From Dehalococcoidia bacterium (lineage in GTDB: Bacteria; Chloroflexota; Dehalococcoidia; DSTF01; JACRBR01), in NCBI GenBank assembly GCA_041494685.1, contig JBGQBE010000035.1, forward strand, positions 1 to 34,020: a DNA stretch of 34,020 nucleotides. The letters run 5' to 3'. The notes below the pieces were generated by a model. The model made no database searches. It worked only from the letters and a program-made list of their open reading frames with translations, and had not been told where the DNA came from. The number at the start of each line of letters is the position of its first letter. Position 1 is the stretch's first letter. Positions 1-34,020 of the stretch are shown here, one piece after another. The translations under genes were made by a program, and so were the position numbers.

Positions 1-2
1 AG

Positions 3-2168
<2,166 letters not shown>

Positions 2169-2194
2169 CGCCGCGCACACAAGTCCGCACACGC

Positions 2195-2229
2195 AAGAGG
2201 CCCGCTCGAATCGAGCGGGCCTCTTTGTT
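2195..2229 (+). terminator. Intrinsic terminator after clpC
   Basis: Perfect inverted repeat AAGAGGCCCGCTCGA-A-TCGAGCGGGCCTCTT followed by TGTT. Confidence 0.85.
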
Positions 2230-2295
2230 GCCGATCGCCGACCGGGCGGCCGCGGCCTCGTGCCCGGCGATCGCGGTGTGTATCGTGGGGCGTAT

Positions 2296-3546
2296 ATGGC
2301 ACCTCGAACGCGCACGGCCCTCGTCGCGATACTCTTGGCGCTGGCGATCACCGTGGGGACGGCGCTGGTGGTGCGCGTGCACGAGGGCTACATCGCGATC
2401 CCGCACACGTGCTGCCAGGACCACCAGAACTACCTCGCGATGGCGGGCGGACTGCCGGAGCAGCGCGGCGCGGAGAGCACGCCGCCGTTCGCGTACCGCG
2501 TCCTTTCGCCAGCGATCGTGCGCGCGCTTCCCGTGTCGCCCGTTCGGGGGTTCCACTTGCTGACCATGGCCTCGCTGGCGGCGGCGCTGGTGCTGCTGTT
2601 CTACGTGCTGCGGGCGATAGGGTTCGCGGAGCCCAGCGCCGCCGCCGGAATGCTGCTCTGCGGCAGCCTGTACTGGGTGATGGAGTGGCCGCAGATGGAC
2701 TTCGCGCTCGTCGACCCGCTGTCGTTCGCGCTGTTCGCCGCGTGCCTGCTGGCGCTGTATCGCCGCGCACACGTCGCGCCCGTCGCCGGATTGATCTGCC
2801 TGGCGGTCCTGAACAAGGAGATCGGGGTCATGCTGGTGCCTGTGGCGCTCGTCGTCCTTTGGAGGAATCGTCGGTTGACGGCCGGCGCGGCGGCGCTGCT
2901 CTGCGTGGCGCCGGCAGTGACGTTTGCGGCCCTGCGGCTGCTCGTCGCCACGCACGGCGACTACTCGGTGTCGAGCGCCCTCCACGACGCGGTCGAGCAG
3001 CGCTACGGCGACCTTGCTACCGCCGCGCATGACGCCAAGACCTACTTCTTGCCTACCTGGGGGCCGTCCGTCCTGATCGCCGCCGCACAGCCCCAGACCC
3101 TCTGGCGCTTCGTACGGAAGCGCCCGGAACTGCTGCTCCTCTACGCGCTCGTCCACGCGCAACTGCTCCTGGCCGGAGACACCTCCAGGCTCCTCGTCAT
3201 CGCGTTCGTCGCCGTCGTGCCGGCGGTGCTGTATTGCCTGCGGGAGTCGCTGCGGCGCGAGTGGCTCGTGCTCGCGGCGGCGCTCGGCATCGCGTTCATC
3301 CAGGGCTTCTACTTCGAGTTCCAGCGACAGTCCGTCGCCCGCTTCGCGAACGCGCGGACCAGCTTCGACGCATCGACCGTGCACCTCCAGACGAGCATGG
3401 CGTGGCTCATGCTCGCGCTCGCGGTGGCGCTCGCCGTGCCCGTGTGGATGCGGACGGCGCGCCCCGCGCGGCCGGCGGGGCGCCCGCCGCAAGCCTCCGC
3501 CGAAGGGCCGGATGTCCCTGTTGCGCCTCCGGCGCAGCCGTTATGA
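2296..3546 (+). CDS. Multi-pass membrane protein, possibly GT-C-fold glycosyltransferase-like
   Basis: About 10 hydrophobic segments; D-x3-Y and PPFAYR in loop after first TM, NKE motif; start taken at ATG 2296. Confidence 0.6.
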   Translation: MAPRTRTALVAILLALAITVGTALVVRVHEGYIAIPHTCCQDHQNYLAMAGGLPEQRGAESTPPFAYRVLSPAIVRALPVSPVRGFHLLTMASLAAALVLLFYVLRAIGFAEPSAAAGMLLCGSLYWVMEWPQMDFALVDPLSFALFAACLLALYRRAHVAPVAGLICLAVLNKEIGVMLVPVALVVLWRNRRLTAGAAALLCVAPAVTFAALRLLVATHGDYSVSSALHDAVEQRYGDLATAAHDAKTYFLPTWGPSVLIAAAQPQTLWRFVRKRPELLLLYALVHAQLLLAGDTSRLLVIAFVAVVPAVLYCLRESLRREWLVLAAALGIAFIQGFYFEFQRQSVARFANARTSFDASTVHLQTSMAWLMLALAVALAVPVWMRTARPARPAGRPPQASAEGPDVPVAPPAQPL

Positions 3547-3595
3547 TCGTGGCACCGGCGCCTCGGGCCGGGTGGCGAGCGAGGAGGGCGAAACC

Positions 3596-3847
3596 ATGTC
3601 AGTCCGCGGGTACGTGCTGATCGAGGCGGAAGTTGGCAAGGCGAAGGCCGTCGCAGAGGCGATCCACAAAATGAAGCACGGCGACGCCAAGGTCGTCGCG
3701 GTGGATACCGTCACGGGGCCGTTCGACGTGATCGTGCAGCTCGAGGCGGATGACCTGGATAAGCTCGGTAACGCAATCAGCAGCGGCATCCAGCGCGCGG
3801 ACGGCGTCCAGCGCACGACGACGTGCCTGGCCGTGCGGCTGGGGTAG
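3596..3847 (+). CDS. Lrp/AsnC ligand-binding-domain protein (no HTH)
   Basis: 83 aa, YVLIEAEVGKA...VTGPFDVIV...GVQRTTTC pattern; GAGGAGG SD before ATG 3596. Confidence 0.88.
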   Translation: MSVRGYVLIEAEVGKAKAVAEAIHKMKHGDAKVVAVDTVTGPFDVIVQLEADDLDKLGNAISSGIQRADGVQRTTTCLAVRLG

Positions 3848-3859
3848 CGGCTGCGCCGC

Positions 3860-3908
3860 TAGAACCAGATGCGTTCGGCATAGGTTCTACGTTCTTGGTT
3901 CCAGGTTC
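3860..3908. repeat. Hairpin plus four degenerate 7-bp repeats (NNNGTTC) between convergent genes
   Basis: TAGGTTC TACGTTC TTGGTTC CAGGTTC at 3881-3908; TAGAACC 3860-3866 pairs with GGTTCTA 3883-3889. Confidence 0.65.
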
Positions 3909-4703
3909 TCACGGAGTGATGTCGAAGGTGAGGCTGCCGTTGCTGTAACGCAGCAGGCGGTGGTCCGGTGTGGTGGCGAACCAGCCGCGCTGCTGGCTCT
4001 GATCGGCCTCCATCGTCACCAGCCACGCATCCACCTCGCTGCCGCCGACCTTCAGCTTCTGCTGCTCGAGCACCGTGATCACTACGGTCTGCCGCAGGTC
4101 GCCGCGGTTCGAGAGCATCGTCCGGTAGTTCGCCGTCCAGCCCTTCTCGAACTTGATCGTGCGCCAAAGGAAGAGCGATGAGTCGTTCTCGTACGAGTTC
4201 TCCGGCACGCAGACGGGGATGCTGCGCGTGCTGTTGGGCTCGCTGCGAGTCGGCGGCTGGAACGTCGTCTGCGTGATCTTCGCCTGCCGGCCCGTCTTGC
4301 ATTTCGACGTATCGATGTCGTCGTAGGTCACGTCGACCACGCGCTTCTGATCCGAGTCGAGCACCTCGCGATGGTAGGCGCGCGGCTTCAGCGTCTGCGT
4401 GTCGGCACGCACGACGGAGACGTCGGAATTGCCCTTGTCGTCGACGGAGTTCTGCTCCAGCGCGAAGACATCGCCGTCCTTCGTGATCGAGAGCGTGATC
4501 TTCCCCTTCACCTGTCCGTCCTGGGTCAGCGTATACGTGTGCGTTTCCGGCGCCGTCCATGGGATCGTGGAGACGATGTCCTGGCAGTGGAGGCACTCGA
4601 CGCCGGTGTTGCACGACGCGGCGAGCAGCAGGAGCGGCGCGATCAGCGCCGCGGCGAGCAGCCGCATCGAACGGGGGCGCGCCGCACGGCGCAGCAGCGT
4701 CAT
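3909..4703 (-). CDS. Putative lipoprotein, beta-rich (DUF3108-like)
   Basis: Basic N-terminus, hydrophobic stretch and lipobox-like LAASC; ATG 4703 overlaps ltaE stop (ATGA). Confidence 0.65.
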   Translation of the reverse strand: MTLLRRAARPRSMRLLAAALIAPLLLLAASCNTGVECLHCQDIVSTIPWTAPETHTYTLTQDGQVKGKITLSITKDGDVFALEQNSVDDKGNSDVSVVRADTQTLKPRAYHREVLDSDQKRVVDVTYDDIDTSKCKTGRQAKITQTTFQPPTRSEPNSTRSIPVCVPENSYENDSSLFLWRTIKFEKGWTANYRTMLSNRGDLRQTVVITVLEQQKLKVGGSEVDAWLVTMEADQSQQRGWFATTPDHRLLRYSNGSLTFDITP

Positions 4704-5743
4704 GCGAGCGCCGCCGCGGCGTGGCGCACGCGCTCGAGCGCGGCTTCGATATCGGCGCGTTCGATGCCGTAGTGCGTGACCATGCGGATGCGCCCCGGCG
4801 CCGGCGACGTCGCGAGCACACCGGCCCGCTTCATGCCGCGCATCAGGCCAAGCCAATCGCCGTGCACGCCGAAGATGACGATGTTCGTGTCCACGCTCGT
4901 CGGATCGAGTTCGATCGTTGGCAACTCGGCGAGGCCGCGCGCCAGCAGCCGGGCGTTGGCGTGGTCATCGGCCAGGCGGTCGACCATCTGCTCCAGCGCG
5001 TAGACGCCGGCGGCTGCGATGATGCCCGCCTGGCGCATGCCGCCGCCCAGGGCTTTGCGCATCTTCCGCGCCCGTGCGACAAACTCGGCCGAGCCGCAGA
5101 GCACGGAGCCGACGGGCGCGCCCAGCCCCTTCGAGAGGCAGAAGCTCACCGAATCGGCCGGCCCGGCGAGCGCGGCCACGCTGGTACCCAGCGCCAGCGC
5201 GGCGTTGAAGATGCGCGCGCCGTCGATGTGGACGCGGGCGCCGTGGCGGTGCGCGACGTCGGCGAGCGCCTGCGTGTCGTCGAGCGTGACCACCGCGCCG
5301 CCGCAGCGGTTATGCGTGTTCTCAAGGCAGAGCAGCGTCGTGGACGGCAGGTGCACGTTCTCGCCGCGCACGGTCGCCTCCACGTCCGCGGGGTCGATGC
5401 GGCCGCGCGCATCGTTGGGCACGGTGCGGAGTTGCACGCCGGCCACGCCGGCCGCGCCGGCGACCTCGTAGTGCAGGATGTGGGACTCGCTGCCGACGAT
5501 GGCCTCGTCACCGCGCCCGCAGTGGGCCATGATGGCGACCAGGTTGCTCATCGTGCCGCTGGCAACGAAGAGGCCGGTTTCCTTGCCGGTGCGCTCGGCG
5601 GCCATCGCCTCCAGGCGGCGGACGGTCGGGTCCTCGCCGAAGACGTCGTCGCCGACGGCTGCCTCGAAGATGGCGTGGCGCATCGCGTCGGACGGCACGG
5701 TCACGGTATCGGAGCGCAAGTCGATCGCCGGTTGGTCAGTCAT
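4700..5743 (-). CDS. ltaE: Low-specificity L-threonine aldolase (PLP)
   Basis: IDLRSDTVT, GDDVFGEDPT, SGTMSNL, LENTHN, HIDGARIFNA, CLSKGLGAPVGS (PLP Lys), GGGMRQAG. Confidence 0.95.
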   Translation of the reverse strand: MTDQPAIDLRSDTVTVPSDAMRHAIFEAAVGDDVFGEDPTVRRLEAMAAERTGKETGLFVASGTMSNLVAIMAHCGRGDEAIVGSESHILHYEVAGAAGVAGVQLRTVPNDARGRIDPADVEATVRGENVHLPSTTLLCLENTHNRCGGAVVTLDDTQALADVAHRHGARVHIDGARIFNAALALGTSVAALAGPADSVSFCLSKGLGAPVGSVLCGSAEFVARARKMRKALGGGMRQAGIIAAAGVYALEQMVDRLADDHANARLLARGLAELPTIELDPTSVDTNIVIFGVHGDWLGLMRGMKRAGVLATSPAPGRIRMVTHYGIERADIEAALERVRHAAAALA

Positions 5744-6188
5744 CGGTGCGCGCGTCGCTTGCCCATAGCGTCTGGAACCCCTCACCTCCGCGGATCGCGG
5801 CCAACTCGACCGCCCGCTCATCCTCCACCAACTCCCGGAACGCCTCGTCGCACTGCGCCGCGGTGTCCGAGTAGCCCAACGCCACCAGGCGCCGCGAGAG
5901 ATACTCCCAGATTCCGGACTCGGCCATCGCGCGCGCGTGGCGGGGCCACTGGAACGTCAGGATCTTCTCTGGCACGCGGAAGCGCGGCCGCATCATCTTC
6001 AGGCTGCGGAAGCGATCCTCCGCCGACGACGCCCGTGGTACGACGCGGACCATCGGTCCGCGTTCGTCGTTCGTCCGGGCATCGACGAGCAGCCGTCGGT
6101 CGGTGACCGAGAACCGCACGACCAGCACCTCCGCCGCGTCGATCACGCGGCGCACTTCGCTGAGATCGATGCCGAAATCCGCGCCCAC
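5736..6188 (-). CDS. Hypothetical protein (150 aa), first gene of probable operon with ltaE
   Basis: Globular-looking ORF, GTG start, TAGAAT upstream on minus strand, stop overlaps ltaE start. Confidence 0.7.
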   Translation of the reverse strand: MGADFGIDLSEVRRVIDAAEVLVVRFSVTDRRLLVDARTNDERGPMVRVVPRASSAEDRFRSLKMMRPRFRVPEKILTFQWPRHARAMAESGIWEYLSRRLVALGYSDTAAQCDEAFRELVEDERAVELAAIRGGEGFQTLWASDARTDD

Positions 6189-6362
6189 TGCTGCCTCGCC
6201 CGGTCATTCTAGGTTCGAACGGAGGCCCGAACAAGGACGGCGCGGCCGTCCACGCAGCAACGTGGTCCGACGTGGTGCTCTACCTGGACGCCAGGGGGTA
6301 GTTGGCGCGTCACCGGGACGCTATACTCACCCATTCATCCGAGCTTAACACAGGAGGCCGCG

Positions 6363-8381
6363 ATGACCGACGGTACGGGAGATACGCCTCAACCGATCGA
6401 CGCAGGTAAGGCCGACGCCGCCCTGCGATTCAGCCTGGTGCAGCAAGGCGTGGCGGCCGGCGGACAGAAGCCGCCCGTTCCGCTCAACGTCGACGACGCC
6501 GGCGGCGAGAACCCCTCGCGCACGTACCACTTCACCGTCGGTAGCGACCGCAAGATCTACGGCCGCGACGACGCGCTGCCCGCAGGGCCGAGCTTCCCGA
6601 TGACGATGACCCTCCGCACGATGCAAGGTGTCATGGTGGTGCATTCCAGGATCTTCCGTCCCGACGAGCTTGACCCTGACGCACTGCGATGGGACGGCGG
6701 GAGCTCGATGGTGCACGCGGATCTGCCGTCCGACCAGGGGAAGGGGTTTCAGACCGAGTTGCGAAACGAGCACCGCATGCTCCAGTTCGTCCCGCAAGAC
6801 GGCGATTACCTCGGCGCGATCCGTGCCAACATCGTCGCCCTGCAGGACAAAGGCTTCTTGTTCCGTTTCACGGTGGCCGACGACGCAATGGCGGCCCCAT
6901 CGAACACAGGCTTGAACGTCGGTGCTGGCGTTGGGCCGGCGCCAGCAGCGGCCCACGAATTGGGCGGGCCGCTGCCGTCCGCGCCGTTCGATCCTGCGGG
7001 GCCCGCTCCGGAAGCCAACTACGGGCGGAGCGTGGGCCGGTTCCCGCTTCGGCCGCGGATCGCCGCCGGCGCGATCGCGGCGACGGCGGTGATCGGCATC
7101 GGCGGGTACCTGCTGTTCGGTGTCGGCGACAGCGGCAAGGCGAACAACCAGCCAGCGCCGGCGCAGGTGGCGATGGTGCCGACGGCCGGGCCGCCGGTGC
7201 TGCGGTCTGAGGGCCTCAGAGAGCTGCTCAGCGGCATCATGGAGCCGGAGGAGATCGACGCAGCGCTGAGCCACGCCGCCAAACAGGAGCCGGCGTACGC
7301 ACTGATCTACAGCATCCCCGGGACGACGCCCGGCGTCGACGCGCCGTACTTACACATCGACGGCTTTACGGTGTTCAGCGGCACGATCACGACGACGATG
7401 TCCGGCGCGCCTCTGCGCCCCCTATTCGGGGCGTGCGCAAGCCAGCCCGTCGAGGCGTTGCTGATCTGCGACGAGCCGACAGCGAACGCCGCCGCACCTG
7501 GCGCCTACCTGTTCGGCGGCGTGCAGGTCGGCGCACCGATCCCGCTGAACGACACACAGCACGCATACACATACAGCTTGGTCCTGGACGCGGACGGAAG
7601 CCCGGCGAACAACTTCCAGGCGGCGCCCGACTTCAAGTGGGACTACTTCCAGAACACCGACCTCTGGGTGCAGCTCACGTGGGGCGGGCCGAACAATCCG
7701 AATTGGTCACTGGGCGCGACCCGCTTGAACGGCCAGCAGCGCGAGCCCGTGAATGCCGACGTACGCGCCATGATCAGCAAGGACAGCATCCTGTTCATGC
7801 TGCCGAGGTCGCTGGTGCCGGACGCCGACCCGGGCGTGCGATTCACGACGTTCCAGTTCAACGGCACGTCGCCCGACCCGGCGACGGCGGGCGGCGCCGT
7901 CACCGGCGGCGACCCGACGAAGCCGCTGGCGCACATCGGTGCCAACCTGCCGGAATTCGCGTTGTCGGCGAGCGCGAGCGCAGGTTCCACGCCATCATCC
8001 GGCGACACGAGCGATCCGAAGGCGCAGTGGCAGGCGCGGCTACAGGAGTTCGTCTCCAGGCTGCGGGTGCGTGACAACGACTGGCTCTTCGCGCACCTGA
8101 ATCCGGCGGTGCTACAGGTGTACGGCGCTGACCAGTGCAAATCGTCGCTCGCGGGGCGCGCGCCCGACCCAACGATCAACATCGACATCGTCAATGTGAC
8201 GGGGCCGGCGTCCTGGCCGTATACCGCAGAAGGGAAGTCGGTCGCTGTCGACGGCGTCTTCACGGTCGAATCCAATGGGACCGCCCACGGCGAGACGGCG
8301 CCACAGACGTATCACTTCACATACGAGAACGGCGGGGTCGGGTGGTTCACGCAATGTATGCAGACGCAGGGCGGACAGTAG
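6363..8381 (+). CDS. Hypothetical single-pass membrane protein (672 aa)
   Basis: AGGAGG SD; TATACT at 6322-6327; central TM IAAGAIAATAVIGIGGYLLFGV flanked by Pro/Ala-rich linkers. Confidence 0.8.
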   Translation: MTDGTGDTPQPIDAGKADAALRFSLVQQGVAAGGQKPPVPLNVDDAGGENPSRTYHFTVGSDRKIYGRDDALPAGPSFPMTMTLRTMQGVMVVHSRIFRPDELDPDALRWDGGSSMVHADLPSDQGKGFQTELRNEHRMLQFVPQDGDYLGAIRANIVALQDKGFLFRFTVADDAMAAPSNTGLNVGAGVGPAPAAAHELGGPLPSAPFDPAGPAPEANYGRSVGRFPLRPRIAAGAIAATAVIGIGGYLLFGVGDSGKANNQPAPAQVAMVPTAGPPVLRSEGLRELLSGIMEPEEIDAALSHAAKQEPAYALIYSIPGTTPGVDAPYLHIDGFTVFSGTITTTMSGAPLRPLFGACASQPVEALLICDEPTANAAAPGAYLFGGVQVGAPIPLNDTQHAYTYSLVLDADGSPANNFQAAPDFKWDYFQNTDLWVQLTWGGPNNPNWSLGATRLNGQQREPVNADVRAMISKDSILFMLPRSLVPDADPGVRFTTFQFNGTSPDPATAGGAVTGGDPTKPLAHIGANLPEFALSASASAGSTPSSGDTSDPKAQWQARLQEFVSRLRVRDNDWLFAHLNPAVLQVYGADQCKSSLAGRAPDPTINIDIVNVTGPASWPYTAEGKSVAVDGVFTVESNGTAHGETAPQTYHFTYENGGVGWFTQCMQTQGGQ

Positions 8382-8403
8382 TCAGCGGACATCGGCGGCG
8401 GCA

Positions 8404-8442
8404 ATGACGAGAGGGCCGGAACGATCCCGGCCCTCTCGTCAT
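8404..8442. terminator. Probable bidirectional terminator between convergent genes
   Basis: 16-bp perfect stem ATGACGAGAGGGCCGG / CCGGCCCTCTCGTCAT with 7-nt loop. Confidence 0.75.
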
Positions 8443-8464
8443 CCATCCAATCCGTTGCGCCCGG

Positions 8465-9616
8465 CTACAGCGCGCTCTTGTAGATCGCGGCCAGGTCCTC
8501 CGCCGAACCGGGGCGCGGCGCCGCGATGAAGATGCCCTGCGACTTCTGCGCGTCCTCGACGAACTGCGGAATGTCCGACTCCTTCATCCCGACCTCGCTC
8601 AGCTTCGACGTCACTTTGATGTCGCTGCGCAGCGAGCGCACCGCCGCCACGACCTCGGCACCGACCCTCGCCGCTGGCATGCCATAGGAGTTGATGCCCA
8701 TCAGCGGGGCGATCTCCGTCAACTGCTCGGCCAGGAACTCCTTGTGATAGTCCAGCACCTGCGAGAGCAGGATGGCGTTGGCGACGCCGTGCGGCGTGCC
8801 CAGGCGGCCGCTGACGACGTGCGAGAGGCCGTGCACTTGGCCGAGGCCGTTGGCCATGGACTGGCCGGCGATGTTCGCGGCGTAGAGCATGTTGCGCAGC
8901 CCGGCCGGGCGGTCGGGGCCGTTGACGGCCTGGCGCAGGTTCAGGCTGATCTGGTGGATCGCGCGCGTCGCGAACATGCGGGTGAAAGGCGTGTTGCCGG
9001 GGTTCACGTACGCCTCGATGGCGTGGGTGAGCGCGTCCATGCCGGTGGCGGCGGTGATCGGCGCGGGCATCTTGGCCACCAGGTTGGGGTCCAGGATGGC
9101 GACGTTCGGAGTGCAGTTCAGCATCAGGTGCTTGTAGTGCGTGGACGGGTCGGTGATGACGGCCGCGGGAGAGATCTCGGAGCCGGTGCCGCAGGTCGTA
9201 GGGATGGCGAACAGCGGCAGTACCTTGCCGGGGAACGGCGTGCCGCCGACGCCGAACAGGTACTCCTTCGAGGTGGTGCCGCCCATCGCCGCCGTGACGG
9301 CGATGCCCTTCGCGGCGTCGATGGCGCTGCCGCCGCCGACCGCGACGACGAAGTCTCCCTTCACGTCGTTGATCTCGGCGACGCCGCCGTCGACCTCCTG
9401 GATCGTGGGGTTCGGGGTGACGTTCTCGTACACCGTGTGCGCGACGCCGCCTTCGTCGAGCGACGCCAGCACCGAGTCGAGGATGCCCGCGGCGCGGATG
9501 CCGGGATCCGTCACGACAAAGGCGTGCTTGTAGCCAGCGGCCTTGGCGCGCTGACCCAGCTCGGCGATGCTTCCCTCGCCGAACACGGTCTGTACGGTCA
9601 GTGCGAATGTTGCCAT
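8465..9616 (-). CDS. Iron-containing (group III) alcohol dehydrogenase
   Basis: GGGSAIDAAK, IPTTCGTGSE, GMDALTHAIE, VHGLSH, HGVANA metal ligands; AGGAGG SD before ATG 9616. Confidence 0.93.
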   Translation of the reverse strand: MATFALTVQTVFGEGSIAELGQRAKAAGYKHAFVVTDPGIRAAGILDSVLASLDEGGVAHTVYENVTPNPTIQEVDGGVAEINDVKGDFVVAVGGGSAIDAAKGIAVTAAMGGTTSKEYLFGVGGTPFPGKVLPLFAIPTTCGTGSEISPAAVITDPSTHYKHLMLNCTPNVAILDPNLVAKMPAPITAATGMDALTHAIEAYVNPGNTPFTRMFATRAIHQISLNLRQAVNGPDRPAGLRNMLYAANIAGQSMANGLGQVHGLSHVVSGRLGTPHGVANAILLSQVLDYHKEFLAEQLTEIAPLMGINSYGMPAARVGAEVVAAVRSLRSDIKVTSKLSEVGMKESDIPQFVEDAQKSQGIFIAAPRPGSAEDLAAIYKSAL

Positions 9617-9770
9617 GAAGTTCCTCCTGCGTGTAACCGCGCATTGAGCGCGCATCGGAATGCCCGCAGAGATGCGGGCGGCCCCACACTATGGATCGGG
9701 GCGCGGCTTCGGGCAATTGCCCGCCGCCGTCCCGCCGCCCGGCGCGGTTCGCTACCATGTGGCGGCGCGT

Positions 9771-9844
9771 TGCCGGATCGTTCAATGGTAGGACAGCGGC
9801 CTTTGAAGCCGTGAATCTAGGTTCGAATCCTAGTCCGGCAGCCA
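9771..9844 (+). tRNA. tRNA-Gln (anticodon TTG)
   Basis: Acceptor TGCCGGA/TCCGGCA, D arm GTTC/GGAC, anticodon arm GCGGC-CTTTGAA-GCCGT, T arm CTAGG-TTCGAAT-CCTAG, encoded CCA. Confidence 0.96.
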
Positions 9845-9862
9845 CCTCTTCCCCGCACGCGC

Positions 9863-9891
9863 TTGCCGCGCCGCGGCGTGGCGCATAGCAT
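9863..9891 (+). promoter_or_regulatory. Sigma70-type promoter, probably leaderless, for aldose epimerase
   Basis: TTGCCG (9863-9868), 17 bp, TAGCAT (9886-9891), 6 nt, GTG 9898; no SD. Confidence 0.6.
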
Positions 9892-9897
9892 CGCCCC

Positions 9898-10782
9898 GTG
9901 GAGATCATCGACCTGCGGCGGGGACGCACGCGGGCACTCATCGCGCCCGAAGCGGGCGGCCGGCTGCTGCAGATCGAGATCCGCGAAGGCGATACGTGGC
10001 TGCCACTGCTGCGCGCGCCGCGCGACACGGCGCGGATGCTCGCGGAACCGCTGCGCTGGGGCTCCTATCCGATGCTCCCCTGGCCGAACCGCATCGACGG
10101 CGGGCGCTTCACCTGGCGCGGCCGCCTATACGCACTGCCGGCCGACGCACCGCCGCACGCTCTGCATGGCATCGGTCACTCGCGCCCATGGCGCATCGAG
10201 CGGGCGACGCGGACGGACTGCCACCTGTCGCTGGCGTTCGGCGACGCGTGGCCGTTTGGCGGGCGCGCCGTGCTGGAGTTCGCGCTGTTGGGAGACGGGA
10301 TCGTGCAGCGCATCGAGCTGCATGCCACGGGACGAGCGTTCCCCGCGGGCGCGGGCTGGCACCCGTGGTTTCGGCGCGACGTGCGCGCGGGCGCCGGCGT
10401 CCGGGTGCTGGTCGACGCTGACCGCGTGTACGAGACGCACGACATGATCCCGACCGGCTGGCTGAAGCCCGCCGTCGGTGAGCGCGACCTGCGCGGGTAT
10501 CCGGCGCTCAGCGGGCGGCGGCTGGACGACTGCTACCAGGGCGTGCGCGGCGACCTTCGCGTCCGCTGGGGCGACGTGGAGCTCCGGATGGCGTCGTCGC
10601 CAAACGTCACGCACGCCGTCGTCTTCACACCGCGCGAGGCCGTCTGCCTGGAGCCGCAGACCTGCGCGATCGACGCCTTCAACCTGGACGCGCAGCGTGT
10701 GAGCGGCAGCGGGACGACCGTGGTGGCGCCGGGGCGACCGCTCGTCGCGACGACGCGCTGGCGGTGGCGCATCGGCGGCTGA
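9898..10782 (+). CDS. Aldose 1-epimerase (galactose mutarotase-like) family protein
   Basis: PWPNRIDGGRF, HALHG, GWHPWF, LDDCY, CLEPQT motifs. Confidence 0.9.
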   Translation: MEIIDLRRGRTRALIAPEAGGRLLQIEIREGDTWLPLLRAPRDTARMLAEPLRWGSYPMLPWPNRIDGGRFTWRGRLYALPADAPPHALHGIGHSRPWRIERATRTDCHLSLAFGDAWPFGGRAVLEFALLGDGIVQRIELHATGRAFPAGAGWHPWFRRDVRAGAGVRVLVDADRVYETHDMIPTGWLKPAVGERDLRGYPALSGRRLDDCYQGVRGDLRVRWGDVELRMASSPNVTHAVVFTPREAVCLEPQTCAIDAFNLDAQRVSGSGTTVVAPGRPLVATTRWRWRIGG

Positions 10783-10837
10783 CCGTGCGGCGGCGAGGGC
10801 GGCGCGCTACGCTGCGAGGGCACACCGGAGGACAGCC

Positions 10838-11491
10838 ATGGACCTGTACCTGATCCGCCACGGCGAGTCGGACATCCCGCCCGACACGTTCCAGGACGAC
10901 TACCCCCTTTCCGACCTGGGGCTGCGCCAGGCGGAGGCGATGGCGCAGCGCTTTCGCGGCATCCGCGTCGACCACCTGATCACAACGCCGTACCTCCGCA
11001 CGCGGCAGACGGCCGAGGCGATCGCGCGCGCCACGGGTGTGACGGCGATCGAGGAGCCGGGGCTGGGCGCGTTCAAGGCGGGCGGATTCCACGCGGTGCC
11101 GGTGTCGAAAGCGCGCGACGCGTACCCCGACTGGTTCGAGAAGACCTACCCGCTGCAAAGCTACGAGCTGGCCGGCGGCGAGAGCGCGGCGGCGTTCTTC
11201 GAGCGCGTTACGGAGGCGTTCATCGAGAAGGTGTGGGAGCGCTACAGCGAGTCGCGCGACCTCAACGTCGTCGTCGTATGCCACGAAGAGACGGTCAACG
11301 CCCTGCTGCACCACTTCCTCGGGCTGCCGTTCTCCGGCTTCCAAGCGTTCAAGCTTGACCACACGTCTATCACGCGTGTGAACAGCCGGCAGCACAGGCC
11401 ACGCATCAACGCCGTCAACGATACGACGCACCTGGTCGTCGCGGGGCTGCCAGTCGGCGCGTCCGGCACCGGGCGCCCGCCCGGCAGCTGA
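10838..11491 (+). CDS. Histidine phosphatase (phosphoglycerate mutase-like) family protein
   Basis: LYLIRHGES, RTRQTA, GGES, VVCH, NDTTHL; GGAGG SD. Confidence 0.9.
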   Translation: MDLYLIRHGESDIPPDTFQDDYPLSDLGLRQAEAMAQRFRGIRVDHLITTPYLRTRQTAEAIARATGVTAIEEPGLGAFKAGGFHAVPVSKARDAYPDWFEKTYPLQSYELAGGESAAAFFERVTEAFIEKVWERYSESRDLNVVVVCHEETVNALLHHFLGLPFSGFQAFKLDHTSITRVNSRQHRPRINAVNDTTHLVVAGLPVGASGTGRPPGS

Positions 11492-11656
11492 TTCCAGTCA
11501 CCGCTGACGCTCCCCGTTCGGAGCGCCGATCCGTGCCTTGCCGATCCAGCCAAAGTCCCGCGATTCCCTGTTCACTCGCGACCACAACGGCCGAGTCATG
11601 AAGGGAGAAGATCCCTAGGGAGGGATCTCGGACGACACGGGCAGTCGAATCAAGCA

Positions 11657-11748
11657 CCTCCGATAAAGGCAAACCCGTCGAAAGGCGGGGACGCAAAACC
11701 ACGGGTCTACCCCCCATTCCTGGGGCATGACAGCCGGGTTGCCGGAAT
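11657..11748 (+). ncRNA. Cyclic di-GMP-I (GEMM) riboswitch aptamer
   Basis: Matches consensus: AAAGGCAAACCCGTC-GAAA-GGCGGGGACGCAAAACCACGGGTCTA...GACAGCCGGGTTGCCG; P1 TCCG(11659-62)/CGGA(11743-46); G at the G20-equivalent position (c-di-GMP rather than cGAMP type). Confidence 0.92.
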
Positions 11749-11799
11749 TCTTGTTTTTCCGTGCCGCGCAAGCGGTCCGGACACACGGAGGTGACCGTC

Positions 11800-13311
11800 A
11801 TGCCAGGTTCCTGGCGACCCAGGCTCCTTATCGCGTTCACGCTCGCGGCCGCCGTGCTTCCCTCGGCGGCCGGCATGGCGAAGGCATCGCGGGCCGCCAC
11901 GGTGCACGACGCCGTATGGGCGTACGAGGCGGCGCACCCGGGACAGGCCGTGCCCGTGATCGTGCAGACCTTCGGCGACGCCGACGCGAGTGCGCTGGTG
12001 ACCGCTGCCGGGGTCGACGTGCGCGGCGACCTCGGCATCATCCACGCCGTCGCGGCGGACGTACCCGCCGGCCGGCTGGCGGCGCTGGCATCCGCGAGCA
12101 GCGTGCGATGGATCAGCCTCGACGGGCCGGTCACGTCGACGTCCCACCCGGACGGGCGCGGCAACGGCGCTGAAGACTCGCCCGACACGGGCGCCGACCT
12201 TCCGCCCAGCGTGTACACCCAGGAGATCGGCGCGGATGGCGTGTCGGCGGACGGCCAGGACGGGACCGGCATCGCCGTAGCCGTGGTCGACACGGGGATC
12301 GTGAAGAGCGCCGACTTCGGCCGGCCGAGCCGCGTAACCGCGACGTTCGGCGGCCCGGGCGACGGCTACGGCCACGGCAGCCACGTGGCGGGCCTGATCG
12401 CCGGCGATGGCGCGAACTCCGACGGACGCTACGCCGGCGTCGCACCGGGCGCGAGCCTGGTGGATGTGAAGGTAGGCGACGACACAGGCGCTGCGACGAT
12501 CAGCGACGTGATCAACGGCCTGGCGTTCGTGCTCGCGAACAAGGACCGCTTGAACATCCGCGTCGTGAACCTCTCTCTGAGCGTGGACACGGCGCAGAGC
12601 TACACGACCGACCCGCTGGACGCCGCGGTCGAGTTGCTGACGTTCCGGGGCGTCCTGGTGGTCGTAGCGGCCGGCAACGCCGGCACGGCCTCGGATGCTG
12701 TGACCTACGCGCCGGCGAACGATCCGTTCGTGCTGACCGTCGGCGCGGTCGACGACCGGGGCACGGCGACCACGGCCGACGACACGGTGCCGCCCTGGTC
12801 GGGCCGCGGCACGACGCAGGACGGCTTCGCGAAGCCGGAGATCTACGCGCCGGGCCGCCACCTGGTGTCGGTGCTCAGCCCGAAGAGCGTGCTGGCTGGT
12901 CAGCAGCCTGAGAGCGTCGTCGGCAAGCACTACTTCTCACTGAGCGGCACATCGATGGCAGCGGGCGTCACGAGCGGCGCGGCTGCGCTGGTGTTCGGCG
13001 CGCACGGCGACTGGACGCCCGGCCAGGTCAAGACCGCGCTCGTATCGGGGGCGCAGCCGGTGCCGTCAGCAGCGTACGCACGGCTCGCCCGCGTGGACGC
13101 CGCGAATGCCCAGGACGCGCCGGCCGATCTGACCTCGACGATCAAGCCGAACTACCTGCTGTTGCAGGCGGCGGGCATCGCCAACCCGGAGACCATCGAC
13201 TGGAGTTCGATCCGCTGGGGCAGCATCCGCTGGGGGTCAATCCGCTGGGGCAGCATCCGCTGGGGTTCGATCCGCTGGGGCAGCATCCGCTGGGGCTTCG
13301 TGCCCGAGTAG
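11800..13311 (+). CDS. Secreted S8 family (subtilisin-like) serine peptidase with C-terminal (SIRWG)6 tail
   Basis: Signal peptide, I9-like prodomain, catalytic Asp (VAVVDTG), His (GHGSHVAG), oxyanion Asn (AAGN), Ser (SGTSMA); GGAGGTG SD before ATG 11800. Confidence 0.94.
   Translation: MPGSWRPRLLIAFTLAAAVLPSAAGMAKASRAATVHDAVWAYEAAHPGQAVPVIVQTFGDADASALVTAAGVDVRGDLGIIHAVAADVPAGRLAALASASSVRWISLDGPVTSTSHPDGRGNGAEDSPDTGADLPPSVYTQEIGADGVSADGQDGTGIAVAVVDTGIVKSADFGRPSRVTATFGGPGDGYGHGSHVAGLIAGDGANSDGRYAGVAPGASLVDVKVGDDTGAATISDVINGLAFVLANKDRLNIRVVNLSLSVDTAQSYTTDPLDAAVELLTFRGVLVVVAAGNAGTASDAVTYAPANDPFVLTVGAVDDRGTATTADDTVPPWSGRGTTQDGFAKPEIYAPGRHLVSVLSPKSVLAGQQPESVVGKHYFSLSGTSMAAGVTSGAAALVFGAHGDWTPGQVKTALVSGAQPVPSAAYARLARVDAANAQDAPADLTSTIKPNYLLLQAAGIANPETIDWSSIRWGSIRWGSIRWGSIRWGSIRWGSIRWGFVPE
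13207..13296 (+). repeat. Coding tandem repeat, 6 x 15 bp encoding SIRWG
   Basis: Units start at 13207, 13222, 13237, 13252, 13267, 13282; ATC CGC TGG GG invariant. Confidence 0.97.
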
Positions 13312-13361
13312 AGAGAGTAAGCCCGCCGCAGTGATGCGCTGCGGGTGAAAGGACCGGCAAG

Positions 13362-14099
13362 GTGAGCGACATTCGATCCAACTCGCTCAAGCTACTAGTA
13401 GGGACGACGGCCCTCGCGGGCGCGTGCGTCACGGTCGCGGGGCTGACACAGCTGAGCACGCACAACGCGATCATGCTGGCGGCCCTGGTAATCGCGGCCG
13501 CGGGCGCCGAGTTCTTCGCGGTCGAGTTGTTCGTGGACAGCCACGTCTCGGTCAGCGGGGCTGCGCTGATGGCAGCGGGGGCGATCTTCGGGCTGCCGGG
13601 CGTGGTGCTCTGCGGGCCGGCGATCGCGCTGGCAGGGCACCTGCGGGATCGGCCGGAGCCGTACAAGACCGTATTCAACTTTGGCGCGCTGGCGGCCGCA
13701 GGTGCCATCTACGTCCTGGTCTTCCGCCTGCTGGACGGGCACGCGGCGACCACCGACTATCGCATGCTGATGGTACCCGCGATCGTGGCGGCGCTGGCGA
13801 ACATGGCCGTGAACTCGGCACTCGTCGCCATCGCGATCAGCCTGGAGTCGGACGAGTCGGCGCTCTCCGTGTGGCGCAGCAACTTCCTGTGGCTGGCGCC
13901 GCAGTACGGAGTGATGGGCGCGGTGGCCATCGGCGCGGCCCTCGCGATGGTCAACTTCGGGACGTGGTCGCTGGCGGTGTTCGCCCTGCCGGTCGTATCG
14001 CTGAGCGAGGCGCTGCACACGCGCGCCGAGGCGATGAAGATGCGGCAGCGGGCGTTGGACACCATCATGTCAGTGCAAGAGCACAAGCGCGCGGCGTAG
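13362..14099 (+). CDS. Multi-pass membrane protein resembling the MASE9-type sensor domain of HD-GYP/GGDEF proteins, without output domain
   Basis: About 7 hydrophobic helices; AE-F, SVS, YKTVFN, NMAVNSALV motifs; ends in short charged helix; GTG start. Confidence 0.65.
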   Translation: MSDIRSNSLKLLVGTTALAGACVTVAGLTQLSTHNAIMLAALVIAAAGAEFFAVELFVDSHVSVSGAALMAAGAIFGLPGVVLCGPAIALAGHLRDRPEPYKTVFNFGALAAAGAIYVLVFRLLDGHAATTDYRMLMVPAIVAALANMAVNSALVAIAISLESDESALSVWRSNFLWLAPQYGVMGAVAIGAALAMVNFGTWSLAVFALPVVSLSEALHTRAEAMKMRQRALDTIMSVQEHKRAA

Positions 14100-14121
14100 T
14101 GGGCTGGTCGCCCGGGAGAGA

Positions 14122-14155
14122 ACACGAGGGCCCGCCATCCGGCGGGCCTTCGTGT
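14122..14155. terminator. Probable terminator between convergent genes
   Basis: ACACGAGGGCCCGCC-ATCC-GGCGGGCCTTCGTGT stem-loop. Confidence 0.75.
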
Positions 14156-14168
14156 GTCCGTCAGTGCG

Positions 14169-14570
14169 TCAGAACGCGCCCTGTTTCTGCAGCCATTTCC
14201 AGAACTCAGGTGGCGCGGACATAGTACTCAGGCGCCCCTGCCGCACCAGCAGCCAGTCGTCGAACTCGTGCGACTCCTTGATCTCGCGCAGCGTCACGAT
14301 GTTCTTCGCGTGCTTCAGGTACTTGAAGTCGGCGACCCAGCTTTTCGTGTCGTTCGGGTCCGGCCGCGGCAGCGACACGACCTCCGCCAGTCCGACGACG
14401 GCCGCCTGCCCCTGCGAGTGGTAGATGATGACGCGGTCGCCCGGCTTCATCGTCTTGATCGCGTTCACCGCCGTCGGATTGCGGACGCCATCCCACGCGG
14501 TCGTGCCGTCGCGTTTCAGGTCGTCGATCGAGTAGGTCTCCGGATCGGTCTTGGCGAGAAAGTAAGCCAT
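14169..14570 (-). CDS. EVE domain-containing protein
   Basis: MAYFLAKTDPETYSIDDL, WDGVRN, MKPGD-x-IIYHS, RQGRLS; AGGAG SD. Confidence 0.92.
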   Translation of the reverse strand: MAYFLAKTDPETYSIDDLKRDGTTAWDGVRNPTAVNAIKTMKPGDRVIIYHSQGQAAVVGLAEVVSLPRPDPNDTKSWVADFKYLKHAKNIVTLREIKESHEFDDWLLVRQGRLSTMSAPPEFWKWLQKQGAF

Positions 14571-14635
14571 GGCGATGCTCCTGATTGCGAGTGGCGTCGT
14601 ACGAAATCGAGCGTAACACGCCGTTCGCCGCGATG

Positions 14636-15502
14636 TCAGCCTGCCTGCTCCTTGAAGCGGCGGATGGCGTCGATGTGCGCCTGCGGCGTCGTGAGGCCGG
14701 CGTTCATCGTGTTCACGCTGACGTGCGACGCGCCGAGGCCGCGCCAGCCATCCAGCGCCGCGCCCCATTGATCCTCCGGCGTGTTGAGCAGGCTGATCCG
14801 CCCTTCGATGCCAAAGTCTTCCGGCTTGCGACCGGCTTCACGGACGTAGCCGCTCAGCTGCTCGATGGTCTCGCTGGCGCGCGGGCCCGGCTGGAACTGC
14901 GGAAACCAACCGTCCGCGATCTTCGCCGCGCGCCGCAGTACGGTCTCGACGCCGCCGCCCATCCAGACCGGGATCGGCCGCTGCACCGGCAGCGGGTTGA
15001 TGCCCGCCTGCTTGACGTGGTGGTACTTGCCGTCGAAGTCGATCAGCTCCTTCGTCCACAACTCCCGCATCAGCGCGATCTGCTCCTCGATACGGCGGCC
15101 GCGGTTGCGGAAGTTCTCGTTCAGCGCCTCGTACTCGACGAAGTTCCAGCCGATGCCGACGCCGAGGCGCATGCGGCCGCGCGACAGCACATCCACCGCG
15201 GCCGCCTGCTTCGCGACGAGCGCCGTCTGCCGCTGCGGCAGGATGACGATGCCGGTCACGAGTTCGATCGATGCCGTGCAGGCGGCGAAGAAGCCGAACA
15301 GCACGAATGGCTCGTGGAACGGCGTGTCGTGCCGGTACGGCGGCCGGAACTTGCCCTCGAACCGGTCCGGGTGCGCGCCCAGCACGTGGTCGAACACGAG
15401 AACGTGGTTGTAGCCCAACTGCTCCGCCGCCTGTGCGTAGTCGCGGATGACGACGGGATCGTTGCCGATCTCGGTCTGGGGGAAAACGACACCTAGCTTC
15501 AT
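14636..15502 (-). CDS. LLM-class (luciferase-like) F420-dependent oxidoreductase
   Basis: GVVFPQTEI, FDHVLG, ILPQRQTALVAKQAA, GRMRLGVGIGWN, IPVWMGG. Confidence 0.9.
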   Translation of the reverse strand: MKLGVVFPQTEIGNDPVVIRDYAQAAEQLGYNHVLVFDHVLGAHPDRFEGKFRPPYRHDTPFHEPFVLFGFFAACTASIELVTGIVILPQRQTALVAKQAAAVDVLSRGRMRLGVGIGWNFVEYEALNENFRNRGRRIEEQIALMRELWTKELIDFDGKYHHVKQAGINPLPVQRPIPVWMGGGVETVLRRAAKIADGWFPQFQPGPRASETIEQLSGYVREAGRKPEDFGIEGRISLLNTPEDQWGAALDGWRGLGASHVSVNTMNAGLTTPQAHIDAIRRFKEQAG

Positions 15503-15585
15503 GGCACCTCCGGTGCGCTCAGAGTTGACGGTTCACAGCAGACAGTCTGACGTGCCGATCGGGCCACGTGCCAGTACGGCGCCCG

Positions 15586-16431
15586 CTACCGCGCCGCGGC
15601 CACGAGCGCGGCGCCAAGCGCGCCGGCGAAGCCGGGCGACGGCACGGTCTCGACCTGCATACCGAACAGGCCGGCCATGTGCGCGATCGACTCGACCAGC
15701 AGCCGGTCATGGTGCACGAACCCGCCCGCCAGCACGATGCGGCGCAGTTGCGCCGCGCTCGCGCGCCCCGCCGCGATCTGGGCGATGTTCTCGCCGTGCA
15801 GGTTCAGCAGCCCGGCCAGCACGTCGTCCTGCGAGCCCTCGAGCGAGCGCGCGAGATGCGCCGCCGTGAGATCCGGGCCGACGCGGCCGATGCCGTCCGG
15901 GTAGACGTCGGAGATCATCGCATCGACGCGGCGCCGGTCGCCCCGCTCCGCCGCGGCGATCATCGCTTCATACGGCAGTGACGCGTCGATGCGGTGCGCG
16001 ATGCCGGCGAAGGAGCCGCCGCCGAGCGCCGTGCCGCCCATGTACGTCACGCTTTCGCCGCGCACTGCCGCGAAGGCAGTGCCCGTCCCCATCAGCGCGA
16101 GCAGGAACGCGCCGTCGCCCAGGCGCCCGTCGACTCTTAGCAGTGCCGCCGCCCCGCACGCGCCGGCCTCGATCTCCTGCACGGCCACGACGCCGGGCGC
16201 CTCGGCAAGCGGTCCCAGCCGCGCGCCCGTCACGCCGGCACGCGGCGCGCCGCCGATCAGCGCCACGCCGGCGGCCGCCACCGTCTCACGCGACTCCAGC
16301 GCGACGCCGGCGGCGGTCGCGCGGGCCACTTTCGTCAGCGTCATACCGGCGTCGACGCCGATAGCGCCGGGCGGCAGCAGGCCGGGGGCGCGCAGCAGCG
16401 CATCGTGCATCGAGTGGACGTGGTCGGCCAT
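15586..16431 (-). CDS. Type II pantothenate kinase (CoaW/Fumble-like), start uncertain
   Basis: GVDAGMTLTK, EIEA, GTGT, GGTALGGG, GDR..VD..ISDVY, TAA, GFAGALGA align with type II PanK motifs. Confidence 0.75.
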   Translation of the reverse strand: MADHVHSMHDALLRAPGLLPPGAIGVDAGMTLTKVARATAAGVALESRETVAAAGVALIGGAPRAGVTGARLGPLAEAPGVVAVQEIEAGACGAAALLRVDGRLGDGAFLLALMGTGTAFAAVRGESVTYMGGTALGGGSFAGIAHRIDASLPYEAMIAAAERGDRRRVDAMISDVYPDGIGRVGPDLTAAHLARSLEGSQDDVLAGLLNLHGENIAQIAAGRASAAQLRRIVLAGGFVHHDRLLVESIAHMAGLFGMQVETVPSPGFAGALGAALVAAAR

Positions 16432-16579
16432 GAATCCGCGGCTCCTGGAGCCCCCATTGTGGATCGGCGGCGGGGCTGCGTCGAATCGGGCGGCGTGGAG
16501 GCGCCCGGCCCGCGGCGGCTACACTGTACCGACGCGACAGGCGCGGGTGCCGCCAGCCGCCGCATCAGGAGACACGACG

Positions 16580-17422
16580 ATGCCTCGATCGATCTGGAAA
16601 GGCGCGGTGAGTTTCGGGATGGTCTCGATCCCGATCAAGCTCTACACCGCCACGGAAGAGAAAGACGTCGCCTTCCACATGCTGCACAAGGCGGACGGCG
16701 TGCGCATCAAGCAGCAGCGCTACTGTCCCGAGGACGACGCCGTCATCGAGTGGAACGACGTCGCTCGCGGCTACGAGATCGCGCCGGAGCAGTACGTGAT
16801 CATGGAGCCGGAGGATTTCGAGAAGGTGCCGATAGACACGACGCGCACCATCGAGATCACCGACTTCGTGCCGGCAGCGCAGATCGACCCGATCTACTAC
16901 CAGAAGACCTACTACCTGGAGCCGGACAAGGTGGGCGGCAAGCCGTTCGCGCTGCTGCGCGAGGTGCTGAAGGGCTCCGAACTGGTGGCGCTGGCGAAGA
17001 TCACGCTGCGGCAGAAGGAGCAGCTCTGCACGCTGCGCGTCTACCAGAACACCATCGCGCTGGAGACGATGCTCTACGCCGATGAACTGCGCAGCGCCGC
17101 GGATCTGGACATCCCCGAGGACATCTCCGTGAACGAGAAGGAACTGGCGATGGCGAAGTCGCTCGTCGACATGCTGACCGGCGAGTTCGAGCCGGAGAAG
17201 TACCACGACAACTACCGTGAGGCGCTGCTGGAGTTGATCGAGCGGAAAGCCGAGGGCCAGGAGATCACACGCCCGGTGCCCGTGGCCGGTAAGGTCACGG
17301 ACCTGATGGAGGCGCTGCGAGCGAGCATCGACTCGGCAAAGCGCGAGCGCGCCGCGCCCGCCGAGGCCGAGCAGGAAGCAGAAGCCGCGCCCAGGCCGGC
17401 GCGGCGCAGGAAGGCTGGATGA
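16580..17422 (+). CDS. ku: NHEJ DNA end-binding protein Ku
   Basis: RSIWKGAVSFGMVSIPIKLYTA, IDPIYYQKTYYL, FEPEKYHDNY, DLMEALRAS; AGGAG SD; basic C-tail. Confidence 0.95.
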   Translation: MPRSIWKGAVSFGMVSIPIKLYTATEEKDVAFHMLHKADGVRIKQQRYCPEDDAVIEWNDVARGYEIAPEQYVIMEPEDFEKVPIDTTRTIEITDFVPAAQIDPIYYQKTYYLEPDKVGGKPFALLREVLKGSELVALAKITLRQKEQLCTLRVYQNTIALETMLYADELRSAADLDIPEDISVNEKELAMAKSLVDMLTGEFEPEKYHDNYREALLELIERKAEGQEITRPVPVAGKVTDLMEALRASIDSAKRERAAPAEAEQEAEAAPRPARRRKAG

Positions 17423-18489
17423 CCTCGTCAGGGATCGACGGCGTCACGACTCCGACGGACATCACGAAGCTGCCCGCACCCGCGGGCGGTGGCGGCATGC
17501 CGGACGCGATCGCGCCCATGCTCGCATCGTCCGCGCCGGAGCCGTTCGACTCACCGGAGTACATCTTCGAGCTGATGTGGGGCGGACTGCGCGCCATGGC
17601 GTACGTCCGCGATGGCGTCGTGCGGCTGCGCGCGCGCAATGGCCGCGACCTGACGCCCTATTTCCCGGAGCTGCTCTGCATCCCGGACAGGCTGCACGCG
17701 AAGGAGGCGATCATCGACGGCGAGATCGTCGCCATCGACGGCGAGGGGCACCCGGCGTTCGACATGCTGCGGCAACGGCTGCAGCTGATGGCCAACGCCG
17801 TCGGCCCGGATCGCGAGCAGGTACCCGAGCTGCCTGTGCAGCTCAAGCTGAAGCGCGTGGCGGGGCAACTGGCGTTCCAGGCGTCCGACCTGCTCTGGCT
17901 CGACGGGCGCCCGCTCGTCGAGCGGCCGCTGTGGCAGCGCAAGAACCGGCTGCACGACGCCGTCATCGCGGGCGCCGAGTTCGCGGCGGTGGATTTCGTC
18001 GACGACGAGGGCATGGCGTTCTACGACGCGGTGCTGGAACGCCGGCTGGAGGGCATCGTCGCCAAGGGGAAGCACAGCCTCTACACGCCTGGCAAACGAT
18101 CGCAGCACTGGCTGGAGATCCGGGCGCTGCAAAGCGGCGACTTCGTGGTCGGCGGCTACACGATCGGCGGCGCGCGCCGGAAGTCGGAGCCGTTCTCGCA
18201 GCTGCTGCTGGGTGGCTACGCGCAGGGCCGATTCGAGTACGTGGGTTCCGTGAGCGGCGGCCTTGGTGATGTCGAGGCGCGGGCGCTCATTGCGGACATG
18301 GAGCCGTTGATCGCGGAGTCGAGCCCGTTCTTCGATACGCCGCGGATCCCGCGGCTGATCTACTGGACGCGGCCTGGGGTCGTGTGCCACGTGCGGTTCA
18401 GCGAGTGGTCGCGGGAGGGGCAGCTGCGCTTCCCGATCTTCAGCGCCCTGCGCCCGGACCTGGCCGCGGCGGACTGCGTGATTGAATAA
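17419..18489 (+). CDS. LigD/LigC-type ATP-dependent DNA ligase domain protein (adenylation + OB) with degenerate catalytic motifs
   Basis: PMLA, RNGRDLT.YFPEL, IIDGEIV, LEGIVAK, Y.PGKRS, VVGGYT, LRFP.F..LRPD; but motif I reads ELMWGG and motif V WLEIR; ATGA overlap with ku. Confidence 0.85.
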   Translation: MTSSGIDGVTTPTDITKLPAPAGGGGMPDAIAPMLASSAPEPFDSPEYIFELMWGGLRAMAYVRDGVVRLRARNGRDLTPYFPELLCIPDRLHAKEAIIDGEIVAIDGEGHPAFDMLRQRLQLMANAVGPDREQVPELPVQLKLKRVAGQLAFQASDLLWLDGRPLVERPLWQRKNRLHDAVIAGAEFAAVDFVDDEGMAFYDAVLERRLEGIVAKGKHSLYTPGKRSQHWLEIRALQSGDFVVGGYTIGGARRKSEPFSQLLLGGYAQGRFEYVGSVSGGLGDVEARALIADMEPLIAESSPFFDTPRIPRLIYWTRPGVVCHVRFSEWSREGQLRFPIFSALRPDLAAADCVIE

Positions 18490-18498
18490 GGGCGCGCG

Positions 18499-18915
18499 TC
18501 AGTCCTCGTCGAACTGGAACGCGGGCTTCGGCTCCTCGATCGGCGTGATGCCGGACTCCAGCAGCTTCCGCTTCTCTTTGAGCGCCTGCTGCTCGCGGTC
18601 GGCGATCGTCTCGAGCTCGCCCTTCGACTTCTTGCGCTTGGGTTTCGGTTTGTTGATCTCGGGATGCTCGTTCATCCGCACCGAGCCGGAGATGGGCTTC
18701 TTCACTTCTTTTTCAAGATGGTAGTAGGTGCCGCGATCGGGGATGGCGCGGGGGTAGCCTTCGCGCATGGTGAACGCGCTGAACGACGTCGGCATCATGC
18801 GCTCGGCCTTGCGGGCGCAGACGGGGCACGCCGCTGCTGCCGAGGCCGTCTTGATCTGCCCCATCGCCTCGAAGACGCCGTCGCAGTGCTTGCAGTAGTA
18901 CTCATACAGTGGCAT
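18499..18915 (-). CDS. FmdB-family zinc-ribbon protein
   Basis: MPLYEYYCKHC...CPVC; Lys-rich C-terminal extension. Confidence 0.85.
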   Translation of the reverse strand: MPLYEYYCKHCDGVFEAMGQIKTASAAAACPVCARKAERMMPTSFSAFTMREGYPRAIPDRGTYYHLEKEVKKPISGSVRMNEHPEINKPKPKRKKSKGELETIADREQQALKEKRKLLESGITPIEEPKPAFQFDED

Positions 18916-18997
18916 CGCTACATCCTCACAGCAGTCCGGCCGCAGTGTATCTACAGAACACGGAGATGGGCACGCGCCGCTCCGCGTCTCGCTCCGG

Positions 18998-19801
18998 CTA
19001 CGACTCCCCGTCGGCCGCGATCGCCGCCACCGGGCGGCGCGGCCGTTTGCGGCGCACTGTATCGATGAACGCGGCGGAGCGCACGTCGCGCTCTAGCACC
19101 CAGCGCACGTACTCCAGCAGCGCCCGCTCCAGCTCCGACGCCAGCGACGCATCGACGGACACCCGCGCCACGTCGCTGAAGCGGCCGTGCAGGAGGATCC
19201 GCAGCAGCTTCACGGCGTTGGCCGAGAGCGGGCGCACGGCCGTCTCCTCGGTACGGCACGCCGGGCAAACGACACCGCCGCCCGCCGCCGTCCAGTAGTT
19301 GGTCACGGGATCGAGGCGGCGGCGGCAGGTGACGCACTCCTCCAGCTCCGGGCGGTAGCCCAGCACATCGAGCAGCGCCATCTCGTAGAAGCGCACCGGC
19401 GTGTCGTAGTCGTCGCGCGTCTCAATGCGGCGCAGAGTGTCCAGCAACAGCCGGTAGAGGTCGGCGTGCTCCTCGCGGGGCTCGGTGAACTTGTCCAGGA
19501 GCTCGCAGGCGTAGAGCGCGCGGCTGAGCCGGTCGAGGTCGTCGCGCAGCGTCTGGAACGGCTCGATCGTCTCGACCTGCGTCACGACATCGAGCGACTT
19601 CCCCTTCGCGAGTTGGAAGTTCGCCTGCGTGAGCGGCTCGACGTGCCCTGCCATGCGGCTGCGCGCTTTGCGCACGCCCTTCGCCACCGCATCGACCTTG
19701 CCGAAGCGGGCCGTGTAGAGCGTGACGATCTTGTCAGCTTCTCCCAGCTTGCGCTGGCGCAGCACGATCGCGGGCGTGGTGTAGACGCGTGGCGGCGGCA
19801 T
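18998..19801 (-). CDS. recO: DNA repair protein RecO
   Basis: [44 protein letters not shown]...GGVVCPAC zinc finger; ATG 19801. Confidence 0.95.
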
Positions 19802-19811
19802 GGTGGGATGG

Positions 19812-19897
19812 TAGCAGGTTGGCGGTCTGCGGCTGAGGGTTGGCAATTGGGGATTAATCCACAGATGACGCAGATGGACACAGATTGGCGTGTCCAT
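19812..19897. repeat. Composite intergenic repeat: degenerate 7-mers plus CAGAT repeats and hairpin
   Basis: TAGCAGG TTGGCGG TCTGCGG CTGAGGG TTGGCAA; then CCACAGATG ACGCAGATG GACACAGAT; ATGGACAC/GTGTCCAT stem. Confidence 0.55.
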
Positions 19898-20006
19898 ACC
19901 GTTATGTCGCACTCAGATTCGCGGCCGGGCCTGCGCGTGCGCAGATCGCCTGTCTGTGCGATACTGATTGCATATACAACCATCTCGGAGCCAAGGAGAC
20001 ACGCGC

Positions 20007-20405
20007 ATGGCACTGGACCTCACCGACGACCAGCGGGCGATCATCGAGAGCCCGAACTTCGCCTACATCGCCACCGTCAACAAAGACGGCTCGCCGCAGG
20101 TCACGCCCGTCTGGATCGAGCACGACGGCAACTACATCGTCGTGAACAGCGAGCAGAAGCGGCTGAAGGTCCGCAACGTCAAGCGCGACCCCCGCGTCTC
20201 GCTCAACGTCGCGGAAGCGGCGAACCCCTACCACTACCTCACGATCAAGGGGCACGTCGTCGAGGTCACGGCCGAGGGCGGCTTCGAGGGCATCGACCGC
20301 CTGGCGAAGAAGTACATCGGCCAGGACAAGTACCCCTGGAACAAGCCCGAAGACGTGCGCGTGCAGATTCGCATCGCGGTGGACAAGATCAGCACCCCGC
20401 AGTAG
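20007..20405 (+). CDS. PPOX-class (pyridoxamine 5'-phosphate oxidase-like) F420-dependent oxidoreductase
   Basis: [37 protein letters not shown]...YP; AAGGAG SD. Confidence 0.92.
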
Positions 20406-20482
20406 CCGCCGCGGCCACGTTCCTACCCGCGACTGATCCGGTATCCTTCAAGCCAACGAGGGTTCTGGAGGGGTATCGCGAC

Positions 20483-21490
20483 ATGCCAAAGGCGCTGATT
20501 ACGGGGATCACCGGCCAGGACGGGAGCTACCTGTCCGAGCACCTGCTCGAACGCGGGTACGAGGTCTTCGGGCTGATCCGCGGCCAGGCGAATCCGAAGC
20601 GCACGACGATCGAGCGCACGCTGCCCGACGTCCGGATCGTCGACGGCGACTTGCTGGACCAGGCATCGCTGATGAACGTCATCCAGAAGGTGCAGCCGGA
20701 CGAAGTGTACAACCTCGCGGCGATCAGCTTCGTGAAGCTCTCCTGGAACCAGCCGGAACTAACGGGCGAGATCACGGGCCTGGGCGCGCTGCGCGTGCTG
20801 GAGGCGATCCGCCTGACCACCGGCGCCAGCGGCTCGCGGTCGAAGTCGGCGCACGGCATCAAGTTCTACCAGGCGTCCAGCAGCGAGATGTTCGGCAAGG
20901 TGCGCGAGACGCCGCAGAACGAGATGACGCCCTTCCACCCGCGCAGCCCGTACGGCGTCGCGAAGGCCTACGCCCACTACATCACGGTGAACTACCGCGA
21001 GAGCTACAACATCTACGCCTGCAGCGGCATCCTCTTCAACCACGAGTCGCCGCGCCGCGGGCCCGAGTTCGTCACCCGCAAGTGCACGATCGGCGCGGCG
21101 CGCATCAAGCTGGGCCTGCAGAAGGAGTTGCTGCTGGGCGCGCTCGACCCGCGGCGCGACTGGGGCTTCGCCGGCGACTACGTCCGCGCGATGCACCTGA
21201 TGATGCAGCAGGACAAGCCCGATGACTTCGTGATCGGCACCGGCCAGACGCACCAGGTGCGGGACTGCGCGCGCATCGCGTTCGAGTGCGTCGGGCTGAA
21301 CTACGAGGACTACGTGCGCAGCGACGAGCAGCACATGCGGCCGGCGGAAGTCGACCTGCTGATCGCCGACGCGACGAAGGCGCGGGAGAAGCTGGGCTGG
21401 GCGCCGCAGGTCTCGTTCCAGCAACTCATCGAGATGATGGTCGAGTCGGACCTGGCGGCGGAGTCGAGGCTCCAGGCCGCGTCGGCCTAA
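20483..21490 (+). CDS. gmd: GDP-mannose 4,6-dehydratase
   Basis: [69 protein letters not shown]. Confidence 0.95.
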
Positions 21491-21830
21491 CCCAGTCTCC
21501 GGCCAGCGGGACGATCCGGCCGGTAGAGCGGCTGCCGGGGGCGTGCCGCGCGGGCATAGCGGAGGGACCAGCGTGGCGCTGCTGGCGTGGCTCTGGTCGA
21601 CCATCATCGAGTGGTGCGCCGCGCTGCTGCTCGGCGTGCTGGAGCCGCCGGTCAACGAGCCGCTTGAGCCGCGCGCGACACCCCGTGGGCGTGAACGCCG
21701 GGCCGAACCCGCAGTCACCGCTCCCGCACTTGACGCCGCTCCGCCCGCGGACTTGAGCAAGCCCGTCCGAGACGGCATGCTCATACCGCCGATGTTCCTC
21801 AACCGCGCCGATGCCCCCGAGGAGGGTGCC

Positions 21831-22100
21831 ATGAGCGACACGTCCTTCCTTTCGCAACTGGAGCAGCGCACCCAGCAGGTGAAGATCACGCTGGCGAACC
21901 TCGAAGCCGAGCGGACGCGCATCGAGGGCCTGATCGCGCGGCTGCAGCCGCTGGTACCCCACTACGACAACCTGCTGGACGCCGAGCGCGCCCTGCACGA
22001 GGCGCAGATCACGCTCGAGCCGGCGCCGTCGCGGGCGCCCGCGGCGGAGGACCGCTGGGGCTTCCAGGAGAAGCCGTCGCAGGAGCAGAACTGGGCCTAG
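21831..22100 (+). CDS. Small coiled-coil hypothetical protein (possible longer form from GTG 21573)
   Basis: GAGGAGG SD before ATG 21831; heptad-like LEQRTQQVKITLANLEAERTRIEGLIARL. Confidence 0.7.
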   Translation: MSDTSFLSQLEQRTQQVKITLANLEAERTRIEGLIARLQPLVPHYDNLLDAERALHEAQITLEPAPSRAPAAEDRWGFQEKPSQEQNWA

Positions 22101-22221
22101 CGGCACTCGCGCCAAACCTTAACGCTCGCGTAAGATAGCATCACGAAGGCAGGACATCGGATCCTGCCTTCCGCATCTCCGACGAGCCGCATCGACCCGG
22201 CCCGCACGAAAGGGGCAAGCG

Positions 22222-23241
22222 ATGACCGCCGAAGTCGAGACGAAGTACCCCGTCCAAATCATGGACGGCCTGTACCAGCTTCGCGTGCCGATCCCGAACA
22301 ACCCCTTGGGCTGGGTGCTGCCCTACCTGATCGAGGGCCGCGATGGCTGGACGCTCGTCGATTCCGGCTGGAACGTGCCGGAGGCGTTCGACGCGCTCGA
22401 ACAACAGCTCAACGACGCGGGCGTCGGCTTCAAGAACCTGAAGACGCTCCTCGTCACGCACATCCACCCGGACCACTACGGTCTCGCCGGCCAGGTGAAG
22501 GAGCGCAGCGGCGCGACGGTGATCATCCACCAGCGCGAGCGCGATCTGATCCGCTCGCGCTACCGCAACCCGGAGCAACTGCTCGCCACGATGGGCGAGT
22601 GGCTGATCATGCACGGCGTCCCGGCGGACTCGATGCAGGACCTGAAGACGTCGGCCATGCCGGTGCGCGGCTTCGTCGATGCGGTCGAACCGGACGAGGT
22701 GGTCTGGGGCGGCGAGCAGCTGGAGATCGGCCGCTTCACCTTCGAAGTGTGGTGGACGCCGGGCCACTCGCCAGGGCACATTTGCTTCCTCGAGCGCGGC
22801 AAGAAGTTCATCCTCACCGGCGACCACGTGCTGCCGACGATCACGCCGAACATCAGCCTGCACCCGCAGCAGCAGGGCAACCCGCTCGGCGACTACATCG
22901 CGTCGCTGAAGCGGCTGGAATCGCTGGACGTGGACCTGGTGCTACCGGCGCACGAGTACTCCTTCCATGATCTGCACGCCCGCCTGCGCGGCATTGAGCA
23001 CCACCACGAGGAGCGCCTCGACGAGATGGTCGGCTGCACCGGCGACGGCGCGCGCACTGCATACGAGATCGCGCGGCGCGTGAAGTGGGTGACCGGCACG
23101 CTCGACAGCTTCTCGCCGTGGATGCAGCGCGCGGCGCTGGGCGAGACGCTCTCGCACCTAGACTACCTGGTGCTGGAGGGCCGCCTGGAGAAGTTCATGG
23201 ACGCCGGCGTGCAATACTACCGCAAGCCCACCAAGGTCTGA
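22222..23241 (+). CDS. MBL-fold metallo-hydrolase
   Basis: LVDSG, THIHPDHYG, TPGHSPGH, TGDHVLP, LPAH; C-terminal wHTH-like ETLSHLDYL. Confidence 0.92.
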   Translation: MTAEVETKYPVQIMDGLYQLRVPIPNNPLGWVLPYLIEGRDGWTLVDSGWNVPEAFDALEQQLNDAGVGFKNLKTLLVTHIHPDHYGLAGQVKERSGATVIIHQRERDLIRSRYRNPEQLLATMGEWLIMHGVPADSMQDLKTSAMPVRGFVDAVEPDEVVWGGEQLEIGRFTFEVWWTPGHSPGHICFLERGKKFILTGDHVLPTITPNISLHPQQQGNPLGDYIASLKRLESLDVDLVLPAHEYSFHDLHARLRGIEHHHEERLDEMVGCTGDGARTAYEIARRVKWVTGTLDSFSPWMQRAALGETLSHLDYLVLEGRLEKFMDAGVQYYRKPTKV

Positions 23242-23285
23242 CGATCGGACCCGGGCTGCACCGGGCCGCGCACGGAGGCGATCGC

Positions 23286-23801
23286 ATGGCATACTACGGA
23301 CTGGTTGATACCGCCTTCGGGTCGATGCTCGTCGCCGTCGAGGGAGAGAAGCTGATCGCGGTGAAGTTCGGCGTCGACGAAGCGCGGCTCGCGGACGCCG
23401 TCGACGACCTGCGGCGCGAGCTGCGCGGCGCGTTCGCGCTGCAACACAGCGACGCGAAGATCCGCCCGGCGGCGGGGCAGTTGCGGGACTACCTCGCGGG
23501 CAAGCGCACCGGCTTCGACCTGCAGTACGACATCTCGTGGGTGACGCCCTTCCGGCGCAAGGTGCTGCAGGCGTGCGCGCGCATCCCGCGCGGGCAGGTA
23601 GCTACGTACGCCGACCTGGCGCGCCGCGCCGGCAGCCCCCGCGCCTTCCGCGCCGTCGGCCGCACTATGGCGACGAACCCGATCCCGATCGTCATCCCCT
23701 GCCACCGCGTCGTCGGCACGAACGGCAGCCTCACCGGCTTCGGCGGCGGGCTCGACATGAAGAGCCGCCTGCTCACGCTCGAAGGCGCGGCGCTGGTGTG
23801 A
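23286..23801 (+). CDS. ogt: Methylated-DNA--protein-cysteine methyltransferase
   Basis: IPRGQVATY, RAVG, NPIPIVIPCHRVV active site, GFGGG; GGAGG SD. Confidence 0.93.
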   Translation: MAYYGLVDTAFGSMLVAVEGEKLIAVKFGVDEARLADAVDDLRRELRGAFALQHSDAKIRPAAGQLRDYLAGKRTGFDLQYDISWVTPFRRKVLQACARIPRGQVATYADLARRAGSPRAFRAVGRTMATNPIPIVIPCHRVVGTNGSLTGFGGGLDMKSRLLTLEGAALV

Positions 23802-23971
23802 CGGCGGCGCGGACGGTGGCTGTGTGGGTCGCGATCGCGGCTACGGACGAGGACCGCGCGTGGCTGGCGAACGTCACCTTCGACTCGCGTTCTGTGTCAT
23901 CCATCGAATAAGCCCGCATCGATCGACGCGAGCTTAGCCACTGATTCGCAACACCGGACCGCTCGTCAGCG

Positions 23972-24538
23972 CTACTCCGGCGGCTTGGCCGCGGCGGGGG
24001 GTGTGTAGCGGGCGGTGCTCGCACGCCGCGCAGGCGCCGCCATCGGTTCCATCGGCGGCTCGGTCTGCGCGCTGCCGACCGGTCGCGGCGCGGGCGCGCT
24101 GCGCTCCGCTCCGCAGTAGGGGCACACCACCCACGACGACGACGCCGGCCGGCCGCACGACTCGCACGCCGTTCGCAGCGTCGAACGACAGTACGGACAG
24201 ACGAGGAAGTCGTCCTCCACTTTGCGGCGGCAGGTCGGACACGTCGCCTGCTCCTGGATCTCGTGCAGCAGCGCCTCCGCCTCCAGGCGGCGGTCGTATA
24301 TCTCGGCCATCGTGTCCTTCGGGCGCAGGATGACGTAGAGCAGCAGGCCCGGCAGGTTAAAGAGCACCACCATACCCAGCGACATCGCCTGCGTGAACGC
24401 GTCGCCCGTGCGGGCGGCGATGTCGCGGTACGTCCACACCAGCGCCGCGATCCACATCACCAGCAGGTAGGCGATCAGCACGATGGCGGCGATCGTCGCC
24501 AGGGCCTGCCAGTTGTCCTGGATCGCGAGCGGTATCAA
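23972..24538 (-). CDS. Membrane protein with double zinc ribbon
   Basis: Two TM helices, then CPTC/CPYC/CESC/CPYC; GAGGAG SD 7 nt before TTG 24538; TGATATAAT extended -10 at 24599-24607 (minus). Confidence 0.8.
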   Translation of the reverse strand: MIPLAIQDNWQALATIAAIVLIAYLLVMWIAALVWTYRDIAARTGDAFTQAMSLGMVVLFNLPGLLLYVILRPKDTMAEIYDRRLEAEALLHEIQEQATCPTCRRKVEDDFLVCPYCRSTLRTACESCGRPASSSWVVCPYCGAERSAPAPRPVGSAQTEPPMEPMAAPARRASTARYTPPAAAKPPE

Positions 24539-24689
24539 GACATATCTCCTCGCTGCGGGGTGGCAAGGCGCGCGGCGCCCCCATGGCACCGCGACGCGAT
24601 TATATCACGGCCGCGGCTGCCGGGCGGCCGCGAGCTTTACGTCGCCGGGCGCTGTCACCCCCCCGCCGGCGCCGGTACGCTGGTGCGGC

Positions 24690-26927
24690 ATGCATATCCT
24701 GGACGATCTGAACCCGCCGCAGCGTGAAGCCGTCACGCACATCGAGGGGCCGCTGCTGATCCTCGCCGGCCCCGGCTCGGGCAAGACGCGCGTCATCGCC
24801 CACCGCATCGCGTACCTGGTCGACGAGGCCGGCGTCGCGCCGTGGCGCATCGTCTCCGTCACCTTCACCAACAAGGCAGCGCGCGAGATGCGCCTCCGCG
24901 TCGTCGCGCACCTGGGCGCGGCGGCGCAGGACCTCGTGCTGGGCACGTTCCACTCGATCTGCGCGCGCCTGCTGCGCACCGAGGGCCCGCGCATCGGCCT
25001 CGATCGCGCGTTCAACATCTACGACGACGCGGACCAGATGGCGCTGATGAAGCGCATCACGGAGTCACTGGGCATCGATTCGAAGCGGTTCAAGGACCGC
25101 GCGATCCTGTCGTCCATCTCGCGCGCGAAGAGCGAGCTGATCACGCCGTACGCCTACGCAACAGCGAGCCGCGACTACTACGAAGAGATCGTCGGGCGGG
25201 CGTACGAGCTATACCAGCAGATGCTCGCCGAAAACAGCGCGCTCGACTTCGACGACCTGATCATGCGCTCGGTCGAGATGCTGCGCGGGAACGAGGAGGT
25301 CCGCGAGAAGTACCAGGAGCGCTTCCTGCACGTGCTGGTGGACGAGTTCCAGGACACGAACATCGCGCAGTACCAGCTCGCGCGGCTCTTCGCCGCGAAG
25401 CACGGCAACATCTGCGTCGTCGGCGACCCCGACCAGTCGATCTACTCGTGGCGGTCGGCGGACATCCGCAACATCATGAACTTCGAGCAGGACTTCCCCG
25501 GCGCGCGCATCGTGCTGCTGGAGCAGAACTACCGCTCGACGCAGACGATCCTCGACGCGGCGCATGCCGTCATCGCCGGCAACAAGCAGCGCAAGCAGAA
25601 GTCGCTGTGGACCGACCGCGGCGGCGGCGAGCCGATCGTGGCGTACGAGGCGTACGACGAGCAGGAGGAGGCGGGCTTCGTCGCGCAGGAGATCGACGGC
25701 ATGTTAAAGGGGCAGTACAGCCCCGGCGACATCGCGGTGATGTACCGCACGAACGCGCAGTCCCGCGCCATCGAGGAGGCGCTGATCGCGGCGCGCATCC
25801 CATACCAGCTCGTGGGCGGCACGCGCTTCTATGAGCGGCGAGAGGTGAAGGACCTACTGGCGTACCTGCGGCTGGCGCACAACTCGTTCGACGCGGTGAG
25901 CTTTCTCCGCGTGGTCAACGTGCCGGGCCGCGGCATCGGCGCGAAGACCATCGCGGAGCTGGAGCGCTGGGCGCGCGCGCGGAATGTGCCGCTGTACACG
26001 ACGCTGCAGCTCATCGCCGCACAGCAGGCGGCCCGCGAGCCGCCGCCGCCGGCCGAGCGGCACCCGATCGCGGCGGCGAAGGCGAACACGCTGCTCGAGT
26101 TCCTGCGGCTGCTCGACGAGTTGATCGACGTAGCGGCGAAGAACAACGTCTCGACGCTGCTGGACGGCGTGATCGAGCGGACGTCGTTCCGGCGTTACCT
26201 GTACGGCGAGTTTGACGAAGGCGACGCGGACGAGCGCTGGGCAAACGTGCAGGAGTTGCAGAACGTCGCCTCAAACTACGACCAGCTGGCGCCGGGCGAG
26301 GGGCTGGTCTCGTTCCTGGAGGACGTGGCGCTGATCTCGGACGCCGACACGATCGCCGAGGCCGAAGGCGGGCGTGACGAGCGTGTGACGCTAATCACGC
26401 TGCACTCGGCGAAGGGGCTGGAGTACCCGGTCGTCTTCATGACCGCGATGGAGGAGGGCGTCCTGCCCCACATCCGCTCGTTCGACGATCCGGCGCAGAT
26501 GGAGGAGGAGCGCCGGCTCTGCTACGTCGGCATGACGCGCGCGAAGGAGCGGCTGTACCTGCTGCGCGCCTTCCGCCGCTACGCGATGGGCGCGTCGCAG
26601 CACGCGCCACCGTCGCGCTTCCTGAAGGACATACCGGCGGAGCTGGTGTCGCAACGCTCGGCCGTGCGCGACGAGGCCGCCGCGGTAGAGCGCGGGCCGC
26701 AGCGCTTCCGCGAGTCGTTCGTCCGCCGCGACGAGCGCCCGTCCGCGGACGACGCCGACCACAACGCGTTCAGCGGCGGCGAGAAGGTGCGCCATCCTCT
26801 GTTCGGCGAAGGCATCGTGGTGTCGGTGATGACGAAGGGGGACGACCAGGAGCTGAAGATCGCGTTCAAGGGCGGCGCCGGCATCAAGAAGCTGATGCTC
26901 TCCTTCGCCCCGCTCGAACGAATGTAG
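24690..26927 (+). CDS. pcrA: UvrD/PcrA superfamily 1 DNA helicase
   Basis: LAGPGSGKT, TFTNKAA, VDEFQDTN, VGDPDQSIYSWR, LEQNYRS, TLHSAKGLEY, EERRLCYVGMTRA, C-terminal Tudor-like V.HPLFGEG. Confidence 0.95.
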   Translation: MHILDDLNPPQREAVTHIEGPLLILAGPGSGKTRVIAHRIAYLVDEAGVAPWRIVSVTFTNKAAREMRLRVVAHLGAAAQDLVLGTFHSICARLLRTEGPRIGLDRAFNIYDDADQMALMKRITESLGIDSKRFKDRAILSSISRAKSELITPYAYATASRDYYEEIVGRAYELYQQMLAENSALDFDDLIMRSVEMLRGNEEVREKYQERFLHVLVDEFQDTNIAQYQLARLFAAKHGNICVVGDPDQSIYSWRSADIRNIMNFEQDFPGARIVLLEQNYRSTQTILDAAHAVIAGNKQRKQKSLWTDRGGGEPIVAYEAYDEQEEAGFVAQEIDGMLKGQYSPGDIAVMYRTNAQSRAIEEALIAARIPYQLVGGTRFYERREVKDLLAYLRLAHNSFDAVSFLRVVNVPGRGIGAKTIAELERWARARNVPLYTTLQLIAAQQAAREPPPPAERHPIAAAKANTLLEFLRLLDELIDVAAKNNVSTLLDGVIERTSFRRYLYGEFDEGDADERWANVQELQNVASNYDQLAPGEGLVSFLEDVALISDADTIAEAEGGRDERVTLITLHSAKGLEYPVVFMTAMEEGVLPHIRSFDDPAQMEEERRLCYVGMTRAKERLYLLRAFRRYAMGASQHAPPSRFLKDIPAELVSQRSAVRDEAAAVERGPQRFRESFVRRDERPSADDADHNAFSGGEKVRHPLFGEGIVVSVMTKGDDQELKIAFKGGAGIKKLMLSFAPLERM

Positions 26928-26930
26928 CGC

Positions 26931-27752
26931 TCACGCCAGCGGCAGCTGCCAGGCCAGCGGATCGATGCCGCGCAGCACGGCGGCTCCGTGCGCACCCGCC
27001 CGCTCGCAGGCTTCGCGGAGTGGCAGGCCGCGCGCGACGTACCACGTGAGCGCGGCCGCGAAGCTGTCGCCCGCGCCATATGCGCCAGCCACTGGCTGCG
27101 GCGTGGTAGGCGCGGCGAAGCGCTCGATACCGGCCGCCGTCTCGATGGTGCCGCCGCGCGCGCCGTCGGTGAGGACCAGCGCGCCGGGCGCGACCGCGTA
27201 GTCCGCGAGTTTGCCCTGCTCGCGCGGGTCCACGGCGCTGCCGACGACGAAGTCGGCGCGCACGCCCGACCGCGCCAGCGCCTGCGACCGCCGCGCCGTC
27301 ACGACGAGCAGCGGCGCGGCACGCGCCGCGCGGAGCACGTCGGGATCCTGCGCGGTGAAGTAGGCCGCGTCGCATGCCGCGAGATCGTCCCAGGGCAGCG
27401 GGTCGTCGTGGCGCGGGTGCAGCGGCTCGCCGGCCACGATGATCGTGCGCTCCCCGTCCGGCGTGATCAGCACGATGTCGCGCGTGTGCGACTCGTCGCG
27501 CCGGGCGGCGTGGACGCGCGCGCCGCTCGCCGCGAGCCGCGATTCGACGAAGCGGGCCGCGTCGTCGTTGCCGAGCGCGGTGAACAGCAGCACCTCGGCG
27601 GGCGAACGCGCCAGCTGCCAGAAGGCGATGCCGCCGCCGCCCGCGGCGAGTGCGACCGGCGCGTCGAGGTGCAGGATGTCGCCACGTCCGGGCAGCGCGG
27701 CCACCCGCGCCACGGTCACATGCTCCACGTGCCCGATCACGGCGATTCGCAT
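26931..27752 (-). CDS. PfkB/ribokinase-family carbohydrate kinase
   Basis: AGGGG, LGND, GERTI, LTDGARG, YGAGDSFAA. Confidence 0.88.
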   Translation of the reverse strand: MRIAVIGHVEHVTVARVAALPGRGDILHLDAPVALAAGGGGIAFWQLARSPAEVLLFTALGNDDAARFVESRLAASGARVHAARRDESHTRDIVLITPDGERTIIVAGEPLHPRHDDPLPWDDLAACDAAYFTAQDPDVLRAARAAPLLVVTARRSQALARSGVRADFVVGSAVDPREQGKLADYAVAPGALVLTDGARGGTIETAAGIERFAAPTTPQPVAGAYGAGDSFAAALTWYVARGLPLREACERAGAHGAAVLRGIDPLAWQLPLA

Positions 27753-27813
27753 GGCCGGAGTGTAGCCAACCCGTGGCTGTCACATGCACGCGCCACACTG
27801 TAACCTGACCAGT

Positions 27814-29064
27814 ATGAAGGCTGAGATCCTCTCCATCGGTACCGAGATCCTGCTGGGCGAGATCGTCGATACGAACGCGTCGTACATCGCGTCGCGGCTG
27901 CCCGCGCTGGGGGTGGACCTGTACTTCAAGGCGGTCGTCGGCGACAACCTGGAGCGGCTCACCGAGACGATCGGCAAGGCGCGCGAGCGCTCCGACATCG
28001 TCATCTGCACAGGCGGCCTCGGCCCCACCGAGGACGATCTGACGCGCGAGGCGATCTGCGCCGTGCTGGGCGAAGAGCCGCACGTCGACCCGGAGCTGGA
28101 GGCGACGCTGCGCGGCTTCTTCGAGCGGCGCGGCTACGCGATGCCGGAAAGCAACGTGAAACAGTGCTGGGTGGCGCCGTCGTGCCGCCCGATCCCCAAC
28201 CCGCGCGGCACCGCGCCCGGCTGGTGGGCGGAGCGCGACGGCAAGATCATCGTCGCCATGCCCGGCCCGCCCACCGAGATGACCCGCATGTGGGAGAACG
28301 AGGTCGCGCCGGAGATCCGGCGGCGGAACCCCGGCTCGGTGCTGGTGACGCGCACGCTGAAGACCGCCGGCATCGGCGAGGGCACCGTGGACGAGATGGT
28401 GAGCCCGCTGCTCAAGTCCACCAACCCCAGCATCGGCATCTACGCGCGGGCCGACGGCGTGCACGTGCGCCTCGCGGCCAAGGCGCCCGACCAGGAGGCC
28501 GCGTGGCGCCTCATCCGCCCGGTGGAGGAGGACGCGCGGCGTATCCTCGGTCCCGCCATCTGGGGCGCTGATGAGGATACCTTCGAGAGCGCGGTCGGCG
28601 ACCTGCTCAAGGAGCACCGGCTCTCGCTGGCGACGATGGAGTCGCTGACCGGCGGCCTGCTGGCCAGCACGATCACCGACGTGCCCGGCTCGTCGGAGTA
28701 CTTTCGTGGCGGCTTTGTCTCGTACCAGACCGAACTCAAGATCGAGCTGGGCGTGCCGGCGGAGGTCGTCGCCGAGTACGGCGTCGTCTCGATCGAGACG
28801 GCGCGGGCGATGGCGCAGGCGGCGCGCGAGCGCCTGGGCGCCAGCGTCGGCATCGGCATCACGGGCGTCGCCGGCCCCGACGAGCAGGAAGGCAAGCCCG
28901 TCGGCACCGTACACGTCGCCGTGGACAGCACCTGGGCGCCGCCGATGAGCTCCAGCTCCGTCTTCCCGCAGGGCCGCGCGGCCGTGAAGCGCCGCGCCGT
29001 CACCACGGCGCTGGTGATGTTGCGCAACGCGCTGCTCAGCTACCGCGGCGAGACGCTCGTCTAG
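27814..29064 (+). CDS. cinA: Competence/damage-inducible protein CinA (MoCF + NMN deamidase PncC domains)
   Basis: AEILSIGTEILLGEIVDTN, VGDN, GGLGPTEDDLT, GTAPG, MPGPP.EM, ESLTGG, ITGVAGP, KPVGTV. Confidence 0.94.
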   Translation: MKAEILSIGTEILLGEIVDTNASYIASRLPALGVDLYFKAVVGDNLERLTETIGKARERSDIVICTGGLGPTEDDLTREAICAVLGEEPHVDPELEATLRGFFERRGYAMPESNVKQCWVAPSCRPIPNPRGTAPGWWAERDGKIIVAMPGPPTEMTRMWENEVAPEIRRRNPGSVLVTRTLKTAGIGEGTVDEMVSPLLKSTNPSIGIYARADGVHVRLAAKAPDQEAAWRLIRPVEEDARRILGPAIWGADEDTFESAVGDLLKEHRLSLATMESLTGGLLASTITDVPGSSEYFRGGFVSYQTELKIELGVPAEVVAEYGVVSIETARAMAQAARERLGASVGIGITGVAGPDEQEGKPVGTVHVAVDSTWAPPMSSSSVFPQGRAAVKRRAVTTALVMLRNALLSYRGETLV

Positions 29065-29105
29065 CCGGACTGGGGCGAAGCCGCGCCGGTCGCTAGGCTA
29101 GTCCC

Positions 29106-29876
29106 ATGACATCGAGCCTCGAGACCCTGTACGGAGAGGAACCGGACGTGACCGATCCCACGACCCCACCTGAGACGGATAACAAGACGGCGCTGGTGAT
29201 CGCCGCCCACCCGGACGACGCCGACTTCGGCGCGGCCGGCACCAGCTACCTCTGGTCGCAGCAGGGGTGGACGTTCAACTACCTGGTCTGCACCGACGGC
29301 TCCAAGGGCACGGCAGACGCCGGCATGTCGCCTAGCGACCTGATCCGCATCCGCCGCGACGAGCAGCGCGAGGCGGCGCGGCGGGCCGGGGCGAAGGAGG
29401 TCTTCTTCCTGGACCACGTCGACGGCGAGCTGCAGGCGACGCGCGAATTCCTTGGCGACGTAGTCCGGCACATCCGCATGCTCAAACCGTACGCCGTCTT
29501 CACGCACGACCCCGAGGCGTTCATCGTCCGGAACAGCTTCATCAACCACTCCGACCACCGCACGACCGGACACATCGCCATGGACGCCATCTACCCGTCC
29601 GCCCGCGACCGGCTGAACTTCCCCGAGCAGATCGCCGAGGGGCTGGAGACGCATAACGTGAAGGAGATCTACATCTGGGGGTCGGAGAAGGCGAACTTCG
29701 ACGTGGACATCTCCGACGTGGTCGAGCAGAAGATCCACGCGCTCAACGCGCACGTCAGCCAGGGCCTGGGCGCTGACAACCCCGACAGCGAGTTCCTGAA
29801 GTTCGTGCGCGACCGCTGGCGCGGCGAGGACGGGCGCTACACCGAGCGGTTCCGCCGCGTCGTGCTCTTCCGGTAA
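29106..29876 (+). CDS. PIG-L/LmbE family deacetylase (alternative start GTG 29148)
   Basis: AHPDDAD, TDGSKG, RRDEQREAA, HSDH, VDISD, AHVSQ. Confidence 0.92.
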   Translation: MTSSLETLYGEEPDVTDPTTPPETDNKTALVIAAHPDDADFGAAGTSYLWSQQGWTFNYLVCTDGSKGTADAGMSPSDLIRIRRDEQREAARRAGAKEVFFLDHVDGELQATREFLGDVVRHIRMLKPYAVFTHDPEAFIVRNSFINHSDHRTTGHIAMDAIYPSARDRLNFPEQIAEGLETHNVKEIYIWGSEKANFDVDISDVVEQKIHALNAHVSQGLGADNPDSEFLKFVRDRWRGEDGRYTERFRRVVLFR

Positions 29877-30018
29877 CGTCGCCGCCGGCCACACAGGCCG
29901 GCTCGTCGTCGCGATCGTCGCGGCACTATTTTTCGCAACTCACGGTCGCGAACCGTTCACTATGGACGCCAAAGGTGCTACTATCCGCTGCGGCGGGGCA
30001 CTGGAAGTTGGGGTCGTG

Positions 30019-30579
30019 GTGAAGCGGATCGCAGGAGTATGCGCCGTCGCCCTCGCGCTCGCGTGGGCTCTCTCTCTCGGTAACAGCACAGCATCGGCAA
30101 AGGGACCCGATCCCCTGATCGATCCGCCTCAAGGCGCAGCGGCATCGCGCTTCCAGATCGTCGGGCAGATCGGCTGGACGCCGGGTGCCACCGTCACGAT
30201 TAGTTACGGCTTCTCCGACGCGCCTCCGGGTGACGGCTACGCGGGCCCGTTCTGGAACGAGCAGCGGGTAACCGTGCTGCGCGACGGCACGTGGAGCTTC
30301 CCCACGGTCGTGAACGACCGCATCCTGCCGTTCCCACTCTGGCGTCCGGGGTACATCGTGGTGAAGGCGGTCAGCGGCGACCGCCTCGCGATCAACAGCT
30401 ACCTCTACACGGTTGACGGCCACAGCCCGGCGGGGTTGCCGCCACTGGCCAGCTTCGGGTTCGGGCCGGGTGGTAGCGGGCATGGCGGAGCCGTCGCCCT
30501 GACGATCGCGCTGTTCGCCGCGGCGACAGGTGCCCTGCTGGCCGTAGGCGGCGCGTTCCGCAGGCGCGAGGCGGCGTAG
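30019..30579 (+). CDS. Secreted protein with C-terminal TM anchor and basic tail
   Basis: Signal peptide KRIAGVCAVALALAWALSLGNSTASA; C-terminal hydrophobic helix followed by RRR; start uncertain (29962/30016/30019). Confidence 0.65.
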   Translation: MKRIAGVCAVALALAWALSLGNSTASAKGPDPLIDPPQGAAASRFQIVGQIGWTPGATVTISYGFSDAPPGDGYAGPFWNEQRVTVLRDGTWSFPTVVNDRILPFPLWRPGYIVVKAVSGDRLAINSYLYTVDGHSPAGLPPLASFGFGPGGSGHGGAVALTIALFAAATGALLAVGGAFRRREAA

Positions 30580-30582
30580 ACC

Positions 30583-32544
30583 CTACACCTCAAGCCCCAG
30601 GTCACGCAGGAACGCGTCGGTGTTCGGCTCGCGGCCCAGGAAGTCGCGCACAAGCACGTCGCCGTCCACACTGCCGCCGCGCTCCAGGATCGTGTGACGG
30701 TAGTGCATGCCGGTTGCACGGTCGAGCAGGCCCGCGGCCTCGAAGCGCGTGAACATGTCGTCGCCGAAGACGCGCGACCACAGATAGCCGTAGTAGCCCG
30801 CGTCGTAGCCGAACAGGTGCCCGAAGCCCGACTGAAAGTGCGTGCCCTCAGAGTACGGGAAGCCGGTGATCGGGTAGAGCTCTCGCAGCGCCTTCATCGT
30901 GTCGCCGTCGAATCCCGCGGAGTGGAACGCCAGGTCCATCCGCGCGAAGAAGAGCTGCCGCCGCTCCTTGAGGCCCGAGCTGAGGTGCTTGGCGCGGATC
31001 ATCGCTCCCAGCAGCGCATCCGGCAGCGGTGCGCCGGTCTGGTGGTGGCGCGCGAAGCGGTTCAACATGGCGTGGTCCCACACCCAGTGCTCCAACATCT
31101 GCGACGGCGCCTCGACGAAGTCGCGCTCGGTAGACGTGCCGCTGAACTCGAGGAAACGCGCCTTCGTCAGCGTCTGATGCAGGATGTGGCCGAACTCGTG
31201 GAAGAAGGTGACGACCTCCGTGTGGCGCAGCAGCGACGGCGCGTCCGGCGTCGGCTTCGTGAAGTTGGCGACGATGGCGCTGACCGGCTGCTGGTACGTC
31301 CCGTCCGGCAGCTCGCGGCCGCCGCGGAGCGTGAACGCCGCCGCGTGGCCGAACTTGTTCGGGCGCGGGTAGAGGTCCATGTAGAAGCGCGCGAAGGGCG
31401 CCGCGCCGTCCGCATCGCAGATGTCGTACGCCTGCACGTCATCGTGCCACTTCGGCGCGCCGGGCGCGGCCTCGTAGCGGATGCCCAGCAGCTCCTGCGT
31501 CACCAGGAACAGCCCATCGACGCACGCCTGCAGCGGGAAGTAGTTGGCGATCTCGAAGTCGTCGACGGCGTACTCTGTCTTCAGCAGGCGGTTCGTCTCG
31601 AACCACCAGTCCCAGATGTGCACCTCGGGATCCAGCCCGCGCGCGGTCTTCGCGCGCGACAGCCGCTCGATGTCCTGGCGCGCCTTCACGGCGAGCCGCT
31701 CGTCGAGGTCGCGCAGGAAGCGGTCGACGTGCTCCGGATTCTTCGCCATGCGCTTCTCGGTCACGTACGCGGCCCACGACGCGTAGCCGAGCAGGCGCGC
31801 GATCTGCGTTCGGACGCCGATCGCCTCCTCCAACACCGCGATGTTCGCCTCGCCGCCCTTGTTCTGGTTCTTCAGGAACAGGTCTCGGCGCCAGTGCTCC
31901 GACTCCGCGTTGTCCATGAACGGCATGATCTCGGGATAGTCCAGCGAGACGCGGTACTTCTTCTCGCCGCCCTCCTCGACGGTGCGCAGCCCGTCGATCC
32001 AGCGGTCCGGCATGCCCGCCAAGTCCTCGCGCGACACGACGATCGCGTCGTCCCACGTGTCGATCGCCTTGCGGAACTGCGTGCCCAGCTCCACCAGCCG
32101 GTTCATCAGCGCCTGTACCTGCTCGCGCTGCTTCTTCGGCAGCTCGAAGCCGTTGCGGCGATAGTCGCGCAGCGCCCACTCGACCAGCCGCTGCTCCTCG
32201 CCACGCAGCGCCGCCGCCTCGGCCGAGGCCGCGTACTCGCGCACGGCGTTGTAGAGGTCCTCGCGAAAGCCCAGCTCCACAGCGTACTTGCCGAGCCGTT
32301 CGTCCCAGTCGCGCGCGGTCTCGCGCAGCGCGTCGTCTTCGGCGACGTAGGCCATGAACGCGTACGTGCCGGACGCCTGCTGGACCAGGTCGGCGGCGGA
32401 CTCGAGCGCGGCGAAGGTGTTGCGAAACGTCCGCTGCGTCGCCGGCGTCGCGACGATCTCCGCGATAGCGGTGTCGCAGCGCTCCATCGCCTCGCGGCAG
32501 GCGCGCTCGATCTCGGCGGGGGTCAGTTGTTGGAAGTCGATCAT
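30583..32544 (-). CDS. M3 family metallopeptidase (thimet oligopeptidase-like)
   Basis: DLYPRPNK.GHAA, FHEFGH zinc motif, DFVEAPSQMLEHW, GYDAGYYGYLWS; GAGGAG SD. Confidence 0.94.
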   Translation of the reverse strand: MIDFQQLTPAEIERACREAMERCDTAIAEIVATPATQRTFRNTFAALESAADLVQQASGTYAFMAYVAEDDALRETARDWDERLGKYAVELGFREDLYNAVREYAASAEAAALRGEEQRLVEWALRDYRRNGFELPKKQREQVQALMNRLVELGTQFRKAIDTWDDAIVVSREDLAGMPDRWIDGLRTVEEGGEKKYRVSLDYPEIMPFMDNAESEHWRRDLFLKNQNKGGEANIAVLEEAIGVRTQIARLLGYASWAAYVTEKRMAKNPEHVDRFLRDLDERLAVKARQDIERLSRAKTARGLDPEVHIWDWWFETNRLLKTEYAVDDFEIANYFPLQACVDGLFLVTQELLGIRYEAAPGAPKWHDDVQAYDICDADGAAPFARFYMDLYPRPNKFGHAAAFTLRGGRELPDGTYQQPVSAIVANFTKPTPDAPSLLRHTEVVTFFHEFGHILHQTLTKARFLEFSGTSTERDFVEAPSQMLEHWVWDHAMLNRFARHHQTGAPLPDALLGAMIRAKHLSSGLKERRQLFFARMDLAFHSAGFDGDTMKALRELYPITGFPYSEGTHFQSGFGHLFGYDAGYYGYLWSRVFGDDMFTRFEAAGLLDRATGMHYRHTILERGGSVDGDVLVRDFLGREPNTDAFLRDLGLEV

Positions 32545-32649
32545 CACGTGGCTCCTCGAAGCTGCCCTGGCGCGCGTGTCCCGAAAGCCTATCGACCCTC
32601 CGGCAGCCGCGCCACGGGCCGCTGGACATCGCTGCGATACACTGGGCGC

Positions 32650-34020
32650 GTGAGCCGCACCGCCCGCATCGCCCTGTTGCAGCTTCCGGCGTTCGCCATC
32701 GAGGACGCCGAGGCGTCACTCGCGCACACTCTGCGCCGGATCGACGAGACAGCCGCGCGCGAGAAGCCCGACATCATCGCGCTGCCGGAAGTCACCTACC
32801 CGCCCTACTTCATCGGCCCGGACGGCATGTCGCGCCCTGGCGTGCTACCGCCGCGCGAGGCCGCGGCGCGCTTCGCGGCGAAGGCGCGCGAGCACGGCAT
32901 CTACATCGCCGCGGGGATGGCGCTTGAGGCGGAGGACGGCGCGCTGATGAACGGCGCCGCGCTCTTCGGGCGCGACGGCTCGCTCGCCGGCCAGTACGCC
33001 AAGTCGTTCCTCTGGCACTTCGACGAGCGCTGGTTCCGCCGCGGCAGCGCGTACCCGGTCTTCGAGACAGACGTAGGACGCATCGGCATGCTGGTGTGCG
33101 CCGACGGCCGCCTGCCCGAGATCGTGCGCTGCCTGGCGCTCGACGGCGCGCAACTCATCCTCGACCTGACGGCCTGGGTGAGCGCCGCGCGGCACGTGCA
33201 GGACCTGACGACGATCCAGTGCGAGTACCTGATGCCCGTGCGGGCCGCCGAGAATGGCGTCTGGATCGCCGCGGCGGACAAGTTCGGCTTAGAGGCGGAG
33301 AGCATCGTCTACGCGGGGCGGTCGTGCGTGATCAACCCGCGCGGCGAGTACGCGGCGCAGCTCGGCCCGGACGAGGAGGCCGCGCTGGTGTACGACGTGC
33401 CGGTGGAGGACGCGGCGCCGCCCGTGACGCGCCGCCCCGAGCTGTACGAGACGCTGACGCACCCCACGCAGAGCCTGCCCGTCCTGCGCACGCTCGACGA
33501 GCCGTTCGTCATGTCCGAGCACGAGCGCCGCGTCGCCGCCGTGCAGATGGCTATGCCGGCGGACGGGGCCACGTTCGTCGCGGCGGCGCGGCGGCACGTC
33601 GAGCGGCTGGCGCTCCACGACGCCGACATCGTGCTCTTCCCGGCGACGCCCTCGCGCCTGCGTGCGGCGTACGCGCACGACGAAGTGCTGGCGGGAATGC
33701 GGGCGATCGCCGCCGAGACCGGCGTCTGCGTCGCGTTCACGGTGTCCGAGCCGGACGCCACCGGCTGGCGGGCGATGTACCTGCTTGGGCCGCGCGGCGT
33801 CATCGCGAAGCACCGCCAGTCGCACAAGCCACCCGGCGCGCGCTTCGAGACGATGCCGCTGGGCGACGAGGTCTGCCCCGTCGCGAGCACGCCCGCCGGC
33901 CGCGTGGGGTTGCTGGTCGCGGCCGAGGCGTACGCGCCGGAGGTGGCGCGCTCGCTGATGCTGCGCGGCGCGGAGATCCTGCTGTGGGCGTCGGACGATC
34001 CGGCACTGCCGATGACGCTG
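32650..34020 (+). CDS. Carbon-nitrogen hydrolase (nitrilase superfamily) with two tandem domains, 3' truncated; absent from ORF track because it has no stop in the window
   Basis: My translation from GTG 32650: RIALLQ, IIALPE (Glu 32788), YAKSFLW (Lys 33001), IGMLVCADG (Cys 33097), RAAENG, RRPELY; second domain starts near 33526 (RVAAVQ). Confidence 0.9.
   Translation, partial: MSRTARIALLQLPAFAIEDAEASLAHTLRRIDETAAREKPDIIALPEVTYPPYFIGPDGMSRPGVLPPREAAARFAAKAREHGIYIAAGMALEAEDGALMNGAALFGRDGSLAGQYAKSFLWHFDERWFRRGSAYPVFETDVGRIGMLVCADGRLPEIVRCLALDGAQLILDLTAWVSAARHVQDLTTIQCEYLMPVRAAENGVWIAAADKFGLEAESIVYAGRSCVINPRGEYAAQLGPDEEAALVYDVPVEDAAPPVTRRPELYETLTHPTQSLPVLRTLDEPFVMSEHERRVAAVQMAMPADGATFVAAARRHVERLALHDADIVLFPATPSRLRAAYAHDEVLAGMRAIAAETGVCVAFTVSEPDATGWRAMYLLGPRGVIAKHRQSHKPPGARFETMPLGDEVCPVASTPAGRVGLLVAAEAYAPEVARSLMLRGAEILLWASDDPALPMTL

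Follow-up and report, generated by a model that had tools for sequence, protein, structure and literature searches.

Subtilase genes appear among those associated with GEMM riboswitches in the excerpted text of PMC1950547. Among the closest described systems is zmpI/PPEP-1 of Clostridioides difficile, which is under the control of a class I riboswitch and whose product, ZmpI, releases surface adhesins (PMC6366702, in excerpt). The locus that we describe here resembles zmpI, as far as those excerpts go, in that the gene of an exported protease carries a c-di-GMP aptamer in its 5' leader. ZmpI differs in being a zinc metalloprotease that is repressed by c-di-GMP, carries no repeat tail, and has no co-transcribed membrane sensor. 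Our locus, in contrast, combines what appears to be a translational ON switch with a MASE9-like gene in the same operon.

MASE-type membrane domains head many c-di-GMP enzymes. For one of them, MASE9 (PF20972), the excerpted text of the paper by Galperin and Chou (bioRxiv 10.1101/2021.11.05.467447) assigns it no ligand or partner and mentions no protease neighbor. MASE9 has about eight transmembrane segments, two of them short, with conserved polar residues in the membrane. The membrane protein of our locus resembles it in its roughly eight predicted hydrophobic segments, probably in its intramembrane polar residues, and in having relatives that are fused to HD-GYP, GGDEF, or GGDEF-EAL. A looser likeness, which serves us as a working analogy only, is that to LapD/LapG, where a membrane c-di-GMP signaling protein likewise works together with a protease that attacks surface proteins outside the cytoplasm. 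The c-di-GMP receptor LapD controls the periplasmic protease LapG inside-out; LapG belongs to the cysteine proteases, and LapD combines a folded periplasmic domain with degenerate GGDEF-EAL domains. The protease of our locus is instead an S8 enzyme, and its partner has no periplasmic domain.

The locus is part of a 34,020-nucleotide stretch of DNA from a Dehalococcoidia bacterium (GCA_041494685.1 JBGQBE010000035.1:1-34020), referred to here as the window. A bicistronic unit carries a canonical-type c-di-GMP-I aptamer in its 5' leader and encodes an exported S8 subtilase, whose active site is intact, and a stand-alone MASE9-like membrane protein. In the literature searched, we found no earlier description of this pairing of protease and membrane protein. 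An earlier note on this DNA had read in it a c-di-GMP-I aptamer about 50 nt upstream of an S8 protease with a signal peptide and an intact D/H/S triad, a protease C terminus of the form TIDWS-(SIRWG)6-FVPE, and, 50 bp downstream on the same strand, a protein with about seven transmembrane segments, of a kind usually fused to GGDEF/EAL/HD-GYP outputs. All of these readings are borne out by what follows, the signal peptide by inspection of the N terminus.

The aptamer (positions 11659 to 11747, + strand) matches the Rfam model of the c-di-GMP-I-GGC variant (RF03167; 79.8 bits, E 1.3e-17, gathering threshold 59) and, at the same place, the canonical c-di-GMP-I (GEMM-I) model (RF01051; 11658 to 11746, 86.9 bits, cut-off 35), and it ends 52 nt before the protease ATG at 11800, on the same strand. 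The "GGC" in the name of RF03167 we take to denote a G at the variant-defining ligand-contact position; the window aptamer has A, not G, at this consensus position (GACGCAAA versus GACGCGAA in the model), as do all seven aligned aptamers, so that the variant-defining G is absent. The segment CACCUCCG (11655 to 11662, + strand), which comprises the 5' strand of aptamer stem P1 and its 5' flank, is a candidate anti-Shine-Dalgarno element that is perfectly complementary to the Shine-Dalgarno region (CGGAGGUG, 11786 to 11793, + strand) and pairs with it in the minimum free energy fold of the leader. Both octamers are kept in all three leaders of this lineage, namely those of the window, of a paralogous unit on contig C5 of the same genome, and of locus L005, which share the layout of an aptamer in the leader, and the spacer between the octamers diverges. 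The pair shows no covariation, because both of its sides are invariant, and the stability of the leader fold is not significant relative to shuffled sequences (z -1.69). We propose that, when no ligand is bound, the 5' strand of P1 would pair with the Shine-Dalgarno sequence, and that c-di-GMP would lock P1 and free the ribosome-binding site, so that high c-di-GMP would switch translation ON.

The protease lies in an open reading frame that spans positions 11761 to 13311, with a likely start at ATG 11800, 8 nt 3' of GGAGG, and it is a pre-pro S8 subtilase of 503 amino acids (11800 to 13311, + strand). Its N terminus, MPGSWRPRLLIAFTLAAAVLPSAAGMAKA, reads by eye as a putative Sec signal peptide (residues 1 to 29, 11800 to 11886, + strand) with recognizable n-, h-, and c-regions and a putative cleavage site. 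The catalytic domain (12262 to 13056, + strand) matches Pfam Peptidase_S8 (PF00082) above the cut-off (E 7.3e-41), and D164, H192, and S385 in the DTG, HGxH, and GTSxA motifs, as well as the oxyanion residue N293, all counted from ATG 11800, occupy invariant columns in an alignment of 36 sequences. A homology search found 3046 homologues. Of solved structures, the subtilisin-like serine proteases 9ues and 3afg are the nearest (E about 1e-44); the chain of 3afg, with 539 residues, runs beyond the aligned catalytic part. The best NCBIfam match is mycosin (TIGR03921), at 116.6 bits far below the cut-off of 278.75, and the window protease differs from mycosins in having neither a C-terminal transmembrane helix nor a type VII secretion context. 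In mycosins and Tk-SP-type subtilases (3afg, 9ues), C-terminal elements position or stabilize the enzyme. By analogy with other c-di-GMP-controlled proteases, the substrates of the window protease are probably surface or matrix proteins.

The second gene begins with GTG 13362, 50 nt past the protease stop codon, and encodes a membrane protein of 245 amino acids (13362 to 14099, + strand). It differs from MASE9 in that its match to the Pfam model falls below the cut-off (E 9e-4; 19.7 versus 24.3 bits) and in that it has no output domain. Of 31 stand-alone relatives, 13 match MASE9 at E <= 0.01, the best of them at 4.6e-9, and no other family competes for them; the fused partners that score above the cut-off include those of L073 (39 bits) and L062 (34.5 bits). 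In all, 680 homologues were found, some standing alone and others fused to HD-GYP, GGDEF, EAL, or HisKA, and the window protein aligns to the HD-GYP-proximal membrane domain of partners of about 920 amino acids. The hydropathy profile predicts a topology with seven to eight hydrophobic stretches, including a 35-residue double segment at residues 61 to 95, and outside loops of at most about 12 residues, which would therefore offer little surface for a docked domain; the chain carries a short basic C-terminal helix and ends about 30 residues after the last membrane helix. E50, S63, and F105-N106 are near invariant. The motif W177-L-x-P-x-Y-x3-G186, which the hydropathy profile places close to the cytoplasmic side of a helix, is shared at 73 to 94% among membrane domains that are linked to a tail-bearing protease versus 4 to 23% among those that are not, and may mark no more than a subfamily.

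Between this gene and a convergent neighbor, a GC-rich hairpin with a 15-bp stem occupies positions 14122 to 14155 (z -4.1 versus shuffles). A terminator had been placed at these positions in the earlier note; the hairpin is there and probably serves as one, but no U-tract follows it and it is missing from the list of a consensus scan. With 17 GGDEF and 17 HD_5 matches, the genome can both make and degrade c-di-GMP, and the paralogous unit on contig C5 repeats the arrangement of riboswitch, S8 protease, here with a (SISWG/SVSWG)7 tail, and stand-alone MASE9-like protein. All four of the MASE9-like domains of this genome are found within three of its four riboswitch loci.

The protease ends in a Trp pentapeptide-repeat tail, TIDWS-(SIRWG)6 followed by an FVPE cap (13192 to 13308, + strand). 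Repeats of the form [SAG]-[IV]-x-W-[GSD] are present in 114 of the 120 best homologues, with a median of 7 units, and this recurrence, together with the Rfam scores of the aptamer, excludes chance. Across the 114 tails the Trp is invariant, position 2 is I or V in 95%, and conserved caps stand before and after the array. The tail-bearing proteases form a single clade (support 99; 2 label changes versus 21.7 in shuffles) that covers Chloroflexota, Actinomycetota, and Bacillota. Unit sequence varies between species and between the two paralogous units of this genome, SIRWG versus SISWG/SVSWG, and close orthologues are 82 to 93% identical in the tail versus 83 to 85% overall. In tails of the GIRW type (13 aligned proteins), the units are non-identical, their order is kept across species, and a 10-residue super-repeat is apparent; in five GIRW pairs compared, tail identity was 61 to 81% versus 53 to 75% for the catalytic part.

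As in other repeats of period 5, the tail combines a five-residue period with an alternating inward and outward character; it differs from known pentapeptide repeats in that the Trp is invariant, the array is short, and its position is always C-terminal to an S8 domain. None of six isolated tails matched PF00805, PF13599, or PF13576 even at E 10. Pentapeptide_2 (PF01469) did not match the window tail, gave 14.3 bits with the C5 paralogue, and reached 46 bits against a cut-off of 26.4 with the SVNWG-type tail of L039, and an AIKWD-type tail passed TIGR02953 (MxKDx; 43.6 versus 41); the window tail itself belongs to none of these repeat families by profile match. We found no Pfam or NCBIfam model for the window-type tail, no match to a solved structure for any tail type in a PDB search, and no paper containing the repeat strings in a literature search; a search of the ESM Atlas with the tail returned only unnamed small clusters (0.90 to 0.91) and was uninformative. 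Among longer proteins, the tail retrieved just five candidates, all of the same S8 group. A DNA pattern, (TGG-N12)x5-TGG, was tried as a measure of prevalence and matched 102 of 401 Chloroflexota genomes (a tally that takes in one unpublished genome, G272, on which nothing rests), but is useless for this purpose because a reversed-pattern control also matched often. As far as these searches show, the Trp pentapeptide array is a widespread and undescribed C-terminal domain, most likely a folded one that serves in docking or anchoring.

Some properties of the tail are also those expected of a multi-copy peptide precursor. Subtilisins accept large hydrophobic P1 residues, and in Bacillus the Phr pentapeptides are liberated by proteases of the subtilisin type; the tail resembles Phr/Rap-type signals and multi-core precursors in its pentapeptide-sized units and in having a subtilisin-type protease at hand. 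The units of the window tail are identical in amino acids despite differing Ser and Gly codons, and units are identical within one protein and different between species and paralogues, as a cassette would show. Part of this identity stems from recent duplication, however, because Tandem Repeats Finder detects in the DNA (13210 to 13296) not only a 15-bp period (5.8 copies, 77% matches) but also a 30-bp super-unit (2.9 copies) that is 96% identical. Unlike Phr/Rap signals and multi-core precursors, the repeats are fused to the protease, with no linked small precursor gene, transporter, or cytoplasmic receptor. No small protein (30 to 97 amino acids, in 5.8 billion clusters) has three words in common with the tail, and no stand-alone repeat open reading frame was found in 73 family loci.

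Across three phyla, the protease clade is followed by a MASE9-like gene with variable outputs. In 32 of 56 tail-bearing family loci, a homologue of a MASE9-like c-di-GMP enzyme is encoded on the same strand no more than 600 bp downstream. No partner lies within that distance in 22 tail-bearing loci for which the downstream sequence is long enough, and a MASE9-like domain is encoded on the S8 strand in 43 of 73 family loci. Among 30 Chloroflexota S8 loci that were sampled blind, a MASE9-like neighbor was present at 3 of 3 tail-bearing versus 0 of 27 other loci (Fisher p 2.5e-4); the S8 tally behind this sample included one unpublished genome (G038), none of whose loci were used. The linkage is one-sided, as in 24 other Chloroflexota genomes 3 of 28 MASE9-like loci (in 2 regions) adjoin a tail-bearing S8 gene. 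The outputs of the partner vary, from GGDEF plus HD-GYP through HD-GYP, GGDEF, or GAF-GGDEF-EAL to none, and the membrane domain is constant, persisting without any output in the window, on C5, and in L005, L024, and L110. A c-di-GMP-I aptamer is present in 21 of the 73 family loci. We considered and rejected the idea that riboswitch and enzymatic partner replace each other, as 15 of 73 loci have the two side by side, approximately the number expected under independence. No third gene is conserved across phyla, MurT upstream and HNH_repeat downstream being confined to Gaiellaceae-type loci, and no conserved modifying enzyme, export, or transporter gene was found near tail-bearing S8 genes. The earlier note had suggested a survey for co-occurrence of W-repeat S8 proteases with MASE9-type genes and GEMM riboswitches, and both recur beside these proteases; because the linkage of S8 and membrane domain is strong, the lack of conserved linkage that was to count against its proposal was not what we found.

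The same note had suggested examining whether repeat and membrane-domain sequences co-vary, and they do. The distance between tail units tracks that between MASE9-like domains (r 0.63), also after correction for the HD-GYP domain that the same protein carries (partial r 0.36, permutation p 0.0002; reverse partial -0.14), and the corresponding value for the tail and the cytoplasmic HD-GYP, with only the catalytic domain controlled, is 0.29 (p 0.005), all of these being figures from Mantel-type tests that are inflated by shared ancestry. Both this co-variation and the sensor type of the conserved partner would also fit a peptide precursor.

We favor, with somewhat better than even confidence, a c-di-GMP-controlled two-gene surface-protease module that combines an ON riboswitch with docking of the tail at or beside the MASE9-like protein. 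The tail would be a folded, beta-type repeat domain that the mature enzyme retains and that keeps it at the cell surface, the most likely place being the MASE9-like protein or its vicinity, such that protease and membrane sensor operate jointly. The sensor of most lineages would turn this pairing into synthesis or hydrolysis of c-di-GMP, while in the lineage of the window the enzymatic outputs would have been lost and the riboswitch would carry the link to c-di-GMP. This is close to the alternative that the earlier note offered, an assembly or surface-binding beta element, which fits better than the peptide precursor that it preferred. A more specific proposal, which we put forward only tentatively, is that the MASE9-like domain has the Trp tail as its extracytoplasmic ligand, in the form of a folded domain that stays tethered or of self-released W-pentapeptides; the latter version is less likely than the former and seems to us very doubtful.

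A rather unlikely alternative is that the two genes are merely co-regulated, with the tail serving as an envelope or polymer anchor or as an oligomerization element that makes no contact with the MASE9-like protein, and with co-transcription, which is frequent between c-di-GMP enzymes and effectors under c-di-GMP control, providing feedback on the messenger pool. GEMM riboswitches ahead of GGDEF, HD-GYP, and subtilase genes were already listed in 2007 (PMC1950547, in excerpt). A non-tail S8 locus of the blind sample, L095, also has a c-di-GMP-I aptamer, and the 22 tail-bearing loci that have no adjacent partner, the absence of a neighboring tail-bearing S8 at most MASE9-like genes, and the short outside loops of the membrane protein point in the same direction. 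Against this, the constant neighbor is the membrane domain and not the catalytic output, even where outputs are absent, and a stand-alone membrane domain by itself cannot feed back on the c-di-GMP pool. Moreover, none of the 27 other S8 loci in the blind sample has such a neighbor, and tail type follows the membrane domain better than it follows the cytoplasmic domain of the same protein.

Still less probable is a C-terminal pro-segment, in which the tail would assist export or folding or keep the enzyme inactive, for example by lying in the cleft, and would be removed at maturation without any role in signaling. Subtilases are known to have C-terminal extensions that are removed or stabilizing, the nearest solved relatives are subtilisin-like with the 3afg chain extending past its catalytic part, and the tail sits at the extreme C terminus, the last Trp being followed by only 5 residues in 41 of 114 tails. 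A pro-segment nevertheless leaves the specific linkage to, and co-variation with, the MASE9-like domain unexplained, and because no tail type matches a solved structure it gains no positive support. Least probable of all is the multi-copy precursor of the earlier note, whose protease would cut after each Trp to yield identical pentapeptides sensed in a quorum-like manner by the membrane protein, as it is disfavored by the fixed conserved order of non-identical GIRW units, by the stable unit number (mode 7, in 40 of 114 tails) between conserved caps, and by the lack of small repeat proteins and conserved accessory genes described above.

Our results show a protease clade that is linked to a MASE9-like domain whatever the output of the latter, and this clade is thus a testable candidate for what such sensors respond to. 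If the tail is indeed the ligand, the two proteins would by themselves connect proteolysis at the surface with c-di-GMP turnover, as a self-contained relay in which the riboswitch would close the loop for lineages whose sensor no longer has enzymatic outputs, such as that of the window. No partner or signal would have been assigned to a MASE9-type domain before, and monoderm phyla would have built a logic like that of LapD/LapG from unrelated parts. The practical impact of these findings depends on heterologous work, because the hosts are uncultured Chloroflexota, Actinomycetota, and Bacillota; a cluster look-up aimed at cultured hosts gave organism names only in the form of MAG labels. The module presents two wirings of one protease to c-di-GMP, through an adjacent enzyme or through a riboswitch, and is therefore useful for studying how second-messenger circuits are rebuilt in evolution.

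The module found in the window is real and conserved; its parts are of known kinds, and no description of it as a unit was found in the literature searched. A c-di-GMP-I-type aptamer (11659-11747, forward strand; Rfam RF03167, 79.8 bits; RF01051, 86.9 bits, cut-off 35) precedes an S8 protease gene on the same strand, which likely runs from an ATG at 11800, with GGAGG 8 nt before it, to 13311 and encodes a Pfam S8 domain in which D164, H192, N293, and S385 are invariant alignment columns. Read directly, the N terminus of the protease appears Sec-like, and its C-terminal end is TIDWS-(SIRWG)6-FVPE. The gene for a 245-aa MASE9-like membrane protein with 7 to 8 hydrophobic stretches, which Pfam MASE9 scores at 19.7 bits, under its cut-off of 24.3, starts at GTG 13362, 50 nt 3' of the protease gene. 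A 15-bp hairpin (14122-14155; z, -4.1) ends the unit, with a convergent EVE-domain gene beyond it and housekeeping genes on the flanks. Rfam, Pfam, and the sequence bear out every detail of these parts as the earlier note had described them. Elsewhere in the window, a tRNA gene (9771-9841, forward strand; Rfam, 63.9 bits) lies between Fe-alcohol dehydrogenase and aldose epimerase genes and is also found upstream in the syntenic locus L005, and a Ku-domain gene adjoins an ATP-dependent DNA ligase gene as a non-homologous end-joining pair (15989-18489, forward strand).

Among 8000 candidates, 3046 S8 homologues had E values of at most 1e-3, and in 114 of the best 120 of these at least three Trp residues stand at five-residue spacing, the other 6 being fragments, a read-through form, or a period-10 variant. 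The family unit is [SAG]-[IV]-x-W-[GSD], with Trp invariant and I/V at position 2 in 95%; tails most often have 7 units (40/114), which is also the median, and the last Trp is followed by five residues in 41/114. Distant Actinomycetota and Bacillota relatives carry RSRWS, xASWx, NVFFE, and QAYWD units. When a FastTree phylogeny was built from the catalytic part alone (64 rows), one clade with support of 99 took in every row whose chain is four or longer (32 rows) and also two Solirubrobacterales genes whose chains are shorter, and 30 other S8s of the same phylum and genome fell outside it. No Pfam or NCBIfam model matches the window's tail, while tails of the SVNWG type score above the PF01469 cut-off and one of the AIKWD type above that of TIGR02953; canonical pentapeptide profiles matched 0 of 6 tails, solved structures matched none of the tail types, and the repeat strings were not found in the literature searched. 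Two to three tail-bearing S8 genes stand in tandem at loci L011, L012, L015, L017, L018, L019, L026, L036, L038, and L062, often differing in repeat unit and sharing one downstream partner. In one homologue (P0047, 602 aa), the S8 frame runs on into sequence like that of the MASE9-like protein, which reflects either a genuine fusion or an artefact of a frameshift or of gene calling.

The earlier note had called for a survey of linkage between Trp-repeat S8 proteases and MASE9-type genes, and such linkage is seen. In the comparison set of 73 S8-family loci, 56 have an S8 with at least four aromatic residues at period five, and in 32 of these 56 the start of a c-di-GMP enzyme homologue lies on the same strand no more than 600 bp downstream. 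All 12 scanned partners of about 890 to 1025 aa have the order membrane domain, GGDEF, membrane domain, HD-GYP, with a MASE9 match in 7; with a profile derived from the window protein's stand-alone relatives, two such domains are recognized in these partners and at least one in 43/73 loci, and the window protein is the counterpart of the second, HD-GYP-proximal domain. As a blind control, the best Pfam-S8 locus was taken from each of 30 Chloroflexota genomes. Only three of these S8s carry a Trp chain (6, 9, and 16 units), and a MASE9-like gene starts 0 to 100 bp downstream of 3/3 tail-bearing versus 0/27 other S8s (Fisher P = 2.5e-4, the related genomes being not fully independent). These three loci show three architectures (a stand-alone domain followed by membrane domain-GGDEF; membrane domain-HD-GYP-PAS-GGDEF; and membrane domain-GAF-GGDEF-EAL), so the membrane domain is the constant partner and the output varies freely. 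The link is one-sided: among 28 MASE9-like loci in 24 further genomes, only 3 (in 2 regions) adjoin a tail-bearing S8. Linked membrane domains carry the motif W177-L-x-P-x-Y-x3-G186 (window numbering) at 73 to 94% versus 4 to 23% in unlinked ones, which may be just a subfamily mark. At L006, a 702-aa protein (3163-5271) directly after the S8 and MASE9-like-HD-GYP genes joins a MASE9-like membrane domain to the N-terminal domain of lactate racemase (Lar_N), which is unusual as the output of such a sensor. Gaiellaceae-type loci (L050, L051, L064, L070, and L072; about 8270-9360) show a lineage-specific synteny, in which the gene after the partner encodes a protein with two HNH_repeat domains and MurT stands upstream on the other strand.

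The 'GGC' variant model RF03167 was named by cmscan through clan competition only. Its consensus has GACGCGAA at one position where the window aptamer and 7/7 related aptamers aligned have GACGCAAA. We take 'GGC' to denote a G at the intercalating adenine, and if that is right, the window aptamer would keep the standard c-di-GMP contact. Co-occurrence of GEMM riboswitches with the S8 family was also seen: a purpose-built covariance model found 26 aptamers, several of them tandem, in 21/73 loci, 25 on the S8 strand, and an Rfam rescan of 34 loci at gathering thresholds upheld the aptamers in all of them, the sole exception being the weak second match of L047. Within the blind set, aptamers are present at one tail-bearing and one non-tail S8. 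Tandem or multiple c-di-GMP-I aptamers precede tail-bearing S8 genes in Anaerolineae-type MAGs (L014, 3652-3833; L039, 3497-3734; L012, 1-209 and 1972-2064; L047, 3343-3616), and at L095 an aptamer (821-907; 72 bits, purpose-built model) precedes an 867-aa S8 that has neither a Trp tail nor a MASE9-like neighbor. The riboswitch-protease link is known in kind, since GEMM before subtilases was noted in 2007 (PMC1950547).

The octamer CACCUCCG, which includes the 5' P1 strand, is complementary to the Shine-Dalgarno sequence CGGAGGUG, and the minimum-energy leader fold pairs the two (z only -1.69). Both are conserved in the window, its paralogue on contig C5, and L005, with an intervening spacer that varies in length and sequence; other lineages have different complements beside ribosome-binding sites, and no covariation supporting the pairing was found. 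Ligand-stabilized P1 would withhold the anti-Shine-Dalgarno strand, and we infer from this arrangement a putative ON switch.

The window's genome has four c-di-GMP-I-type aptamers, two of which, one in the window and one on contig C5, head operons built alike around a tail-bearing S8. The C5 paralogue (43490-47520; L078 1490-5523) comprises an aptamer (87.6 bits) preceded by a divergent MASE9-like-HD-GYP gene, an S8 ending in (SISWG/SVSWG)7, and a stand-alone MASE9-like protein (identity to the window, 62% for the S8 and 36% for the membrane protein). In a third unit (C52:8945-11439, L079), an aptamer (60.1 bits) stands before a sigma-70-family factor gene (regions 2, 3, and 4) and then a MASE9-like-HD-GYP gene, with a GGDEF gene just past; the fourth aptamer (C36:12529-12616, L003 1501-1588, reverse strand; 74.3 bits) has as its next clear gene a SRPBCC/polyketide-cyclase-like ORF about 650 nt downstream. 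All four MASE9-like domains of this genome fall within three of its four aptamer loci, and the genome has 17 GGDEF and 17 HD_5 matches.

What the tail does can be approached through co-variation, which the earlier note had proposed to look for between repeat and membrane protein. The distance between tail units correlates with that between adjacent membrane domains (r = 0.63, 27 pairs), at 0.40 with the S8 catalytic domain controlled and at 0.36 given the same partner's HD-GYP domain (permutation P = 0.0002), and the converse partial correlation is gone (-0.14); with tests inflated by shared ancestry, a specific relation of tail to membrane domain is suggestive only. That protease and membrane protein are co-regulated and nothing more is unlikely, though it deserves some weight, and that the tail is a C-terminal pro-segment is improbable. 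More doubtful still is the multi-copy peptide precursor that the earlier note favored, which is disfavored by the ordered, mutually unlike units of 13 aligned GIRW-type proteins, with their 10-residue super-repeat, by a stable unit number and conserved caps flanking the array, and by the failure to find small stand-alone repeat proteins or conserved accessory genes near tail-bearing S8s. In five GIRW-type pairs compared, the tails are 61 to 81% identical and the catalytic parts 53 to 75%; together with the kept order of the units, this is how a folded domain behaves. The SIRWG units have identical residues with differing Ser/Gly codons, and a 30-bp super-unit is 96% identical; recent duplication and constraint are both visible in this pattern, which is compatible with a folded domain or a peptide cassette.

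On balance, we lean toward a surface subtilase controlled by c-di-GMP, whose Trp-repeat domain would dock the enzyme to the envelope, probably next to the MASE9-like protein.

Follow-up and report, generated by a model that had tools for sequence, protein, structure and literature searches.

The window analysed here is a stretch of 34,020 nt of contig JBGQBE010000035.1 (assembly GCA_041494685.1) from a Dehalococcoidia bacterium of the phylum Chloroflexota. It contains a ku gene and, overlapping its end, a gene for a protein that we call pLig (pseudo-ligase). The features of this gene pair are the following.

16580..17422, plus strand: ku, 280 aa (PF02735, E 5e-51; TIGR02772, 314.8 bits against a cut-off of 150)
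17419..17422, plus strand: ATGA overlap of the ku stop codon (TGA) and the pLig start codon (ATG)
17419..18489, plus strand: pLig, 356 aa, a stand-alone LigD-type ligase domain without catalytic lysines (Pfam, TIGR02779, alignment to 1vs0, AF2, Foldseek)
17515..18117, plus strand: adenylyltransferase (NTase) domain of pLig, residues 33-233 (PF01068)
17569..17592, plus strand: motif I, ELMWGGLR in place of ExKxDGxR (sequence, 1vs0 alignment and family alignment)
17710..17730, plus strand: motif III, IIDGEIV, intact with Asp100, Gly101 and Glu102 (family alignment)
17779..17868, plus strand: linker between motifs III and IIIa, lengthened in this lineage, with a basic LKLKR stretch (low model confidence)
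17875..17898, plus strand: motif IIIa, FQASDLLW, with Ser156 (family alignment)
17926..18042, plus strand: surface predicted to hold the Ku C-terminal helix, residues 170-208, PLWQRKNRLH...AVDFVDDEGMAFYDAVLERR (interface of the complex prediction; conservation)
18046..18066, plus strand: motif IV, LEGIVAK, intact with Glu211 and Lys216 (family alignment)
18109..18123, plus strand: motif V, WLEIR in place of WxKxK (1vs0 alignment; equivalences from PMC4770248)
18187..18459, plus strand: OB-fold domain, residues 257-347 (PF04679 and AF2 model)
18448..18462, plus strand: motif VI region, LRPDL, with Leu348 at the terminal Lys of RxDK (family alignment)

The upstream gene codes for a bacterial Ku protein, with the beta-barrel core (PF02735) and a TIGR02772 score above the cut-off. 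Since PF02735 finds one match in the source genome, this is the sole Ku gene found there. An alignment of Ku sequences shows that the C-terminus consists of a conserved minimal helix (about residues 237-254) followed by a basic tail ending in RRKAG. The overlap between the TGA of ku and the ATG of pLig suggests that the two genes are translationally coupled. This arrangement recurs: of 20 orthologue loci, 19 have ku directly upstream of pLig and in the same orientation, and 17 of these 19 show the -4 overlap (ATGA), as does a more distant locus (L063). Elsewhere in the class the genes are ordered ligD-ku-pLig, or ku-ligD with a convergent pLig. A scan of positions 16300-18700 for promoters and terminators returned no sigma-70-like promoter; its single terminator-like hit was a minus-strand hairpin within ku, a count at chance level. 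We also considered a defence system and dropped this reading, as PADLOC matched neither pLig nor Ku nor two neighbouring genes.

The pLig frame runs from 17419 to 18489 without internal stops and encodes both parts of an ATP-dependent DNA ligase core of the covalent nucleotidyltransferase superfamily. The adenylyltransferase domain (PF01068, 87.9 bits, E 9.6e-25) and the OB fold (PF04679, 71.8 bits, E 6.4e-20) both score above their cut-offs, and these are the only two Pfam domains in the protein. The absence of a polymerase or phosphoesterase domain in this search sets pLig apart from multidomain LigD (TIGR02776 / PRK09632). The closest sequence match is a LigD ligase domain (E ~1e-39). An AF2 model of good quality (pLDDT 89.2, pTM 0.86) used as a Foldseek query retrieved LigD together with archaeal or human ligases among the top matches, with the ligase domain of M. 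tuberculosis LigD (6nhz, 6nhx and 1vs0, E ~1e-26) as the best. With TIGR02779, the equivalog model for NHEJ DNA ligases, pLig scores 209 bits, below the cut-off of 227.75. The linker between motifs III and IIIa measures 41-48 aa in most orthologues of the pLig family, compared to 30-35 aa in other LigD-type ligases. An apparent 30-residue insertion after motif III was dropped from consideration, because measurement against 48 relatives reduced the lengthening to 6-13 residues.

To describe which catalytic residues are lost and which are kept, we aligned pLig residue by residue to 1vs0, the ligase domain of M. tuberculosis LigD (Rv0938), and tabulated residue states in 121 pLig-family sequences and 115 canonical representatives. 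ELMWGGLR of pLig lies opposite EGKWDGYR of 1vs0, so that Met53 (ATG, 17575-17577) takes the place of the AMP-accepting lysine K481, and Gly55 (GGC, 17581-17583) takes the place of the aspartate. Position 53 is Met in 97, Leu in 16 and Lys in 7 of the family sequences, whereas it is Lys in all 115 canonical representatives. Position 55, an aspartate in canonical enzymes, is Gly in 112, Ser in 5 and Ala in 3 of the 121. In motif V, WLEIR lies opposite WVKDK, with Glu233 and Arg235 at the positions of K635 and K637 of M. tuberculosis LigD; in the family the motif V lysine is replaced by Glu (74), Gln (27), Asp (8) or Ala (4). Relative to canonical enzymes the substitutions in pLig are thus Lys53Met, Asp55Gly, Lys233Glu, Lys235Arg and Lys348Leu. 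The sequence-only reading of this DNA had described the motif I and motif V replacements at these codons in an uninterrupted frame that overlaps ku, together with intact motifs III and IV, an intact OB domain and no polymerase or phosphoesterase domain, and each of these points holds. Its further claim of a change from FD to SD in motif IIIa stands for pLig itself, which does contain Ser156, but not as a family trait: Ser is a minority state (11 of 121) at a position that is Phe in 96. The motif VI change is an additional observation absent from that reading; position 348 is Leu, Ile, Val or Met in 119 of the 121 sequences.

Among the residues that remain, Asp100 is present in all 121 family members, Glu102 and Lys216 are present in 119 each, and Arg58, Asp100, Glu102, Glu211, Lys216 and Trp231 each occur in at least 108. 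About half of the nucleotide pocket is strictly kept in the family (Arg58, Glu102, Lys216 and, mostly, Phe156). Among lysines, only Lys216 of motif IV and Lys218, two residues on, reach at least 90% conservation in the family alignment.

PMC4770248 describes K481, K635 and K637 of M. tuberculosis LigD as active-site residues for ligation and reports that alanine variants at the equivalent positions of the B. subtilis enzyme are ligation-deficient. This paper is the basis for treating the equivalent lysines as essential, and the motifs suggest that pLig is inactive as a ligase. The same state exists as a laboratory product: the engineered dead LigD proteins in 6nhz and 6nhx carry EGMWDGYR in motif I, with the Lys-to-Met change that occurs naturally in pLig, and the ligation-deficient K24A variant of B. 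subtilis LigD retains both its fold and its lyase activity (PMC4770248). Unlike these point mutants, pLig is a natural protein with four further losses that is conserved across a bacterial family.

Conservation of this kind leaves almost no probability for a recent pseudogene or for an assembly or sequencing error. Of 24 genomes from the same family, 20 contain an intact pLig orthologue (62-77% identity) with the same substitutions; the motif I lysine is absent in all 20 of these related Chloroflexota sequences and none has KxDG. In the same genomes full LigD, a LigC-like ligase and a fourth ligase type keep ExKxDGxR. In 91 pairs from 14 genomes the median pairwise identity is 65.4% for pLig, 68.3% for the LigD ligase domain and 78.7% for Ku, and the corresponding Nei-Gojobori dN/dS values are 0.32, 0.315 and 0.20, values that are comparative only because dS is compressed by a GC3 of ~0.9. 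By this measure pLig is under purifying selection at a rate like that of the active LigD ligase domain. Contigs from two public runs, each belonging to a different study (X1 and X2), span 17575-17583 and list no difference there; X1 may be the source sample itself, and the contigs of the second study match pLig in its motif I codons. A search for sequencing runs listed 16, with no RNA data set among them. The points in favour of decay or error are the TIGR02779 score below the cut-off and one relative (G019) in which the pLig gene is spread over several frames. We rejected the latter as a sign of decay, since the neighbouring pantothenate-kinase-like gene of G019 is likewise broken into several frames, a pattern that suggests indel errors in the assembly. 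The earlier expectation that the K-to-M, D-to-G and K-to-E changes reflect neither sequencing error nor recent decay is hence borne out by orthologues, substitution rates and independent contigs. pLig combines the loss of essential residues in a recognizable homologue with an intact frame under purifying selection, the two features by which a pseudoenzyme is identified from sequence.

A hidden ligase activity, either with another nucleophile or restricted to the late steps on pre-adenylylated DNA, also seems very unlikely. It would be in line with intact motifs III and IV, with the intact OB fold, and with the lysine that persists in seven of the 121 close family members and in a sister group with the motif ELKWGGVR. 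Against it, Lys218 is the only lysine besides Lys216 that is kept in at least 90% of the family, the motif I aspartate and both motif V lysines are gone as well, and B. subtilis LigD no longer ligates when any one of the equivalent lysines is changed to alanine (PMC4770248).

The source genome does encode a ligase that appears competent for this chemistry. A search for an active ligD, proposed along with the original observation, located one complete LigD on another contig (C1) with phosphoesterase, ligase, OB and Prim-Pol domains and the motif I sequence EPKLDGVR; the single PF21686 match of the genome lies inside this protein. LigD of ~700-1040 aa accompanies pLig in 19 of 20 same-family relatives, and degenerate stand-alone ligases occur beside LigD of this size in 9 of 14 genomes from other families. 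pLig does not belong to the clade of full-length LigD ligase domains but to a separate clade of stand-alone proteins. At the base of this clade are canonical relatives encoded directly after ku. In four genomes such a canonical relative is the only PF01068 match, and one has a separate Pol gene alongside. Judging from the motifs, catalytic residues have been lost repeatedly in this ku-linked clade within the class. A homologue search gave 19,598 matches, of which the best 150 were listed, and a homologue with the sequence EPLRGGLR occurs in a MAG that bears the name Thermoflexus hugenholtzii (L068). Three genomes contain an intact degenerate gene, but no Ku and no other ATP-dependent ligase was found in them: G002 (95% complete), G101 (98% complete, one contig) and G074 (95% complete). 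The orphan copies of G101 and G074 are flanked by unrelated housekeeping genes, and their wider context revealed no informative partner genes.

Complex prediction points to Ku as a partner of pLig. Residues 27-356 of pLig with residues 186-280 of Ku gave a median score of 0.69 (runs: 0.70, 0.69, 0.69), compared to 0.01 for the best of three controls. The mark for this score is reached by 116 of 157 solved complexes and by 2 of 215 mismatched pairs, counts that serve only as a rough guide here because the alignments were custom-made. At least 95% of the contacts are shared between the runs, and the partner pLDDT is at least 64. In the predicted interface Ku residues 227-254, including the invariant L242, M243, L246 and S249, pack against pLig residues 170-208, including Leu178. 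By hand alignment, Arg177 and Leu178 (17947-17952) are the equivalents of K579 and L580 of M. tuberculosis LigD; Leu178 is present in all 121 family sequences, and PMC13717202 reports that L580E weakens Ku binding in the M. tuberculosis protein. The model supports the idea that the Ku C-terminal helix binds the same surface on pLig that LigD uses for Ku. The score may also reflect the likeness of this pair to known or modelled Ku-LigD interfaces, rather than binding retained by pLig.

pLig thus resembles the LigD ligase domain and TIGR02779 ligases in its adenylyltransferase and OB folds, in motifs III and IV, in the adjacent ku and in the predicted Ku surface with its L580 equivalent. It differs by replacement of Lys and Asp in motif I, of the two lysines in motif V and of Lys in motif VI, by the lack of Pol or PE domains, by its TIGR02779 score below the cut-off and by its separate stand-alone clade. 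We tentatively favour the interpretation that pLig is a non-catalytic Ku partner in end joining that leaves the chemistry to the separate LigD. The protein would have kept the ligase fold and lost self-adenylylation and DNA sealing. Ku and pLig would be produced jointly from a two-gene operon by way of the ATGA overlap, and pLig would dock on the conserved C-terminal helix of Ku via the adenylyltransferase-domain surface that real LigD ligase domains use. At broken ends it could then hold or protect the DNA end and stabilise the Ku-end assembly, and 3' end cleaning, gap filling and sealing would be done by the complete LigD encoded on the other contig. That pLig binds DNA ends, and that it promotes joining as a scaffold instead of restraining it, are the most conjectural parts of this proposal. 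The three genomes that keep the gene where neither Ku nor LigD was found speak against an obligate role with Ku, as an obligate accessory would be expected to be lost there. The kept half of the nucleotide pocket counts against a pure scaffold, which has no obvious need of those residues.

Docking on the same site could also make pLig a brake or decoy that competes with the LigD ligase domain for the Ku C-terminal helix and the 5'-phosphate end, and so restrains or times error-prone joining. We consider this rather unlikely, although several observations fit it: the predicted interface involves the same Ku helix and ligase-domain surface as in LigD (PMC13717202 and PMC13201618), inert proteins that occupy a shared site are classic dominant negatives, and stoichiometric co-translation with Ku would saturate the Ku arms. 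On the other hand, the Ku dimer has two arms, which makes co-occupancy of pLig with LigD just as possible, and single-strand ligD-ku-pLig clusters look like co-operating parts. The evidence fits a positive scaffold and a brake alike. An improbable alternative is a Ku-independent role as a different enzyme, with a ligation-independent activity such as a 5'-dRP/AP lyase, or as a binder of nucleotides or adenylylated ends via the retained half-pocket. According to PMC4770248, the isolated B. subtilis LigD ligase domain keeps its activity as a 5'-dRP lyase after the changes K24A, K189A, K206A, K208A and E184A, and both the pocket residues kept throughout the family and the intact copies in the three genomes without detected Ku or LigD could be read this way. 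On the other side, the retained residues may simply hold the fold, and the tight link to ku at 19 of the 20 orthologue loci speaks for a function tied to Ku in this lineage.

A broader scheme joins several of these ideas, and we offer it as speculation that is more probably wrong than right. In this scheme the class would use a three-part NHEJ of Ku, LigD and dead ligase. Active Ku-coupled ligases would have turned into dead ones several times, after a fused LigD had become available. The adenosine-binding half-pocket would read a nucleotide state (a 5'-phosphate or 5'-adenylylated end, or the ATP level), and the break would be held on the arm of Ku until LigD acts.

Split NHEJ systems, in which ku, lig, pol and pe are individual genes, occur in archaea and actinobacteria. 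They resemble the canonical stand-alone clade members, whose genomes yielded no other ATP ligase. The stand-alone ligase of a split system must be active, whereas pLig is probably not, and the fused LigD supplies the activities. A structural role of a ligase module, as proposed for pLig, would have an analogue in eukaryotic DNA ligase IV: according to PMC10858965, assembly of the synaptic complex requires this enzyme to bind DNA ends, irrespective of sealing. Ligase IV is also an active ligase, whereas for pLig the structural and catalytic copies would be separate genes. pLig differs further in having no XRCC4-type partner, and homology between the two is confined to the ATP-ligase core.

The usual account of bacterial end joining involves two proteins, Ku and LigD, and to our knowledge the structural job of the ligase module has so far been studied with engineered dead mutants. 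Full-text searches of open-access main texts, and term look-ups in PMC7719229, PMC7470946, PMC10140301 and PMC12658125, revealed no account of a LigD-type ligase that naturally lacks the lysine. Public records name such proteins "non-homologous end-joining DNA ligase", "bifunctional NHEJ protein LigD" or "hypothetical protein", so that domain-based surveys of NHEJ ligases will miscount genes of the pLig type. A whole bacterial family and, independently, several related lineages keep a presumably dead ligase, probably coupled to Ku in translation, while the active LigD is separate, which amounts to a natural experiment. The ku-pLig pair offers a clean system for studying the non-catalytic functions of a ligase, such as end holding, synapsis and the order of processing and sealing. 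The stand-alone clade documents a path by which a pseudoenzyme is born, from an active Ku-adjacent ligase via partial to full loss of the catalytic residues. If the three-part scheme is true, these bacteria would have naturally assigned to separate proteins the structural role and the catalytic role that are united in eukaryotic ligase IV.

Immediately downstream of ku, the window encodes a LigD-type ligase domain without catalytic lysines (pLig, a pseudo-ligase). The sequence-only reading had described an intact frame that overlaps ku by ATGA and has lost motifs I and V; the 356 open codons, the codon positions and the alignment to LigD bear this out.

Features of the ku-pLig pair
16580..17422, + strand: ku, a standard bacterial Ku (TIGR02772, 314.8 bits)
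17419..18489, + strand: pLig, 356 open codons
17419-17422, + strand: ATGA, which contains the TGA of ku and begins pLig
pLig residues 33-233, + strand: PF01068, adenylyltransferase (Pfam)
pLig residues 257-347, + strand: PF04679, OB fold (Pfam)
17575-17577 (ATG) and 17581-17583 (GGC), + strand: Lys and Asp positions of motif I, ELMWGGLR
18109-18123, + strand: motif V, WLEIR

Pfam finds no further domain in pLig besides the ligase pair, in agreement with the earlier claim that polymerase and phosphoesterase domains are absent. The top NCBIfam model is TIGR02779 (NHEJ ligase), with 209 bits under a cut-off of 227.75. Among solved structures, the nearest is that of the M. tuberculosis LigD ligase domain, where EGKWDGYR stands opposite ELMWGGLR and WVKDK opposite WLEIR. 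An AF2 model of pLig (pLDDT 89.2, pTM 0.86; low only at residues 1-23, ~131-140 and ~251-260) resembles LigD and other ATP ligases in a fold search.

Among 24 same-family genomes, including the unpublished genome G021, 20 contain an intact orthologue (62-77% identity). In G019 the orthologue is spread over several frames, and none was found in G008 (94% complete), G022 (84%) and G015 (51%). The motif I lysine is missing in all 20 intact orthologues (E[LP][ML][WC][GS]GxR), so that the loss of KxDG first read from one sequence extends to each of them. Full-length LigD in these genomes reads E[PA]K[LF]DGVR (the motif pattern failed at 2 of the 14 LigD loci sampled); the other ligases are LigC-like (EPKWDGFR) or of a fourth type (ERK[FYL]DGIR). 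No difference is listed at the motif I codons in the contigs that span them from two public runs (different studies; one run may be the source sample). pLig is as constrained as the live LigD ligase domain, in a comparison of dN/dS that counts only between proteins because dS is compressed by a GC3 of ~0.9.

Median identity over 91 pairs from 14 genomes, and Nei-Gojobori dN/dS (comparative only)
pLig: 65.4%; 0.32
LigD ligase domain: 68.3%; 0.315
Ku: 78.7%; 0.20

A word-indexed protein search with pLig gave 772 matches at E <= 1e-10 among 8000 candidates scored. We counted motif states in the 120 best matches (61-94% identity) plus the query.

Residues at canonical Lys and Asp positions in 121 sequences
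Motif I Lys (canonical K): M97, L16, K7, gap 1
Motif I Asp (canonical D): G112, S5, A3
Motif V first Lys (canonical K): E74, Q27, D8, A4
Motif V second Lys (canonical K): R120
Motif VI Lys (canonical K): L/I/V/M in 119

All 115 canonical representatives carry the expected residue (K, D, K) at the first three of these sites. Glu51, Gly56, Arg58, Asp100, Gly101, Glu102, Asp157, Glu211, Gly212, Lys216 and Trp231 are retained in at least 108 of the 121. The SD noted earlier at motif IIIa is present here (Ser156) but is a minority state of the family (F96, S11; n = 121). Cys323 (18385-18387) and Cys353 (18475-18477) are both nearly invariant; the latter, close to the C-terminus, persists in at least 90% of sequences even when canonical stand-alone ligases are included in a broad alignment. 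In this family the linker between motifs III and IIIa (17779-17868) exceeds that of other LigD-type ligases by 6-13 residues. Modelled with low confidence, it contains a basic, semi-conserved stretch, [LF][KR]x[KR][RK], and might serve as a loop that contacts DNA or protein. The 26-residue N-terminal extension (17419-17496; MTxSSLDDxT-like) is predicted to be disordered; in 17 of 19 loci it shares its frame with the ATGA start. The conserved Met27 is given as the start in many database entries instead.

The pair sits in a chromosomal neighborhood whose synteny extends across relatives, in the order EVE-domain gene, luciferase-like gene, PanK-like gene, ku, pLig, zinc-ribbon gene, recO. PADLOC gave no match on it. 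ku lies immediately upstream on the same strand at 19 of 20 orthologue loci, 17 of which keep the four-base ATGA overlap; the overlap also occurs in a Chloroflexia MAG (L063) at a locus only 48% identical. The exception is G002, from a related genus (95% complete; L027, 5298-4231, minus strand, versus window 15586-18489), where ku is lost from an otherwise syntenic locus, the dead ligase is intact at 72% identity, and neither Ku nor another ATP ligase was found anywhere in the genome. In its congener G019, ku adjoins a full ligD elsewhere in the genome. recO (18998-19912, -), syntenic in relatives, and a UvrD/PcrA-type helicase gene (24483-26927, +) lie less than 8 kb from ku-pLig. The longest frames of the EVE-domain gene (14169-14768, -) and the luciferase-like gene (14636-15502, -) overlap by ~130 bases, likely because a start codon was called too far upstream.

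The genome of the window (97.6% complete) has one Ku and two PF01068 matches. The search for an active ligD proposed earlier succeeded: the second match falls in a ~960-aa open frame on another contig. This frame combines phosphoesterase, ligase, OB and Prim-Pol domains, and its motifs read EPKLDGVR and WLKVK. NAD-dependent LigA is also present.

Published work places the minimal C-terminal region of Ku on the LigD ligase domain, with contributions from D522, K579 and L580 of M. tuberculosis LigD and lower Ku affinity for L580E (PMC13717202); in B. subtilis models, helix 240-258 of Ku lies against that domain (PMC13201618). By hand alignment from the LigD comparison, K579/L580 correspond to Arg177/Leu178 of pLig, conserved in 116/121 and 121/121 sequences. 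A controlled complex prediction, run on alignments of pLig 27-356 and Ku 186-280, reached 0.69 (best control 0.01; run-to-run contact agreement at least 95%, partner pLDDT at least 64). The score mark, only roughly valid here since we used our own alignments, was reached by 116/157 solved complexes and 2/215 mismatched pairs. The predicted interface joins Ku 227-254 to pLig 170-208, plus 49-52 and 106-111. This model supports, rather than shows, Ku binding by pLig, and its pass may reflect likeness because Ku-LigD interfaces were already known.

Scanned in full, a set of 1.84 billion representatives yielded 19,598 homologues; of the best 150, 115 are canonical at four sites and ~35 degenerate in various ways. 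Close relatives (E <= 1e-66) occur in 32 of 401 genomes sampled evenly across the class, 27 degenerate and five canonical; related genomes are not independent samples, and therefore we give counts only. All five canonical members directly follow ku, and in four the stand-alone ligase is the sole PF01068 match of the genome. LigD of ~700-1040 aa accompanies 9 of 14 degenerate members outside the family and 19 of 20 pLig carriers within it. Gene orders include ku-pLig and a one-strand ligD-ku-pLig; in another, pLig is convergent to ku-ligD. One-strand trios in which ku and the degenerate ligase are joined by a ligD of Lig-Pol or PE-Lig-Pol type occur at L063 985-4996, L186 and L178 (the latter two in G175 and G142). 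Another group that is lysine-less independently, EV[LI]W[DE]G[LV]R, in genomes of family f60 (L165-L167, L173, L183, L185, L187, L188), has the degenerate ligase right behind a ku-ligD operon and in convergent orientation, not after ku.

In IQ-TREE trees (careful and quick; motif columns removed, rooted on full-length LigD ligase domains), stand-alone proteins lie apart from LigD domains, and the degenerate groups leave out the canonical ku-adjacent members. The family of the window is a 100/100 clade nested in a 98/96 clade with proteins that keep the Lys but have GG at motif I and E/D at motif V. Lysine loss requires six changes, and well-supported branches make at least four of them unavoidable. 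A single lysine-less clade is rejected by an AU test (p 0.00017; group named after the tree was seen). Judging from these sequences, an active Ku-coupled ligase likely passed through partial to full loss more than once, mostly where a fused LigD was present.

Full-text literature searches turned up no account of a LigD-type ligase that naturally lacks the lysine, and databases name these proteins ligases or hypothetical. Ligase-dead mycobacterial LigD reportedly still supports end joining, with a backup ligase. Engineered dead LigD is already known: PDB 6nhz and 6nhx carry Met at the motif I Lys position, as pLig does. In vertebrates, ligase IV is described as having a structural role (PMC10858965).

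How might such a protein work? pLig could act as a brake by vying with LigD for one and the same helix of Ku, which we consider unlikely. Less likely again is a retained ligation-independent activity or ligand binding; in its favor, ligation-dead B. subtilis ligase-domain mutants have dRP-lyase activity (PMC4770248), half of the nucleotide pocket is still kept in pLig, and intact degenerate copies persist in three genomes without detected Ku or LigD (G002, G101, G074). That a protein with these substitutions is a cryptic ligase seems very improbable, and decay or error, set beside the intact orthologues, is scarcely credible.

The reading we favor, tentatively, is that pLig may be a non-catalytic Ku partner, which would be made together with Ku, held on the Ku arm and probably also on the DNA end, and would leave the chemistry to the separately encoded LigD. 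A degenerate homologue (EPLRGGLR, WVAVR) is found at L068 135-1130, on a contig of only 3.6 kb, in a MAG labelled Thermoflexus hugenholtzii; as this is a cultured species, the homologue could provide an experimental entry point.
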